The notes beneath the pieces are model-generated. The model saw only the letters and a program-made list of their open reading frames with translations. It had not been told where the DNA came from and made no database searches. Shown piece after piece: positions 1-64,000 of a DNA stretch of 64,000 bases. Position 1 is the first letter of the stretch; each line of letters begins with the position of its first letter. This DNA is from Proteocatella sp. Lineage in GTDB: Bacteria; Bacillota; Clostridia; Peptostreptococcales; Filifactoraceae. The translations under genes and the position numbers were made by a program. The DNA lies in assembly GCA_041738345.1 (NCBI GenBank), contig JBGSPX010000031.1, forward strand, positions 62-64,061. The letters run 5' to 3'.

Positions 1-730
1 CAAAACCGAACTAAATCAAAATCTTAGTATTGGAATCGACTTAGGAGTTAGCGATTTAGCTACAATAAGTTGTTTAGAAAATCCAATAAAAAACATTAAT
101 AAAACAAAAAAAGTTAGGAAGTTAAAGAAGCGACTGAAAAGATTACAAAGACAGGTTTCAAGAAAATATGAAGCAAATAAAGACGGAAACAAATTTGTTA
201 AAACTAAGAATATAATTAAATTAGAAAAACAAATTAAACTTCTTTACAGAAAATTATCAAATATAAGAGACAATCACATACATCAAACCACAGCAAGTGT
301 AATTAAATTAAAACCATATAGAGTAGTTATGGAAGATTTAAATGTAAGAGGAATGATGAAAAACAAACACTTATCTAAAGCGATACAAGAACAAAAATTC
401 TATGAATTTATACGTCAGATGAAGTATAAATGCGAGTTTAATGAAATTGAATTTGTTCAAGCAGATAGGTTTTATCCATCATCAAAAACTTGTAGCTGTT
501 GTGGAAACATTAAGAAGAATTTAAAACTTAAAGACAGAGTGTATAAATGTGAAAAATGTAATTTGATAATAGATAGAGATAAGAATGCTTCAATTAATCT
601 TGGAAACTATAAAATAGTATAACTTGGTAATGTAGAAAAAGTATACTATGTGTATCCTGCGTTGTGGGAGAATTTAAGTCCTTGGAGAGTTACCAAGCTA
701 AAGTAGAATAAGAAATTATTCCAAATAGAA
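1..730 (+). mobile_element. Right-hand portion of an IS200/IS605-family insertion sequence (tnpB 3' part plus right end); the left part lies outside the window
   Basis: A TnpB/OrfB frame runs in from the window edge. It is followed by ~110 nt of structured non-coding sequence with a long-range 8-bp stem (CTTGGTAA 623-630 / TTACCAAG 690-697). The exact right boundary cannot be fixed from one copy; it lies somewhere between ~700 and ~810. Confidence 0.7.
2..622 (+). CDS. tnpB: TnpB (OrfB) RNA-guided endonuclease of IS200/IS605 family, N-terminally incomplete at the window edge
   Basis: Frame 2 is open from nt 2. The translation ...SIGIDLGVSDLATIS...YRVVMEDLNVRGM...CSCCG-x17-CEKCN...DRDKNASINL gives the RuvC D/E/D triad interrupted by a CxxC..CxxC zinc finger. 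All catalytic residues are present. Confidence 0.9.
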   Translation, partial: KTELNQNLSIGIDLGVSDLATISCLENPIKNINKTKKVRKLKKRLKRLQRQVSRKYEANKDGNKFVKTKNIIKLEKQIKLLYRKLSNIRDNHIHQTTASVIKLKPYRVVMEDLNVRGMMKNKHLSKAIQEQKFYEFIRQMKYKCEFNEIEFVQADRFYPSSKTCSCCGNIKKNLKLKDRVYKCEKCNLIIDRDKNASINLGNYKIV

Positions 731-735
731 CTCGA
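600..735 (+). ncRNA. Putative omega-RNA (reRNA) scaffold / IS right end associated with tnpB
   Basis: The position (3' end of tnpB plus downstream non-coding DNA) matches where TnpB guide RNAs are encoded. A nested stem is visible (623-630 with 690-697). No covariance model was run, so the boundaries and the guide segment are inferred only. Confidence 0.35.
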
Positions 736-1784
736 TGAATAGGAAATATTATTTAGTAATAAATAACAAAAGTAAAATTTATATGTTTATAACTTTTTAT
801 AAGTTTTATGCAACGGAACCTATAATAGATGCAGAAGCACATTTACCTAAAAATATATGCCCCTTGATTAAATCAAGCTATGGCTTTGCCATAACAGATA
901 CCTGTCCATATACTTATTTTTCAGACATTATAATCGGAGAAACGACATGTGATGCTAAAAAGAAGATGTTTGAGCTTCTTGGACAAACTAAAAATGTCCA
1001 TGTTATGCAATTGCCACAATCCATAGATAGAGATTATTCTTGGGATATATGGGCAAAAGAGGTTCAACTGTTAAGAGAAAGATTAGAGAAAGAAACTGGA
1101 AAAATAATTACAGATGAAATGATAAGAGATAGTGTAAGAAAACGTAATGAATATAGAAAGCTTCATGTTGAATTTTTGGAACTTGGAAAATTAGTACCAC
1201 CACCACTTACAGGATTTGAAATGGGTACTGTGATAGATGGGCTTAACTATGAGTTTGACCTTGATGGAAAATGTGAAAAAATGAGAAAACTTATAGATAA
1301 AACGCTGGATGAATATAATAATGGAGAAGAAAGGGTAAGTAAAGAGGCAAAAAGAATATTAATAACAGGATGTCCAATGGGTGGTGTGATTAATAAAACC
1401 ATAAAGGTAATAGATCAAGAAGGTGGCGTAGTTGTCTGTTTTGAAAACTGCGGAGGTATAAAAAATGCAGGGAAGATGATAGATGAAAATGCAGAAGATA
1501 TTATAAAAGCTATATCAGATAAATACCTGTCTATAGGTTGCTCTGTAATAAGTCCAAATGAAAATAGATTTGAGCATATAAAAGAATTACTTGAGGAATA
1601 TAAAATAGATGGGGTTGTGGAAATAATACTTCAAGCATGTCATACTTATAATGTAGAATCTAAATTGATAAAAGATATTTCAAATGAAAACGGAATTCCT
1701 TATATTAGAATAGAGACTGATTACAGTACTTCTGATGAGGGGCAACTTAGAACTAGACTTGCAGCTTTTATAGAGATGCTTTAA
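735..1784 (+). CDS. BcrC/BadD/HgdB-family protein (2-hydroxyacyl-CoA dehydratase D-component / double-cubane-cluster-protein-like), probably 5'-truncated
   Basis: Family-typical Cys-containing motifs are present: NICPLIKSSYG, GETTCDAKKKMFE, ITGCPMGG, CFENCGG, ILQACHTYN. The first ~25 codons (MNRKYYLVINNKSKIYMFITFYKFY) are AT-rich filler directly after the IS end, and the frame is closed by TAG at 726. Confidence 0.75.
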   Translation: MNRKYYLVINNKSKIYMFITFYKFYATEPIIDAEAHLPKNICPLIKSSYGFAITDTCPYTYFSDIIIGETTCDAKKKMFELLGQTKNVHVMQLPQSIDRDYSWDIWAKEVQLLRERLEKETGKIITDEMIRDSVRKRNEYRKLHVEFLELGKLVPPPLTGFEMGTVIDGLNYEFDLDGKCEKMRKLIDKTLDEYNNGEERVSKEAKRILITGCPMGGVINKTIKVIDQEGGVVVCFENCGGIKNAGKMIDENAEDIIKAISDKYLSIGCSVISPNENRFEHIKELLEEYKIDGVVEIILQACHTYNVESKLIKDISNENGIPYIRIETDYSTSDEGQLRTRLAAFIEML

Positions 1785-1806
1785 AATTAAAAAACAAAAT
1801 TGGCAT

Positions 1807-1835
1807 TTGACAATAACGCCCAAGTGGTGTAATAT
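1807..1835 (+). promoter_or_regulatory. Candidate sigma-A promoter for the C_GCAxxG_C_C / DUF134 pair
   Basis: TTGACA (1807-1812), 17-nt spacer, TAATAT (1830-1835), with TG just upstream of the -10. Confidence 0.4.
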
Positions 1836-1921
1836 ATTATTGTTAAATGCTATTTTTATGAGCGAAATAAATGATATAAAGTGATATAATATAAAATAAT
1901 ATATAGTAAAAGAGGAGTTTT

Positions 1922-2296
1922 ATGGCAGACGTACTAAAGTTTTATAAAGAAGGATATAATTGTGCAGAATCATTGGTAAAAGCGTTTAATGAAGATAATA
2001 ATTGTCAAATACCAATAGCGTTAGCAAGTCCATTTGGTTCAGGAATGGCATCAGGAGCAACTTGTGGTGCTATAACAGGTGCGATAATAGCACTTGGTGC
2101 AGCAAAAGGAAGAGAATGCGCTAGTGAAAAAAATGAATCTAGAAAATATGCAAAGCTTATGATGGGAAAATTAAAAGAAAAATATGGAACCTTTGAATGT
2201 ATAGCGTTAAAATCAAATGGAGTAACTTGCAATGAAATAATAGAATACACATATAGTATATTAAATGAATGTTTAGAAAATGAACAGTTAAAATAG
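1922..2296 (+). CDS. C_GCAxxG_C_C family putative redox-active protein
   Basis: GYNCAESLVKAF, ATCGAITGAI, FECIALK and TCNEII reproduce the C-GCAxxG-C-C cysteine pattern. An AGAGGAG RBS lies upstream. Confidence 0.85.
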   Translation: MADVLKFYKEGYNCAESLVKAFNEDNNCQIPIALASPFGSGMASGATCGAITGAIIALGAAKGRECASEKNESRKYAKLMMGKLKEKYGTFECIALKSNGVTCNEIIEYTYSILNECLENEQLK

Positions 2297-2306
2297 GAGA
2301 ATCGAT

Positions 2307-2744
2307 GTGCCAAGACCAACAAAATTTAGAAGAGTGGATTTTTTTCCAGATGAAACCTACTTTGTCCCTCTAGGAAAACCTAAGTGTGATATTGAGGAAG
2401 TGAACTTAAAAGTAGAAGAGTTAGAAGCAATGAGATTGAAAGATATAGAAGGGTTAAATCAAGAAGAATGTGCAGAAAAGATGGAAATATCTAGGCAAAC
2501 TTTTCAAAATATAATAGATAGTGCAAGGCAAAAAGTTGCAGAAGCACTTACACAGGGAAAAGCGATAAAAATTGGTGGAGGACATTATACATCTAAACAC
2601 TGTAAACTTAAATGTATGGATTGTAACACTGTGTATGAAATTAATTCTGAAGATGACCGAAATACATGTCCTTCATGTAATTCTAAAAATGTAGGTTGTA
2701 TAAAACGCATGGAATCTTGTGAAAAATGGTGTAGAAAAAAATAA
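2307..2744 (+). CDS. DUF134 (UPF0251) family predicted DNA-binding protein with a C-terminal zinc-ribbon extension
   Basis: GTG start 6 nt after AGGAGA. The N-terminus MPRPTKFRRV..F.P is typical of DUF134. A sigma-70 region-4-like HTH is present (LEAMRLKDIEGLNQEECAEKMEISRQTFQNI). The C-terminus carries CKLKCMDC...CPSC. Confidence 0.85.
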   Translation: MPRPTKFRRVDFFPDETYFVPLGKPKCDIEEVNLKVEELEAMRLKDIEGLNQEECAEKMEISRQTFQNIIDSARQKVAEALTQGKAIKIGGGHYTSKHCKLKCMDCNTVYEINSEDDRNTCPSCNSKNVGCIKRMESCEKWCRKK

Positions 2745-2750
2745 TCAATC

Positions 2751-2790
2751 AAAATTCCCTTAATTATTTCTTGAGGGAATTTTTGTTTTT
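2751..2790 (+). terminator. Rho-independent terminator
   Basis: Stem AAATTCCCT (2752-2760) / AGGGAATTT (2774-2782), followed by a T-run. Confidence 0.7.
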
Positions 2791-2843
2791 GAGGTATAAT
2801 ATAAATAGGATACAATTTATTAAACGATATAGAAAGTAGGAAA

Positions 2844-4121
2844 ATGGTGAATAGATACGATAACTGCAAAGCATATCATGGAAATATAATTTATAGTAAA
2901 AGTAAGGATGCGCTAATCTGTGAAGCCAATTCATATGTTTTAGTGGAAGGAAACAGAGTGAAAAAAGTAGTAAAAGACATTCCTGCTGAATTTCCAAAAA
3001 ATAATATAATTGAATGGGGAAATTCTCTTATAATTCCAGGGTTTTGCGATATGCATGTTCATGCGCCGCAGTTCTTACAAAGAGGAATGGGGATGGACAA
3101 GGAACTGCTTGATTGGCTAAATACATACACTTTCCCAAATGAAGCTTTGTTTCAAGATGAAAATCATGCAAAAAAAGTGTACTCTATGTTTGTAAAAGAA
3201 CTTTTGAAGCAAGGAACGCTTCATGTAAACTGTTTTCCATCTATTCATTACAAAGCTTCTCAAATTCTACTAGACATTTTAAAAGAAAACAAACTATTTG
3301 CATTTACAGGCAAATTAAATATGGACCAAAATAGTCCTGATTATTACATCGAAAGTACTGAAAAATCATTAGAAGAGACTGAAAAATTTCTAATGTCAAA
3401 TAATAAAGCTGAGAATGTAAGACCGTCAATAATACCGAGATTTACTATAACTTGTAGTGAGAGTCTTTTGTCAGGACTTGGGAAATTATCTCAAAAATAT
3501 GAAGCTCCAATTCATTCTCATATGTGCGAAGCTGTAAATGAGATGAAAGTAGTAAGTGAACTTTTTCCAAATTATAAAAATGGAGCAGAAATTTTTTATA
3601 AGAACAATTTGTTAGGGCAAAGACCTACGATAATGGCACATTGTATTTTTATGGATGATGATGTTTTAGCACTTATGAAAAATGAAAACTGTATGGCAGT
3701 ACATTGTCCCGATGCAACTGCAAATGTAAATTCTGGAGGAATAATGCCGGTTAAAAAGCTATTAGATATGGGTATTAATTTAGCGCTAGGAAGTGATATA
3801 GGAGCAGGGGTAAGTGCGGGGATATATAGGGCTATAGCGACAACTATACAGCATTCTAAAATAAGAAATATGTATGATGATTCATGGGAAGCAGTAAAGC
3901 TATCAGAAGCTTTTTATATGGCTACAAAATCAGGTGGAAGATATTTTGACAAAGTAGGTTCATTTGAAGAAGGGTATTGTTTTAATGCGCTAGTTATAAA
4001 TGATGATAATTTTGGAAATGAAAACTTGAGCCCAATCGAGAGATTAGAGCGTTTTTGCTATTTAGGCGATGATAGAAATATAGTAGCAAGATATATTTTA
4101 GCGGAAGAAATTAGCTTATAG
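2844..4121 (+). CDS. Metal-dependent amidohydrolase, guanine-deaminase / chlorohydrolase-like
   Basis: HxH metal motif FCDMHVHAPQ, later HSHMCE, MAHC and a LGSDIGAG aspartate motif. The length (425 aa) is typical for this family. Confidence 0.8.
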   Translation: MVNRYDNCKAYHGNIIYSKSKDALICEANSYVLVEGNRVKKVVKDIPAEFPKNNIIEWGNSLIIPGFCDMHVHAPQFLQRGMGMDKELLDWLNTYTFPNEALFQDENHAKKVYSMFVKELLKQGTLHVNCFPSIHYKASQILLDILKENKLFAFTGKLNMDQNSPDYYIESTEKSLEETEKFLMSNNKAENVRPSIIPRFTITCSESLLSGLGKLSQKYEAPIHSHMCEAVNEMKVVSELFPNYKNGAEIFYKNNLLGQRPTIMAHCIFMDDDVLALMKNENCMAVHCPDATANVNSGGIMPVKKLLDMGINLALGSDIGAGVSAGIYRAIATTIQHSKIRNMYDDSWEAVKLSEAFYMATKSGGRYFDKVGSFEEGYCFNALVINDDNFGNENLSPIERLERFCYLGDDRNIVARYILAEEISL

Positions 4122-4139
4122 TTTTGGGGAGGTGTTTTT

Positions 4140-4685
4140 TTGAAAACATTAGTATTATACAAATCCAAATATGGGGCAACAAAACAGTATGCACAATGGA
4201 TAGCGGAAAGCTTAAATGCAGATATATTTGAAGTAGCAGAGCTTAAAAATATTGATTTTAGCATATATGATAAGCTTGTATACGGTGGAGGGCTGTATGC
4301 AGGAGGAATAAATGGAATTGATAGTATAGTGAAAAATTTTGACAAAATAAGAGATAAAAAAATCATTATTTTTACAGTAGGGCTTGCAGATACTAAAAAT
4401 CAAGACAATATAAATAGTATAAAAAATAGTATAAATAAAACCCTGCCCGCTGAACTTGTTGAAAAATCTCAAATTTTCCATCTTAGAGGAGCAATGGATT
4501 ATAGTAAATTAGGAACTATCCATAAAGGGATGATGGCTATGATGAAAAAGTCAGTAAGTAAAAAAGCACAAGACAAGCTTACGCAAGAAGATAGAGAAAT
4601 GCTAGAAACTTATGGTAAACAAGTTAGCTTTGTATCACGTGAAAACATAGATGAAATAATAAATACACTAAAAGGAGATAAATAG
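4140..4685 (+). CDS. Flavodoxin-domain protein
   Basis: TTG start after GGAGGTG. The N-terminus MKTLVLYKSKYGATKQYAQWIAE is a flavodoxin-like FMN-binding loop. Confidence 0.8.
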   Translation: MKTLVLYKSKYGATKQYAQWIAESLNADIFEVAELKNIDFSIYDKLVYGGGLYAGGINGIDSIVKNFDKIRDKKIIIFTVGLADTKNQDNINSIKNSINKTLPAELVEKSQIFHLRGAMDYSKLGTIHKGMMAMMKKSVSKKAQDKLTQEDREMLETYGKQVSFVSRENIDEIINTLKGDK

Positions 4686-4686
4686 C

Positions 4687-5472
4687 ATGAAAACAGTTCT
4701 TACAATAGCAGGCTCGGATTGTAGTGGAGGAGCAGGTATTCAGGCTGATATAAAGACGATTACTGCACATAATGCATATGCTATGAGTGCAATAACTGCG
4801 CTTACGGCACAAAATACAATGGGAGTAACAGGCGTAAGTGATGTGTCACCAGAATTCTTAAAAATGCAATTAGATGCAATCTTTGAAGATATACATCCTG
4901 ATGCAGTAAAAATAGGAATGGTTTCGAACATAGAGATAATAGATATTATAGTAGAAAGATTAAAATATTACAAAGCCAAAAATATAGTAGTTGATCCAGT
5001 TATGGTAGCTACAAGTGGGAGTAAGTTACTTAAAGAAGAAGCCATAGAAGCAGTAAAAAAGAAACTTATACCTATTGCAGATATAATAACACCTAATATT
5101 TCAGAGGCAGAGGTACTTTCTGGAATAAAAATAGAAACTATAGAAGATATGGAAAAAAGTGCAATAATTATATCAGAAATGCTTCAAGGTGCAGTTTTAG
5201 TAAAAGGTGGCCATATCGGTGAATCAGCTAATGATTTAATTTTATATGAAAATAATTTTCATTGGATTGATGGAAAGCGAATAAAAACACAAAATACTCA
5301 TGGAACAGGCTGTACGCTTTCTTCTGCAATAGCTTGTAATTTAGCACAGGGATTTTCTATTAAGGAAAGTGTAATTAATGCTAAAAAATATATAACAGGA
5401 GCGTTAAACGCTGGTTTAGATTTAGGAAAGGGAAGTGGCCCGTTAAACCATATGTATAGTATAAATTTGTAA
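4687..5472 (+). CDS. thiD: Hydroxymethylpyrimidine/phosphomethylpyrimidine kinase (ThiD; PdxK-type activity not excluded)
   Basis: TIAGSDCSGGAGIQADIKT at the N-terminus and HGTGCTLSSAIA near the C-terminus. The protein is 261 aa. Confidence 0.9.
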   Translation: MKTVLTIAGSDCSGGAGIQADIKTITAHNAYAMSAITALTAQNTMGVTGVSDVSPEFLKMQLDAIFEDIHPDAVKIGMVSNIEIIDIIVERLKYYKAKNIVVDPVMVATSGSKLLKEEAIEAVKKKLIPIADIITPNISEAEVLSGIKIETIEDMEKSAIIISEMLQGAVLVKGGHIGESANDLILYENNFHWIDGKRIKTQNTHGTGCTLSSAIACNLAQGFSIKESVINAKKYITGALNAGLDLGKGSGPLNHMYSINL

Positions 5473-5490
5473 AAGATAGGATGGCATTAT

Positions 5491-6216
5491 ATGAATGATA
5501 TTCAAGCAATAGAAAATAGAGTATCTAGAAGACTTTATTTAGAAAAAGAAATAGATATTAAAAAAATGATAAAGCTAAAAAAGCTTATAAATCAAATTAA
5601 TGAAGAACATAATTTAAGAATATCCCTTATAGACGATGCAAGAGAAGCTTTTTGGGGATTTAGAAAAAGCTATGGTTTTTTTAAAGGGGTACGAAGTGTG
5701 ATTGCATTAAAGGGTTTACAAGGCGATTCAAATTTAAAGGAAAAGCTTGGATATTATGGAGAAAAAATTGTCTTAGAAGCTACTAAATTAGGGCTTGGAA
5801 CCTGTTGGGTAGGCGGAACCTTTGATGCAGATGACCCCAGCTTTAACACTCAAGCAGAAGAGGAGTTAGTATGTGTGTTAACAATTGGATACTCTCAGTT
5901 AGATAAATCCTTGAGAGAAAAATTTATTCATTCATTTACGCATAGAACAAGAAAGAGCTCAGATAAGTTTTATTCATCAGATAAGAATTCACTGCCAAAA
6001 TGGTTTTTGTTTGGAATAGAGTTAGCAGCAAAAGCGCCTTCGGCAAAAAATAAACAACCTGTAAAGTTTGAATATAAAAATAATATAGTAAGAGCTTCTG
6101 TAGATGAAAAAGGAGAGTTTGATTTAGTTGATCTTGGAATCGCAAAGCTTCATTTTGAAATAGGCTCAAAAGGGAAATTCGAATGGGGAAATGGAGCAGC
6201 CTTTATTCCAAAATAA
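5491..6216 (+). CDS. Nitroreductase-family protein
   Basis: A nitroreductase-like N-terminus (IENRVSRR) and the central motif KLGLGTCWVGGTFD. Confidence 0.75.
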   Translation: MNDIQAIENRVSRRLYLEKEIDIKKMIKLKKLINQINEEHNLRISLIDDAREAFWGFRKSYGFFKGVRSVIALKGLQGDSNLKEKLGYYGEKIVLEATKLGLGTCWVGGTFDADDPSFNTQAEEELVCVLTIGYSQLDKSLREKFIHSFTHRTRKSSDKFYSSDKNSLPKWFLFGIELAAKAPSAKNKQPVKFEYKNNIVRASVDEKGEFDLVDLGIAKLHFEIGSKGKFEWGNGAAFIPK

Positions 6217-6256
6217 ATGATAGATAGTATGGCATAAATCCATTTATATGTATAAA

Positions 6257-6292
6257 AACAGACCTCACAAATAATATTGAAGGTCTGTTTCT
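6257..6292. terminator. Bidirectional rho-independent terminator between convergent genes
   Basis: Stem AACAGACCT (6257-6265) / AGGTCTGTT (6281-6289), flanked by A-run and T-run. Confidence 0.7.
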
Positions 6293-6310
6293 ATAATATA
6301 TTTTTGCAAT

Positions 6311-6742
6311 TTAGTTCTTATTATACTTATTACTTATATTACAAATATGTTCATGTAAAATATTCATTTGAGAATGATTATTTTTATAAAAATTAGTAAT
6401 ATCATCAGAAGAAATATTATTTTTAGGATTTGATATTGGATTTATCTTACCTAAAAAAGAATAAAATTCCTCCGAAATTTCAGGTAAGAAGCCTATTTCA
6501 ACACATTTTTTTAAACTTACAGCATATAGACTTTCATTAAAAGGTTCGCATACCGTAGTTAGACATTTTCCCATATATCTTCCAAGTAATAATCTAAATT
6601 TCTCAAATTCAAGCTCAAATAGATTTTGAGAAGCGGTACTTTTTTCATCATTATCTATTATGTTGTCAAGATTTTCAAAAACTCCATACATTTCACTTGT
6701 GATATTTAAAAGACTTTTTGAATCAAATTCAAATTTTTTCAT
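6311..6742 (-). CDS. Hypothetical 143-aa soluble protein, the only gene downstream of the cobalamin riboswitch
   Basis: Clean ORF with a TAGGAG RBS 8 nt upstream of the ATG. No TM segment, signal peptide or recognisable motif. It is predicted helical and only vaguely HI0074/HEPN-like, without Rx4-6H. Confidence 0.75.
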   Translation of the reverse strand: MKKFEFDSKSLLNITSEMYGVFENLDNIIDNDEKSTASQNLFELEFEKFRLLLGRYMGKCLTTVCEPFNESLYAVSLKKCVEIGFLPEISEEFYSFLGKINPISNPKNNISSDDITNFYKNNHSQMNILHEHICNISNKYNKN

Positions 6743-6811
6743 AAAAACACACTCCTATCTCTCGTAGAATCATGATTAGATAATTTAGGCAGTTCTTCTG
6801 GTTTAAGAATC

Positions 6812-6928
6812 AACATTTTTTTCAGCCTTCCCGTTTCCAGTGGCATAATTTGAAAAAAACTACTCTATTACAGCGGCGGGACCACGCAGGATTTTCACCT
6901 GACTTCTCTTTTAATTAAAAATAAACCT
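6812..6928 (-). promoter_or_regulatory. Cobalamin (B12) riboswitch aptamer
   Basis: The minus strand reads AGAGAAGTCAGGTGAAAATCCTGCGTGGTCCCGCCGCTGTAATAGAG...GCCACTGGAAACGGGAAGGC. This is the conserved core (GGTGAAAATCC / CCCGCCGCTGTAA) plus the B12 box (GCCACTG...GGGAAGGC). Confidence 0.85.
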
Positions 6929-6948
6929 AAATAAATATTTATAAATAC

Positions 6949-6976
6949 ATTATATCATTATAAAATATTATGTCAA
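6949..6976 (-). promoter_or_regulatory. Sigma-A promoter for the riboswitch leader
   Basis: On the minus strand: TTGACA (6976-6971), 16-nt spacer, TATAAT (6954-6949). Confidence 0.6.
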
Positions 6977-6990
6977 ATACAATACTTTGC

Positions 6991-7476
6991 TTATATTTGC
7001 TTTTTGAAATTCATGTACTTGTTTACTAAAGTAGCGACAGCAATACCTATAAAGGTTTCAACAACTCGGCTTATAGGGTATATGTCGTTGTCTCCATATA
7101 TTCTATGAGTAGTTTGCATACTTATAAAAACCACGCAGCATATAGATACAGATGAAGGAACTTTTAATAGTACACATAGTTTAATCAGAAATATTATTCC
7201 AAGCGGAACTAAAAATAAATAACTTTTAGGTCCAAGTAAATTTTCTCCAATATAATATACAAAAAAACCTACTACACCAGCAATCGCAGTTCCAATTATA
7301 CGATGTTTTCCTGATTTTATAGTGTCTTCAACAGTGGGCTGCATACATATAACTGAGGCAATGCATGCATAAAATGGATTTTCTAGCTTCAATAGTTCAA
7401 AAATTAGTAAATCTATAAATACAGCAGTGGCGGTTTTTATATTTCTCATACCTATTTTTAATATTTTTTTTTGCAT
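6991..7476 (-). CDS. Aromatic-acid-exporter (ArAE)/FUSC-like membrane protein, short form (membrane domain only)
   Basis: The N-terminus IGMRNIKTATAVFIDLLIFELL...NPFYACIASVICMQPTVEDTIKSGKHRIIGTAIAGVVG is typical of UPF0421/ArAE proteins, with 4-5 predicted TM helices. At 161 aa it is about half the usual length. Confidence 0.7.
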   Translation of the reverse strand: MQKKILKIGMRNIKTATAVFIDLLIFELLKLENPFYACIASVICMQPTVEDTIKSGKHRIIGTAIAGVVGFFVYYIGENLLGPKSYLFLVPLGIIFLIKLCVLLKVPSSVSICCVVFISMQTTHRIYGDNDIYPISRVVETFIGIAVATLVNKYMNFKKQI

Positions 7477-7648
7477 AAAATCTCCAGACTAAATAAAATA
7501 ATTAACTTTATAAATATTCTAAGATATATTGTAGAAAAAGTAAATAATTATATATTGAGGTTTAAAAATAACAAAATGTAATATATAATTATACTTAATT
7601 AGCTGTGATAAAATAAATAAATTTAAATTAATATGGGAGGGAAGTGTA

Positions 7649-9034
7649 ATGAGAACTAAGGTAAAAACTAATGAATGTATAAGTTCAAAAACATTTTTAG
7701 ATTCCATAATACATTCTACAAACGAAATGGTGGTACTTGTAAATATAGAGGGCTACATAGAAGAAATAAGTGAAGCCTATGCAGATTTCTTAGGAATAAG
7801 AAGAGAAGTAGCGATAGGAAGACCTGTTGGTGAAGTTATAGAAAATACAAGGCTTATAGATGTAGTTAATACAGGGGTGCCAGAAATAGAATCGACGCAA
7901 AAGATAAATGGAAAAAATATGATAGCAACTAGAATGCCTATAAAAGAAGATGGGAGAGTTGTAGGTGCATTTGGAAGAGTTTTATTTAAAGATATAGATG
8001 ATTTAAAAAAACTATATGAAAAAATAAATAAAATGACTACAGAGTTAAATCTTTACAAGAGCCGATTCATAAAAATGAATTCATCAAAATATAATTTAGA
8101 AAATATAATTGGTACGAGTAAAAGTATTAAAAATCTTAAAAAAACTATAAATATCATAGCGAAAACAAATTCCAATGTATTAATACTTGGAGAAAGTGGT
8201 ACCGGAAAGGAACTTTTTGCACATTCAGTACATAGCTCAAGTAAAAGAAAAGATAAACCATTTATTTGCATAAATTGTGGCTCTATACCACCAGAGCTTA
8301 TAGAATCGGAACTTTTTGGGTATGAAGAAGGGGCATTTACTGGAGCTAAAAAAGGTGGGAAAATAGGTCTTTTTCAAGCTGCAAATTCGGGAACTATATT
8401 TTTAGATGAAATAGGAGACCTTCCTATGGCGATGCAGGTCAAATTGCTTAGATTTTTGCAAGATAGAGAAATTCAAAAAGTGGGTTCAAATGTCAGAGAA
8501 CAAGTAGATGTTAGAATCGTTGCAGCAACTAATAAAAATTTAGAAAATATGGTTAGAAATGGTGAATTTAGAGCAGATTTATATTACAGGTTAAATGTTA
8601 TAACCATTGAAATACCTCCGCTTAGAGTAAGAAAAGAAGATATCTCGCCGCTTGCAGAATTTTTAATAACAAAACTTTCAAATAAAGAGGAATTAAAAAC
8701 TAAAAAAATCTCCGATAAAGCTTTGGACTGCTTAAAAACATATGATTGGCCTGGAAACGTAAGAGAATTAGAAAATGTACTTGAAAGAGCTATAAATTTT
8801 TTAGGAGAAGACCATATTATACTTCCAGAACATCTTCCTAAATTTTTAACAGGAATAGATTCTTCTCAAGACTGTTCAAAAAAATTAAAAGATATAGTTG
8901 ATGATGCCGAAAAAAATGCTATAGTAAATTCACTTATACATAATAATAACAACAAGAGTAGTGCCGCCAATGCTTTAGGAATAAGTAGAACAAGTCTTTA
9001 TGAAAAAATGAAAAAATATGGAATTAATGAATGA
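7649..9034 (+). CDS. Sigma-54-dependent transcriptional activator (PAS - AAA+ - Fis-type HTH)
   Basis: Walker A GESGTGKE, the sigma-54 contact loop EGAFTGA (GAFTGA motif), Walker B FLDEIGD, R-finger region, C-terminal HTH (AANALGISRTSLYEKMKKYGI) and an N-terminal PAS-like region. The RBS is GGGAGGG. Confidence 0.9.
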   Translation: MRTKVKTNECISSKTFLDSIIHSTNEMVVLVNIEGYIEEISEAYADFLGIRREVAIGRPVGEVIENTRLIDVVNTGVPEIESTQKINGKNMIATRMPIKEDGRVVGAFGRVLFKDIDDLKKLYEKINKMTTELNLYKSRFIKMNSSKYNLENIIGTSKSIKNLKKTINIIAKTNSNVLILGESGTGKELFAHSVHSSSKRKDKPFICINCGSIPPELIESELFGYEEGAFTGAKKGGKIGLFQAANSGTIFLDEIGDLPMAMQVKLLRFLQDREIQKVGSNVREQVDVRIVAATNKNLENMVRNGEFRADLYYRLNVITIEIPPLRVRKEDISPLAEFLITKLSNKEELKTKKISDKALDCLKTYDWPGNVRELENVLERAINFLGEDHIILPEHLPKFLTGIDSSQDCSKKLKDIVDDAEKNAIVNSLIHNNNNKSSAANALGISRTSLYEKMKKYGINE

Positions 9035-9133
9035 AAATACAAAATTGTACGAATAATTTGACAGTTTTTACGCTAATAATGGAATATGTAAGCAAAAGCG
9101 TACACATTCCATTGATGAAATTACACTTTTGTA

Positions 9134-9193
9134 AACATATCCTTACACTTTTTAGTGAAATGTACTAAAAAGTTCTGAGGATATGTTTTTTTT
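9134..9193 (+). terminator. Long hairpin plus T-run: terminator of the activator gene, possibly also an activator binding site
   Basis: AACATATCC (9134-9142) pairs with GGATATGTT (9179-9187). An inner stem is ACTTTTTAGT / ACTAAAAAGT. A T8 run follows. Confidence 0.55.
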
Positions 9194-9251
9194 AATGAAG
9201 ACTATTGTAATAAGTAACTAAAACCAAGCTTTTTAAAAATGAATTTAAAAT

Positions 9252-9267
9252 TGGCAAGGAATTTGCT
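9252..9267 (+). promoter_or_regulatory. Sigma-54 (-24/-12) promoter
   Basis: TGGCAAGGAATTTGCT fits TGGCAC-N5-TTGCW, with GG and GC at the exact 10-nt spacing. It sits ~50 nt upstream of the dehydrogenase ATG and next to a sigma-54 activator gene. Confidence 0.75.
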
Positions 9268-9316
9268 TATATTAAGAATCAAGATATTATTTACATATAT
9301 AGAAAGGTGGATTTTT

Positions 9317-10078
9317 ATGTTAAATTCAAAAGTAAGTATAGTCACAGGTGGAGCCAGCGGAATAGGCCTTGCTATAGCTAAAATGCTTTCAAAAGAAGGC
9401 TCAAAAGTAGTTATTGCAGATATAAGTGAAGCACAATTAGTAGAGGTATCAAAAGAATTAAATTGTGATTACTATGTATCAGATCTTAGTAAGAGAGCTG
9501 CTTGCAAGGCACTTGTAGACTATACCATAGAAAAATATTCAAAGGTAGACATCCTTGTAAATGTGGCAGGCGTTCAAAATGTAAGCAGTATAGAGGATTT
9601 TTCGGAAGATAAGTGGGATTTTATGATTAGTTTAATGCTGACTGCACCATTCCTACTGACTAAATATGTATGGTCATCAATGAAGTCTCAGGGCTGGGGA
9701 AGAATAATAAATCTGGATTCAATACATGGTCTTGTAGCATCAGAATATAAATCGGCATACGTATCAGCTAAGCATGGACTTATTGGACTTACAAAGACAG
9801 CTGCATTAGAAGGTGGGGCAGATGGAATAACAGTAAATGCTATATGCCCAGCCTATGTAAGAACGCCTCTTGTAGATAATCAGATAGAAGCTCAAGCTAA
9901 AAATCATGGTATCAGTAAGGATGAGGTGGTAAGTAAGATAATGCTTCAAAAATCAGCAATTAAGACTTTAATAGAACCAGACTCAGTAGCACAAACGGTA
10001 AAATTTCTTTGTTCAGATGCCGCAAGTCATATAACAGGTTCAGCGCTTACTATGGATGGCGGTTGGACTGCGGGTTAA
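9317..10078 (+). CDS. 3-hydroxybutyrate dehydrogenase (short-chain dehydrogenase/reductase)
   Basis: Start moved to MLNSKVSIVTGGASGIGLAIA (RBS AAAGGTGG), because the longer ORF would span the sigma-54 promoter. SDR motifs TGGASGIG, NVAG and YVSAK are present. NAICPAYVRTPLVDNQI is typical of BdhA-type enzymes. Confidence 0.85.
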   Translation: MLNSKVSIVTGGASGIGLAIAKMLSKEGSKVVIADISEAQLVEVSKELNCDYYVSDLSKRAACKALVDYTIEKYSKVDILVNVAGVQNVSSIEDFSEDKWDFMISLMLTAPFLLTKYVWSSMKSQGWGRIINLDSIHGLVASEYKSAYVSAKHGLIGLTKTAALEGGADGITVNAICPAYVRTPLVDNQIEAQAKNHGISKDEVVSKIMLQKSAIKTLIEPDSVAQTVKFLCSDAASHITGSALTMDGGWTAG

Positions 10079-10101
10079 TAAAATAAGAGGAGGAATATTT
10101 T

Positions 10102-11487
10102 ATGATAGGTGTATTAGGTATTGTTTTATCACTAGGCTTGTTGATGTTTTTGGCGTATAGAGGGATTTCAGTTATACTTCTAGCTCCAATTTTAGCACTT
10201 TTTGCGGTGTTTTTAGGAAGCTTTGCATCAGGAGATGCACATTTGATGGCTACATATACAGAAGTGTTTATGGTGAGTTTAGGGGGATATGTAAAATCTT
10301 ATTTTCCAGTATTCTTACTAGGCGCACTTTTTGGAAAACTTATGGATGATTCAGGGTCTGCGCAAGCAATATCTGAATTTATAGTTAAAAAAATAGGTAA
10401 AAAAAGAGAAGTGCTAGCAATTGTACTTTCTTGTGCAGTACTTACTTATGGAGGAGTATCTTTATTCGTAGTGGCATTTGCAGCATATCCTATAGCAGCC
10501 GCATTATTTAGAGAGTCAAATCTTCCAAAAAGATTTATACCAGCTTGTATTGCACTTGGAGCATTTACATTTACTATGACAGGACTTCCAGGAACCCCTC
10601 AAATTCAAAATGCAATTCCAATGCAATTTTTTGGGACAGATGCATATGCAGCCCCTATACTTGGAATTGTAGCATCTGCAATAATGTTTGGAGGCGGTTT
10701 ATTTTGGATTACTTCTAGAATAAAAAAAGCGGTAGAAAAAGGTGAAGGTTATGGTGAACATAAAAATGAAAACATTGTGGTAGTAAATAAAGCAAATATT
10801 CCAAGCTTTATTTCAGCTATAGCACCAATACTTATAGTACTTGTAGCGAATTTTGTTATCTCAAGATATATAATTCCTATGAGAGATAGTAGTTATTTAG
10901 AAGCATATGGAACTGTTATAGGAAAAGTTAGTGGAAACTGGTCACTTATAATAGCCTTAATATTAGCAATTCTAGCTACTATGGCAATTAATTATAAACG
11001 TTTTGACAATCTTCTTGCATCAATAAATAATGGAGTTCAAGGCTCGTTTTTGGCTATAATGAACACCGCTTCAGAGGTTGGATATGGAAATGTAATATCA
11101 GGACTGGCAGCATTTGGTATGGTAAAAATGTTCTTACTTGGAATATCAAATAATCCCCTAATATCAGAAGCTATTTCAGTTTCGGTGCTTGCGGGAATAA
11201 CTGGCTCTGCTTCAGGAGGACTTAGTATCGCACTTTCTACACTTGGAGATACGTTTCTTGCAACAGCAAAGGAAATTGGCCTAAATCCGCAGGTACTTCA
11301 TAGAGTAGCATCTATAGCTTGTGGAGGGCTTGATACTCTTCCTCATAACGGCGCGGTAATCACGCTACTTGGGATAACAGGACTTACGCATAGACAGTCA
11401 TATGCGGATATAGGAATGTGTACGGTTGTAATACCTACGATTGCAGTTATTGTTATAATTATATTGGGCTCATTAGGAATAGTATAG
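10102..11487 (+). CDS. GntP-family (gluconate:H+ symporter-like) permease, candidate hydroxy-acid importer
   Basis: 461 aa with ~12 TM segments and the GntP-like terminal motif GGLDTLPHNGAVITLL. Confidence 0.8.
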   Translation: MIGVLGIVLSLGLLMFLAYRGISVILLAPILALFAVFLGSFASGDAHLMATYTEVFMVSLGGYVKSYFPVFLLGALFGKLMDDSGSAQAISEFIVKKIGKKREVLAIVLSCAVLTYGGVSLFVVAFAAYPIAAALFRESNLPKRFIPACIALGAFTFTMTGLPGTPQIQNAIPMQFFGTDAYAAPILGIVASAIMFGGGLFWITSRIKKAVEKGEGYGEHKNENIVVVNKANIPSFISAIAPILIVLVANFVISRYIIPMRDSSYLEAYGTVIGKVSGNWSLIIALILAILATMAINYKRFDNLLASINNGVQGSFLAIMNTASEVGYGNVISGLAAFGMVKMFLLGISNNPLISEAISVSVLAGITGSASGGLSIALSTLGDTFLATAKEIGLNPQVLHRVASIACGGLDTLPHNGAVITLLGITGLTHRQSYADIGMCTVVIPTIAVIVIIILGSLGIV

Positions 11488-11496
11488 GAGGCAGTT

Positions 11497-12444
11497 ATGA
11501 AATTAGAAGACATTAAAAAAGTTGCAATTGCAGGCGCTGGAGTTATGGGTTCATCTATGGCACAGAGTTTTGCACAATATGGATATGAGGTAATGCTTTA
11601 TGATTTGAAAAATGAATTTCTAGATAGGAGTAAAAATCTTATAGAGATAAATCAAAAAACTTCTGTGGAAAAAGAAATTCTTACCTCAAAAGAGTCTGAG
11701 GAATTGATTAATAGGATAAGTTTTACTTGTGAAAAAGCAGACTTTAAAAATGCTGATTTAGTAGTAGAGGCTATAGTGGAAAATTTAGACATAAAGCATA
11801 AGTTTTGGGGGGAGATTTCTGAAATTGTATCTGAAAAGGCAGTGCTTACTACAAATACATCAGGACTATCTATAAGTAAAATTGCAGAAGCTGTAAAGCT
11901 ACCAGAAAGATTTTGTGGGATGCACTGGATAAATCCGCCACACATAATTCCACTTATAGAAGTTATAAATGGAGATAAAACTGAAGCTAAAACTTCACAG
12001 CTTGTGTATGATATATCAAATCATATTGGAAAGAAACCTATAATGATAAACAAGGATGCAGCTGGATTTGTTTTAAATAGATTTCAATTTGCAATATTAA
12101 GAGAAGCTATGCATATAATAGAGCAGGGAATTGCAAGCAAAGAAGATATAGATAATGTATTTAAATATGGACTGGGCTTAAGATACGCTTGTCTTGGACC
12201 TCTTGAAATAGCAGATTTAGGAGGGCTCGATACCTTCTATAATATATCATCGTATCTTTTCAAAGACCTTAGCGACAGTAAGGAAGTGTCTGATATACTT
12301 TCAAACCTTGCAGAAAATGGAGATTATGGGGTAAAAAGTGGACGTGGATTTTACGATTATTCAAATGGCAGAGATAAAGAAGTTATAAAAAAACGAGATG
12401 AAGATTTTTATAAAGTATCCCAATGTTTGTTTGGAAAAGCATAG
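11497..12444 (+). CDS. 3-hydroxyacyl(-CoA) dehydrogenase family protein (Hbd / L-carnitine-dehydrogenase-like)
   Basis: Rossmann motif VAIAGAGVMGSSMA, then TNTSGLSIS and HWINPPHIIPLIEV (the typical HFFNP-type motif), and the C-terminal dimerisation domain GFVLNRFQ. Confidence 0.85.
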   Translation: MKLEDIKKVAIAGAGVMGSSMAQSFAQYGYEVMLYDLKNEFLDRSKNLIEINQKTSVEKEILTSKESEELINRISFTCEKADFKNADLVVEAIVENLDIKHKFWGEISEIVSEKAVLTTNTSGLSISKIAEAVKLPERFCGMHWINPPHIIPLIEVINGDKTEAKTSQLVYDISNHIGKKPIMINKDAAGFVLNRFQFAILREAMHIIEQGIASKEDIDNVFKYGLGLRYACLGPLEIADLGGLDTFYNISSYLFKDLSDSKEVSDILSNLAENGDYGVKSGRGFYDYSNGRDKEVIKKRDEDFYKVSQCLFGKA

Positions 12445-12466
12445 AGAATATTAAATATAAGAATTT

Positions 12467-12498
12467 TGAGGAAGCTGAGAAAAAGGCTTCCTTTTTCT
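12467..12498 (+). terminator. Rho-independent terminator of the sigma-54 operon
   Basis: Stem GAGGAAGC / GCTTCCT followed by TTTTT. Confidence 0.7.
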
Positions 12499-12599
12499 GT
12501 ACTCTATAAATTAAAAAAATCTGACCATTTGCAAGAGTGCAGTTTGAGAGTAATATTATATTACAGCGCTGAAAATAATAATATAGGATAGGTGATTTT

Positions 12600-13139
12600 A
12601 TGGAAACTAATAAGGGAAGTATTAGAAATACAACAAATACAAAAAATATTATAATTAATGGTTTATTTATAGCGCTTACATTAGTAGCAACTATGTTTAT
12701 TAATGTGAGATTGCCACTTATGGGAAGTGGAGGGTTAATTCATTTAGGAAATGTACCTCTTTTTATAGCAGCAATTGTTTATGGCAAAAAAACGGGAGCT
12801 ATAGCAGGGGCTTTTGGAATGGGGCTTTTTGATATAATATCTGGGTGGACGCTTTGGGCACCATTTACTTTTGTAATATGTGGAGCAATAGGATATACTG
12901 TGGGACTTATAGTTGAAAAAAGTGAAAAATGTAATTACATAAATTATATATTAGCTATTGTAGTAGCTTGTACTATAAAGGTAGTGGGATATTATTTTGC
13001 AGAAGTGATGCTTTATGGAAACTGGGTAGCACCTTTTGGTTCAGTACCTGGAAATATAATGCAGATTACAGCCGCAGGTATATTGGTTATGCCTATTGCG
13101 CAAAAACTAAAAAATATACTTGGAAATGGAGGACGATAA
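12600..13139 (+). CDS. ECF-transporter substrate-specific (S) component, substrate unknown
   Basis: 179 aa with ~6 TM segments. The motifs GGLIHLGNVPLFIAAIVYGKKTGAIAGAFGMGLFD and WAPFTF are typical of ECF S components. Confidence 0.75.
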   Translation: METNKGSIRNTTNTKNIIINGLFIALTLVATMFINVRLPLMGSGGLIHLGNVPLFIAAIVYGKKTGAIAGAFGMGLFDIISGWTLWAPFTFVICGAIGYTVGLIVEKSEKCNYINYILAIVVACTIKVVGYYFAEVMLYGNWVAPFGSVPGNIMQITAAGILVMPIAQKLKNILGNGGR

Positions 13140-13140
13140 A

Positions 13141-14268
13141 ATGCTTAAAATTATGACTCCAGGACCTACGCAGGTAAGAGAAAATGTAAGATTAAAGCGA
13201 AGTTTAGAAACGACAAATCCAGATTTGGATTTAAGGTTTTATGACTTTTATAAAAATACTTGTGAGAAGATAAGCAGTATACTAGGTACTGAAAATCGTT
13301 CATTTATAATGAGTGGAGAGGCTATTTTAGGGCTTGAAGCAGCTTGTGCGTCTTTGACTGAAAAAGAAGATAGAGTTCTAGTTATAGACAATGGAATATT
13401 TGGAAGAGGCTTTGGAGAGTTTGTAGAGCTTTATGGCGGGAATCCAATTTATTTTGAAAGTGATTATACTAAACCTGTAGATATACTAAAACTAGAAGCA
13501 TATTTAAAAACAGATTCAAATTTCAAATATGCTACAGTAGTTCATTGCGATACTCCTAGTGGGGTCATAAATGATATTGAAAGCATATGTAACTTACTCA
13601 ACAAATACAATATAATATCTGTTGTAGATTCGGTATCTGGGATGTTTGGGGAAAAAATAAATATTGATAAAAGTAAGATTGATATATTATGTGGAGGATC
13701 TCAAAAAGCCCTTTCTGCACCAGTAGGATTAACGTTTATAACCGTAAGTGATAAAGCGTTAGATTATATGAAAAATAGAAGTAGTAAAATATCATCATTT
13801 TATGCTAATATATTAAATTTTGAAAATTACTATGAGACAAAATGGTTTCCATACTCAATGCCTATAAGTGATATAGTTGGATTAGACCAAGCACTAGATA
13901 ATGTAATTCAAGATGAAGATTTTTGTAAAAGACATCAAAAAATTGCAGAGGCTACAAGGTCTGCTATAATGAAATCAGGATTAGAATTATATTTAGAAAG
14001 TGGATTTTCAAATACCGTTACAGTAATAAGTGTTCCAGAAACTTTAAGGGACTTTGACATTCTAAATATTATGAAAGAAAAATATAATGTTATGATTGCA
14101 GGTTGCTTTGGGTACTTAGCTGGAAAAGTTTTTAGAATAGGGCATATGGGCGAAAATGCAAATATAAAAGATATGTGTCTTACTTTTGAAGCTCTTCAGA
14201 ATACCTTTAAAGATTTAAATTATGATTTGGAATGTAACTTAAAAGAAGAATTTTTAAAAAATTTATAA
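13141..14268 (+). CDS. Class V (serine-pyruvate / alanine-glyoxylate type) aminotransferase
   Basis: Start placed at MLKIMTPGPTQV (RBS GGAGGA), 1 nt after the S-component stop. The family N-terminus TPGPT and the PLP-lysine motif GGSQKALSAPVGL are present. Confidence 0.85.
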   Translation: MLKIMTPGPTQVRENVRLKRSLETTNPDLDLRFYDFYKNTCEKISSILGTENRSFIMSGEAILGLEAACASLTEKEDRVLVIDNGIFGRGFGEFVELYGGNPIYFESDYTKPVDILKLEAYLKTDSNFKYATVVHCDTPSGVINDIESICNLLNKYNIISVVDSVSGMFGEKINIDKSKIDILCGGSQKALSAPVGLTFITVSDKALDYMKNRSSKISSFYANILNFENYYETKWFPYSMPISDIVGLDQALDNVIQDEDFCKRHQKIAEATRSAIMKSGLELYLESGFSNTVTVISVPETLRDFDILNIMKEKYNVMIAGCFGYLAGKVFRIGHMGENANIKDMCLTFEALQNTFKDLNYDLECNLKEEFLKNL

Positions 14269-14275
14269 TAAATCT

Positions 14276-14310
14276 AAAAAACATATACTTTTTTAAGGTG
14301 TATGTTTTTT
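14276..14310 (+). terminator. Rho-independent terminator
   Basis: AAAAACATATAC / GTGTATGTTTTT hairpin with a T-run. Confidence 0.65.
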
Positions 14311-14382
14311 GTTTACCAAAGTAAGATAGTAGGGTATAATTATTCTAAAGCTTTAAGTTAGGATTTTAGAGGAGAAAATAGT

Positions 14383-15651
14383 ATGAATTTCATTAGAAAA
14401 AAAATTAGTGTATGGCTTTGTTTGATTTTGTGTCTTAACCCAATTATAGGGCATGCGGATTCTGAGTTTCCAGTTTATACTGTAGATCAAACTAGAGATG
14501 TATTTTTAGGAGAGCTCTCATCTAAAATAAATAGCCAGGAAAAAAATGAGATTACAGATATAGTCAAAAATTGGAAAAGCTATTATGATTTAAGACTAAA
14601 AGCAGATGTTGGAATACCGTCAGAAAAAGAAATATTACTGATGGAAAATCTAAATTCAAAACTGGATAAGTATACTGAAAAATATTTATTAGAAGAGTCA
14701 GAGTATGATTACGAAGAAGAGAATGAAAAATATAAAAACTATGTAGTTGAAAGACTAAAGAGTATAGTTTCGCTAGAGGACTATAACAAACTATATGAGC
14801 TTTGTTCAAAATATGAAGCATATGATACGGAAGAAGATGATTTAGATAAAGTTGTAAGTAGCATAGAATCTATTTTGAAAAAATATAGTAAGCTTAATTC
14901 TGAGGAAATAATGCAGTATATTCTAAGTGGCTCTGAAAACATTTTGGCTATATATGAAATTGATGGAATCAATTTAATAAATAAACCAATTCCATTTGTA
15001 ACTCTTGAGAAAAGTGATTCAAGAGTTATAAACGACTACCCTAAGTTATGGAAAGAAGTTACAAACATAATCCCTCCGAATTATTTTCAAAATTTTGATA
15101 GGCTAATTATAAGTAGTGATGGGAAATATGATGATTTAGCTTATGTTATGGCAACTGATGCCATTGGTTCAAGATGGGATATAAGTATTGACCCAGCTGA
15201 TGTAGAAGATAAAGAATTTTTTTATGAAACAATAATACATGAGTATTTTCATTATATAACTTTAAATGAAACTCAAGGCTCGTATTTTAAAACGCCAAGA
15301 GTTCAAACTTATTCGGATTATGATATAGTGACAAATAGTGATTCGTATCTTAATAAATTTAATCAAAAATTTTGGGGAATTCTAAGTGAAGAGTCACCGT
15401 ATGTAAATGATGGATATTTATTTTATCTTAGACATCAAGAGGAGTTCGTAAATTCATATTCATCTACAGTAGTATCAGAAGATATATGTGAGAGCTTTGC
15501 ATTTTTCGTATTAAGAGATAAACCAAAAACAGATACAAAAATAGATAAAAAGCTATTATTTTTCTATGAGTATCCAGAGTTTGTAAAGTTTAGGAATGTG
15601 ATTAGAGAAAATATTAAAAAAATAAATTCAGATTTGCGAATAGCAGCTTAA
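14383..15651 (+). CDS. Secreted protein with a C-terminal HExxH (gluzincin-like) putative metallopeptidase domain
   Basis: Signal peptide MNFIRKKISVWLCLILCLNPIIGHA/DS. A helical, acidic N-terminal half. The zinc motif IIHEYFHYITLNETQ and a downstream SEDICESFAFFV that could supply a third ligand (Glu). Confidence 0.65.
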   Translation: MNFIRKKISVWLCLILCLNPIIGHADSEFPVYTVDQTRDVFLGELSSKINSQEKNEITDIVKNWKSYYDLRLKADVGIPSEKEILLMENLNSKLDKYTEKYLLEESEYDYEEENEKYKNYVVERLKSIVSLEDYNKLYELCSKYEAYDTEEDDLDKVVSSIESILKKYSKLNSEEIMQYILSGSENILAIYEIDGINLINKPIPFVTLEKSDSRVINDYPKLWKEVTNIIPPNYFQNFDRLIISSDGKYDDLAYVMATDAIGSRWDISIDPADVEDKEFFYETIIHEYFHYITLNETQGSYFKTPRVQTYSDYDIVTNSDSYLNKFNQKFWGILSEESPYVNDGYLFYLRHQEEFVNSYSSTVVSEDICESFAFFVLRDKPKTDTKIDKKLLFFYEYPEFVKFRNVIRENIKKINSDLRIAA

Positions 15652-15653
15652 AA

Positions 15654-15683
15654 AAATAACAGGATATATCCTGTTATTTTTTT
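15654..15683. terminator. Bidirectional terminator between convergent genes
   Basis: Perfect palindrome ATAACAGGATAT/ATCCTGTTAT flanked by an A-run and a T-run. It overlaps the stop of the minus-strand GNAT gene. Confidence 0.75.
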
Positions 15684-15949
15684 AATACATCATGAAATTC
15701 AGGGTGATTTTCAAACCACTTTACCGCATAAGAGCATGTTAATACCGCCTTTTTTTCATCTTTACGAAGTTTAAGTGCTAAAGCTTCAATTAATTCAGCC
15801 GCAATACCTTTACCGGACAATGAAGAATCTACGAAGGTATGGTCAATATTTACAACGTTGTCAGTAACTGTAGGATAAGTAACCTCTGCAAGAAGTTCTC
15901 CGGATTCATCTTTTAAATATATTCGATCATTATCAGTAATAAAATTCAT
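15674..15949 (-). CDS. Small GNAT-family N-acetyltransferase (YjdJ-like)
   Basis: 91 aa. HTFVDSSLSGKGIAAELIEALA is an acetyl-CoA binding-loop-like motif (Q/RxxGxG/A). Confidence 0.75.
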   Translation of the reverse strand: MNFITDNDRIYLKDESGELLAEVTYPTVTDNVVNIDHTFVDSSLSGKGIAAELIEALALKLRKDEKKAVLTCSYAVKWFENHPEFHDVLKK

Positions 15950-16021
15950 ACAGTTTCCTCACTTTCTAAATCTAAAAATGCAATTTATTAAATAATACCC
16001 ATTATTATTTTAAAAAATCGG

Positions 16022-16080
16022 TTGACATATATATTATTTGTGGTAATATTTTCATATAGACACCCCCCGGGGGTATAGTA
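16022..16080 (+). promoter_or_regulatory. Sigma-A promoter plus CsoR-type operator of the copper operon
   Basis: TTGACA (16022-16027), 16-nt spacer, TGgTAATAT (extended -10, 16041-16049). This is followed by the GC-rich pseudo-palindrome ATAGACACCCCCCGGGGGTATAGTA (16056-16080), which resembles known CsoR boxes. Confidence 0.6.
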
Positions 16081-16091
16081 TGGAGGATAAT

Positions 16092-16358
16092 ATGAATAAA
16101 GAAAAACAAAATGCACTTAAGATGTTAAAAATAGCTAGAGGTCAAATAGAAGGAACGATAAAAATGCTTGAAGAGGACAGATATTGCATAGATATATCAA
16201 ATCAGATAATGGCATCTCAGTCTTTATTAAAAAAGGCGAACCTTCAAGTTTTAAAACAACATATGGAACATTGCGTTTCAGAAGCATTTAAAGACGGTGA
16301 TGGTGAGCAAAAAATAGATGAATTAATTATGGTGTTGTCTAAAATTATGGACAAATAA
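16092..16358 (+). CDS. csoR: CsoR-family copper-sensing transcriptional repressor
   Basis: RYCIDISNQI...HMEHCV gives the C-H-C copper ligand pattern of CsoR. The ATG at 16092 follows GGAGGA; the ATG at 16080 is an alternative start. Confidence 0.85.
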   Translation: MNKEKQNALKMLKIARGQIEGTIKMLEEDRYCIDISNQIMASQSLLKKANLQVLKQHMEHCVSEAFKDGDGEQKIDELIMVLSKIMDK

Positions 16359-16376
16359 TTTAAGGAGCGTGATTTA

Positions 16377-18608
16377 ATGACAAAAATGTTTAGAATCCAA
16401 GGAATGAGTTGTGTGGCCTGTGCAAAATCGATAGAAAGAGTTACCTCAAGGTTAGAGGGAGTTGAAAGTTCAAATGTTAATTTAGCTACAGAAAAACTTG
16501 TTATAAGCTTTGAACCTAAATTAATAGAAGAGAATAAAATAATATCAGCAATTGAAAAAGCAGGCTTTAAAGTATTTGAAGAAGCTGAGGATTCTTCAGA
16601 AAATGAATTTTCAAAGGAAGAAGAGATATCGGCGTTAAAACATAGATTTATAATATCTGCATTCTTTGCAGTTCCATTATTATATATCTCTATGGGATTT
16701 ATGATAGGGCTTCCAGTTCCTAAAGTTATAAATCCAGATTATAATCCACTTAACTTTGCACTTGTTCAAATCTTATTAACGCTCCCTATAATTATTTTAG
16801 GAAGAAAATTTTATTTAGTAGGGATAAAATCGCTTATTAAAAAAAATCCTAATATGGATTCCCTTATAGCAATAGGAACTTCAGCGGCATTTTTGTATGG
16901 GATATATGGAACTATAATGATTTATAAAGGAGCTCATATGTATGCTCATCATCTATATTTCGAATCCGCTGCAGTAATAATAACGTTAATTACGCTTGGA
17001 AAATATTTAGAGAGTATATCTAAAGGGAAAACTTCAGAAGCTATAAAGAAACTTATAGCGCTTGCACCTAAAACGGCTAAAATATTAGTAGATGGAGTAG
17101 AAAAAGAAGTAGCTGTAGAAACCGTCAAGGTGGGAGATATAGTTTTAGTAAGACCTGGTGAAAAAATGCCAGTAGATGGAGAAGTGTTTGAAGGAAGCAC
17201 ATCGGTAGATGAAGCTATGCTCACAGGCGAAAGTATACCTGTTGAAAAAACAATAGGAGATAAAATTTTTGCAGCAAGTATAAATAAAAATGGAGCAATA
17301 AAATATAGGGCTACGAAGGTAGGAAAAGATACGGCTATATCGCAGATAATACACTTAGTTGAAGAAGCACAAGGTTCAAAAGCCCCTATAGCGAGATTAG
17401 CAGATACTATTTCAGGTTATTTTGTACCTATAGTAATAGCGCTTTCTATATTATCCGCTTTAGCGTGGTATATTTCAGGAGAAACTGTGATATTCTCACT
17501 TACTATATTTATTGCAGTGCTTGTAATCGCTTGTCCATGTGCTCTTGGGTTAGCTACGCCAACTGCAATAATGGTAGGAACGGGGAAGGGTGCAGAAAAT
17601 GGAGTGCTTATAAAAAGTGGAGAGGCACTTGAAACGGCGTATAAAATAAATACTATAGTATTTGATAAAACTGGCACAATTACAGAGGGCAAACCTCAAG
17701 TCACAGATGTTGTAACTTTTTCTAAGTTTGATAAAAATAAGGTGATTGAAGTTGCTTCAGCAGCTGAAAACAATTCAGAACATCCTCTTGGAGAAGCTAT
17801 AATAAGATTAGCAATTGAGAATAATATCAAAATTAAATCGGTAGACTTTTTTAAAGCGATTTCAGGCAAAGGAATACATGTCAAACTAGAAGGCAATGAT
17901 ATTTTATTAGGAAATCAAAAGCTTATGGAAGAAAATAATATTGATATAAGTATGGCGCTAGAAATTTCAGATACGCTTTCAAAAGAAGGTAAAACCCCAA
18001 TGTATATAGCAATCGAAGGAGAGTTGTCTGGAATAATAGCAGTGGCAGATGTTATAAAAGCCACAAGTAAGAATGCAATTAAAAAACTAAAAGAAATGGG
18101 AATTGAAATTGCAATGATAACTGGTGATAATAAAAATACTGCACAGGCAATAGCAAATCAAGTAGGAATAGAAACGGTTCTATCGGAGGTACTACCAGGA
18201 GATAAAGCAAGTGAAATAAAAAAACTCCAAGCTCAAAATAAAATTGTAGCAATGGTAGGGGATGGAATAAATGATGCTCCGGCACTTGTACAGGCTGATG
18301 TAGGAATTGCTATAGGTACAGGTACAGATGTAGCGATAGAGTCTGCGGATATAGTGCTTATGAGAAGTGATTTGATAGATGTAATAGCAGCGGTTCAGCT
18401 TAGTAGAAGTACTATAAATAATATTAAACAGAATTTATTTTGGGCATTTGCGTATAATGTAGTTGGGATTCCTATAGCTATGGGTATTTTGCATATATTT
18501 GGAGGGCCACTTTTAAATCCAATGATTGCAGGCGCTGCAATGAGCCTAAGTTCTGTATCGGTGGTTACAAATGCACTTAGACTTAAAAATTTTAAAGTAC
18601 AAATTTAA
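16377..18608 (+). CDS. copA: Copper-translocating P1B-type ATPase
   Basis: One HMA domain (GMSCVACAKSIE), the transmembrane CPC motif (ACPCALGLATP), the phosphorylation site DKTGTIT, then HP, GDGINDAP and TGES. Confidence 0.95.
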   Translation: MTKMFRIQGMSCVACAKSIERVTSRLEGVESSNVNLATEKLVISFEPKLIEENKIISAIEKAGFKVFEEAEDSSENEFSKEEEISALKHRFIISAFFAVPLLYISMGFMIGLPVPKVINPDYNPLNFALVQILLTLPIIILGRKFYLVGIKSLIKKNPNMDSLIAIGTSAAFLYGIYGTIMIYKGAHMYAHHLYFESAAVIITLITLGKYLESISKGKTSEAIKKLIALAPKTAKILVDGVEKEVAVETVKVGDIVLVRPGEKMPVDGEVFEGSTSVDEAMLTGESIPVEKTIGDKIFAASINKNGAIKYRATKVGKDTAISQIIHLVEEAQGSKAPIARLADTISGYFVPIVIALSILSALAWYISGETVIFSLTIFIAVLVIACPCALGLATPTAIMVGTGKGAENGVLIKSGEALETAYKINTIVFDKTGTITEGKPQVTDVVTFSKFDKNKVIEVASAAENNSEHPLGEAIIRLAIENNIKIKSVDFFKAISGKGIHVKLEGNDILLGNQKLMEENNIDISMALEISDTLSKEGKTPMYIAIEGELSGIIAVADVIKATSKNAIKKLKEMGIEIAMITGDNKNTAQAIANQVGIETVLSEVLPGDKASEIKKLQAQNKIVAMVGDGINDAPALVQADVGIAIGTGTDVAIESADIVLMRSDLIDVIAAVQLSRSTINNIKQNLFWAFAYNVVGIPIAMGILHIFGGPLLNPMIAGAAMSLSSVSVVTNALRLKNFKVQI

Positions 18609-18641
18609 AATAGTATACAATAAAATACTATTGCGTTTTTT
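18608..18641 (+). terminator. Weak AT-rich hairpin plus T-run after copA
   Basis: AATAGTAT / ATACTATT stem followed by GCGTTTTTT. The stem is entirely A/T, so confidence is low. Confidence 0.4.
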
Positions 18642-18684
18642 GGAAAAATGTGGTATCTTTATAGAGTATGCAAATTTAATATAA

Positions 18685-18905
18685 TCCTTTGATGAGAAAA
18701 GTAGAAATACAATAGCCTTTATAGAGAACCAAGAATGGTGGAAGCTTGGTATGGTTTGATTTCGAATAGAAACTTTGAGGATGCTTTAAAAAAATAAAAA
18801 GTACGGGTCATTCACGTTATAGAATATAGAGTGGGCATTATGCCAAAAAGAGTGGTAACACGGGAAGATCTCGTCTCTTTATTATAAAGAGACGAGTTTT
18901 TTTAT
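18685..18905 (+). promoter_or_regulatory. T-box leader (Arg-specific, probable AGA specifier) controlling argS
   Basis: Stem I elements are present (GATGAGAAAAGTAG, AGAGA, AATGGTGGAAGC). The candidate specifier is GAAT-AGA-A. The T-box sequence AAAGAGTGGTAACACGGG is followed by the terminator CTCGTCTCTTT/AAAGAGACGAG plus T7. Confidence 0.85.
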
Positions 18906-18941
18906 TCATAAAAACAGATAGATTTTGTATAGGAGGTTAAT

Positions 18942-20642
18942 ATGGATTTTAAAAAAGAAATTGCCATTATATTAAAACAGCAGCTAGAAAATCTTGAACT
19001 AGAAGATATAATTTCATTATTAGAAATCCCGCCAAATGTGGATATGGGAGATTATGCATTTCCTTGTTTCAGATTAGCAAAAGAGTTTAGAAAAGCTCCA
19101 AATCAAATTGCATTAGATTTAGCTGAAAAAATGGAAACGCCAGATAGTGTAAAAGAGATAAAAAGCCTTGGAGGATATGTGAATTTCTTCTTAAATAAAG
19201 ACATTTGGGTAAAAGATGTAATAGGAAAATGTCTTACAGAAAGTGAAAATTTTGGAAAGAATGGCTATGGACAAAATAGAACGACTATAGTAGAATATTC
19301 TTCTCCTAATATAGCAAAACCATTTCACATAGGCCATATTAGAACGACTGTTATAGGTCATGCGCTTCATAGATTGTACAAATTTTTAGGATTTAATACT
19401 ATAGCTATAAATCATTTAGGTGATTATGGTACTCAGTTCGGAAAGCTTATAGTTGCATATAAAGCTTGGGGAGATAGAGAAATTATAGAAAAAGATCCTA
19501 TAAATGAACTTTTGAAGCTTTATATAGAATTTCATGAAAAAGCAGAACAAAATCCAGAAATGGAAGACGCAGCCAGAGAATGGTTTAAAAAGCTTGAAGA
19601 TCAAGATGAAGAAGCTAAAGAACTATGGCAGTGGATAAGAGATGTTTCGCTTAAAGAATTTAATAAAGTATATGAAATGCTTGGCATAGAATATGATTCA
19701 TTCGCAGGAGAAAGTTTTTATTCAGATAAAATGCCTAGAGTCATAGAAATGATGGAAAATAAAGGTATTCTTCAGGATTCTCAAGGTGCTAAGATTGTAG
19801 ACCTAGAAGAATATAATATGCCGCCAGCACTTATAATGAAAAAAGACGGCTCAACACTTTATATAACAAGAGATATAGCGGCAGCTATATACAGAAAAGA
19901 AACATATGATTTTTATAAAAATATATATGTTGTAGGTACACCGCAGGAACTTCACTTTAGACAGTGGAAAAAAGTGGTAGAACTTATGGGCAATGAGTGG
20001 GCAAAAGATTGTGTACATGTTCAATTTGGAACTGTTTCACTTGAAGAAGGAACACTTTCTACAAGAAAAGGAAGAGTGGTATTTTTAGAGGATGTATTGA
20101 ACAGAGCTATAGAAAAAACTAAAGAAATAATAGTTCAAAAAAATCCTGACCTAGAGAACTTGGATTTAGTAGCAAAACAAGTAGGAGTAGGCGCTATAGT
20201 CTTCCAAGAACTTTCAAATAGCAGAATAAAAGATTATCAATTCTCTTGGGAAAGAACACTTAGCTTTGAAGGAGAAACTGGTCCTTATGTTCAGTATACT
20301 CATACAAGATGTTGTTCACTTCTTAGAAAAGTAGAAATAACACCTCAGATTGATATAGACTATACTATACTTTCTCAGAATGAAGATGTTATGGATATTG
20401 TAAGAGTATTAGATTCTTTTGAAGATGTACTTTTAAGAGCTCAGTCAAAAAATGAGCCACATCATGTAGCTAGATTTGCACTTGATTTAGCACAAGCCTT
20501 TAATAAATTCTATCATGATAACCACATAATAAATAGTGAGGAGAGTCATAAGAAAGCTTATATTTCAGTTGTGGAGTCTACAAGAGTTGCACTTAAAAAT
20601 GCACTGTGGATACTTGGAATGGAAGCTCCAGAAAAAATGTAA
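18942..20642 (+). CDS. argS: Arginine--tRNA ligase
   Basis: 566 aa. Class I HIGH motif (PFHIGHIRTT), conserved core and the anticodon-binding C-terminus. Confidence 0.95.
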   Translation: MDFKKEIAIILKQQLENLELEDIISLLEIPPNVDMGDYAFPCFRLAKEFRKAPNQIALDLAEKMETPDSVKEIKSLGGYVNFFLNKDIWVKDVIGKCLTESENFGKNGYGQNRTTIVEYSSPNIAKPFHIGHIRTTVIGHALHRLYKFLGFNTIAINHLGDYGTQFGKLIVAYKAWGDREIIEKDPINELLKLYIEFHEKAEQNPEMEDAAREWFKKLEDQDEEAKELWQWIRDVSLKEFNKVYEMLGIEYDSFAGESFYSDKMPRVIEMMENKGILQDSQGAKIVDLEEYNMPPALIMKKDGSTLYITRDIAAAIYRKETYDFYKNIYVVGTPQELHFRQWKKVVELMGNEWAKDCVHVQFGTVSLEEGTLSTRKGRVVFLEDVLNRAIEKTKEIIVQKNPDLENLDLVAKQVGVGAIVFQELSNSRIKDYQFSWERTLSFEGETGPYVQYTHTRCCSLLRKVEITPQIDIDYTILSQNEDVMDIVRVLDSFEDVLLRAQSKNEPHHVARFALDLAQAFNKFYHDNHIINSEESHKKAYISVVESTRVALKNALWILGMEAPEKM

Positions 20643-20644
20643 TT

Positions 20645-22129
20645 ATGAAAGTTAAGGGGATTTACAAAAATATTGCCATATTTGGAAATAAAAATATTGT
20701 TTATCTTACCACGAGGTGTTTATTTCCAATAGAGCAAGCGCTTGAGGTTAAAATAGACTATAAAAGGCTTAATGATGAATTAGAGCTTTACAAATGTTTT
20801 TTTAATAAAGGAAAAGGAAGTATGATATCTTCTTTGGCTCCAGTTATATTAGCAAATACAGAATTTAATAAATCTGTTAATAATTCATATGAACTATACC
20901 AAAATATAAGGAGAACTATATCTATAAAAAATAAAATAGGCATAAATTTACTTACCTATTATATTTATAAAAAACTTAATAAAGATATAGACTTTTCAGA
21001 CCTAATAATGTTTGAAGGTTCCAAAGAGGAGCAAATTGAATTTCAAAAGAACAAGATTGATATCATATTAAATAAATGTTCTATAGAAGAAAAAATTGTA
21101 GAATTGCTAGAAGAAACACAGAAAGAGTATAATATAGAGTTGTTAAAAAATATAGATGTAGATGATTCAAGTAATCATGATGAATATTTAGAAAAAATAA
21201 CTATATACTTTCAAAAGGTATGCCTTTTCCAAATAAATAAAAAGCCGTATTGCGGGAAGCTAGATATAAGTAAAATATTTAGTGCAGAAGTAAGTCAGAA
21301 AAACAGAGATCCCCTTATTGGAGACTATTATGTAGTAAGTCGTAAAAGTGTAGAAAATATGTTGGTAATAAACCTAGAAGCTAAGATGGGAAAATTAGAA
21401 CTCTTTAAGGAAAATATTTCTAAAAATTTAAATCTAGACTTTGAAAAAAGTTTTGGTTTAAATGGAATAAAACCTCATTGGAAGGATATTTTTAGAGATG
21501 AATTTAAAAAAGATTACTTTATGAAATTGTTAGATATACTAAGTGAAGAGTATAAAAATGAAGTAATATATCCTCCTAAAAATGATGTCTTTGAAATATT
21601 TAGACGAATAGATTATTCTGATGTAAAGGTTGTGATAATAGGACAAGATCCATATCATGGTCAAGGTCAGGCTAATGGAATGTGTTTTAGTGTAAATAGT
21701 GGTATTAAAAATCCACCATCACTAAAAAATATGTTTCAGGAGTTAAATTCGGAATATGGAGTTCTAAGAGAAGATGGGGATCTTACAGATTGGGTAGATC
21801 AAGGTGTGCTTCTTTTAAATAGCATACTTACTGTAAGAAAATCATCACCAGGTTCTCATAAAAAATTAGGCTGGGAGCAGTTTACTGATATGGTAATCTA
21901 TAAAATGAACCAAAGAAAAGATCCGATAGTATTTATACTATGGGGAAATTATGCGATAGAGAAAGCTAAGCTAGTTGATAAGGAAAAGCACTATGTGCTA
22001 ACATCTAATCATCCGAGTCCTTTTTCGTGTCATAAAGGATTTTTTGGGAATAATCACTTTAGACTAACCAACGAGTATCTCAAAAAAAATGGAAAGCAAG
22101 AAATTGTTTGGTTAAAGCCAAATACCTAA
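20645..22129 (+). CDS. ung: Uracil-DNA glycosylase (family 1) fused to a 274-aa N-terminal domain of unknown function
   Basis: The C-terminal 220 aa (21467-22126) carries GQDPYHGQGQANGMCFSV, PPSLKNMF, GVLLLNSILTV and HPSPFSCHKGFFGNNHF. The N-terminal 274 aa is in the same stop-free frame. The ATG lies 2 nt after the argS stop. Confidence 0.85.
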   Translation: MKVKGIYKNIAIFGNKNIVYLTTRCLFPIEQALEVKIDYKRLNDELELYKCFFNKGKGSMISSLAPVILANTEFNKSVNNSYELYQNIRRTISIKNKIGINLLTYYIYKKLNKDIDFSDLIMFEGSKEEQIEFQKNKIDIILNKCSIEEKIVELLEETQKEYNIELLKNIDVDDSSNHDEYLEKITIYFQKVCLFQINKKPYCGKLDISKIFSAEVSQKNRDPLIGDYYVVSRKSVENMLVINLEAKMGKLELFKENISKNLNLDFEKSFGLNGIKPHWKDIFRDEFKKDYFMKLLDILSEEYKNEVIYPPKNDVFEIFRRIDYSDVKVVIIGQDPYHGQGQANGMCFSVNSGIKNPPSLKNMFQELNSEYGVLREDGDLTDWVDQGVLLLNSILTVRKSSPGSHKKLGWEQFTDMVIYKMNQRKDPIVFILWGNYAIEKAKLVDKEKHYVLTSNHPSPFSCHKGFFGNNHFRLTNEYLKKNGKQEIVWLKPNT

Positions 22130-22146
22130 ATTTGAAAGGATATATA

Positions 22147-23754
22147 ATGAATAATATGAAATTTGAAGATTTAAATTTGTCACCAGAAATATTAAAGTCA
22201 ATAAAAGATAGAGGGTTTGAAAATCCTACTACTATACAGGAGCAAGCAATCCCACTAGGATTATCTGGAAAAGACTTTATTGGGCAGTCGCAAACTGGAA
22301 CTGGAAAAACTATGGCATTTTCAATACCGATAGTTGAACAAATAGATAAATCTTTAGCAAAACCACAAGCAATAATACTTTGTCCTACTAGAGAGCTGGC
22401 AGTTCAGGTTTCTGATGAGATAAACAAAATTTGCAAATACAGTAAGGTAAAAGTTACCGCTGTATATGGTGGGGAAAGCATAGATAGACAGATAAAAAAT
22501 ATAAAACAGGGCGCTCAGATAATTGTAGGAACGCCAGGTAGAGTTTTAGATCATATAAAAAGAAAAACGTTAAAGCTTGGAGAAGTTAAATTTGCAGTAC
22601 TTGATGAAGCTGATGAAATGCTAGATATGGGATTCATTGAAGATATTGAAGAAATCCTAAAGCAGACAGATGAGAATAGACAGACAATGTTATTTTCAGC
22701 GACTATGCCTAAAGAAATAGCAAATTTAGCGAAAAGATACCTTACGGAGCCAGAAATTATAAGAGTGGCAAGTAAGCAAGTAACTGTAGATAGAATAGTT
22801 CAAAAATATGTAAGAGTTAGAAATACAGATAAAGCAGAAGTTCTTTCAAGAATTGTTCAGCTTGAAGATGCTAGAAAATCGATTGTTTTCTGTAATACAA
22901 AGAGAATGGTAGATGAACTGACTTATGACATGCAAGCAAGAGGATACTCAGTAGAAGGACTTCATGGCGATATGAAGCAGCAAAAAAGAGACTATGTTAT
23001 GGACAGATTCAAAAAAGGTAATGTAGATATGCTTATTGCTACAGATGTAGCAGCAAGAGGTCTTGATATAAAAAATGTTGATATAGTATTCAACTATGAT
23101 TTACCACAAGAAGATGAGCAATATGTGCATAGAATAGGAAGAACTGGAAGAGCTGGAAAAACAGGAAAATCATATTCGTTTGTTTTTGGAAGAGATGTAG
23201 ACAGATTAAAAAATATCCAAAAATATGCTAAATGTGAAATGGAAGAAATCAAAATTCCTAGATATGCTGAAATAAAAGATAAAGTTTTAAATAATTATAT
23301 AGCAAATGTAAATTCTAGAAATCTTCCAGAAGATATAGATTCATATTATGAAGTTATAGAAAAAATAAAAGAGTCAGGTATAGAACTTGAGACATTCTTA
23401 GCGCTTGTATTAAAAGAAAACTTACAACTTCAAGAAAAAGAAAATATTAATTTTGGAGATTATGATAAAAAACAATCTGACAGATCAGGAAAAAGAACTC
23501 GTTCAGATAAAGCGGAAAAAGGAATGGTAAGATTCCATATAAACGTAGGTAAGAAAAGCAAAGTTAGAGTAGCAGATATTGTTGGTGCAGTAGCGGGTGA
23601 ATGTGATATCCAGGGAAAACATATAGGCTCAATAGATCTTTTTGATAACTATAGCTTCTTTGAAATACCTTCAAAGTATGAAAATACAGTGCTTTCAAAA
23701 ATGAAAAATGTAAAGATTAAAGGTAAAAAAATAACTGCGCAACTAAGTAAATAA
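22147..23754 (+). CDS. DEAD-box ATP-dependent RNA helicase with a DbpA-type C-terminal RNA-binding domain
   Basis: Q-motif (FENPTTIQ), GQSQTGTGKT, DEAD, SAT, HRIGRTGRAG, and a C-terminal MVRFHINVGKK...ADIVGAV DbpA-like domain. Start placed at MNNMKFEDLNL. Confidence 0.9.
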   Translation: MNNMKFEDLNLSPEILKSIKDRGFENPTTIQEQAIPLGLSGKDFIGQSQTGTGKTMAFSIPIVEQIDKSLAKPQAIILCPTRELAVQVSDEINKICKYSKVKVTAVYGGESIDRQIKNIKQGAQIIVGTPGRVLDHIKRKTLKLGEVKFAVLDEADEMLDMGFIEDIEEILKQTDENRQTMLFSATMPKEIANLAKRYLTEPEIIRVASKQVTVDRIVQKYVRVRNTDKAEVLSRIVQLEDARKSIVFCNTKRMVDELTYDMQARGYSVEGLHGDMKQQKRDYVMDRFKKGNVDMLIATDVAARGLDIKNVDIVFNYDLPQEDEQYVHRIGRTGRAGKTGKSYSFVFGRDVDRLKNIQKYAKCEMEEIKIPRYAEIKDKVLNNYIANVNSRNLPEDIDSYYEVIEKIKESGIELETFLALVLKENLQLQEKENINFGDYDKKQSDRSGKRTRSDKAEKGMVRFHINVGKKSKVRVADIVGAVAGECDIQGKHIGSIDLFDNYSFFEIPSKYENTVLSKMKNVKIKGKKITAQLSK

Positions 23755-23775
23755 ATTTAAAAATGAAATTGAAAA

Positions 23776-23809
23776 GGTCAAGATAATAACTATATCTTGG
23801 CTTTTTTTT
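23776..23809 (+). terminator. Rho-independent terminator
   Basis: Imperfect stem GGTCAAGAT / ATCTTGGC followed by T8. Confidence 0.55.
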
Positions 23810-23892
23810 AAGAAAATAAAATTTAGTAATTAAATTGTAACGATTTAATTACAAAATAGGGTATAATTGAAATACGATAGGAGGTATAATTT

Positions 23893-24363
23893 ATGTATAG
23901 TTTGTTTTTGGCCATTGGAGTAGCACTTATATTTGCGGAGCTTTTTGTGCCGGGGGGTATTTTAGGAACTGTTGGGGCTATAGTGGTTATTTGGTCGTTA
24001 TCACTGATGACTGATACATTTTTAGGACTTATGCTAGCTATATTTGTAAGTTTTGCAATAATAGCTATATTGCTTTATATAATGATTAAGCTAATTCCTA
24101 ATGACAAAATGAAAAAAACTTTAATATTATCTTCAGCTTTAAAGAAAGAGGATGGATATATTAGTAGTCAAGATTTGAAATCCTATATAGGAAAAGTGGG
24201 AGTTGCAGAAAGTACTTTAAGACCTACTGGTAAAGCCAAAATAGAAGGAAGAGTATTGGATGTGGTTTCAGAAGACAAACTCATAGAAAAAGGAAAATTT
24301 GTTAAAGTGACTTATGTTGATGGAACAAAAATTTTAGTTAGGGAAATGGAAGGAGATCTATAA
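23893..24363 (+). CDS. NfeD-family membrane protein
   Basis: Three N-terminal TM helices plus a C-terminal OB-like domain ([28 protein letters not shown]). It sits upstream of, and overlaps, floA. Confidence 0.8.
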
Positions 24364-25328
24364 TGTTTGATTTCGGTTTTTTATTTATGTTTTTAATAAT
24401 TCTACTGCTTATAGTAGCATTTTTTAGATTTATACCAGTGGGGCTTTGGATTACTGCAATATTTTCAGGTGTAAAGATATCTATACTTACACTAGTTGGA
24501 ATGAATATAAGAAGAGTTAAACCTTCTAATATAGTTAATCCGATGATAAAAGCGACTAAAGCAGGACTTGACTTAACAATCGATAAATTAGAAGCACACT
24601 ACCTTGCCGGTGGAGATGTTAATATGGTAGTAAATGCACTTATTGCAGCACAAAGGGCAAATATAATGCTTGAATTTGAACAAGCTGCAGCAATAGACCT
24701 TGCGGGAAGAGACGTGCTAGAGGCGGTTAAAGTATCCGTAAACCCTAAAGTTATAGAAACACCAATTATCTCAGCAGTAGCAAAAGATGGAATAGAAGTT
24801 AAAGTAAAAGCTAGAGTAACTGTTAGAGCAAATATAGAGCGTTTAGTTGGAGGAGCAGGAGAAGAAACTATAATTGCCAGAGTTGGTGAAGGGGTAGTTA
24901 CTACGGTAGGTAGTGCAGAACAACATAAGGATGTGCTTGAAAATCCAGACAGAATATCAAAAGTAGTTTTATCGAAAGGTCTAGATTCAGGAACTGCATT
25001 TGAGATATTATCTATAGATATAGCGGATATAGATATCGGAAGAAATATAGGTGCACAGCTTCAAACAGATCAAGCCGAAGCGGATAAGAAAATTGCACAG
25101 GCAAAAGCTGAAGAAAAAAGAGCTATGGCGATAGCGCAGGAACAAGAAATGAAAGCGCTTGTTGTGGAGATGCAAGCTAAGCTTGTAGAAGCAGAATCTA
25201 AGATACCTCAAGCAATTGCAAATGCATTTGAAAATGGAAACCTTGGAATTATGGACTACTACAATATGAAGAATATAATGGCAGACACAAAAATGAGAGA
25301 GAGCATATCAGGAACTGAAGAAAAATAA
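24363..25328 (+). CDS. floA: Flotillin-like protein FloA (YqfA/UPF0365)
   Basis: [30 protein letters not shown] and [11 protein letters not shown] are characteristic FloA motifs. The start overlaps the nfeD stop (TAATG). Confidence 0.9.
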
Positions 25329-25340
25329 GAAGGTGAATAA

Positions 25341-25787
25341 ATGGATATATTAATATTTATTGCTATATTTTATGCTTTACCTCAGATATTTAAAAAAATC
25401 AATGAAAATAACAAGACTAAAAGTGGATTTAATTTTGAGGATATCGATACGATAAAAAGAGAATTAGCTAAGCTTAAAACAAGTGCAGAGGCTAAAATTA
25501 AAGATACTAAACCTAAATCATCTAATATAAAAATAGAAAAAGCTGAAGTAGTTCAAAATGAGACAATCAATTCAGAAGAAACTATACCTAAAAAAATCAG
25601 CGAATTCCATAAAAAGGAAGCAGCTGCGTATAATTTAGATGAAAAGCATATGGAAAATTCAAATAAGAACAAAGTGAAAGTTAAGGAAAAAATTAATTTA
25701 GAGCTGAATGATAAAAAAGAATTGAGACGAGCTATAGTTATGAGTGAAGTACTAGGAAAACCTAGAGCGCTTAAAAAATTCTTATAG
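25341..25787 (+). CDS. Small membrane-anchored charged protein (YqfB-like position after nfeD-floA)
   Basis: One N-terminal TM helix and a Lys/Glu-rich tail. The call is positional, by analogy to the Bacillus yqeZ-yqfA-yqfB operon. Confidence 0.55.
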   Translation: MDILIFIAIFYALPQIFKKINENNKTKSGFNFEDIDTIKRELAKLKTSAEAKIKDTKPKSSNIKIEKAEVVQNETINSEETIPKKISEFHKKEAAAYNLDEKHMENSNKNKVKVKEKINLELNDKKELRRAIVMSEVLGKPRALKKFL

Positions 25788-25796
25788 AAACACAAA

Positions 25797-25824
25797 AAAG
25801 AGGGTTTAAAACCCTCTTTTTTGA
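25797..25824 (+). terminator. Rho-independent terminator
   Basis: AAGAGGGTTT / AAACCCTCTT perfect stem followed by TTTT. Confidence 0.8.
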
Positions 25825-25957
25825 TCTGTTGAATTAATCTATACTAAGTTACTTTATAATATTCTAATTATAAAAAGCTATGTAAAAATTTTAAAACAAA
25901 TTTTCGAAGCCTAAAACTTTCGGTATACATTAAAAGAATCAGATAAATACTGACAAA

Positions 25958-26158
25958 TTAGATTCTAGTTACGTTAGCAGCTTGAGGTCCTCTAGCGCCT
26001 TGTACTATTTCAAATTCTACGTTTTGTCCTTCTTCTAAAGTTTTGAATCCGTCTGTTTGGATTGAAGAGAAGTGTACAAATACATCATTTTCTCCTTCTA
26101 CAGATATAAATCCAAATCCTTTTTCAGCGTTAAACCATTTTACGATACCTTGTTTCAT
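25958..26158 (-). CDS. Cold-shock protein (CspA family)
   Basis: [18 protein letters not shown]...DVFVHFS carries the RNP1 and RNP2 motifs. The protein is 66 aa. Confidence 0.95.
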
Positions 26159-26372
26159 TTCGTGTCCTCCAAAAATCTATTAAAAATTAAAATTTAGTAG
26201 AATATCTACTTCCTTTATGATAACATGGATAAGACATAATGTCAATGGCTTTAAGATATTTAAAATACTTGATATGTTAATGCTTTAAGCCGATAATGAT
26301 AATTAAAAATAATGTATATAATTAAGTATTAATATATCGAAAATATGAATTGAATTAAATAGGAGTTTAAAT

Positions 26373-27167
26373 GTGAAAGCTTATAGTGAAAAAATAAAAA
26401 TATATTTACCAATATCAAATAATTTATTTTCTTATGAAAAAAGATGGTGTAAAGATATTGTGGTTCCAAAACTAAAAGAAGGCTGTCTAAATGATATTAA
26501 AGAATCAAATTGCGCTGCATTTATAGAACTTGATGAAAATGATATTGAAAATAAATGTTTGGGATTAGAACATTTTATAAAACTCAAAGATAAAGAAGTA
26601 TATATATTTGATAATCATAATCACTCATTTTATTTCTCCTATGAATTATTTTTAAGAACTAATAAAAAATATGATTTTATTCATATAGATCAACATAAAG
26701 ATCTTAGAAGTCCTAATGTTTCGTTTGATGAATATAAAGAAGTTTTGAATAGTAATAATAAAATTTTAAAATCTGAATTTGAAAAGCTTAATTTAGATTA
26801 CAAGGATTATAGCTATAAAAATGAAATAGAACTTGAAAATCTTATAGCTTATTTATATACGAATACACAACTAAATGTAGGTGATTTTATAAAACCCTTG
26901 ATGGATGTAGGCGTTATAAATGAATTTTACTGTATAGATTCACTTTATAAAATTGAAGAATTTAATAATTATGATTATGAAAGAGATTATATATTAGATT
27001 TAGATTTAGATTTTTTTTCAAAAGATATGGATTATATAAAATATGATCAAAAATTGGCACTTATAAAGACTGCTATAAAAAATGCAAAACTTGTATTAAT
27101 AGCAACTAGTCCTTATTTTATAGAATTTGATAGATGTATAGCAGTTCTAGCTAAAATATTTGAATAA
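26373..27167 (+). CDS. UPF0489-like hypothetical protein
   Basis: GTG start after AGGAG. The motifs VYIFDNHNHSFYF and FIHIDQHKDL resemble the conserved DNHN...H.D.H.D pattern of UPF0489 (arginase/deacetylase-like) proteins. Confidence 0.55.
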   Translation: MKAYSEKIKIYLPISNNLFSYEKRWCKDIVVPKLKEGCLNDIKESNCAAFIELDENDIENKCLGLEHFIKLKDKEVYIFDNHNHSFYFSYELFLRTNKKYDFIHIDQHKDLRSPNVSFDEYKEVLNSNNKILKSEFEKLNLDYKDYSYKNEIELENLIAYLYTNTQLNVGDFIKPLMDVGVINEFYCIDSLYKIEEFNNYDYERDYILDLDLDFFSKDMDYIKYDQKLALIKTAIKNAKLVLIATSPYFIEFDRCIAVLAKIFE

Positions 27168-27263
27168 TAACTTTTAAAAATATAGAGCATGTGATATAAT
27201 GTAAAAGTTGAATTATATTTAAAACAAGAAAATAAAATTATTAATATATATTTAGGAGGAAAA

Positions 27264-28547
27264 ATGAACCAGATTTTAAAACAAGAAAATAATGTAGTTA
27301 CACTGAAAATAACAGTAGGAAGCGATGCTTTTGAGGCAGCTTGTCAAAAGGCATATAATCAGAACAAATCAAAATTCAATATTCCGGGATTTAGAAAAGG
27401 TAAAGCTACAAGAGCGGTAATTGAAAAAATGTATGGAGAAGGTGTTTTCTTTGAAGATGCTATCGATGTAGTATTTCCAGAAAACTATAAAAAAGCTGTA
27501 GAAGAGCTAAATCTTGATGTAATAGATAGACCATCTCTTGATGTAGAAGAAATCGGAAAAGGAAAAGACTTAGTAATGGTAGTTACTGTTGAAGTAAAGC
27601 CAGAAGTAAAGCTAGGTGAATATAAAGGCTTAGAAGTTAAAAAAATAGAATCAGAAGTAACAGAAGAAGATGTTGATGCTGAATTAAAGCAAATGCAAGA
27701 GCAAAATGCTAGACTTATAGCAGTAGAAGATAGAGCAATAATAGCACAAGACAATATATCTTTAGATTTCTGTGGAAGCGTTGATGGAGTTGAATTTCCA
27801 GGCGGAAAAGCTGAAAATTATAGCTTAGTAGTAGGTTCTAATACTTTTATACCAGGTTTTGAAGACCAACTTTTGGGTATGAAAATAGGAGAAGAAAAAG
27901 ACGTTACAGTAACTTTCCCAGAAGATTACAATTCAGACGAGCTAAAAGGCAAAGAAGCTGTATTTGCAGTTAAAATTAACGAAATAAAAGAAAAACAACT
28001 TCCAGCTATAGACGATGAGTTTGTAAAAGATACTACTGAATTCGATACATTAGAAGAACTTAAATCAGATATAAAAGTAAAACTTGCAGATAAAAAGAAA
28101 AAATATGCAGAAGATACAATGAAAAATGAACTTGTTGAAAAACTTGCTGAAAAAATGGAAGTTGAAATTCCAGAAGCGATGATTAAAAGTGAAATAGAAA
28201 ATATGATGAAAGATTTCGAATACAACCTAAGCTACCAAGGAATGGATCTAAAAACATACTTCCAGTATACAGGCACAAATAAAGAAATGCTTGCAGAGCA
28301 AATGAAAGAAGATGCTAAGAAGAGAGTAGAAATAAGCTTAGCGGTAGAGGCTGTATCAAAAGCAGAAAATATAGAAGCTACAGATGCAGATCTTGAAACA
28401 GAATATGTAAAAATGGCTGAAATATACAAAATAGAAGTTGATAAAGTAAAAGAAATTTTCCATAACTCACAAGAAACAGGAATAAAAAGTACAATAGTAG
28501 CTAGAAAAACTGTAGATTTACTATTAGAAAGCGCAAAACTAGTATAG
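27264..28547 (+). CDS. tig: Trigger factor
   Basis: 427 aa. The ribosome-binding motif PGFRKGKA, a central FKBP-type PPIase region (FPGG...FIPGFEDQLLGMK) and an acidic C-terminal arm. Confidence 0.95.
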   Translation: MNQILKQENNVVTLKITVGSDAFEAACQKAYNQNKSKFNIPGFRKGKATRAVIEKMYGEGVFFEDAIDVVFPENYKKAVEELNLDVIDRPSLDVEEIGKGKDLVMVVTVEVKPEVKLGEYKGLEVKKIESEVTEEDVDAELKQMQEQNARLIAVEDRAIIAQDNISLDFCGSVDGVEFPGGKAENYSLVVGSNTFIPGFEDQLLGMKIGEEKDVTVTFPEDYNSDELKGKEAVFAVKINEIKEKQLPAIDDEFVKDTTEFDTLEELKSDIKVKLADKKKKYAEDTMKNELVEKLAEKMEVEIPEAMIKSEIENMMKDFEYNLSYQGMDLKTYFQYTGTNKEMLAEQMKEDAKKRVEISLAVEAVSKAENIEATDADLETEYVKMAEIYKIEVDKVKEIFHNSQETGIKSTIVARKTVDLLLESAKLV

Positions 28548-28556
28548 AAAAATTTT

Positions 28557-28588
28557 CAAAATACAGTAGCTCTTGCTACTGTATTTTG
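28557..28588 (+). terminator. Rho-independent terminator after tig
   Basis: 14-bp perfect stem CAAAATACAGTAGC / GCTACTGTATTTTG. Confidence 0.75.
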
Positions 28589-28621
28589 AATAATTAACGA
28601 AAAACAAGAGGAGGGAAATTT

Positions 28622-29206
28622 ATGTCTTATGTACCAGTGGTAGTCGAACAAACAGGAAGAGGCGAAAGAAGTTATGACATATACTCAAGACTTCTAAAAG
28701 ACAGGATAATATTTTTAAGTGATGAAGTAAATGATGTTACGGCATCTTTGGTTGTAGCACAAATGCTTTTTTTAGAAGCGGAAGATCCAGATAAAGATAT
28801 ATTTTTATATATAAACAGTCCAGGTGGATCGATAACGTCAGGTATGGCAATATATGATACTATGCAATATATAAAACCTGATGTTTCAACGATATGTATA
28901 GGAATGGCAGCTTCTATGGGAGCGTTTTTACTAAATGCGGGGGCAAAGGGAAAAAGATTTGCACTTCCAAATGCAGAAATAATGATTCATCAACCTAGTG
29001 GTGGAGCCAGAGGACAAGCTTCAGATATAAAAATTCAAGCTGAAAGAATTCTTAAAATGAGAGAAAGTTTGAATAAAATATTATCAGAAAGAACTGGACA
29101 ATCGATAGAAGTAATAGAAAAAGATACAGAAAGAGATACTTTTATGTCATCGTATGAAGCGGTAGAATATGGATTGATTGATAAAGTGTTTGAAAAAAGG
29201 CCATAA
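28622..29206 (+). CDS. clpP: ATP-dependent Clp protease proteolytic subunit
   Basis: [19 protein letters not shown], the catalytic Ser in [11 protein letters not shown], and His in IMIHQPSGG. Confidence 0.95.
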
Positions 29207-29220
29207 AAAAGGAGAAAAAA

Positions 29221-30486
29221 ATGAAATCAAATGACGATAGATCATCAGTTAAATGTTCATTTTGCGGAAAAACACAAGATCAAGTAAAAAGACTTGTAGC
29301 AGGTCCAAATGATATTTATATATGCAATGAATGCATAAAGTTGTGTGAGTCAATAATAAGCGAAGAGATAAAAATAGAAGAAGTAAATGATTTTTCTGAG
29401 CTTCCAAAACCACATGAGATAAAAAAAATATTGGATGAATATGTTATAGGGCAAAATGAAGCGAAAAGAACACTTTCTGTAGCAGTCTATAATCACTATA
29501 AAAGAATAAATTCAACAAACGCACCTGGTGATGTAGAACTTCAAAAGAGTAATGTACTTTTACTAGGACCTACAGGGTCAGGAAAGACACTTTTAGCACA
29601 GACTTTAGCTAAAATACTAAATGTGCCATTTGCTATAGCGGATGCAACTGCACTTACAGAAGCAGGCTATGTAGGAGAAGATGTTGAAAATATACTTTTA
29701 AAGCTAATACAATCAGCAAATTATGATGTTGAAAAAGCACAAAAAGGTATAATTTATATAGACGAGATAGACAAGATTGCTAGAAAATCAGAAAATACAT
29801 CTATAACAAGAGATGTTTCAGGAGAAGGTGTTCAGCAAGCACTTCTTAAAATAATAGAATCGACAAAAGCAAATGTTCCGCCACAAGGTGGAAGAAAACA
29901 TCCGCATCAAGAATTTATCCAAATAGATACCACTAATATATTATTTATACTAGGGGGAGCTTTTGATGGAATGGAAGAGATTATAAAACGAAGAATGGGC
30001 GACAAAACTCTTGGATTTGGAGCTAAAATATCTTCAAATAAAGAGATTGAAAACAGTGCTATACTTGAAAAGATAGAAACACAAGATCTTATAAAATACG
30101 GTATAATTCCGGAGTTTGTAAGCCGTGTACCTATACTAGTTTCATTAAAGCAACTTGATGAAGATGCCTTGATAAAAATTCTTAAAGAACCTAAAAATGC
30201 GTTAGTTAAACAGTATATACGTCTTTTTGAAATGGATGGCGTAGAACTTGAAATTGAAGATGATGCTTTAGTGTCAGTTGCATCAAGAGCACTTCAAAGA
30301 AAAACTGGGGCTAGAGGGTTAAGAAGTATTCTTGAAAAAGTAATGCTGGATGTAATGTTTGAGACACCGTCTAGAAAAGATATAAAGAAAGTTATAGTTA
30401 CAAAAGCGTGCATAGAAAATGGAGAACCACCTACAATGATTACTGAAGATGGTCAGCTTTTAGAACTCAACTCAGAAACAGCTTAA
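29221..30486 (+). CDS. clpX: ATP-dependent Clp protease ATP-binding subunit ClpX
   Basis: N-terminal zinc finger CSFCGK...CNEC, Walker A GPTGSGKT, Walker [10 protein letters not shown], and the pore loop GYVGEDV. Confidence 0.95.
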
Positions 30487-30500
30487 AATTAAAATATGTA

Positions 30501-30542
30501 AAATATAAACCTGAATTTTATATGAAGGTTTATATTTTTTTT
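30501..30542 (+). terminator. Rho-independent terminator after clpX
   Basis: AAATATAAACCT / AGGTTTATATTT stem followed by T8. Confidence 0.75.
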
Positions 30543-30620
30543 AAAATTTCTTTAAAGTTCTTGATAGTAATAGAGTTATAATCTATAATTATACAGAGGA
30601 AATAGAGAAAGGAAAAAGTT

Positions 30621-32960
30621 ATGGCAGCGAGAAGAAAAAAAGAAATATATAAATTACCGATTTTACCTCTAAGAGGATTAGCAATATTTCCATCTACTAT
30701 AACGCATTTTGAAGTTGCAAGAGAGAAGTCTATAAAAGCACTTGAGGAAGCAATGGAGAATGAACAGATTATATTTCTAACTACTCAAAAAAATGTTGAT
30801 ATAGAACTTCCTGTAGAAGACGATTTTTATAAATACGGAACTATATGTAAAATAAAACAAATGCTTAAAATTCCAGGCAGTAATGTTAGAGTTTTAGTAG
30901 AAGGTTTAAGTCGAGGGAAAATATCCAAAATAGATGCAAGTGAGCCTTTTTTTATAGGAGATATAGAAGGGGTGAATGACAGGGTAATAAGAAGCGAGAA
31001 AAAAGTATTTGCATTAATGGATATGATTTTTGAGGCTTTTGATGAATTGATGAAAGAAACTGGGAAAAATTCTCAAGTGATTTTTGAACAGCTTACAGAT
31101 TTAGAACAACCTTCTGTGTTTGCGGATACTGTAGCAAGTTATATAACACTAAAACCTGAGTTACTTCAAAGCTTAATAGAACAAGTAGATGTTGAAAAAA
31201 GGCTTCAGGCTATATATTTAGCTATAAAAGAGGAACTAGAAACTGTAGAAATAAGAAAAAAGGTTGATAAGAGAGTAAAAAATCAAGTATCGAAAATTCA
31301 AAAAGATTATTATCTTAGAGAACAGATAAAGGCAATACAAAAAGAATTAGGTGAGGACGACAACATCTTAGAAGATATTGAAAGCTTCAAAGAGAGATTA
31401 AAGAAATTAGAACTTTCAGATACGATTACAAAGAAAATTGAAAAAGAAATAGACAGACTTTCTAGAATGAATTCTGCATCTTCTGATTATAGCGTTACAA
31501 GAAATTATATAGAAACGATATTAGATTTACCTTGGAGAGAATTTACAGTTGATAATAAAGACTTAAACAAGTCTATCGAAGTGTTAGAAGAAGATCATTA
31601 TGGTCTAGAAAAGGTAAAGGAAAGAATTATAGAATTTTTGGCGATTAGACAGCTTAGCGATAAAATGAAAGCTCCGATAATATGTTTAGTTGGACCTCCA
31701 GGAGTTGGAAAAACTTCAATTGCAAAATCTCTAGCAAAAGCTATGGATAGAAAATTTGTGAGAATTTCATTAGGTGGACTTAGAGATGAGGCTGAAATAA
31801 GAGGCCATAGAAGAACTTATGTAGGCGCGATTCCAGGAAGAATAATAAATTCAATAAAAGATATAAAAGTTGCTAATCCAGTATTTTTATTTGACGAAAT
31901 AGACAAAATGGCATCTGATTTTAGGGGAGATCCAGCTTCAGCACTTTTAGAAGTGCTTGACCCTGAACAGAATAAAGATTTTGTAGACCACTATTTAGAA
32001 GTCCCTTTTGATTTATCTAAAGTTATGTTTATAACTACGGCAAATTCATTGTCAACTATACCAGGACCGCTTTTAGACAGAATGGAAGTTATTGAAATTT
32101 CAGGATATACAGAACTTGAAAAACTAGAAATTTCTAAAAAATACCTTATAAAGAAACAATTAGAAGAGAATGGCTTAGCTGAAGAGTTTATAAAATTAGA
32201 TGATGAATCTATAAAATTCTTAATAAATAGCTATACAAGAGAATCTGGAGTAAGAAAACTTGAAAGACAAATTGGAAAAATTTGTAGAAAAGTAGCCGTT
32301 CAAAAAGTAAAAAATCCAGAACTATCCGCATTAGAACTTACTAAAAATGACATAAAAACATATTTAGGTAAGGAACTTGTAAAAAGAGATATGGTTTCAC
32401 AAGGTAGTAAAATTGGTGAAGTCACAGGTATGGCTTGGACTCAAGTTGGTGGAGAAACTTTAAATATAGAAGTTTCTGTTATGGATGGTAATGGAAAAAT
32501 TGAACTTACAGGAAAGCTTGGAGATGTTATGAAAGAATCAGCAAGAGCTGGTATAACATATATAAGAACAATTGCTAAAGATTATGAAATATCACCAGAT
32601 TTCTACTCTAAAAAGGATATTCATATCCATATTCCAGAAGGTGCAATTCCAAAAGATGGTCCTTCAGCGGGAATAACTATGGTTACAGCTGTTCTTTCTG
32701 CGCTTTCAAATATTCCAGTAAAATCCAATATAGCTATGACTGGAGAAATTACACTTCGCGGTAAAGTTTTAGCAGTAGGAGGAATTAAGGAAAAAGTACT
32801 TGCTGCTTTTAGAGCAGGTGTAGATACCATTATAATGCCTAAGGACTGTGAAGCAGATTATGAAGAAATACCAGAAGAAGTAAAATCTAAAATGAAATTT
32901 CACTTTGTTACACACATGAATGAAGTTTTAGAACTTGCTTTAGACAGAGGAGAAAAATGA
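30621..32960 (+). CDS. lon: Lon protease (LonA)
   Basis: 779 aa. LON N-domain, Walker [10 protein letters not shown], and the catalytic Ser motif [11 protein letters not shown]. Confidence 0.95.
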
Positions 32961-33562
32961 AAATAAGAGATATTCAAATGAATATGAGTGCTGTAAAAAA
33001 AGAACAGTACCCAGATGATGGCCTTCCACAAATTGCGTTTGTAGGACGCTCTAATGTAGGAAAATCATCATCTATAAATACTTTATTAAATAGAAAAAGA
33101 ATGGCGAGAGTAAGCCAGACTCCTGGAAAAACTAGAACCATAAATTTTTATAAGATAAATAGAGAGTTTTATCTTGTAGATCTTCCAGGATATGGATATG
33201 CAAAGCTTTCAAAAGAAGAAAAAGCTTCTTGGGGCAAGGTTATGGAAGAGTATTTTATAAATTCTAAAAATCTTGTACACGTGTTCATTTTAGTTGACAT
33301 AAGACATGAACCGAAGGAAGAAGATGTAATGATGATTGAATTTGTAAGACATTACGATATACCTGTTTCTATAATTGCGACAAAATCAGATAAGGTAACA
33401 AGAAATGATGCTGCGAAATCTAAATTAGCTATTAAAAAGAAGCTAAATCTTGTAGGGGAACAAATATTTCCTATAAGTGCACTTAAGAAGATAGGTGCAG
33501 AAGAGATTTGGGCACATATATTAGAAATATATAAAGAGAACGGTTTTGAAATAACTGAGTAA
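32957..33562 (+). CDS. engB: Ribosome-biogenesis GTPase YsxC/EngB
   Basis: G1 GRSNVGKSS, G3 DLPGYG, G4 TKSDK. The start overlaps the lon stop (ATGA). Confidence 0.9.
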   Translation: MKIRDIQMNMSAVKKEQYPDDGLPQIAFVGRSNVGKSSSINTLLNRKRMARVSQTPGKTRTINFYKINREFYLVDLPGYGYAKLSKEEKASWGKVMEEYFINSKNLVHVFILVDIRHEPKEEDVMMIEFVRHYDIPVSIIATKSDKVTRNDAAKSKLAIKKKLNLVGEQIFPISALKKIGAEEIWAHILEIYKENGFEITE

Positions 33563-33600
33563 CGATTATGAAAAGCATATAGCAGAGGGAGGATTTTAAT

Positions 33601-34305
33601 ATGAATAAAAGAACAATTTCTTTTGAATATTTTATCCTCTCTTTATTTTTAGGAATATTACTTATAATACAAATGAAAAGTCCTATCCAGTATAATGCAT
33701 ACACCTCATTTGTATCTAGAGAAATAATATCTCAAATAAATAAAGAAAAAAAGGATATGTATGATTTAGAAGATAAATTAAGTTCTTTAAATCGTCAGTA
33801 TACAAAGCTTCAGAAGCAATATGAAAAAGAAAATATGGGATTAAAAGGTGAAGAAAAACAAAAATATGAAAGCTACAGAATATCACTTGGACTAGAAAAA
33901 ATTTCAGGTGAAGGAATCATAATAAAATTAGAACCAATGGATTCAAATAAAAATATAGCTTTTGATATAGAGTCAAATCGGATACTCTTAAAACTAGTAA
34001 ATAATATAAAAAAGGCTAGTGGTGAGGTTATTGCAGTTAACAATCAAATATTGACCGCAAATTCAGAAATCACTTTGGCTGGAAACCACATAAATATAAA
34101 CAGTGTACCTATAAGTCAACCATACGAAATAAAAGTCATAGGTAATGAAAAAGCGCTGTATAGATATTTTGTAGAAAAAGATTATTTATTGAATGCTTTA
34201 GAAAAAAATTTAGATATAAAAACAGAAGTCTCAAAATCTAGGAAAATTAGTATACCGTCATTAAGCGGGCAAAAAGAATTTGAATATATGGAAATGGTGG
34301 AATAA
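33601..34305 (+). CDS. DUF881-domain protein (YlxW/YlxX-like, division-associated)
   Basis: An N-terminal TM helix, a coiled coil, then ISGEGIIIKLEP...LVNNIKKASGEVIAVNNQIL...PYEIKVIGN, which matches the DUF881 pattern. Confidence 0.75.
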   Translation: MNKRTISFEYFILSLFLGILLIIQMKSPIQYNAYTSFVSREIISQINKEKKDMYDLEDKLSSLNRQYTKLQKQYEKENMGLKGEEKQKYESYRISLGLEKISGEGIIIKLEPMDSNKNIAFDIESNRILLKLVNNIKKASGEVIAVNNQILTANSEITLAGNHININSVPISQPYEIKVIGNEKALYRYFVEKDYLLNALEKNLDIKTEVSKSRKISIPSLSGQKEFEYMEMVE

Positions 34306-34307
34306 CT

Positions 34308-34613
34308 ATGTTTGTTTTGGTAGAACAAATAAGCCCTTTTAAAGGGGTATATGATTATGATGTATTTGAGGAAGATATAGAGATTAATTACAGTAATATT
34401 TTATTTAAAATAAGAGCCTATTACTTAAAAAGCACTTATAGTAAAATAGAAGATGAATTAGATTTAATTGTTTTTGATAATAGTTATTTTTTTAAGAAGA
34501 CGACAGAATTATCAATTATGATAGAAGTGCTAAAAAAAACCATTTTAGCAGAACTTTGTGAACTAGGATTGGATGAATATACAAAAATAAATATAAATAT
34601 AGTAGAGGGTTAA
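34308..34613 (+). CDS. Hypothetical 101-aa acidic protein
   Basis: The ORF is tightly packed between neighbouring genes (2-nt gap upstream, abutting downstream). There is no recognisable motif. Confidence 0.5.
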   Translation: MFVLVEQISPFKGVYDYDVFEEDIEINYSNILFKIRAYYLKSTYSKIEDELDLIVFDNSYFFKKTTELSIMIEVLKKTILAELCELGLDEYTKININIVEG

Positions 34614-36185
34614 ATGATACAAATTTCGAATATAAAAGTAGGATTAGATGAAGAAAAACATGATATTATAAGAAGGCATATCTCGAGGAAATTGAGAATT
34701 AGCGATTTTGAATATAGAATTACAAGAGAATCTATAGATGCAAGGAAAAAGCCTATAAATTTTGTATATCAGGTATATGTAGATACTAAAGAAAAGAATG
34801 TAAATATAGAGAACAATAAAGATATTTTGAGTATAGATAAATATATTCCAGAAAAAATAAAGTTTGGAGATAAAAAAATATTAAATAGGGTTGCCGTGGT
34901 AGGACTTGGACCAGCGGGACTTTTTGCTGCGCTAGAACTTGCTAGAAACGGTTATAAACCAGTTGTTTTTGAAAGAGGGAAGTCAGTTGATTTTAGAAAG
35001 CAGGACGTAGAATTATTTTGGGAAAAAGGAATTTTTAATAAAGATTCTAATGTTCAATTTGGAGAAGGTGGAGCAGGTACATTCTCTGATGGAAAACTTA
35101 CAACTAGAATAAAAGACAAAAGAGTAAATCTGATTTTAGAAGATTTACATCATTTTGGAGCTTCTGAAGAAATTATATATTCGCATAAGCCTCATGTAGG
35201 AACAGATATCTTAATAGATGTAGTAAAAAATATAAGAAATGAAATTATAAACTTAGGTGGAGAAGTTCATTTTGAGAGTAAAGTAGAAGATTTAATTATA
35301 AATAATGGAGAACTAGAAGGATTCATTGTAAATGGTAAACCGTTTTACACAAATGCGGCTATATTATCAATAGGTCATAGTGCAAGAGACACCTTTGAGA
35401 TGCTCGCAAACAACGAAATAAAAATGGAACAAAAGCCATTTGCAGTAGGTTTTAGAATAGAACATCCTCAGATAATGATAGATAAAAGTCAGTATAAGGA
35501 ATTATATGATCATCCAAAGCTTAAATCAGCCGAATACCATCTTACACATCAAAGTAGTACGGGAAGATCTTGTTATACATTTTGTATGTGTCCAGGAGGC
35601 AAGGTCATAGCATCTTCATCAGAGCCAGAGATGGTAGTTGTTAATGGCATGAGTTATAATGCAAGAGATTTAGAAAATGCTAATAGTGCAATTCTGTGTA
35701 ATGTTGATAAAGTAGATTTTTCAGAAGGGATATTAGGCGGAATCGAATTTCAAAGAAAAATAGAGAAAGATGCATTTGAATTAGGTGGAAAAAATTATTT
35801 CGCACCAGTTCAAAAAGTTTCAGACTTTATAAACAAAAGAGAAACCATAGAACTTGGAAGTGTAACGCCATCATATATGCCTGGATACAAATTTGCAAGA
35901 CTTGATAAACTTTATCCAGAAATTATAACAAGATCTATTTCAGAAGCTATAATTGGGATGGGGAAAAAATTAAAAGGTTTTGATATGGAAGATGCAATCC
36001 TAACGGGTGTCGAAACAAGAAGCTCTTCACCAGTAAGAATTTTAAGAACAGAAGATGGTGAATCGCTTAATTTAGCAGGGCTTTATCCAACCGGCGAAGG
36101 GGCAGGATACGCTGGTGGAATTATGAGCGCTTCGGTAGATGGACTCAAAATGGCACAGCTATTAATGATGAAATTTACAAACTAA
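34614..36185 (+). CDS. NAD(P)/FAD-dependent oxidoreductase (COG2509-type, function unknown)
   Basis: Dinucleotide fold VAVVGLGPAGLFAALELARNG, then GEGGAGTFSDGKL and a C-terminal GEGAGYAGGIMSA motif. Confidence 0.85.
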   Translation: MIQISNIKVGLDEEKHDIIRRHISRKLRISDFEYRITRESIDARKKPINFVYQVYVDTKEKNVNIENNKDILSIDKYIPEKIKFGDKKILNRVAVVGLGPAGLFAALELARNGYKPVVFERGKSVDFRKQDVELFWEKGIFNKDSNVQFGEGGAGTFSDGKLTTRIKDKRVNLILEDLHHFGASEEIIYSHKPHVGTDILIDVVKNIRNEIINLGGEVHFESKVEDLIINNGELEGFIVNGKPFYTNAAILSIGHSARDTFEMLANNEIKMEQKPFAVGFRIEHPQIMIDKSQYKELYDHPKLKSAEYHLTHQSSTGRSCYTFCMCPGGKVIASSSEPEMVVVNGMSYNARDLENANSAILCNVDKVDFSEGILGGIEFQRKIEKDAFELGGKNYFAPVQKVSDFINKRETIELGSVTPSYMPGYKFARLDKLYPEIITRSISEAIIGMGKKLKGFDMEDAILTGVETRSSSPVRILRTEDGESLNLAGLYPTGEGAGYAGGIMSASVDGLKMAQLLMMKFTN

Positions 36186-36276
36186 TCAAAAATATTTTAA
36201 ATTTATACTATCATAAAGTCACTTTTTTTGTTAAAATAGACAAGGAATTTCTTTATATAATTTTTGGAGGTCATAA

Positions 36277-37890
36277 ATGTACTTTACAATCTTTTTAGAA
36301 GTAGTTGCAGGATTAGGGCTATTCCTTTACGGAATGAATCTTATGGGGTCTGGACTACAAAAAGCAGCAGGAGATAAATTGAAATCTATAATAGGTCTAC
36401 TTACGAAAAATAGACTTGTAGCAGTTTTTGTAGGTATTTTTGTTACGGGAATTATCCAGAGCTCTTCTGCGACTACGGTAATGGTTGTAGGCTTTGTAAA
36501 TGCTGGAATAATGCAACTATCTCAAGCGATTGGGGTAATAATGGGGGCAAATGTTGGAACTACGGTTACAGCGCAGCTTGTTTCATTTAATTTAGAGCAA
36601 ATAGCGCCAGTAGCAGTAGGAATTGGTATGATTATTTTAATAACTAAAAAAAATGCAAAGAGTAAGCATTATGCAGATATACTTATAGGTTTTGGGATAC
36701 TCTTTGTAGGAATGGTTTATATGAAAGATGCCGTAAAGCCTTTGAAAGAGGTAGAAGGTTTCAGACATATGCTTGTAACCTTTGGAAGTAATCCATTTTT
36801 AGGAATATTAATGGGATTTGGAATAACATTACTTCTTCAAAGTTCTTCAGCATCTATTGGAATTCTTTTGGCTCTTGCATCAGAAGGTATGCTTCCTTTG
36901 GCGGCAGCGCTTCCTATACTTTATGGAGATAATATAGGAACTTGTACTACTGCACTTATTTCAAGTATAGGAGCTAGCAAAAATGCACAACGTGCAGCTG
37001 TAATGCACCTTACATTTAATGTAATAGGGACAATTTTATTTGCGTTTCTGCTTCATATTCCAATAACTTATATTGTTACACAGTTAGATCCAAATGATAT
37101 AGGTAGACAAATAGCAAATGCACATACATTATTTAATGTAGTAAATGTCGTAATACAATTTCCAATAGCTGGATTTATAGTTAAGTTTGCAGAAACTGTA
37201 ATTCCGCTTAAAGAAGAAATCGGCCCAGGAATGGTTACTCACCTTGATAAACGTATGCTTGGAACTCCTTCGATTGCACTTGAAAGTGCATTTAAAGAAT
37301 GTATAAATATGGGGACTATAGCTAAGGAAAATGTTCAAAGATCTGTAGATGCTTTTATAGATAAAGATTCAAATAAAGTTCAAGAAGTTTTTAGAATCGA
37401 AAAAGATATAAATAAGATGGAAAGAGAAATAATAGACTATCTTATAAGTCTTTCGAATTCAGAAATTTCATTAGAAGATCGTATTGTGGTAGATGGACTG
37501 TTTAATACAGTGAATGATATAGAACGAATAGGTGATCATGCAGATAATATTGCAGAATTAGCACAGAATTCTATAGAAAATGATTTACCTTATTCATCGG
37601 AATCAAAAGAAGAACTGATTGATATGCTGGATAAAGTAATCTATGCAGTCGAATCATCACTTGATGCAATGAGAACTGGAGATATAGAAATCGCAAGAAG
37701 AGTTAGAGTTACAGAAGATAAAGTCGATGCAATGGAAAAAGCTTGTAGATCAGGACACATATACAGACTTAACAATAGTATGTGTAATCCAGAATCGGGA
37801 ATAATGTTCCTTGACGTTATAAGTAACTTAGAGCGAATAGCAGACCATGCAACAAATATTGCGGATGCAGTAGTAGATTCTATAGTATAA
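36277..37890 (+). CDS. Na+/phosphate cotransporter family protein with C-terminal PhoU-like domains
   Basis: Duplicated QSSSATT / QSSSASI NaPi-II motifs, and two PhoU-like repeats (ERIGDHADNI, ERIADHATNI). Confidence 0.9.
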   Translation: MYFTIFLEVVAGLGLFLYGMNLMGSGLQKAAGDKLKSIIGLLTKNRLVAVFVGIFVTGIIQSSSATTVMVVGFVNAGIMQLSQAIGVIMGANVGTTVTAQLVSFNLEQIAPVAVGIGMIILITKKNAKSKHYADILIGFGILFVGMVYMKDAVKPLKEVEGFRHMLVTFGSNPFLGILMGFGITLLLQSSSASIGILLALASEGMLPLAAALPILYGDNIGTCTTALISSIGASKNAQRAAVMHLTFNVIGTILFAFLLHIPITYIVTQLDPNDIGRQIANAHTLFNVVNVVIQFPIAGFIVKFAETVIPLKEEIGPGMVTHLDKRMLGTPSIALESAFKECINMGTIAKENVQRSVDAFIDKDSNKVQEVFRIEKDINKMEREIIDYLISLSNSEISLEDRIVVDGLFNTVNDIERIGDHADNIAELAQNSIENDLPYSSESKEELIDMLDKVIYAVESSLDAMRTGDIEIARRVRVTEDKVDAMEKACRSGHIYRLNNSMCNPESGIMFLDVISNLERIADHATNIADAVVDSIV

Positions 37891-37895
37891 ATTCT

Positions 37896-37926
37896 AAGGC
37901 TGAGGCGTTTCGCTTCAGCCTTTTAA
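37896..37926 (+). terminator. Rho-independent terminator
   Basis: GC-rich stem AAGGCTGAGGCG / CGCTTCAGCCTT followed by TTT. Confidence 0.85.
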
Positions 37927-37946
37927 ATATTATTAAGGAGAAGATA

Positions 37947-38327
37947 ATGAAAAAGGGAGATGTAGCAATAATATTGGTAGTTTTCATGATTGCAAATATT
38001 TTTGGCTATATGGTTAGTGTAAATAAAGAAAAAACCGCTAAAACGGTAATAATAGTAAAAGATGGAGAAATTATTCATAAATATAAAATCAATGATACAT
38101 ATGAAAAGACAATAAAATTGGATTTTTCTCAGGAGCATAATGTTGTAGAGATAAAGAATGGAAAAGTAACAATGACAGAATCCAGTTGCCATGACAAAAT
38201 ATGTGTTAAAACAAAACCGATTTCAAAGAGTGGAGAAATGATTGTATGTCTACCACATAAACTATATGTGAAAATCGAAGGAGAAGAATCAAATAAAAAT
38301 AATGACATAGATATAGTGGTCAATTAA
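37947..38327 (+). CDS. NusG domain II-containing membrane-anchored protein
   Basis: An N-terminal TM helix and the motif ESSCHDKICVKTKPISKSGEMIVCLPHKLYVKI, typical of the NusG_II family. Confidence 0.7.
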   Translation: MKKGDVAIILVVFMIANIFGYMVSVNKEKTAKTVIIVKDGEIIHKYKINDTYEKTIKLDFSQEHNVVEIKNGKVTMTESSCHDKICVKTKPISKSGEMIVCLPHKLYVKIEGEESNKNNDIDIVVN

Positions 38328-38337
38328 AGGAGAAATT

Positions 38338-38850
38338 ATGGGAAGGACTAAAAAAACTGTTTTTTTAGCGCTTATGATAGCATATTCGCTAGTACTTTAT
38401 ATAATAGAGTCTATGTTACCAACACTTTACTTTATAGCTCCAGGCGCAAAGCTAGGACTTACTAATATGGTGACGTTATCTCTAATTTATATAGTTGGAG
38501 CAAAGGATGCATTTATTGTGATGACTATAAGAATTATAATGTCCTCAATATTTGGAGGAGGTATGTCTGCATTTATGTATAGTTTTTCTGGAGGGATATT
38601 TAGTCTTTTAGCAATGTATATAGTTAAGAAAATGGACTTTAAAACAGTGTCTATAATAGGCGTAAGTGTTATAGGGGCTATGTTTTTTAATATAGGTCAG
38701 CTCCTTGTAAGCGCAGCCGTAATAAAAAATATATCTATATTTGTATACCTTCCAATACTAACATATGTTTCATTAGGTACAGGGATATTAGTAGGGTATG
38801 CATCTAAATTTATGGTAGAAAGAACTAAATTTGTAAAATATTTGACATGA
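38338..38850 (+). CDS. Gx transporter family protein (heptaprenyl diphosphate synthase component I-like)
   Basis: 170 aa with 5 TM segments and the motif PGAKLGLTNMVTL. It is the usual partner of the NusG_II gene. Confidence 0.7.
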   Translation: MGRTKKTVFLALMIAYSLVLYIIESMLPTLYFIAPGAKLGLTNMVTLSLIYIVGAKDAFIVMTIRIIMSSIFGGGMSAFMYSFSGGIFSLLAMYIVKKMDFKTVSIIGVSVIGAMFFNIGQLLVSAAVIKNISIFVYLPILTYVSLGTGILVGYASKFMVERTKFVKYLT

Positions 38851-38855
38851 TTATA

Positions 38856-38905
38856 TTGACTTTATAGCGGATATAGTATTATAATTAAAACATAGTAAAT
38901 TACTA
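38856..38905 (+). promoter_or_regulatory. Candidate sigma-A promoter plus palindromic operator upstream of the Rrf2-nifS-nifU operon
   Basis: TTGACT (38856-38861), 18-nt spacer, TATAAT (38880-38885). The 13-bp palindrome TAGTAAATTACTA (38893-38905) lies at about the predicted transcription start. Confidence 0.4.
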
Positions 38906-38938
38906 GGAATTGATAATATACCAGAAGGGGATGAAATT

Positions 38939-39352
38939 TTGAAATTATCCACTAAAGGAAGATATGGGCTTAAGGCGATATATGAATTGGCATTAAAAGT
39001 TAATGATAATACACCACTGCCTATAAAAACAATAGCTGAAAAAATAGGAGTATCAGAACTTTATCTTGAACAAATTTTTTCGGTTTTGAAAAAAAGTGAA
39101 CTGGTAAAGAGTGTAAGAGGAGCTCAAGGGGGCTATCTTCTTGCAAAACAGGCTTCAGACATAACCGTTGGAGATGTTATAAGAGCCCTAGAAGGACCTG
39201 TGGCACCTGCAAGCTGTGTTTCTGGAGAGCAGAACCCATGTATGAATGCAGAAGAATGTGTTACTAAAATAGTTTGGGAAAAGATGAAGAGCAGTATGGA
39301 TGAATGTATGGATGCAATAACATTACAGGATATGCTCGACAAAAATATATAA
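38939..39352 (+). CDS. Rrf2-family transcriptional regulator (IscR/CymR-like)
   Basis: TTG start. The N-terminus is MKLSTKGRYGLKAIYELAL. Three Cys residues (CVSGEQNPCMNAEEC) are compatible with Fe-S ligation. Confidence 0.9.
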   Translation: MKLSTKGRYGLKAIYELALKVNDNTPLPIKTIAEKIGVSELYLEQIFSVLKKSELVKSVRGAQGGYLLAKQASDITVGDVIRALEGPVAPASCVSGEQNPCMNAEECVTKIVWEKMKSSMDECMDAITLQDMLDKNI

Positions 39353-39369
39353 TATAAGGAGAATACATT

Positions 39370-40560
39370 ATGGAATTTAGAAGAGTATATTTAGATAACT
39401 CAGCAACAACTCCGGTGAAAAAAGAAGTTATAGAAGCAATGCTAGATGTTTTGGAAAATAAACATGGAAATCCATCAAGTGTACATCAGTTTGGACAAGA
39501 TGCAAAACCAGTGGTAGAAAAAGCTAGACAAAGCGTAGCAAAACTACTTGGGGCAAATAGCAATGAAATTTATTTTACTGCAGGCGGTTCTGAATCAGAT
39601 AACTGGGCAATAAAAGGAACTGCATTTGCACTTAGAGATAAGGGAAATCATATAATAACTACAAATATAGAGCATCATGCAGTACTTCATACTTGTGAAT
39701 ATCTTGAGAAATTCCATGGTTTTGAGGTGACATATTTAGATGTAAAAGAAAATGGAATCATAGATTTAGAACAGTTAAAAGAAGCCATAAGACCAACGAC
39801 AATATTGATAACTGTAATGTTTGCAAATAATGAAATTGGTTCTGTACAACCTATAAAAGAAATTGGAGCAATTGCAAAAGAACATAAAATACTGTTCCAC
39901 ACAGATGCAGTGCAAGCGTTGGGGAATATAGCAATAGATGTAAATGAATTAAATATAGATATGCTTTCACTTTCGGGACATAAGATATATGCGCCTAAAG
40001 GCGTAGGGGCACTTTATATAAGAAAAGGCGTTAAACTTCACAACTTGGTTCATGGTGGAGGGCAAGAAAGAAAAATGAGAGCTGGTACAGAAAATACATC
40101 TGGAATAGCAGCTTTAGGTAAAGCTTGTGAACTAGCTTATGAAGGACTTGAAGCACATGTCCGTCATACCATGAAGTTAAGAGAAAAACTTATAAATGGA
40201 GTTTTAGAAAAAATACCTTATACTATAGTTACAGGAGATAGAAAAGAAAGACTTTCTACAATAGCAAGTTTTTGTTTTAGATTTATAGAAGGCGAAGCGC
40301 TTCTTTTAAGTTTAGATATGGTAGGTATAGCAGGCTCTAGTGGTTCAGCATGTACTTCAGGCGCACTTGACCCATCGCATGTGTTGATGGCATTAGGTCT
40401 TACTCATGAAATAGCACATGGTTCATTAAGACTTAGTCTATCAGATTTCACAACGGAAGAAGATATAGATTATGTATTAGAAAAATTACCTGAGATTGTG
40501 GATAGACTTAGAAAAATGTCTCCACTGTATGAAGATTTCTTGAAAGGAGAAAGTAAATAA
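39370..40560 (+). CDS. nifS: Cysteine desulfurase (NifS/IscS type)
   Basis: YLDNSATTP, the PLP lysine in SLSGHKIYAPKG, and the active-site loop SSGSACTSG. Confidence 0.9.
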   Translation: MEFRRVYLDNSATTPVKKEVIEAMLDVLENKHGNPSSVHQFGQDAKPVVEKARQSVAKLLGANSNEIYFTAGGSESDNWAIKGTAFALRDKGNHIITTNIEHHAVLHTCEYLEKFHGFEVTYLDVKENGIIDLEQLKEAIRPTTILITVMFANNEIGSVQPIKEIGAIAKEHKILFHTDAVQALGNIAIDVNELNIDMLSLSGHKIYAPKGVGALYIRKGVKLHNLVHGGGQERKMRAGTENTSGIAALGKACELAYEGLEAHVRHTMKLREKLINGVLEKIPYTIVTGDRKERLSTIASFCFRFIEGEALLLSLDMVGIAGSSGSACTSGALDPSHVLMALGLTHEIAHGSLRLSLSDFTTEEDIDYVLEKLPEIVDRLRKMSPLYEDFLKGESK

Positions 40561-41001
40561 ATGTATACTAAAGAAGTAATGGATCATTTTTCAAATCCTA
40601 GAAATGTAGGTGAAATCGAAAATCCAGATGGAGTAGGAGAAGTAGGAAATCCTAAATGTGGGGATATAATGAAAATATATCTTAAAATAGAAAATGATAT
40701 AATAGTAGATGTTAAGTTTAAAACTTTTGGTTGCGGTTCAGCGATTGCAAGTTCAAGTATGTCTACGGAGATGATTAAGGGTAAGACTATATTTGAAGCA
40801 CTTGCACTTACTAACAAAGAAGTAGCTAATGCACTTGGTGGACTTCCTCCTGTAAAGATGCATTGTTCAGTACTTGCAGAGCAGGCTATAAAAAAGGCTA
40901 TAAGAGATTATGCTATTCAGCATAAAATCGATATTCCTGGACTTACAGATACAGAAATAGTTGAAGATCACGATCATGGGCATGACGAAGAAGAATTTTA
41001 A
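40561..41001 (+). CDS. nifU: Fe-S cluster assembly scaffold (NifU/IscU-like)
   Basis: NPKCGD, FGCGSAIASSS and MHCSVLAEQA carry the three conserved Cys residues. Confidence 0.9.
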   Translation: MYTKEVMDHFSNPRNVGEIENPDGVGEVGNPKCGDIMKIYLKIENDIIVDVKFKTFGCGSAIASSSMSTEMIKGKTIFEALALTNKEVANALGGLPPVKMHCSVLAEQAIKKAIRDYAIQHKIDIPGLTDTEIVEDHDHGHDEEEF

Positions 41002-41057
41002 AAAAACTATTGAAAAATCAGCATATTTATTATATGATTAATAAGAATATAATAAAT

Positions 41058-41267
41058 TGCAGTGAAGAGGATGAGTAGTTTTATAATTTGCTTACAGAAA
41101 AGAGATGGTTGATGAGAATCTCTACAAAATATAAAGTGAAGCTACCTTGGAGTTTATCTGAAAAAGAGATACGTTGATTACGTTATAATCTTGAGATGTT
41201 CAGTTTGGACAAGTAAGGTGGTACCGCGAAAATTCGCCCTTATGAGGTTTTTCTCATAAGGGTTTTT
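41058..41267 (+). promoter_or_regulatory. T-box leader (Ala, GCU specifier) controlling alaS
   Basis: Stem I with AGAGA and the specifier loop GTGAA-GCT-A. The T-box sequence AAGGTGGTACCGCG is followed by the terminator CCCTTATGAG/CTCATAAGGG plus T5. Confidence 0.9.
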
Positions 41268-41299
41268 ATATATTTATATAAAATATAGGAGGAATAAAA

Positions 41300-43930
41300 A
41301 TGAAAGTAAATGAAATAAGAAAAGCATATTTGGATTTTTTTAAAATGAAAGAGCATTATATACAAGAGAGTTTTCCGCTTGTACCTATAAATGATAAGAG
41401 TTTATTACTTATAAATGCAGGGATGGCGCCTTTGAAAAATTACTTTATAGGAATAGAAACTCCACCAAGTAATAGAATGGCGAGCTGTCAAAAGTGTATA
41501 AGAACTGGTGATATAGAAAACGTAGGAAGAACTGCAAGACATGCTACATTTTTTGAAATGCTAGGCAACTTTTCTTTTGGAGATTATTTCAAAAAAGAAG
41601 CTACGGCTTGGGCATGGGAATTTGTAACAGAATATCTTAAACTCGATAAGAACTTACTTTGGGTTACAGTTTATGAGGAAGATGATGAAGCGCTTGAAAT
41701 ATGGGCAAACGAAGTAGGTGTAGATAGAAATAGAATTGTAAAGCTTGGAAAAGCAGATAATTTCTGGGAAATTGGTACAGGTACAGGCCCATGTGGACCA
41801 TGTTCAGAAATCTATATAGACAGAGGTTTAAAGTTCGGTTGCGGAAGCGAAGACTGTAAGCCAGGCTGCGATTGTGATAGATTCTTAGAGTTTTGGAATC
41901 TTGTATTTACTCAATTTGATAAGGATGAAGAAGGTAACTATAATAGACTAAAAAATCCTAATATAGATACTGGAATGGGACTTGAAAGAATAGCGTGTAT
42001 AATGCAGGGTGTAGATAGTATATTTGACATAGATACTATGAAAAATATAAGAGATGCGGTTTGTAGAATATCAGGTAAAATTTACAATGAGTCTGCAAAA
42101 ACTGATGTTTCAATAAGAATAATTACAGACCATATAAGAGCAGTTACTTTCATGATGTGTGATGGCGTACTTCCATCAAATGAAGGTAGAGGATATATTT
42201 TAAGAAGACTTTTAAGAAGAGCTGCAAGACATGGAAAACTGCTTGGAATAAACAATGAATTTCTTTGCGAACTTTGTGATATAGTAATAACACAATTCAA
42301 AGAAGCATATCCTCAGCTAGTTGAAAAACAAAGCTATATAAAGAAATTGATTCTTATAGAAGAACAAAAATTTATAGAAACTATAGACCAAGGGCTTAAT
42401 ATACTGGAATCTTTAATGATAACGCTTAATGAAAATAATAAAGATACACTGGCAGCAGAAGATGCATTTAAACTTTACGATACTTTCGGATTCCCAATAG
42501 AGATGACTGAGGAAATATTAGAAGAAAATTCTAAAAAAGTAGACAAAGCTGGGTTTGATAAGCTTATGGATGTCCAAAGAGAGATGGCAAGAACTGCAAG
42601 AAGCAATCAAGACAATGAAGGTTGGAAGAAAGATGATATAGATATTCCTTCAAATATAGAAATTGAATTTGTGGGTTATGAGAGCTTAACATCAGAAGCA
42701 AAAGCTGTTTTTGTAAAAAATGAAGAAGGCATGGAGTATATCGCTGAAGGTCAAAAAGGAATTGTTGTACTTGACAAAACGCCTTTTTATGCAGAAGGTG
42801 GAGGCCAAGTAGGCGATAAAGGACAGCTGCTTGCAAATGGCTTAGAGGCTAAAATAATAGATACTAAAAAAAGTGCAGGAAATATAATTCATATTGTTGA
42901 AGTGATTTCAGGAGAAATAAGCAAAGATGATTTAGTTACAGCAAGTGTAATGCAAGAAAAGCGAAAAAGTACACAAAGCAATCATAGTGCAACGCATCTT
43001 CTTCACAAAGCTTTAAAAACTGTATTAGGAGAGCATGTAGGCCAAGCAGGTTCATATGTAAATGAAAATAGATTGAGATTTGACTTTACTCATTTTGAAG
43101 CTCTTACGGAATCAGAAATAAAGCAAGTTTCTGATATAGTAAACGATGCTATTGCAGAAGCATATAGTGTGAAAAAAGAGTATATGACAATAGAAGAGGC
43201 TAAAAAATCTGGCGCTACAGCACAATTTGATGAGAAATATGCAGATACTGTAAGAGTTGTAAGCATGGGAGATTTTTCAAAAGAGCTTTGTGGAGGAACT
43301 CATGTAGATAATACAGCAGAAATAATGTCATTTAAAATAATTTCAGAAACGGGCGTAGCTTCTGGTACTAGAAGGATAGAAGCGATTACTGGAAGAGAAG
43401 TGATGAAATATCTTGAAGAAAAAGAATTGAAAATTAAGGCTATCACTGATATACTAAAGTGTAAAGAGATGTCTGTTATTTCAAGATTAGAGCAACTTGT
43501 AGAAGAAAATAGAGATATGAAAAAAGAAATAGAAGCCCTAAAACTTCAAATGGCATTATCAAATGTAGATAGCATACTTTCAGAATCAAAGCCTGTAAAA
43601 GGTTTGAAGCTTGTTAACAAACAAATGGATGAGATGTTACCAGAAGATTTAAGAAATATGGCAGAAGTTTTAGTAGATAAAGATCAAGATTTAGTGGTTT
43701 TACTAGCAAGTGGTTTAGATGGGAAAATAAACTATGTTTGTGCAGTAGGAAAAGCCGCTCAAGCTAAAGGAGCTCATGCAGGGAAAATTATAAAAGAAGT
43801 AGCTACAATCTCAGGAGGCGGAGGTGGCGGAAAGCCTAACTTTGCTCAAGCGGGAGGCAAGAATATAGATAAACTAGAGGAATCTGTTGAAGCGGTAGAA
43901 AATATATTAAATAATATGATAGCAGATTAG
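41300..43930 (+). CDS. alaS: Alanine--tRNA ligase
   Basis: 876 aa. Class II core (FEMLGNFSFGDYFK), the editing-domain HSATHLLH...CGGTH zinc motif, and a C-terminal DHHA1 domain with GGGGGGKP. Confidence 0.95.
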   Translation: MKVNEIRKAYLDFFKMKEHYIQESFPLVPINDKSLLLINAGMAPLKNYFIGIETPPSNRMASCQKCIRTGDIENVGRTARHATFFEMLGNFSFGDYFKKEATAWAWEFVTEYLKLDKNLLWVTVYEEDDEALEIWANEVGVDRNRIVKLGKADNFWEIGTGTGPCGPCSEIYIDRGLKFGCGSEDCKPGCDCDRFLEFWNLVFTQFDKDEEGNYNRLKNPNIDTGMGLERIACIMQGVDSIFDIDTMKNIRDAVCRISGKIYNESAKTDVSIRIITDHIRAVTFMMCDGVLPSNEGRGYILRRLLRRAARHGKLLGINNEFLCELCDIVITQFKEAYPQLVEKQSYIKKLILIEEQKFIETIDQGLNILESLMITLNENNKDTLAAEDAFKLYDTFGFPIEMTEEILEENSKKVDKAGFDKLMDVQREMARTARSNQDNEGWKKDDIDIPSNIEIEFVGYESLTSEAKAVFVKNEEGMEYIAEGQKGIVVLDKTPFYAEGGGQVGDKGQLLANGLEAKIIDTKKSAGNIIHIVEVISGEISKDDLVTASVMQEKRKSTQSNHSATHLLHKALKTVLGEHVGQAGSYVNENRLRFDFTHFEALTESEIKQVSDIVNDAIAEAYSVKKEYMTIEEAKKSGATAQFDEKYADTVRVVSMGDFSKELCGGTHVDNTAEIMSFKIISETGVASGTRRIEAITGREVMKYLEEKELKIKAITDILKCKEMSVISRLEQLVEENRDMKKEIEALKLQMALSNVDSILSESKPVKGLKLVNKQMDEMLPEDLRNMAEVLVDKDQDLVVLLASGLDGKINYVCAVGKAAQAKGAHAGKIIKEVATISGGGGGGKPNFAQAGGKNIDKLEESVEAVENILNNMIAD

Positions 43931-43942
43931 GGAGGTGTTTTT

Positions 43943-44200
43943 ATGGACAATAACATGGATTACACTATGAAGTTTGAAGCACAAAAGGATAATGAATACT
44001 CAGAAAGAGAAGTGATGGAACAGGTTTACAATGCTCTTTTAGAAAAAGGATATAACCCAGTAAATCAGCTTGTAGGATACTTTCTGTCAGGAGATCCAAG
44101 CTATATAACAAGCCATAATAATGCAAGAAGCATAATAAGAAAATTTGAAAGAGATGAGCTTTTAGAAGAAATCATAAGAGCTTATGTAGAAGATAAGTAA
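43943..44200 (+). CDS. ireB: IreB-family regulatory phosphoprotein (UPF0297)
   Basis: [49 protein letters not shown] is the conserved UPF0297 core. Confidence 0.85.
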
Positions 44201-45150
44201 TGATTTATAATGAACTTGGTAATACAGGAATTACGGTTTCAAAGCTTTGCTATGGGTCCCTTACCTTGGGACCCCTTCAAGCTAATCTAGATTTAAGTAT
44301 GGGGGCAGAACTTATTAGGCATGCGTATCTAAATGGTATAAATTTTATAGATACAGCGCAAAGTTACCAAACTTATAAATATATAAAAGAAGCCTTGAAA
44401 ACGATACCCAGAGAAAAGTTTATTATATTTACGAAGACATATGCCTATACAGAAGCACTTGCAAAAGAAGCATTTGAAGAAGCGCTCGAAGAATTAGGAA
44501 CTGATTATATAGATGGATTTTTACTTCATGAACAGGAAAGCGAACATACCTTAAGAGGGCATTATGAAGCCACTGAATATTTTTTAAAAATGAAAGAAAA
44601 AGGACATTTAAGGGCGTTTGGGATATCTACTCATAATATTGCTGGCGTAGAAGGTGCTGTAAAATCAGGGTATGTTGACGTAATTCATCCACTTTATAAT
44701 AAAGCTTCACTTGGAATTGGGGACGGAACCCATGAACAAATGTATGAAGCTATAAAAAAAGCAAAAGAAAAAGGTTTAGGAATATATTCGATGAAACCTC
44801 TAGGTGGTGGAAATCTTATAGATTCTTATGAAAATGCACTTGGATTTGTATTGGAAAAACCGCATATTGATTCAACTGCGATAGGTATGCAGTCTATAAA
44901 TGAGATAGAAGCAAATCTTCAAATGTTGAGTAAAGGATATGTAGATAGTAAAATAAAAGCAAATCTAAAAAAAACTAATAGAAAATTATTGATAAGTGAT
45001 TGGTGTATTGGTTGTGGAAATTGTGCCTCGAGATGCAATTATGGGGCTATAACTATAGTTAATAAAAGAGCTGTAGTTGATTACAGCAAATGCATATTAT
45101 GTTCTTATTGCGCAAAAGAATGTAAAGAATTTTGTATAAAGGTAATATAG
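44200..45150 (+). CDS. Aldo/keto reductase fused to a C-terminal 2x[4Fe-4S] ferredoxin domain
   Basis: AKR N-terminus LGNTGITVSKLCYGS and FIDTAQSY. The C-terminus has CIGCGNCASRC and CILCSYCAKEC. Confidence 0.85.
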   Translation: MIYNELGNTGITVSKLCYGSLTLGPLQANLDLSMGAELIRHAYLNGINFIDTAQSYQTYKYIKEALKTIPREKFIIFTKTYAYTEALAKEAFEEALEELGTDYIDGFLLHEQESEHTLRGHYEATEYFLKMKEKGHLRAFGISTHNIAGVEGAVKSGYVDVIHPLYNKASLGIGDGTHEQMYEAIKKAKEKGLGIYSMKPLGGGNLIDSYENALGFVLEKPHIDSTAIGMQSINEIEANLQMLSKGYVDSKIKANLKKTNRKLLISDWCIGCGNCASRCNYGAITIVNKRAVVDYSKCILCSYCAKECKEFCIKVI

Positions 45151-45158
45151 GTGAAAAT

Positions 45159-45569
45159 TTGAGAATATTAGCATTGGATGTTGGAAATAAACGTATAGGA
45201 GTGGCACTTAGCGATGAGCTTAATATTTTAGCTCAGCCATTATATACTATTCATAGAAAAGGTTTAGAAAGAGATATACAAGAAATTGTAAACATAATAA
45301 AAGAAAAAAACGTAGGCACTGTAATTGTGGGTCTCCCTAAAAATATGGATGGTACAGTAGGTTTTCAAGGTGAAAAAACACAGAAATTTGCAGAAATTTT
45401 AATGCAAAATATAGAAATACCTTTAATTATGTGGGATGAAAGGCTTACAACTATATCAGCTAGAAGAATAATGATTGAAAATGATGTAAAACAAAAAGAT
45501 AAAAAAAACCTAGTGGATACAGTGGCAGCGGTTGTTATATTAGAAAATTATTTAAATAGTAGAAAATAA
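45159..45569 (+). CDS. ruvX: Holliday-junction-resolvase-like nuclease RuvX (YqgF)
   Basis: MRILALDVGNKRIGVALSD is the canonical N-terminus, translated from a TTG at 45159 after AGGTGA. The ORF track's longer start (TTG 45132) overlaps the previous gene and adds non-conserved residues. Confidence 0.85.
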   Translation: MRILALDVGNKRIGVALSDELNILAQPLYTIHRKGLERDIQEIVNIIKEKNVGTVIVGLPKNMDGTVGFQGEKTQKFAEILMQNIEIPLIMWDERLTTISARRIMIENDVKQKDKKNLVDTVAAVVILENYLNSRK

Positions 45570-45581
45570 AGTGAGGATAAA

Positions 45582-45845
45582 ATGGAAAATTTTGAAGAAA
45601 TAATAACACTTGTAGATGAAAATGGTTCAGAAGTAGAATTTGAATTAGTGATGACTATAGAGGCTAATGACAATAACTATGCTATTTTAGCTCCATTAGA
45701 GCCTTCTGAGGATGAAGATGAAGATGAGGCATTCATATTCCGTGTAGAGGAAGATGAAAATGGCGAAATGGTATTAGAGCCTATAGAAGATGAAGAAGAA
45801 TATGCTATGGTCGTAGCAGTATATGAAACTTTAGTTGAAGAATAA
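45582..45845 (+). CDS. DUF1292-domain protein (YrzB-like)
   Basis: ITLVDENGSEVEFELV...YAIL.P and an acidic tail. The position after ruvX is conserved. Confidence 0.8.
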   Translation: MENFEEIITLVDENGSEVEFELVMTIEANDNNYAILAPLEPSEDEDEDEAFIFRVEEDENGEMVLEPIEDEEEYAMVVAVYETLVEE

Positions 45846-45892
45846 AATATAGTTATTGATTTAATTCACAAAAGAGAAATAGTTGGTGACCA

Positions 45893-46336
45893 ATGGATAA
45901 AGATTTAGAACTGTTGCTGGACAACATAAAAAAAAGTGGTTATAAGTTGACCCCACAAAGAAGAGAAATATTAAAAACACTTGTTGAGTCCAAAGGGAAA
46001 CATCTGAGTTGTGATGAAATTTATGAAACGGTAAGAACTGATTGTCCCGATATAGGAATAGCAACAGTTTATAGAACTTTGCAAATTTTAGAAAATACAC
46101 AAAACGTAAATAGACTAAATCTAGATGATGGATGTATACGATATGAACTTGATTTTGATGAAGAAAATCATAGTCATCATCATTTGATTTGTAAGTCATG
46201 CGGAAGTGTCTATGAAGTTAGAATAGATCTTTTAGAAAATCTTGAAAATAATATAGAAAAAAACTATGATTTTAAAATAATAGATCATGATTTAAAATTT
46301 TTTGGAATATGCAAAAAATGTAGAGAAGAAAAATAA
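45893..46336 (+). CDS. Fur-family metalloregulator (Fur/PerR/Zur; subtype undetermined)
   Basis: Winged helix (TPQRREILKTL...ATVYRTLQ), a HHHLIC motif, and CxxC pairs CKSCG / CKKC. Confidence 0.85.
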   Translation: MDKDLELLLDNIKKSGYKLTPQRREILKTLVESKGKHLSCDEIYETVRTDCPDIGIATVYRTLQILENTQNVNRLNLDDGCIRYELDFDEENHSHHHLICKSCGSVYEVRIDLLENLENNIEKNYDFKIIDHDLKFFGICKKCREEK

Positions 46337-46352
46337 ACATAAAAGGAATAAG

Positions 46353-46394
46353 TCACTAATTACCAATTATAGTTTAGGTGATTAGTGATTTTTT
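46353..46394 (+). terminator. Rho-independent terminator
   Basis: 12-bp stem with one mismatch (TCACTAATTACC / GGTGATTAGTGA) followed by T6. Confidence 0.6.
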
Positions 46395-46412
46395 AAGATA
46401 TAGGAGGAAAGA

Positions 46413-48080
46413 ATGGCAAAGAAAACCGCAAAGCTTAAAGTAATACCTTTGGGCGGAATGCAAGAAATTGGAAAAAATATGACGGTGATAGAATATAAAA
46501 ATGAAATATTGCTTATAGATTGTGGAATGGGTTTTCCCGAAGATGAGATGCTTGGAATAGATATAGTAATCCCAGATATAACTTATCTTGTAAAAAATGC
46601 TGCTATGGTTAAGGGTATTTTAATAACTCATGGTCATGAGGATCATATAGGAGCGATACCGTATGTATTAAAGAAAATAAATGTACCTATATATGCTTCG
46701 AAACTGGCAATAGGGCTTATAGCTAATAAACTTAAGGAACATAGAATAACAGATGCTCAACTTATTGAAGTCGAAATTGGCGAAAAGGTAAAAGTTGGAA
46801 ATTTTGGGGTAGATTTTATAAGAGTTAATCACAGTATTCCAGATGCATGTGCATTAGCAATACACACAGCTGCAGGGGTGATATTTCACTCGGGAGATTT
46901 CAAAGTAGATTATACTCCTATAGATGGAAATTTAATGGATTTTCATAAACTTGCAGAACTTGGTAAAAATGGTGTAGCGCTTATGCTTTGTGAGAGTACA
47001 AATGTAGAGAGAGAAGGCCATACTGTATCAGAAAAGGTGGTTGGAAAAACTTTTGATAACATATTTTCTGAGATAAAGAAAAATAGAATTTTAGTAGCTA
47101 CGTTTTCTTCTAATGTACACAGAGTACAGCAGATTGTAGATTCAGCAGCCAAATATAACCGAAAAGTTGTTATATCAGGAAGATCAATGTTAAATACAAT
47201 AGGTATAGCTCAAGCGTTGGGATATATACAGATTCCAAAGGGGACGTTAATCGATATAAATGAAATGAATAGATATGGAGATCATGAACTTCTTATATTA
47301 ACAACGGGCTCTCAAGGAGAACCAATGGCTGCGCTTTCAAGAATAGCAGCAAAAGAACATAAAAAGATAATGATAAAAAAAGGTGATGTGGTAATAATGT
47401 CAGCTCACCCAATTCCTGGAAATGAAAAAGGCGTATCAAAAGTAATAAACCAGTTATTTGAAAATGGAGCAGAAGTAATATATGAAAGTCTTTCAGAAAT
47501 TCATGTTTCTGGACATGCTTGTAGAGAAGAATTAAAACTTATGCATAGACTTATAAATCCTAAATATTTTATGCCAGTTCATGGAGAATATAGACATTTA
47601 GAGCAACATGCAAGACTTGCTGTAGAACTTGGAATGGAAGAACAGGATATATTTAAGCTTTCAAATGGACAAATATTAGAATTAGATAAAAAAGGCTGTG
47701 CAATTACAGGAAGAGTACCATCAGGCAATATATTGGTAGACGGTCTTGGGGTTGGAGATGTTGGAAACATTGTGCTTAGAGACAGAAAACATCTTTCTGA
47801 GGATGGACTTATTGTAGTAGTAGTTTCTATGTCTGGGGAAGATGGAGCTGTAGTTTCAGGTCCAGATATAATTTCAAGAGGCTTTGTATATGTAAGAGAG
47901 TCTGAAGATTTAATAGATGAATGTAAAGCTATTGTAAAAAAATGTTTAACTAGATGTGAAGAGAAAAATATAAGAGAGTGGTCTTATATTAAAAATATGA
48001 TAAGAGAAGATCTTAAAAAATATCTTTATGAGAAAACGAAAAGAAATCCAATGATTCTTCCTATAATAATGGAAGTTTAA
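46413..48080 (+). CDS. rnj: Ribonuclease J
   Basis: Metallo-beta-lactamase motif ITHGHEDHIGA, the beta-CASP region and a C-terminal domain. The protein is 555 aa. Confidence 0.95.
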   Translation: MAKKTAKLKVIPLGGMQEIGKNMTVIEYKNEILLIDCGMGFPEDEMLGIDIVIPDITYLVKNAAMVKGILITHGHEDHIGAIPYVLKKINVPIYASKLAIGLIANKLKEHRITDAQLIEVEIGEKVKVGNFGVDFIRVNHSIPDACALAIHTAAGVIFHSGDFKVDYTPIDGNLMDFHKLAELGKNGVALMLCESTNVEREGHTVSEKVVGKTFDNIFSEIKKNRILVATFSSNVHRVQQIVDSAAKYNRKVVISGRSMLNTIGIAQALGYIQIPKGTLIDINEMNRYGDHELLILTTGSQGEPMAALSRIAAKEHKKIMIKKGDVVIMSAHPIPGNEKGVSKVINQLFENGAEVIYESLSEIHVSGHACREELKLMHRLINPKYFMPVHGEYRHLEQHARLAVELGMEEQDIFKLSNGQILELDKKGCAITGRVPSGNILVDGLGVGDVGNIVLRDRKHLSEDGLIVVVVSMSGEDGAVVSGPDIISRGFVYVRESEDLIDECKAIVKKCLTRCEEKNIREWSYIKNMIREDLKKYLYEKTKRNPMILPIIMEV

Positions 48081-48093
48081 AAAAGGAGTATTT

Positions 48094-48714
48094 ATGCTTA
48101 ATAATTATTTGATAGAATTTTTGATTATATTACCTGGAGTATTAATGGCAATATCTTTTCATGAATTTGCACATGCAGCAGTAGCTTATATAATGGGAGA
48201 TTCTACAGCTAAGAATGAAGGAAGAATGAGTATAAATCCTTCTAAGCATTTAGATCCAATTGGCTTTATGATGCTTATGATAGCAAGATTTGGCTGGGCA
48301 AAACCAGTTCCTGTAAATGAAAATAACTTTAAAAATAGAGCATTAGGGAGTTTTTTGGTTTCTATAGCTGGGATAAGCATGAATATATTAATTGCTATCG
48401 TGACTATAATAATTGTTCATTTTACACAAGGTTTATTTTCCAATTATGCTTACTATCAAGTTATGTCTAGTATAATACAAATAAATATATCTTTTGCGGC
48501 ATTTAATCTTTTACCAGTACCGCCACTAGATGGTTCAAAATTATTACTTTCATTGCTACCTGCAAAATATAGGCATTTTGTGTATAAGTATGAAAATTAT
48601 GGAACATTAGTACTGATTTTACTGCTTATAACAGGAACTATTGGAATCGTTTTGAGTCCTATAGTAAATTTGATAATTGCATTTATAACTACTATTATAA
48701 ATATAATATTATAG
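48094..48714 (+). CDS. Site-2 protease (M50) family membrane metalloprotease
   Basis: The HEFAHA zinc motif within a TM helix, and NLLPVPPLDGSKLL. Confidence 0.8.
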   Translation: MLNNYLIEFLIILPGVLMAISFHEFAHAAVAYIMGDSTAKNEGRMSINPSKHLDPIGFMMLMIARFGWAKPVPVNENNFKNRALGSFLVSIAGISMNILIAIVTIIIVHFTQGLFSNYAYYQVMSSIIQINISFAAFNLLPVPPLDGSKLLLSLLPAKYRHFVYKYENYGTLVLILLLITGTIGIVLSPIVNLIIAFITTIINIIL

Positions 48715-48721
48715 AGGGAAA

Positions 48722-49414
48722 ATGGAATATAAAATCGATAACATAAGCTTTTCAGGTCCGCTAGACTTGTTGTTAGATTTGGTTAAAAAGAATAAATGTG
48801 AAATAAAAGATATAATAATTCTAGATATAATAAATCAATATCTGAAAATAATAGAGACTATGAGTAAATCAAAGCTTGAAATTGGATCGGAATTTATTGT
48901 AATGGCAGCATCGTTGATGGAAATTAAATCGAAGTATTTTATTTTCCTAAATGACGAAGTAAGCGAAGGCGACCCAAGCAAAGATTTGATTAAAATGCTT
49001 GAGATTTATAGCTACTATAAAAACATGGCGGAAGAACTTAAACAAAACTATGAAGAAACGCCTGTTATTTATACAAATAAACCTTATGAGGTGCTTACGC
49101 AAGAAATATTAGATCTTACTAAATATAATTCAGAAGATTTATTAAAATCTTTTTTGGGAACGTTAAAAGTGACTCAAAAACCAAAGCCGCAGATAATAAG
49201 TTTTAAGAAGGTATCTATAGATGAAAAAATAAGAGACATTGAAAGTTTATTACAAAAAAATTCCAATATATATTTTACAAATATACTAAATACAACAGAT
49301 AAAGATGAAGTAGTGGCTTCATTACTTGGAGTTTTAGAACTTACAAAAGAACAAAAAGTTGAAATATATCAAAAGCAGGTATTTAAAGATATATTGATTG
49401 AGAGGCTGTATTAG
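48722..49414 (+). CDS. scpA: Segregation and condensation protein A
   Basis: FSGPLDLLLDLVKKNKCEIKDI is the N-terminal ScpA signature. The gene is adjacent to scpB. Confidence 0.85.
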   Translation: MEYKIDNISFSGPLDLLLDLVKKNKCEIKDIIILDIINQYLKIIETMSKSKLEIGSEFIVMAASLMEIKSKYFIFLNDEVSEGDPSKDLIKMLEIYSYYKNMAEELKQNYEETPVIYTNKPYEVLTQEILDLTKYNSEDLLKSFLGTLKVTQKPKPQIISFKKVSIDEKIRDIESLLQKNSNIYFTNILNTTDKDEVVASLLGVLELTKEQKVEIYQKQVFKDILIERLY

Positions 49415-49415
49415 A

Positions 49416-49991
49416 ATGAATATTGATAAAATAGTAAGTGTTTTAGAATCTATACTTTTTGTATCATCAGAGCCGTTAAGTATAAAGGATTTTCAAAAAA
49501 TATTTTTAGAATCAGGAGAAGCGTTAGTATCAATAAAGGATATTAAGCTTGCGATGGATAAGCTTGAAAAGAAGTATCAAAAAAAAGACTCAGGCTTATC
49601 ACTTCTTAAAATTGAAACTAGCTATCAGCTTATTTCAAGAATAGATAATAACTTTTATGTAGAAAAAATATTAATAAAAAAACGAAAAAAATCTTTATCT
49701 CAAGCAGCACTTGAGGTGTTGAGTATAATTGCATATAAGCAACCTATAACCAAAATAGAAATTGAAGAAATACGCGGAGTAAAGTCTGATAGTGTACTTT
49801 CAGGTTTATTAGAAAATGAGCTTATATATGAAAGTGGAAGACTTGAAAAGATAGGAAAACCAATTTTGTATTCTACTACAGATAAATTTCTTGTAGAATT
49901 TGGGCTAAAAAGCTTAAAAGATTTACCCACAAATATATCTGAGAGTACAGAGCCTGTTCAGATAAATATAGGAGAAGAATATGGGAAATAA
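49416..49991 (+). CDS. scpB: Segregation and condensation protein B
   Basis: The protein starts at MNIDKIVSVLESILFVSSEPLSI. It also carries LSQAALEVLSIIAYKQPITKIEIEEIRGV. Confidence 0.85.
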   Translation: MNIDKIVSVLESILFVSSEPLSIKDFQKIFLESGEALVSIKDIKLAMDKLEKKYQKKDSGLSLLKIETSYQLISRIDNNFYVEKILIKKRKKSLSQAALEVLSIIAYKQPITKIEIEEIRGVKSDSVLSGLLENELIYESGRLEKIGKPILYSTTDKFLVEFGLKSLKDLPTNISESTEPVQINIGEEYGK

Positions 49992-50469
49992 TACGGGGAA
50001 TAGTTATTTTTTTATAATTATATATATTTTTTCGGCATACCTATTAGTAAAGGCAATTTATACAGCATTTTTCACAAAATTAGTTACCTTTGAAGATTAT
50101 CAAAGGCGTTCAGCGCACTATGTATCATATTTTAAAGCAAGACAAAAAGCTATAGAGGTTATGGAGAGAGCGCTAACAGAGCTAGACCTAAACAATGAGG
50201 AAAAGACATCAGCTGTTTTTCAAATTGGAGTACAATATCATTACAAAAGAGATTATAAAAAAGCGGTAGAATATTTTGATAAAGTATGGAATTATATAAA
50301 GAAGTCAAAAGTGCCATATGAAAAAATGTTAGCCTGCATAGTTGTAGCTAATTACAATGTGGGCAATAAAGATAAGGCAAGAGAAATTTATCATGTTTTA
50401 AGGACTAAGGAAAAATATGATCCAAGATATAGCCAATTAGATTATCTTGAGGGGACTATTTTTAAATAA
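49981..50469 (+). CDS. Hypothetical membrane-anchored TPR-like protein
   Basis: One N-terminal TM helix, then helical repeats with TPR-like spacing (YKKAVEYFDKV, KDKAREIY). It overlaps the scpB end by 11 nt. Confidence 0.5.
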   Translation: MGNNTGNSYFFIIIYIFSAYLLVKAIYTAFFTKLVTFEDYQRRSAHYVSYFKARQKAIEVMERALTELDLNNEEKTSAVFQIGVQYHYKRDYKKAVEYFDKVWNYIKKSKVPYEKMLACIVVANYNVGNKDKAREIYHVLRTKEKYDPRYSQLDYLEGTIFK

Positions 50470-50479
50470 TGGAGGAAAG

Positions 50480-52321
50480 ATGAAGGAAATATATAGTTTT
50501 TTAGGTGAAGTAGAAAAACCAGGGAGATATATAGGAAATGAGCTTAATATCATAAGAAAAAATCCAGACGATAAAATGATAAGATTTGGATTTATATTCC
50601 CTGATGTGTATGAGATAGGTATGAGTCACCTAGGACTGCATATACTCCACGGAGCTTTGAATGAATCAGATAATGTTTGGTGTGAAAGAGCGTTTTCTGT
50701 AGGTACAGACATGGAAGAGAAGCTTAGAGAACACAAATTGCCGATATTTACTTTAGAAAGTAAAACTCCAATAAATGAACTTGATTTTGTAGGATTTACG
50801 CTTCAATATGAGATGTCTTATACTAATATATTAAATATTCTTGATATAAGTAGTATACCTGCATTTTCAAAAGATAGAACAACAGAATATCCACTAATAA
50901 TATTTGGTGGTCCATGTGCATATAATGTAGAACCAATTGCGGATTTTGCAGATATAGTGCTACTTGGTGAAGGCGAAGAATCACTTCCTGAAATCATGAA
51001 AGTTTATGAAAAATATAAAGCTGAGCTTACAGATGAAACCAAAAAAGAATTTTTACTTGAAGTAGCAAGAACTGTAGAAGGGGCATATATACCTGCTTTT
51101 TATGAACCACAGTATGATGAGAACGGCAAATTCTCAAGCATTAAATTATTGGAATCAAATATTCCTTCGATAATAAAAAAACGAATAATGAGAGATATGG
51201 ATAGTTCATACTTTCCAGAAAAGCTATTAGTTCCGAATATAGATGTAGTTCACTCTAGAATAATGTTAGAGCTTTTTAGGGGATGCACAAGAGGCTGTAG
51301 ATTTTGTCAAGCGGGCATAGTGTATAGACCTATACGAGAAAAAAGTACGCCAAGACTTATGGAAATCGCAGAGAAACTGATTCGTACAACAGGATATGAA
51401 GAGGTTTCACTTACATCACTTAGTAGTAGTGACTATTCACAGATAGAGTCACTTTTAGAGCAGATGGACAACAAATATTCATGTGAAAATCTAAGTTTAT
51501 CACTGCCTTCTTTAAGATTAGATAATTTTTCAATTGAAATGGCTGAGAAAGTTCAAAAAGCAAGACGTTCAGGGCTTACATTTGCGCCAGAGGCAGGCAC
51601 ACAAAGGCTTAGGGATGTAATAAACAAAGGGGTAACTAAAGACGATTTAATAAATACTTGTAGAAAAGCGTTTGAAAGTGGATGGAGTAACATAAAGCTT
51701 TACTTCATGACAGGACTTCCAACAGAAACCTATGAAGATTTAGATGGTATCGTGGATTTAGCACATGCTGTTCTAGACGTAAATAGAGAAGTCAACGGAG
51801 GCAGATTGGCTCCACGCTTTAATGTTACCGTAAGTACTTCAGTGTTTGTTCCAAAACCTAACACACCTTTTCAGTGGTTTTCGCAAGATACTAAAGAAAT
51901 TATGGAAGAAAAACAGCGTTATTTAAAACAAAAGCTAAGACATAAAAATATAAGTTATGATTACCATGATGCAGATTTAAGCTTTTTAGAGGCAGTAATT
52001 GCAAGAGGTGATAGAGGAGTTTCTAAAGCAATTTATGCTGCATTTAAAAAAGGTTGTAGATTTGATAGCTGGGGAGAACATTTTAAATATGATTTATGGA
52101 TGGAAGCTTTTGAAGAAAATGGAATAAATCCATATGAAATAGCAAGTGGAACATGGAATATAGAAGATGCACTTCCGTGGGATCATTTAGATACAGGGGT
52201 TTTAAAATCATATTTAGTAAGAGAATGGAATGCAGCAGTGAATGAAAAAACTACCGGAGATTGCAGAGGGAACTGCCTTGGTTGTGGAATAAATACTGGT
52301 ATAGGAAAGGGACTTTGCTAA
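50480..52321 (+). CDS. B12-binding-domain radical SAM protein (TIGR03960-type)
   Basis: Start at MKEIYSFLGEVEKPGRYIGNE (RBS GGAGGA). The radical SAM cluster motif is CTRGCRFCQAG. The protein is 613 aa. Confidence 0.9.
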   Translation: MKEIYSFLGEVEKPGRYIGNELNIIRKNPDDKMIRFGFIFPDVYEIGMSHLGLHILHGALNESDNVWCERAFSVGTDMEEKLREHKLPIFTLESKTPINELDFVGFTLQYEMSYTNILNILDISSIPAFSKDRTTEYPLIIFGGPCAYNVEPIADFADIVLLGEGEESLPEIMKVYEKYKAELTDETKKEFLLEVARTVEGAYIPAFYEPQYDENGKFSSIKLLESNIPSIIKKRIMRDMDSSYFPEKLLVPNIDVVHSRIMLELFRGCTRGCRFCQAGIVYRPIREKSTPRLMEIAEKLIRTTGYEEVSLTSLSSSDYSQIESLLEQMDNKYSCENLSLSLPSLRLDNFSIEMAEKVQKARRSGLTFAPEAGTQRLRDVINKGVTKDDLINTCRKAFESGWSNIKLYFMTGLPTETYEDLDGIVDLAHAVLDVNREVNGGRLAPRFNVTVSTSVFVPKPNTPFQWFSQDTKEIMEEKQRYLKQKLRHKNISYDYHDADLSFLEAVIARGDRGVSKAIYAAFKKGCRFDSWGEHFKYDLWMEAFEENGINPYEIASGTWNIEDALPWDHLDTGVLKSYLVREWNAAVNEKTTGDCRGNCLGCGINTGIGKGLC

Positions 52322-52983
52322 TGATTTTAAGATGTAAATTTACTAAAATAGGAGATATTGCTTATATATCACATTTAGACCTTTTAAAAATATTTATAAG
52401 AGCACTTAGACGTTCACAAATAGAAGTTAATTATAGCGAAGGATTTCATCCTCATCCGAAAATAAGTTTTTCTTCGGCGCTAAGTTTGGGAATCCAGAGT
52501 TATTCTGAATTTCTAGATATCGATATAAAAAATCCAAGCGATGAAAAAGATTTTATGAAAAGAATAAATGATTCGCTTCCAGAAGGAATTGATATAGTAG
52601 AGTATAAAGTGGTGGAAAAACCACAGGTGCTTACAAAAACTATGAGCCATAGTTTGTATGAATTTTATTTTGAAGAAGAGGTTTCGTTTTTAGAGCCAAT
52701 CATAGAAACAGTAATGAAGTCTGAAAATTTGACAATTCAAAAGAAAAACAAGAAAAAACAGCTTAAAGAAGTTAATGTTAGAGAAAAAATTTATGAGTTA
52801 GAAGTAAATCTTGAAAAAAATCAAGTCAATGCTATACTTTTAAATTCTGCAGAAGGCGCACTAAAACCATCAGAATTAATAAAAGCTATAAATGAAAACT
52901 ATAGCCTTGAAATAAAACCATATAGTACGATAAAGCGAGCATCTATGCTTTTACAAGAGGATGGAAGTTTTAAGGTGGTATAA
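52321..52983 (+). CDS. Radical-SAM-linked protein (TIGR03936 / DUF2344)
   Basis: MILRCKFTKIGDIAYISHLDLLKIFIRALRRS...GFHPHPKISF is the family signature. The ATG overlaps the upstream stop (TAATG). Confidence 0.85.
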   Translation: MILRCKFTKIGDIAYISHLDLLKIFIRALRRSQIEVNYSEGFHPHPKISFSSALSLGIQSYSEFLDIDIKNPSDEKDFMKRINDSLPEGIDIVEYKVVEKPQVLTKTMSHSLYEFYFEEEVSFLEPIIETVMKSENLTIQKKNKKKQLKEVNVREKIYELEVNLEKNQVNAILLNSAEGALKPSELIKAINENYSLEIKPYSTIKRASMLLQEDGSFKVV

Positions 52984-52987
52984 TTTT

Positions 52988-54319
52988 ATGATTAAATTAA
53001 TATTTGAAGATACAGATTTATTTCAAAAATATGCCATATTAGAAAACAATTCGCTTTTATATCTTGAAGTTGTTGAAAAAGATAGATTTGCAAGTTTAGG
53101 AGATATCTATTTAGGTAGAGTCAAAAATGTCGTAAAAGGCCTAGAAGCTGCATTTTTAGATTTAGGAGAGGGTGTGGGTTTTCTTCCTATAAAAAAAGAC
53201 AAACTAGTACAAGGCGACAGCGTACTGGTTCAAGTTATAAAAGAGGGAAATGATTCTAAAAAACCAAAGCTTTCAAAAGATATAATGCTAAAAGGCAGGT
53301 ATGTTATTTATGTTCCATTTGAGGACGAAATAAGCATATCAAAAAAACTAACAGATGCTGATGCAGAAGTTATAGTAGATAACCTTAAGCTAGAATATCC
53401 TAAAAAAGGAATTATAATAAGAACTCAAGCAAAAAATATAGATTATAATGTAATTAAACAAGAATTAGATTTGCTTATTCAAAAATATCAAGATATAATA
53501 GAGGTTAATAGAGTAGGCTGTTTGCATACGGATAATAATCCTGAATTTAAAATAGCTGAGCTTATTGATAAATATAAGGTCAACGAAATCACTACTAATG
53601 ATTTTGAATTTTATAAAAGAAATAAAATTAGTTATTTTAGAGAAGATATAACTTTGAAGCATCAAGAAAACTATTGTTTTAATTACAATGGAATAAATCT
53701 TCAAAACTTAATGAATCAGCATATAAAATTTGATAAATTTAGTCTGTTTGTTCAAAAAACTGAAGCTATGACTGTGGTAGATATAGATTCGGGACATATC
53801 AAAGATACTAAATTAATGGAGTCACTTATATATGATATAAATCTTGCGGCTCTAGAAAAAATTTTGGAATTGTTAGAAATACTTGATATAGGTGGAATTA
53901 TAATTGTAGACCTTATAAATATGACAGATGAAAATAAGGAAAGACTAGATTTTAAGTTACAAAATATGTTAAAATCACAGAGGAAAAAAGTAAAAATATC
54001 ACCTATAACCAAAAGTAATCTTTTAGAGATTATAAGACAGAAATCTACAAATAGTATAATAGAAAAACTCACAAAACCATGTGAAATTTGTAGTGGAAGT
54101 GGAAGAACATATAAAGACAAATTTATTTTAGATGAATTTGAATTAGATTTGAAAAATAATACATCTAGTGAAGACTTTACTGAAATTAAAATTATCTCAA
54201 ATGAAGTACTTTATAAACGGCTACTGCCTTCTTTAGAAAAACTTGCAAATAAATATAATTGCAGTTTATCATTTATAAACTCAGATGATTATAAAAATAA
54301 AATAAAAATCATAAATTAA
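52988..54319 (+). CDS. Ribonuclease E/G-family protein
   Basis: S1 domain GDIYLGRVKNVVKGLEAAFLDLG. The motifs VVDIDSG and GGIIIVDLINM correspond to the Mg-site motifs. The zinc-link-like CEICSGSGR is present. Confidence 0.85.
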   Translation: MIKLIFEDTDLFQKYAILENNSLLYLEVVEKDRFASLGDIYLGRVKNVVKGLEAAFLDLGEGVGFLPIKKDKLVQGDSVLVQVIKEGNDSKKPKLSKDIMLKGRYVIYVPFEDEISISKKLTDADAEVIVDNLKLEYPKKGIIIRTQAKNIDYNVIKQELDLLIQKYQDIIEVNRVGCLHTDNNPEFKIAELIDKYKVNEITTNDFEFYKRNKISYFREDITLKHQENYCFNYNGINLQNLMNQHIKFDKFSLFVQKTEAMTVVDIDSGHIKDTKLMESLIYDINLAALEKILELLEILDIGGIIIVDLINMTDENKERLDFKLQNMLKSQRKKVKISPITKSNLLEIIRQKSTNSIIEKLTKPCEICSGSGRTYKDKFILDEFELDLKNNTSSEDFTEIKIISNEVLYKRLLPSLEKLANKYNCSLSFINSDDYKNKIKIIN

Positions 54320-54333
54320 GAGGAGACTGTAAA

Positions 54334-55347
54334 ATGGGAATCGAAAAATTGATAATTCCAAAAGGCTACAAAAGCAAACTGGATATAATGGAAACTGAAA
54401 TCGCAATCAAAGTATTAAAAGACAAATTTGAAAAAGAACTTTCAAAAAAATTGGACCTTACAAGGGTTTCAGCTCCACTTTTTGTAAAAAAAGCTACGGG
54501 CTTAAATGACGATTTAAACGGAGTAGAAAGACCAGTTGGATTTGATATGCTAGAAACAGGTCATGATGTTGAAATAGTTCAGTCACTAGCAAAATGGAAA
54601 AGAATGGCACTTTCTAAATATGGCTTTGAAACAGGTAAAGGGCTATATACAGATATGAATGCTATAAGAAGAGATGAAGAGCTAGACAATATACACTCTA
54701 TATATGTAGACCAGTGGGACTGGGAAAAAGTTATAGCAGAAAGTGATAGAAATTTAGATACACTTAAGACTGTAGTTACAGATATATATGAAGTATTTAA
54801 AATAACTGCACATCAGATGAATTATGAATTTCCTCAGCTTAATATAGAACTTCCAAATCAGATACATTTTATAACTTCACAAGAACTTCTAGAAATGTAT
54901 CCAGATAAAAATGCAAAGGAAAGAGAATACGAAATAGCAAAAGAGCATAAAGCAGTATTTATAATGCAAATAGGATGTAATCTTTCAAACGGAGAAATGC
55001 ATGATGGAAGAGCAGCGGACTATGATGATTGGAATTTAAATGGAGATATAATATTCTTTTATCCAGTACTTGATATTGCGCTTGAGCTTTCTTCAATGGG
55101 GATAAGAGTAGATTCAAAAGCACTTATAGAGCAATGTAAAATAAGAAATCAAGAAAATAAACTTGATATGGATTTCCAGAAAAGTATATTAGAAGGAACT
55201 GTACCTTTCACAGTAGGTGGAGGAATAGGACAATCAAGAATATGTATGTTTTTCCTTCAAAAAGCACATATAGGAGAAGTCCAAGCATCAATTTGGGATG
55301 ATGAAATGCTAAAAATTTGTGAGGAAAATGGTATAAATTTACTGTAA
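54334..55347 (+). CDS. asnA: Aspartate--ammonia ligase (asparagine synthetase A)
   Basis: 337 aa. The motifs LTRVSAPLFV, AIRRDEE.D..HSIYVDQWDWEKVI and GGGIGQSR are typical of AsnA. Confidence 0.9.
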   Translation: MGIEKLIIPKGYKSKLDIMETEIAIKVLKDKFEKELSKKLDLTRVSAPLFVKKATGLNDDLNGVERPVGFDMLETGHDVEIVQSLAKWKRMALSKYGFETGKGLYTDMNAIRRDEELDNIHSIYVDQWDWEKVIAESDRNLDTLKTVVTDIYEVFKITAHQMNYEFPQLNIELPNQIHFITSQELLEMYPDKNAKEREYEIAKEHKAVFIMQIGCNLSNGEMHDGRAADYDDWNLNGDIIFFYPVLDIALELSSMGIRVDSKALIEQCKIRNQENKLDMDFQKSILEGTVPFTVGGGIGQSRICMFFLQKAHIGEVQASIWDDEMLKICEENGINLL

Positions 55348-55364
55348 AAAGGCAAGGGGAACAA

Positions 55365-55622
55365 ATGTACAGAGTAAAAACCAAAATAGTTAATGAGATT
55401 GGGCTTCATGCAAGGTCAGTATCTGAATTTGTAAAAATAGCAGCTAGATATAAAGCTACAATATTTCTAGAATATATGAGCAGACCAATAAACGCTAAGA
55501 GTGTCGTGGGGTTATTGGCAGCAGCTATACCAAAAGATAGTGAAATTGCAATCTATGCTATGGGTGCAGATGAAGAAAATGCAGTTAATGAATTGGTACA
55601 ATTTATAGAGAATGACTACTAA
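55365..55622 (+). CDS. HPr-family phosphocarrier protein
   Basis: 85 aa. His15 is in GLHARS and Ser46 is in INAKSVVGLL. Confidence 0.85.
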   Translation: MYRVKTKIVNEIGLHARSVSEFVKIAARYKATIFLEYMSRPINAKSVVGLLAAAIPKDSEIAIYAMGADEENAVNELVQFIENDY

Positions 55623-55698
55623 AAATAAAGAGTGAAAAGTTTTTATATGCGTCAAATGGGATTTATTAATTTTATTGATATATTATGGAGGTCTATTT

Positions 55699-56505
55699 AT
55701 GAATTACGAAAAAATAATGACAGAGATCAAATCAGTAAGAGAATTCAAAAAGCAACCAGTAGATTCAAATCTTTTATCACTTATAATTAAAGATGCAGAA
55801 GAGCTAGGCAGCGTGGATGACAGTGTACTAAAGTTTTCAATAATTGAAGATGGTGAAAAGTTTTTTGAACGCTATGATGGTCAAATAGGCTATTACGGAA
55901 AACTTATAAAAGCACCAAGATATATCTTGGTTTTTGGAAAACCAGAAGACAAAACTAAATTTAAAGCAGGATATTTAACTGAATGGATGAGATTTAAACT
56001 TCAAGAAAATGAACTTGGTAGTTGCTGGATAACTGCAAAAAAAGACACTGACTATAAAACTATGTTTAACTTAGAAGAGGGAGAAACTTTACTAGCATGT
56101 CTTGGACTAGGATATGAATATGGTGGAGTATTTAAGAAAAATATAGATAAAAAAGCAGAAAGAAAAGGGCTTGTAGACTTTGTATATGATACTACATTTG
56201 GAAATCATATGACATGGGAAAAATTAACTCAAATGGCAATGGAAGAAGTTTTCTATTTAGCAAAATTTGCACCATCTTGGGGGAATAAACAGCCATGGAG
56301 TTTTGTAGTTACAGATAAAGAAATGTATTTAGTAATGGAAAAAAATGAAGAAAGCGATATGGATCTTGAAGCGGGAATAATTTCAGTATACTTTGTTAAA
56401 GCGGCACAATCAAAAGGATTTACTGTGGAGATAAAAGAATGTCAAGATGAAAATGAGATTAAAGTACCAGAAAATCAAGAAATAAAATTAAAATTCTTCT
56501 TTTAG
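55699..56505 (+). CDS. Nitroreductase-family protein (paralogue-like of 5491-6216)
   Basis: Start at MNYEKIMTEIKSVREFK (RBS GGAGG). The motifs YYGKLIKAP and LGSCWITA are shared with the other nitroreductase-like gene. Confidence 0.75.
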   Translation: MNYEKIMTEIKSVREFKKQPVDSNLLSLIIKDAEELGSVDDSVLKFSIIEDGEKFFERYDGQIGYYGKLIKAPRYILVFGKPEDKTKFKAGYLTEWMRFKLQENELGSCWITAKKDTDYKTMFNLEEGETLLACLGLGYEYGGVFKKNIDKKAERKGLVDFVYDTTFGNHMTWEKLTQMAMEEVFYLAKFAPSWGNKQPWSFVVTDKEMYLVMEKNEESDMDLEAGIISVYFVKAAQSKGFTVEIKECQDENEIKVPENQEIKLKFFF

Positions 56506-56517
56506 AGATTAAGACAG

Positions 56518-56543
56518 AAAGGGACTAATTAGTCCCTTTTTCA
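56518..56543 (+). terminator. Rho-independent terminator
   Basis: AAGGGACTA / TAGTCCCTT stem followed by TTT. Confidence 0.8.
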
Positions 56544-56556
56544 ATACGGAGGCATA

Positions 56557-58731
56557 ATGGATTTAGAACTATTGAATAAAGAACAAAAAGAGGCAGTTAT
56601 TACGCTAAATGGACCGCTTCAGATATTAGCAGGAGCAGGTTCAGGAAAAACTAGGGTAATAACCTATAGAATAGCTAATTTAATAGAAAATGGAATATAT
56701 CCAGGAGAAATATTAGCGCTTACCTTTACAAATAAAGCCGCAAGAGAAATGAAAAATAGATTAGAAGAACTTATCCAAAATGATGTAAATTCTATGTGGA
56801 TAGGAACTTTTCACTCTATGTGCCTTAGGATATTAAGAAAATATATAGATAGACTGGGTTATACGAGTAACTTTGTAATTTATGATAGCTATGACCAGAG
56901 TACACTTTTAAAAGAATGTATGAAAGCAGCAAATGTTATATCAGACACAATGAAGCCAGCATACTTTTCATCGGTTATTTCAAGTGCCAAGGATGAGCTT
57001 ATAACGCCACAAAAATATGAAGAAAAATATGCGATAGATACTAAAACTAAATTTGTAGCTAAAGTGTATAAACTATATCAAGCTAAACTAAAAAAGTCAA
57101 ATGCAGTAGATTTTGATGACATAATAGTGCTTACAATAAAACTTCTAAAAGAAAATCAAGATGTGCTTGAGATTTATCAAAATAAATTCAAACACATTCT
57201 AGTAGATGAGTATCAAGATTCAAATCACGCTCAATATATCTTGATAAATCTTTTGTCTCAAAAAAATAGAAATCTTTGCGTGGTAGGAGATGATGATCAG
57301 TCAATATATGGCTGGAGAGGTGCAGATATAAGAAATATACTAGAATTTGAAAAAGATTATAGTGATGCAAAGATAATAAAGTTAGAGCGTAATTACAGGT
57401 CTACAGATAAGATACTTAATGCCGCAAACTCAGTTATAGAGAAAAATCTAGGAAGAAAAGACAAAAAACTATGGACTGATAAAATGAGTGATGTGAAAGT
57501 AGAGATAAAGAAAAGTTATAGTGATAAAGACGAGGCGGTGTTTGTTTCTCAAGAAATAAATAGATTAACAAGTGTTCAAAACTATAAATTCAGTGATATT
57601 GCAATACTTTACAGAACAAACGTACAGTCAAGACTTGTGGAAGAAAACCTATTAAAGAAAAACATTCCATACAATATATATGGGGGACTCAAATTCTATG
57701 ATAGAAAAGAAATAAAGGACCTTTTAGCATATCTTAAGGTGGTAAGTAACCCTACAGATGATATAGCACTAAAACGTATAATAAATGTGCCAAAAAGAGG
57801 AATAGGGGCAAAGACGATTGAAAAGATTCAGTTCAAAGCAGATATTACAGGGGAAGCTCTTTATAGCGCTATGATTGAACTTGACAGTATAGATTTTTCA
57901 GCAAAACTAAAAAGTACCTTAAGAAACTTTGTGATTCTGATAAACTCTTTTAGAACTATGTCTGAAATAATCCCACTATCAGAGCTTATTCAAAAAATAA
58001 TAGATAACTCAAACTATCTTTCAGAACTTGAAAATGAAGGCGAAGTAGAATATCAAACGAGAGTGGATAATATAAACGAATTAATATCAGTAGCTCAAGA
58101 ATATGAAAAGAACAATCCAGAAAAGAAACTTTCAGATTTTCTTACAGAAATATCTCTTAGTAGTGATATAGATAAAATGCAAGATAGCGAAGATATAGTG
58201 AGTCTTATGACAATTCACAGTGCAAAAGGACTTGAATTCCCAGTAGTATTTTTAGTAGGAATGGAAGAGGGCGTATTTCCTATAAATCGTGCGCTAATAA
58301 ACGAATCACAGCTTGAAGAAGAACGAAGACTGTGTTATGTAGGCATGACAAGAGCCGAAGAAAAACTTTATCTAAGCTATGCTACAGAGCGAAATATGTT
58401 TGGAAAGATAACTAATCAAAGAGCCTCAAGATTTTTGGAAGATATTCCGCAAGAGTTATTAAATGGTAAAACTGTAAGCAGCAGAACTAAAGAATTTGAA
58501 GGGTATTCCCTTTACAATAAATACAAAGAAAAATACCGTTTAGAAAGAGCACAGGTAGATACTTCTCCTCAAAAACCAAAAACCGAGTTTGATATAGCAT
58601 CTCAGATAAAACATCCGACCTTTGGCATAGGGAAAATAGTAGCCAAAAACAATGATGTATACACTATAGTTTTTGAAGGAATAGGACTAAAGAAAATAGA
58701 TATAAACTATGTACAGCTTGAAAAAATATAG
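56557..58731 (+). CDS. pcrA: ATP-dependent DNA helicase PcrA (UvrD family)
   Basis: LNKEQKEAV, AGAGSGKT, DEYQD, the downstream SF1 motifs (VGDDDQSIYGWRGA, YRS, TIHSAKGLEF, VGMTRA) and a C-terminal Tudor-like tail. Confidence 0.95.
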   Translation: MDLELLNKEQKEAVITLNGPLQILAGAGSGKTRVITYRIANLIENGIYPGEILALTFTNKAAREMKNRLEELIQNDVNSMWIGTFHSMCLRILRKYIDRLGYTSNFVIYDSYDQSTLLKECMKAANVISDTMKPAYFSSVISSAKDELITPQKYEEKYAIDTKTKFVAKVYKLYQAKLKKSNAVDFDDIIVLTIKLLKENQDVLEIYQNKFKHILVDEYQDSNHAQYILINLLSQKNRNLCVVGDDDQSIYGWRGADIRNILEFEKDYSDAKIIKLERNYRSTDKILNAANSVIEKNLGRKDKKLWTDKMSDVKVEIKKSYSDKDEAVFVSQEINRLTSVQNYKFSDIAILYRTNVQSRLVEENLLKKNIPYNIYGGLKFYDRKEIKDLLAYLKVVSNPTDDIALKRIINVPKRGIGAKTIEKIQFKADITGEALYSAMIELDSIDFSAKLKSTLRNFVILINSFRTMSEIIPLSELIQKIIDNSNYLSELENEGEVEYQTRVDNINELISVAQEYEKNNPEKKLSDFLTEISLSSDIDKMQDSEDIVSLMTIHSAKGLEFPVVFLVGMEEGVFPINRALINESQLEEERRLCYVGMTRAEEKLYLSYATERNMFGKITNQRASRFLEDIPQELLNGKTVSSRTKEFEGYSLYNKYKEKYRLERAQVDTSPQKPKTEFDIASQIKHPTFGIGKIVAKNNDVYTIVFEGIGLKKIDINYVQLEKI

Positions 58732-58739
58732 GGGGACTT

Positions 58740-60014
58740 ATGAATAAGGGAATAAAGGAACTTTTTAATTTTTTAGATAGTGCAAAATCGATATATCATG
58801 TAGTGGATTGTGCCAAAAAATATCTTTTAGAAAATGAGTTTATAGAGCTAGATTTAGAAAAACAATTTGATTTAAAAACAGGCGGAAAGTATTTTGCAGT
58901 TCAAAAAGGGGCAATATTTGCATTTAGGATAGATTCCCTTGAAGATGGCTGCTATATAATCGGTTCCCATACAGATTCGCCATCTATCGCGATAAAAAGC
59001 AATCCCGTTATAAAAGAAAATGACTATATAAAACTAAATACTGAGATTTATGGAGGCCCTATATTAAGCACTTGGTTTGATAGGCCCCTGTCACTTGCAG
59101 GTTGTGTGCATATAGAATCTGGAGATTTTCTAAAACCTGAAATGAAGCTTGTGGATTTTGAAGAAGATATATGCATAATTCCAAATCTAGCAATTCATAT
59201 GAATAGAGATGTAAACAATGGCTTTGCAATAAATAAGCAAAATCATATGATTCCTATAATTTCATTAGAGGGAGAGTCTGTAAACTCAGAATATATACTA
59301 GAAAAAGTAGCAGAAAAATTAAATATTTCAAAAGAAAGCATACTGTCCTATGATTTGCACATTTACGATACCCAAAAAGCATCGCTTGTAGGTTTTAATA
59401 AGGATATGATATCTTCTAAAAAAATAGATAATGTTGCGTTTTTACAAGCATCTCTAAAAGCACTTGTAGAAACAAGTGGACAAAAGGGCATAAAGCTCGT
59501 TGCAGGCTTTGATAGTGAAGAAATTGGAAGCGCTTCTCAAAATGGAGCAGATTCAGATATCTTGAGCAATCTTATAGAACGTATATTATTATCTTTTGGA
59601 AAATCTAGAGAACACTATTTTGAAACCTTAGAAAAGTCATTTATGATTTCTGCGGATATGGCTCATGCAGTACATCCTAATTTTAAAGAAAAATCAGATG
59701 TGACTAATAAGCCTAAGATGAACTGCGGAATAGCTATAAAACAAAGCATAAACAAGAAATACACTTCTGATTCAAAAGGAAGCAGTATTATAATTTCCCT
59801 TTGTAAAAAAGCAGGTATAAAGCATCAGATATTTGCAAATCGCTCAGATGAAGCCGGTGGCTCAACTATAGGGCCAATTTCATCAACACATCTACCTATA
59901 GATGCTGTAGATATAGGAAATCCTATGCTTGCGATGCATTCGATAAGAGAACTTGCAGGCACAAAAGATCATATAGATTCAATCAGCCTATTCAAGACCT
60001 TTTTTGGAATCTAA
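58740..60014 (+). CDS. M18-family aminopeptidase
   Basis: 424 aa. The motifs GSHTDSP, DSEEIGS and MLAMHS are typical of M18/M42 aminopeptidases. Confidence 0.85.
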   Translation: MNKGIKELFNFLDSAKSIYHVVDCAKKYLLENEFIELDLEKQFDLKTGGKYFAVQKGAIFAFRIDSLEDGCYIIGSHTDSPSIAIKSNPVIKENDYIKLNTEIYGGPILSTWFDRPLSLAGCVHIESGDFLKPEMKLVDFEEDICIIPNLAIHMNRDVNNGFAINKQNHMIPIISLEGESVNSEYILEKVAEKLNISKESILSYDLHIYDTQKASLVGFNKDMISSKKIDNVAFLQASLKALVETSGQKGIKLVAGFDSEEIGSASQNGADSDILSNLIERILLSFGKSREHYFETLEKSFMISADMAHAVHPNFKEKSDVTNKPKMNCGIAIKQSINKKYTSDSKGSSIIISLCKKAGIKHQIFANRSDEAGGSTIGPISSTHLPIDAVDIGNPMLAMHSIRELAGTKDHIDSISLFKTFFGI

Positions 60015-60125
60015 TGTTCGGAATATAACGAAATATGAAGGAATATTTATAAAAATTATCAAAAAAATATTTTACTTTTAAAACATATGTAGTATAATGT
60101 TTTAAACAATAAAATCGGAGGAATA

Positions 60126-61406
60126 ATGGAGAACGTTTTCATAGAATATTTAAAAAATAGTTTTGGAATAAGAGAAGAAGTTATCAAAGAAAGTGACATC
60201 GTTGAACAAGAACTTCAAAATTATTTTTTGGATATAGACAAAATAAAAGAATATAACAGTTTAAAAGTTTTGGATGCGATGAGAAAAGCTAGACTAAGTG
60301 ATACTCATTTTGCTTGGAACACTGGATATGGGTATAATGATGCAGGCAGAGAAAAAACTGAAGAAATATTTGCACATATATTTAAAGCAGAGGATGCAAT
60401 TGTAAGACCGATAATAGTAAATGGAACCCATGCACTTACGCTTTGTCTTCAAGGTATATTAAATAGCGAATATGAACTTATTTCAGTATCTTCAAAGCCA
60501 TATGATACCTTAGATAAGGTTATCGGAATATCAGATTCATACCATAGCCTGAAAAATCAAGGCGTTAAATATACTCAGATAGATTTATTATCAGATGGAA
60601 GCTTTGATGTAGAAAGCATAGAAAGTGCTATAAAAAACAGTGACAGAAAAAAGATGGTCTATATTCAGCGTTCAAAAGGCTATAGCCGAAGAAAATCGCT
60701 TATGATAAAGGATATAGAAGAAATCATAGCTTTTGTAAAAAATTTAGACAAAGAAATAATTGTGATGGTAGATAACTGCTATGGCGAATTTATAGAAACA
60801 AGAGAACCTATAGAGGTTGGCGCAGATATAATCGCAGGCTCACTTATCAAAAATCCAGGAGGAGGCCTTGCTATATCAGGTGGCTATATATGCGGAAAAG
60901 CAGATTTAGTAGAGCTTGTGGCAGAAAGAATGACTTCTCCAGGGATTGGAAAAGAATGCGGACTTACCTTTGGAACTACAAGAACACTATTACAAGGCTT
61001 ATTTCTAGCACCGATGATAGTTGCAAATGCAAAAAAAGGTGCCCTTTTCTGTGCAAAGCTATTTGAGAATTTTGGATTTGAAACGTTCCCAAAATATACC
61101 GATGAGAGAAGTGACATAATACAATCAATAGGGCTTAATAGTGAAGCTCAGATAATAGCTTTTTGCAAAGGAATCCAAAAAGCTGCACCCGTAGATTCGT
61201 TTGTATCACCAGAGCCTTGGGAAATGCCAGGGTATGATTCAAAAGTAATAATGGCAGCAGGTGCATTCATACAGGGTTCATCAATAGAACTTAGTGCAGA
61301 TGCGCCAATCAAAGAACCGTATACGGTATACTTCCAAGGTGGGCTTACCTATGAACATTCTAAAATAGGAGCACAGTTAGCTTTAAGCGAAGTATTATCT
61401 AAATAA
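60126..61406 (+). CDS. Methionine gamma-lyase family / aluminium-resistance protein (YnbB-like)
   Basis: 426 aa. The motifs GYGYNDAGR and GSLIKNPGGG (PLP-Lys region) are typical of the YnbB family. The position directly upstream of glutamine synthetase matches Bacillus. Confidence 0.85.
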   Translation: MENVFIEYLKNSFGIREEVIKESDIVEQELQNYFLDIDKIKEYNSLKVLDAMRKARLSDTHFAWNTGYGYNDAGREKTEEIFAHIFKAEDAIVRPIIVNGTHALTLCLQGILNSEYELISVSSKPYDTLDKVIGISDSYHSLKNQGVKYTQIDLLSDGSFDVESIESAIKNSDRKKMVYIQRSKGYSRRKSLMIKDIEEIIAFVKNLDKEIIVMVDNCYGEFIETREPIEVGADIIAGSLIKNPGGGLAISGGYICGKADLVELVAERMTSPGIGKECGLTFGTTRTLLQGLFLAPMIVANAKKGALFCAKLFENFGFETFPKYTDERSDIIQSIGLNSEAQIIAFCKGIQKAAPVDSFVSPEPWEMPGYDSKVIMAAGAFIQGSSIELSADAPIKEPYTVYFQGGLTYEHSKIGAQLALSEVLSK

Positions 61407-61436
61407 ATTAAAATTGAATATGGAAAGGATTAACTT

Positions 61437-63350
61437 ATGAAGTTGGAAAGTGTAAATTTAAGTGAACTTGTTTTTAAAATTGAGAAAAAAGGAAGAAGCA
61501 TAGAGTCAGTGACTCAGATACTGAAACAGCATCCAGAAATTCAGTTTGTATCATATGTAGGGGTAGACTTTGCAGGAAATGGAACTGATGAGAGAATTCC
61601 AGTGAGTCTTTTTGTAGAGGATATGGAAAAACAGCTTAAACTGGGAGTTCAGACAGATGGGTCAAGTGTTGTGCTTCATGGAATAGCTACACTTGAAAAT
61701 GCTAAAGTTATAATACTTCCAGATAGAGATGTGGACTGGTATGTAGACTATAACTATGACAATTTACATCACAATGGAAAATTTGTAGGGACACTAATAG
61801 TGCCATCCTTTCTAATTCATGACAATAAAATGGTATGCTCAAGATCACTTCTAAAAAAATCCGCAGATAGATTTAAAAAGCAAACTATGGAGTATATAGA
61901 AACCAAAGAAGGTTTTAAAGAAGAAGTCGGAATTAATTCAGATGAAAAAATTGAAGATGTAGTTTTAACTTCAGCTACAGAGCTTGAATTCTGGGTAAAA
62001 ACTCCAGAAGATAGAGCGGACGAAGAGAAATTATCAGTATCACAGATGCTAAAAGAGCAATACTGGAAAAGAACAGAAGGCAATGTTAGGACTGCACTTG
62101 AAAAGACACTTGAAATAATGGAATACTATGGTTTTGAACCAGAAATGGGACATAAAGAAGTAGGCGGAATAAAATCTAAAATAAATGTGACAGGCAAGCT
62201 AAACCATGTTATGGAGCAACTTGAAATAGACTGGAAATACAATACAGAGATGCATGCTGCAGATATTGAAGTTATTGTAAGACACCTTATAAAAGATATA
62301 TTCCATAAATATGAGCTTGAAGTTACATTTAGAGCAAAACCGATAGAAGGCGTAGCAGGAAGTGGAAAGCATACTCATATAGGAGTAGCGGCAAAGCTTG
62401 ATTCAGGAAGAACTGTAAATCTATTTACGCATAAAGAACATAAACAGAATTATGCAAGTAGCTTTGCAATAGCAAGTCTTATGGGAATTCTAAAAAATTA
62501 TGAAGTTATAAATCCATTTGTAGCAAACAGCATAGATGCACTAAATAGATTAAAACCTCATTTTGAAGCGCCGATTTGTATAGTTTCATCTCTTGGAAGA
62601 AGCGTAGAAATTCCATCAAGAAACCGTTCTATACTAATAGGACTTATAAGAGATTTAGAATCTCCACTTGCAACTAGATTTGAGCTTAGAGCACCAAACC
62701 CACATTCAAACGTATACCTTATTTTAGCAGCATGCTATCAAGCAATGATAGATGGACTTGTAAATGCAGGTCTAAAAATGAGCTTAGAAGATTTAGTAAA
62801 AGAATTTTCAAAAGAATATGGCGAAGAAGGTTTATATCTAGAAAAGAATAGACAGTATAGAAGTGAAGAAAACGTATTTGATTACTACACTCAAGAAGAA
62901 CGAAATGAAAGATTTGGAATCCCACCAAGTACAGTGTATGATAATCTAAAATCACTTAAAGATAATGATGAAAAAATGGAAGTGCTTAAAGCTGGGAATA
63001 TCTTTACAGATGCTATCTTAACTTCTTACAAAATGTTTGTAGAAGAAAAATGGTTAAATCAGCTAAGCTATAGAATTATAGAAGATAATATGGAAATCGT
63101 AAGAGAAAGTGCAAAAGTTCATACAGAAAACGATATATCTGATTTAGATATAGTAAATTGGACTAAAGTAAATTCACTTAGATGGGAACTTATGAAAGAT
63201 AGCATAGAGAGATTATCTATATTTACTCAAATAAAAGAAGCTATAGATAAAAAAGAATTTGAAGCAATATCTGAATTACAGTTAGAAATGAATGAAAAAG
63301 TATCAGAGCTAAAGCATTTGTATAGCAAGTATAAGAAGAATTTATTTTAA
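61437..63350 (+). CDS. Glutamine synthetase family protein, long (type III-like) form
   Basis: 637 aa. A beta-grasp N-terminal region (VSYVGVDFAGNGTDERIP), catalytic-domain-like motifs MGHKEVGG, GSGKHTHIGV and RFELRAPNP. The subtype was not verified. Confidence 0.75.
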   Translation: MKLESVNLSELVFKIEKKGRSIESVTQILKQHPEIQFVSYVGVDFAGNGTDERIPVSLFVEDMEKQLKLGVQTDGSSVVLHGIATLENAKVIILPDRDVDWYVDYNYDNLHHNGKFVGTLIVPSFLIHDNKMVCSRSLLKKSADRFKKQTMEYIETKEGFKEEVGINSDEKIEDVVLTSATELEFWVKTPEDRADEEKLSVSQMLKEQYWKRTEGNVRTALEKTLEIMEYYGFEPEMGHKEVGGIKSKINVTGKLNHVMEQLEIDWKYNTEMHAADIEVIVRHLIKDIFHKYELEVTFRAKPIEGVAGSGKHTHIGVAAKLDSGRTVNLFTHKEHKQNYASSFAIASLMGILKNYEVINPFVANSIDALNRLKPHFEAPICIVSSLGRSVEIPSRNRSILIGLIRDLESPLATRFELRAPNPHSNVYLILAACYQAMIDGLVNAGLKMSLEDLVKEFSKEYGEEGLYLEKNRQYRSEENVFDYYTQEERNERFGIPPSTVYDNLKSLKDNDEKMEVLKAGNIFTDAILTSYKMFVEEKWLNQLSYRIIEDNMEIVRESAKVHTENDISDLDIVNWTKVNSLRWELMKDSIERLSIFTQIKEAIDKKEFEAISELQLEMNEKVSELKHLYSKYKKNLF

Positions 63351-63358
63351 ATTTAGAC

Positions 63359-63387
63359 TTGATTTTTATTAAATGGTGTGTTAGAAT
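63359..63387 (+). promoter_or_regulatory. Candidate sigma-A promoter for tRNA-Leu
   Basis: TTGATT (63359-63364), 17-nt spacer, TGtTAGAAT (extended -10, ending at 63387). Confidence 0.45.
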
Positions 63388-63417
63388 ATTCAAGTAGCAA
63401 AAAAGACATTCTAACAC

Positions 63418-63503
63418 GCCGATGTGGCGGAATGGCAGACGCAGCGGACTCAAAATCCGCCGCCCTCAAAAGCGTGTGGGTTCGAGTCCCACCATCGGCA
63501 CCA
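63418..63503 (+). tRNA. tRNA-Leu (anticodon CAA), type II with long variable arm, CCA encoded
   Basis: The cloverleaf folds by hand. Acceptor GCCGATG/CATCGGC, D-arm GCG/CGC, anticodon stem GCGGA/TCCGC with loop CT-CAA-AA, a 15-nt variable arm, T-arm GTGGG-TTCGAGT-CCCAC, then ACCA. Confidence 0.95.
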
Positions 63504-63532
63504 ATAAAGAAGTATTGTATTGATACAATCCT

Positions 63533-63559
63533 AAAGCCCTTGATTTCAGGGGCTTTTTT
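63533..63559 (+). terminator. Rho-independent terminator after the tRNA
   Basis: AAAGCCC / GGGCTTT stem followed by a T-run. Confidence 0.6.
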
Positions 63560-63794
63560 GTATGCACCCAAATGCACCCAGCTGGGAAAATTCCCAAAAT
63601 CTGAATTTTAAATCTATCTCGAATATATACTAATTATTCCCTATATAAGTTATTAAGCGTAATAACTTATATAAGCCAAATTAAAAAGCAGGAGGTGCTA
63701 GGGGAGTAGCCGTAACTATTAAAGTTGCAATAATTTCAAATATCAGCTATAATTTAGCTAATAAAATAAATATTATAAAAAGGGGAACATACCT

Positions 63795-64000
63795 ATGAAA
63801 CTAAAAAAAGTAAGTGCCATAACATTAGCAGCTATTACAGCTATGACACCTATAAGTGCTATGGCATACACAGATGCTCAAGTAAAGGAATTTCAATCAG
63901 GAGAAGTTTTAGAAAGTAAACTTAAGTTTAATGCAAATGATGCTGTAGATATATATCTAAACGGTAAAAAGGCGAACTTATCAAATCCAGCTTATGTATC
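63795..64000 (+). CDS. Secreted protein, 5' part only (copper-amine-oxidase N-terminal-domain-like beginning); continues beyond the window
   Basis: RBS AAAGGGG. Signal peptide MKLKKVSAITLAAITAMTPISAMA/YT. VDIYLNGKKANLSNPAYV resembles the stalk-domain repeat. No stop is reached before the window ends. Confidence 0.55.
   Translation, partial: MKLKKVSAITLAAITAMTPISAMAYTDAQVKEFQSGEVLESKLKFNANDAVDIYLNGKKANLSNPAYV

What the first reader, a model, noticed from the sequence alone, without database searches (positions are those of the whole stretch)
6311..6976. Cobalamin riboswitch whose only cargo is an orphan 143-aa soluble protein
On the minus strand a near-consensus promoter (TTGACA-16-TATAAT) is followed by a textbook B12 aptamer. 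The aptamer has the core AGAGAAGTCAGGTGAAAATCCTGCGTGGTCCCGCCGCTGTAA and the B12 box GCCACTGGAAACGGGAAGGC. The only gene it can regulate is 6742-6311, which ends at a bidirectional terminator.

That protein has no TM helix and no signal peptide. It shows no motif of B12 transport (BtuBFCD, BtuG, CbrT), corrinoid salvage or biosynthesis. It also does not look like a B12-independent isozyme (MetE, NrdDG/EF), and those are the usual cargoes.

It looks all-helical and only faintly like HI0074/HEPN four-helix bundles, without an Rx4-6H motif. I see no intrinsic terminator in the expression platform, so control is probably at the RBS (TAGGAG). This is a candidate new member of the B12 regulon: a chaperone, a corrinoid-binding or remodelling factor, or a B12-sparing function.
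Basis: partly seen in the sequence, partly recalled or inferred. Interest (0 to 1): 0.7.

Follow-up and report, generated by a model that had tools for sequence, protein, structure and literature searches.

The report
B12 riboswitch controlling a dead HEPN toxin
A genuine vitamin-B12-sensing RNA switch controls a single small gene whose product is a relative of a bacterial RNA-cutting toxin that has lost its cutting residues; the same pairing recurs in three groups of Clostridia, so it is probably an unrecognised part of the B12 response.

Summary
Window 6771-6945 (-) is a full-length class-I cobalamin aptamer (RF00174, 95.7 bits; gathering score 31.5). A 12/12 sigma-70 promoter lies upstream. 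The only gene downstream is the 143-aa ORF 6311-6742 (-), which ends at a strong terminator.

The ORF is a real gene (dN/dS 0.04-0.18). It is soluble and acidic, and has no Pfam, NCBIfam, PADLOC or PDB sequence match.

An exhaustive search of 1.84 billion representative proteins found a tiny family with two clades:
- Clade B has the canonical Rx4HxY motif and follows a minimal nucleotidyltransferase gene, so it is a HepT/MntA toxin-antitoxin pair. It has no riboswitch.
- Clade A contains the window protein (Proteocatella) and two Clostridium lineages. It has lost R, H and Y and has no MNT partner.

Every clade A locus fetched carries a homologous cobalamin riboswitch, in three different genomic contexts. 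Profile comparison of the clades (98.8%, E 7e-17) and Foldseek (HEPN toxins, TM 0.64-0.74) establish the HEPN fold.

Most likely the protein is made only when AdoCbl is scarce and acts by binding rather than by cutting RNA. Its partner and role are unknown. This is a new cargo class for a known riboswitch.

The parts
6949..6976 (-). Sigma-70 promoter: -35 TTGACA (6976-6971), 16-nt spacer, extended -10 TGATATAAT (-10 hexamer 6954-6949)
   Evidence: 12 of 12 consensus matches with TG. Both hexamers are invariant in six orthologous leaders.
6771..6945 (-). Class-I (AdoCbl-type) cobalamin riboswitch aptamer, full length with the P6 extension
   Evidence: RF00174, 95.7 bits against a gathering score of 31.5, model 1-189/189. 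Orthologous leaders score 96-104 bits.
6825..6844 (-). B12 box GCCACTGGAAACGGGAAGGC
   Evidence: Read directly. Aligned to the GCCACUG...GGGAAGG core of RF00174.
6875..6883 (-). P5/L5 hairpin GGUCCCGCC, the usual kissing-loop partner of L13 (inferred)
   Evidence: Position in the RF00174 alignment. Nearly invariant across leaders. The kissing interaction itself was not tested.
6748..6774 (-). P13-like hairpin CAUGAUUCUA-CGAGAGA-UAGGAGUGUG, whose 3' arm contains the SD: the expression platform
   Evidence: Invariant in the Proteocatella-clade leaders. RNAalifold hairpin of 10 pairs. The same element is the 3' hairpin of Rfam model RF01482 and follows the aptamers upstream of cbiK- and hemA-like genes. 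Alone it folds at only -4 kcal/mol, no better than shuffles.
6752..6756 (-). Shine-Dalgarno AGGAG, 9 nt before the ATG
   Evidence: Sequence.
6311..6742 (-). 143-aa soluble acidic protein: HepT-like HEPN fold with the Rx4HxY motif lost (N101, P106, N108)
   Evidence: ORF and translation. dN/dS 0.04-0.18. AlphaFold2 pLDDT 81.9. Foldseek top hits are HEPN toxins, TM 0.64-0.74. hhalign to the Rx4HxY clade gives 98.8%, E 7e-17. Motif columns.
6251..6295 (.). Hairpin terminator shared with the convergent nitroreductase gene (arms 6290-6281 and 6265-6256, 15-nt loop, U-run on the minus strand)
   Evidence: -23 kcal/mol, z -7.0 (minus strand); -16.3 kcal/mol, z -5.1 (plus strand).
6991..7476 (-). Upstream neighbour: 161-aa ArAE_1/FUSC_2 membrane protein. 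Context only; syntenic in the Proteocatella clade and absent from the two Clostridium lineages
   Evidence: Pfam ArAE_1, E 4e-22. Synteny. Different neighbours.

Best explanation
A sigma-70 promoter drives a monocistronic mRNA whose leader is a class-I (adenosylcobalamin-type) cobalamin riboswitch. When AdoCbl is plentiful the aptamer folds. The hairpin that follows P1 (P13-like) is then locked, presumably by the usual L5-L13 kissing loop. Its 3' arm contains the Shine-Dalgarno sequence, so translation is blocked. In the Clostridium orthologues the same hairpin is followed by an intrinsic terminator instead. The gene is therefore expressed only when B12 is scarce.

Its product is a 16.6-kDa cytosolic HEPN-fold protein that descends from a HepT-type RNase toxin of a HEPN/MNT toxin-antitoxin pair. 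It has lost the catalytic Arg and His, the Tyr that the antitoxin AMPylates, and the antitoxin gene itself. It therefore most likely works as a non-catalytic binding or regulatory protein during B12 limitation, with a protein partner such as a Pol-beta-type nucleotidyltransferase, or RNA.

Shown: the riboswitch, promoter and terminator; the fold and homology; loss of the motif; purifying selection; the strict and recurrent riboswitch linkage.

Inferred: the OFF logic; the kissing-loop mechanism; that the protein is not an RNase; what it binds.
For: Riboswitch and transcription unit.

The gene is real and constrained: dN/dS 0.04-0.18 over dS up to 1.6.

HEPN descent:
- A profile of the family finds only four further representative clusters among 1.84 billion proteins. 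Two of them carry RDLASHGY or RNRTAHGY.
- hhalign of clade A against clade B gives 98.8%, E 7e-17.
- Clade B members hit Pfam HepT-like (6 of 8) and NTase_sub_bind (5 of 8) below threshold, and PDB HEPN toxins 8yuf/8xdj at E 0.015.
- All four clade B lineages examined (six loci) follow an NTP_transf_2/Polbeta gene.
- The AlphaFold2 model's best Foldseek hits are HEPN toxins 7ae6, 7ae9, 7bxo, 8xdj and 5yep, then HI0074 1jog.

Motif loss: alignment columns. The replacing loop is not conserved between the three clade A lineages. Clade A is uniformly acidic with 1-4 Arg, against 8-12 Arg in clade B.

Linkage: all 24 clade A loci with enough upstream DNA carry RF00174. None of the six clade B loci does. 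The upstream genes differ between lineages: ArAE_1, DUF4269, cardiolipin synthase. The leaders are homologous beyond the generic aptamer.

OFF logic: the same P13-spacer-terminator platform precedes cbiK- and hemA-like B12 biosynthesis genes. Cobalamin riboswitches are described as OFF switches (PMC11477304).

Precedent: motif-less HEPN domains are read as non-catalytic binders (MtlR) or as regulatory subunits of nucleotidyltransferases (PMC3710099).
Against: - No experiment supports the model, and the ON/OFF direction is argued only by analogy.
- The P13-like hairpin is weak on its own (-4 kcal/mol, no better than shuffles). It is too conserved to show covariation.
- Minimum-energy folds also allow the P1 3' strand to pair with the SD region, so the platform logic is not settled.
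- Some HEPN proteins without the motif are still toxic (PMC3710099), so loss of Rx4H does not prove loss of activity.
- No binding partner is identified. The window lineage has no nucleotidyltransferase neighbour.
- The acidic pI argues against simple RNA binding.
- The family is tiny, so its role may be niche.
- A natural deletion of the gene exists, so it is dispensable in some strains.
Confidence: 0.55

Rival explanations
1. The protein is still a toxin, with a non-canonical nuclease site or translation-blocking RNA binding. The riboswitch replaces the antitoxin: B12 keeps the toxin silent, and B12 starvation switches it on to arrest growth.
For: It descends from a HepT toxin and has no antitoxin gene. 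Tight OFF control by a metabolite could substitute for one. HEPN proteins that lack the motif have scored as toxic in screens (PMC3710099). Class II HEPN/MNT toxins also lack Rx4H (PMC7641770).
Against: R, H and Y are all lost, and the replacing loop differs in each of the three lineages. That looks like decay of the site rather than remodelling. The protein is acidic and poor in Arg. An unguarded toxin behind a leaky riboswitch should be counter-selected, yet the gene is under steady purifying selection.
Confidence: 0.15
2. The protein is a cytosolic corrinoid- or nucleotide-binding helper (chaperone, storage or remodelling factor) that works directly on B12 or its precursors.
For: B12-repressed genes usually serve B12 supply (PMC11477304). 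The HEPN fold was first described as a nucleotide-binding domain. Clade A has its own invariant polar residues that clade B lacks: E66-P67-x-N69 and H132. These could form a ligand site or supply an axial His.
Against: No similarity to any known corrinoid-binding fold or adenosyltransferase appears among the top 50 Foldseek hits or in Pfam/NCBIfam. No cob, cbi or btu genes are adjacent in any of the three contexts. Whether the clade-specific residues cluster in space could not be checked.
Confidence: 0.12
3. The pairing is a functionless relic. A decaying toxin gene happens to lie behind a riboswitch that once served another gene.
For: The family is tiny. One lineage has deleted the gene together with most of the aptamer.
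Against: dN/dS is 0.04-0.18. The aptamer is intact at 96-104 bits in every lineage. The linkage survived divergence to 36% protein identity and three changes of genomic context.
Confidence: 0.05
4. The 143-aa protein is the detached cytosolic C-terminal domain (ArAE_1_C) of the upstream 161-aa ArAE_1 membrane protein, split from it by insertion of the riboswitch.
For: The upstream gene encodes only the membrane domain. The soluble helical protein lies where, from my recollection of full-length family members (not tested here), a C-terminal domain would be. This order is conserved in the Proteocatella clade.
Against: No ArAE_1_C hit even at E <= 1. No ALMT or FUSC cytosolic domain appears among the Foldseek hits. 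There is a strong profile link to MNT-associated HEPN toxins. The two Clostridium lineages have no ArAE_1 neighbour.
Confidence: 0.03

Closest known systems
HepT/MntA (HEPN/MNT) type VII toxin-antitoxin systems (S. oneidensis SO_3166/SO_3165, Aphanizomenon and Legionella HEPN-MNT; PMC7641770, PMC11586414)
   Same: Same fold and demonstrable homology. The nearest sequence relatives are Rx4HxY proteins encoded just after an MNT gene. The best structural matches are these toxins. Size is similar, about 140 aa.
   Different: Catalytic R and H and the AMPylated Y are replaced (N101, P106, N108). There is no MNT gene. The gene is monocistronic behind a cobalamin riboswitch. The protein is acidic and Arg-poor. 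It is not a member of the toxin-antitoxin system as defined.
Cobalamin riboswitch regulon (RF00174: btuB/btuFCD, cbiMNQO, cob/cbi operons, metE, nrd)
   Same: The RNA is a standard class-I aptamer with a B12 box and a P13-type platform. The same platform precedes cbiK- and hemA-like genes in related metagenomic Clostridia.
   Different: The cargo belongs to none of the known classes (transport, biosynthesis, salvage, B12-independent isozymes). No paper in the searched library holds both 'cobalamin riboswitch' and HEPN.
Non-catalytic, domesticated HEPN domains: MtlR mannitol-operon regulator; HEPN modules of GlnE/GlnD and kanamycin nucleotidyltransferase (PMC3710099)
   Same: A HEPN fold that has lost the Rx4-6H motif and is tied to metabolic regulation rather than to conflict. 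In one subclade a Pol-beta-fold nucleotidyltransferase (DUF4269) lies immediately upstream.
   Different: No sequence membership in those families (no MtlR, KNTase_C or GlnE hit). It is not fused to a nucleotidyltransferase. Regulation is by a riboswitch.
B12 riboswitches whose output is a trans-acting regulator (EutX/Rli55 sRNA in Enterococcus and Listeria, AspocR antisense RNA). Cited from my own knowledge, not verified here
   Same: The riboswitch output would be a regulator or binder rather than an enzyme or transporter of B12 supply.
   Different: Those outputs are non-coding RNAs. Here the output is a conserved protein under purifying selection.

Membership tests
Cobalamin riboswitch (Rfam RF00174, class I) | Covariance-model score at or above the gathering score over the full model | tested here: met
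   95.7 bits against 31.5, model 1-189/189, E 1.4e-22.
Cobalamin riboswitch (Rfam RF00174, class I) | B12 box and P6 peripheral extension | tested here: met
   GCCACUGGAAACGGGAAGGC at 6844-6825, aligned within the P6-extension part of the model.
Cobalamin riboswitch (Rfam RF00174, class I) | Lies in a 5' leader between a promoter and a gene, with an expression platform | tested here: met
   Promoter 6976-6949. The SD sits in the 3' arm of the P13-like hairpin. Orthologues have a terminator platform.
Cobalamin riboswitch (Rfam RF00174, class I) | Binds AdoCbl and represses the downstream gene | not testable with these tools
   Needs in-line probing or ITC and reporter assays. The OFF direction is inferred by analogy (PMC11477304).
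HEPN superfamily | HEPN helical-bundle fold | tested here: met
   Model pLDDT 81.9. HEPN toxins fill 16 of the first 20 Foldseek PDB hits (17 with the DUF86/HEPN protein YutE, 1ylm), TM 0.64-0.74, probability 0.93-1.0. hhalign to the Rx4HxY clade gives 98.8%. Foldseek E-values are weak (0.2-1).
HepT toxin of HEPN/MNT (type VII TA) | Rx4-6H catalytic motif | tested here: not met
   R->N101 and H->P106 in the alignment with RDLASH and RNRTAH relatives. Only the P0010 lineage keeps the R.
HepT toxin of HEPN/MNT (type VII TA) | Tyr of RX4HXY that MntA AMPylates | tested here: not met
   Y->N108. Motif definition from PMC7641770.
HepT toxin of HEPN/MNT (type VII TA) | Adjacent MNT antitoxin gene with GSX10DXD | tested here: not met
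   The upstream gene in the window is ArAE_1. tblastn with an MNT finds nothing in the window. One subclade has a DUF4269 nucleotidyltransferase with GTx10DxD upstream, but it is not an MNT family member.
HepT toxin of HEPN/MNT (type VII TA) | RNase activity and toxicity | not testable with these tools
   Needs expression and cleavage assays.
Known B12-regulon cargo (Btu/Cbi transporters, cob/cbi enzymes, PduO/CobA adenosyltransferases, MetE, Nrd) | Profile match to any of these families | tested here: not met
   The only Pfam match at E <= 1 is an insignificant DUF4004 hit (E 0.15, 12.9 bits against a cut-off of 27), and there is no NCBIfam match. None of these families appears among the first 50 Foldseek hits.
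ArAE_1 C-terminal domain (PF11728) | Profile match to ArAE_1_C | tested here: not met
   No hit at E <= 1. The association with ArAE_1 is limited to one lineage.
MtlR-type non-catalytic HEPN regulators | Sequence membership in the MtlR family | tested here: not met
   No MtlR hit in Pfam. The resemblance is functional and architectural only (PMC3710099).

The most novel reading that the evidence does not exclude
The riboswitch's output is a domesticated pseudo-toxin that acts in trans. It would be made only when AdoCbl runs out. It would then bind a Pol-beta-type nucleotidyltransferase (DUF4269 or MntA-like) or a resident HepT/MntA pair, as a decoy substrate or regulatory subunit. Vitamin B12 status would thereby be coupled to protein nucleotidylylation or to toxin-mediated growth control. 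That would be a new way of extending a riboswitch regulon through a toxin-antitoxin-derived protein.
Probability: 0.15. Interest if true: 0.8.

Novelty: new variant of a known kind. Interest (0 to 1): 0.6.

Why it matters
Genes behind cobalamin riboswitches have repeatedly led to new B12 biology, because the riboswitch is a reliable label for 'needed when B12 is scarce'. Here the label sits on a protein class never linked to B12: a HEPN toxin homologue stripped of its catalytic and regulatory residues.

If the protein is a regulator or a partner of a nucleotidyltransferase, it would show how a toxin-antitoxin component is recruited into vitamin homeostasis. It would also give a rare case of a riboswitch whose product acts in trans.

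The case is directly testable with a small soluble protein and a compact leader. One of the three host lineages includes a named species, Clostridium culturomicium. The family's narrow distribution limits its general importance.

Tried and rejected
- **Split ArAE_1 gene.** I considered that the 143-aa protein is a detached ArAE_1_C domain. There is no Pfam hit and no ALMT- or FUSC-like Foldseek hit. The Clostridium lineages have no ArAE_1 neighbour. Rejected.
- **Sequence-only links to solved structures.** phmmer and a family profile against the PDB gave only noise. The HEPN link came from the exhaustive profile search, hhalign and Foldseek instead.
- **PADLOC defence models.** No hit for clade A.
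- **Cargo-specific leader element.** The post-P1 element AATTCTACGAGRGATRGRAG is not specific to this cargo. It also follows aptamers upstream of cbiK- and hemA-like genes and is the 3' hairpin of RF01482. It is the general P13 module.
- **Covariation for P13 or the L5-L13 kissing loop.** The element is too conserved to test.
- **Deriving ON/OFF logic from thermodynamic folds.** AU-rich, low-energy structures allow several pairings. Inconclusive.
- **DUF4269 as an MntA family member.** hhalign is not significant, although the fold is Pol-beta nucleotidyltransferase.
- **Literature.** No paper in the searched library holds both 'cobalamin riboswitch' and HEPN, or riboswitch, HEPN and B12 together.
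Full report

Yes. cmscan against Rfam 15 places a full-length cobalamin aptamer (RF00174) at window 6771-6945 on the minus strand. It scores 95.7 bits against a gathering score of 31.5 (E 1.4e-22) and covers model positions 1-189 of 189.

The core lies at 6909-6868 and the B12 box at 6844-6825. A perfect TTGACA-16-TATAAT promoter with an extended -10 TG lies at 6976-6949.

The next ORF on that strand is 6742-6311, 143 aa, with AGGAG nine bases before the ATG. After its stop codon a hairpin folds at -23 kcal/mol (z -7.0) with a U-run. The same hairpin folds at -16.3 kcal/mol (z -5.1) on the other strand, facing the convergent nitroreductase gene. The unit is therefore monocistronic. No intrinsic terminator lies between the aptamer and the start codon.

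**2. Is the ORF a gene, and is it an orphan?**

Five orthologues from related metagenomic contigs are 71-93% identical. Pairwise dN/dS is 0.04-0.18 at dS up to 1.6, which is clear purifying selection.

The protein is acidic (pI 5.2) and hydrophilic, with no transmembrane segment. It has no significant match in Pfam, NCBIfam, PADLOC or PDB sequences.

The word-indexed search of 5.8 billion proteins found only nine clusters, all at least 71% identical. An exhaustive HMMER profile search of 1.84 billion representatives found only four more clusters. A broader profile raised the total to 19 clusters. The only names the sources give are 'hypothetical protein', in Clostridium culturomicium (WP_040193181.1) and Clostridium sp. 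UBA1056 (WP_346888171.1). The single genome-collection hit is a Proteocatella MAG, so the window most likely comes from Proteocatella or a close relative.

**3. What is the protein?**

The family splits into two clades.

- **Clade B** (P0012, P0013, P0015-P0020) carries RDLASHGY or RNRTAHGY (P0016 has Leu in place of the His). This is the RX4HXY signature of HepT toxins (motif definition in PMC7641770).
  - In all four lineages examined (six loci) the gene follows, usually overlapping, an NTP_transf_2/Polbeta gene.
  - Its members hit Pfam HepT-like (6 of 8) and NTase_sub_bind (5 of 8) below threshold.
  - A clade B profile hits the Legionella HEPN toxin 8yuf/8xdj at E 0.015, with the RNxTxHxY region aligned.
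- **Clade A** holds the window protein and its Proteocatella-type orthologues, the P0010 lineage (Clostridium sp. UBA1056 type) and the P0011/P0014/P0021 lineage (C. culturomicium type).

Profile-profile comparison of clade A with clade B gives 98.8% probability, E 7e-17, over 137 columns.

An AlphaFold2 model of the window protein (pLDDT 81.9, pTM 0.80, all-helical) finds HEPN toxins of HEPN/MNT systems as its best PDB matches: 7ae6, 7ae9, 7bxo, 8xdj and 5yep, at TM 0.64-0.74 and probability 0.93-1.0. HI0074 (1jog) and YutE (1ylm) follow. The Foldseek E-values are weak (0.2-1), so the fold assignment rests on the combination of lines, not on any one.

In the joint alignment the catalytic Arg, the His and the AMPylated Tyr correspond to N101, P106 and N108 of the window protein. 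The P0010 lineage keeps only the Arg and the P0011 lineage keeps none. The replacing loop differs among the three lineages. Clade A instead has its own invariant residues, E66-P67-x-N69, P87 and H132. It is uniformly acidic with 1-4 Arg, against 8-12 Arg in clade B.

The protein is thus a HepT-derived HEPN domain whose canonical active site has decayed.

**4. Is the riboswitch link recurrent?**

Yes, and strictly so. Every fetched locus with a clade A gene and enough upstream DNA has an RF00174 aptamer just upstream, at 96-104 bits. That is 24 loci (counting the window) covering 11 clusters at 90% identity. None of the six clade B loci has one.

The neighbours differ between lineages:
- an ArAE_1 membrane protein upstream in Proteocatella;
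- DUF4269 in the P0010 lineage;
- cardiolipin synthase in the C. culturomicium lineage.

The three leaders align well beyond the generic aptamer core, including the segment after P1. The riboswitch and gene have therefore travelled together while the protein diverged to 36% identity.

**5. How is the switch wired?**

After the 3' strand of P1 all leaders carry AAUUCUACGAGRGAURGRAG. A pattern scan of metagenome contigs found the same element in three settings:
- behind RF00174 aptamers upstream of a CbiK-like and a HemA-like gene (my reading of their N-terminal sequences, not a profile match);
- as the 3' hairpin that is part of Rfam model RF01482;
- in a few unrelated chance matches.

It is therefore the general P13-type module of Firmicute cobalamin riboswitches, not something specific to this cargo.

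In the Clostridium orthologues of the HEPN-like gene the hairpin is followed by about 100 nt containing an intrinsic terminator, then UAGGAGUG and the ATG. The cbiK- and hemA-like leaders have the same layout. Those biosynthetic genes can only sensibly be repressed by B12, and cobalamin riboswitches are described as OFF switches (PMC11477304). I therefore infer OFF logic here too.

In the window lineage the terminator segment is absent. The 3' arm of the hairpin (UAGGAGUGUG) is itself the Shine-Dalgarno region, 9 nt from the ATG. The most economical reading is translational repression: ligand binding stabilises P13, classically through the L5-L13 kissing loop, and hides the SD.

This step is inferred. 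The hairpin alone is only -4 kcal/mol and no better than shuffles. It is too conserved for covariation analysis. Minimum-energy folds also permit the P1 3' strand to pair with the SD region.

**6. What does the protein do?**

This is unknown. The facts are that it is B12-repressed (inferred), cytosolic, under selection, HepT-derived, lacks the RNase motif and the AMPylation site, and has no antitoxin.

Anantharaman et al. (PMC3710099) argue two relevant points. HEPN domains without the motif act as non-catalytic binders, such as the mannitol regulator MtlR. HEPN domains have also repeatedly been exapted as substrate-binding or regulatory partners of nucleotidyltransferases.

I therefore favour a non-catalytic binding or regulatory role during B12 scarcity (confidence about 0.55 for the whole package).

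One lead concerns the partner. In the P0010 lineage the gene directly upstream of the riboswitch, on the same strand, is DUF4269 in two sublineages whose outer flanks differ. Its model (pLDDT 93.8) matches Pol-beta nucleotidyltransferases GLD-2, Cid1 and TUT7 at E 4e-5. Its invariant G44-T45-x10-D56-x-D58 mirrors the GSX10DXD signature of MntA (PMC7641770). The gene order, nucleotidyltransferase then HEPN, is that of MNT-HEPN pairs.

Several points weaken this lead:
- DUF4269 is a large family that is mostly found alone (at least 1,492 clusters).
- It shows no significant profile similarity to the clade B MNTs.
- It persists in strains that have deleted the HEPN-like gene.
- It is absent from the window.

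**7. Rivals**

- Still a toxin, released by B12 starvation: 0.15.
- Corrinoid- or nucleotide-binding helper: 0.12.
- Functionless relic: 0.05. This is contradicted by dN/dS and the intact aptamers.
- Detached ArAE_1 C-terminal domain: 0.03. This is contradicted and by the other lineages.

**8. Comparison with what is known, and novelty**

The RNA is an ordinary member of RF00174.

The protein is a member of the HEPN superfamily by fold and homology. It fails three defining features of HepT toxins: Rx4H, the Tyr, and the MNT partner. It should not be filed as one.

It matches none of the known B12-regulon cargo classes. No paper in the searched library holds both 'cobalamin riboswitch' and HEPN, and the 2013 HEPN survey mentions neither riboswitches nor cobalamin.

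I rate it a new variant of a known kind: a known riboswitch with an unprecedented cargo class, itself a new motif-less HEPN subfamily.

Interest is 0.6. The pairing is robust, unexpected and easy to test. The family is very small, however, and the function is open.

**9. Limits**

- There are no experiments.
- Only 64 kb of the genome is available, so B12 metabolism, DUF4269 and canonical HepT/MntA content of the host could not be assessed.
- Most related loci are metagenomic contigs.

Noticed in passing
L015 7009-7578 and L027 4884-5462 (-): In the P0010 lineage the gene immediately upstream of the riboswitch is DUF4269. Its AlphaFold2 model (pLDDT 93.8) matches Pol-beta nucleotidyltransferases (GLD-2, Cid1, TUT7; E 4e-5). 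It has an invariant GTx10DxD motif like that of MntA, which gives a nucleotidyltransferase-riboswitch-dead HEPN gene order. DUF4269 appears uncharacterised: only one paper in the searched library mentions it.
   Followed up: partly
L029 1330-1530 (-), and likewise L037: A natural deletion variant. DUF4269 is intact, but the HEPN-like gene and roughly the 5' two-thirds of the aptamer are gone. The 3' remnant of the riboswitch (P1 3' strand and the P13 element) remains, followed by a terminator-like hairpin. The gene is therefore dispensable in some strains.
   Followed up: partly
L023 8503-8729 and 9025-10190 (also L016, L017, L036): In C. culturomicium-type loci a second cobalamin riboswitch (84-86 bits) lies directly after the HEPN-like gene. 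It is followed by a terminator and two further orphan genes: a 71-aa protein with a signal peptide and a C-terminal transmembrane segment, and a 235-aa protein with an N-terminal zinc ribbon and one transmembrane segment. The homologous copies in L017 have no significant Pfam match. This is a second unexplained B12-regulated unit.
   Followed up: partly
L042 9417-9868 (-): Tandem cobalamin aptamers (114.7 and 82.5 bits) lie upstream of a gene I read as hemA-like (glutamyl-tRNA reductase) from its N-terminal sequence. L038 has a single aptamer upstream of a cbiK-like gene. Both use the same P13-spacer-terminator platform.
   Followed up: partly
window 6748-6774 compared with L015 7879-8000: The expression platform appears to have switched type within one orthologous leader family. 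The Clostridium versions have P13 followed by an intrinsic terminator and a separate SD. The Proteocatella version lacks about 100 nt, and the P13 3' arm itself serves as the SD.
   Followed up: partly
window 679-746 (+): A RAGATH-18 RNA motif (55.9 bits against a gathering score of 44.9) overlaps the start of the 349-aa ORF 735-1784.
   Followed up: no
window 18680-18881 (+) and 41053-41244 (+): Two T-box leaders (104 and 116.5 bits) lie upstream of a 566-aa ORF and an 876-aa ORF (the latter has the size of valS). A tRNA lies at 63418-63500.
   Followed up: no
window 6991-7476 (-): The 161-aa ArAE_1/FUSC_2 protein consists of the membrane domain only. From my recollection, full-length family members also carry a cytosolic C-terminal domain. 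It diverges from a sigma-54 activator gene (7649-9034, partial match to PrdR), which is followed by adh_short, GntP permease and 3-hydroxyacyl-CoA dehydrogenase genes.
   Followed up: partly
L015 9257-9307: The 5' end of a group II intron (RF02001, 45.6 bits) lies about 800 nt downstream of the HEPN-like gene, after the downstream Pyridox_ox_2 gene (8511-8990). That gene is on the same strand, 85 nt after the HEPN-like gene, and may be co-transcribed with it.
   Followed up: no
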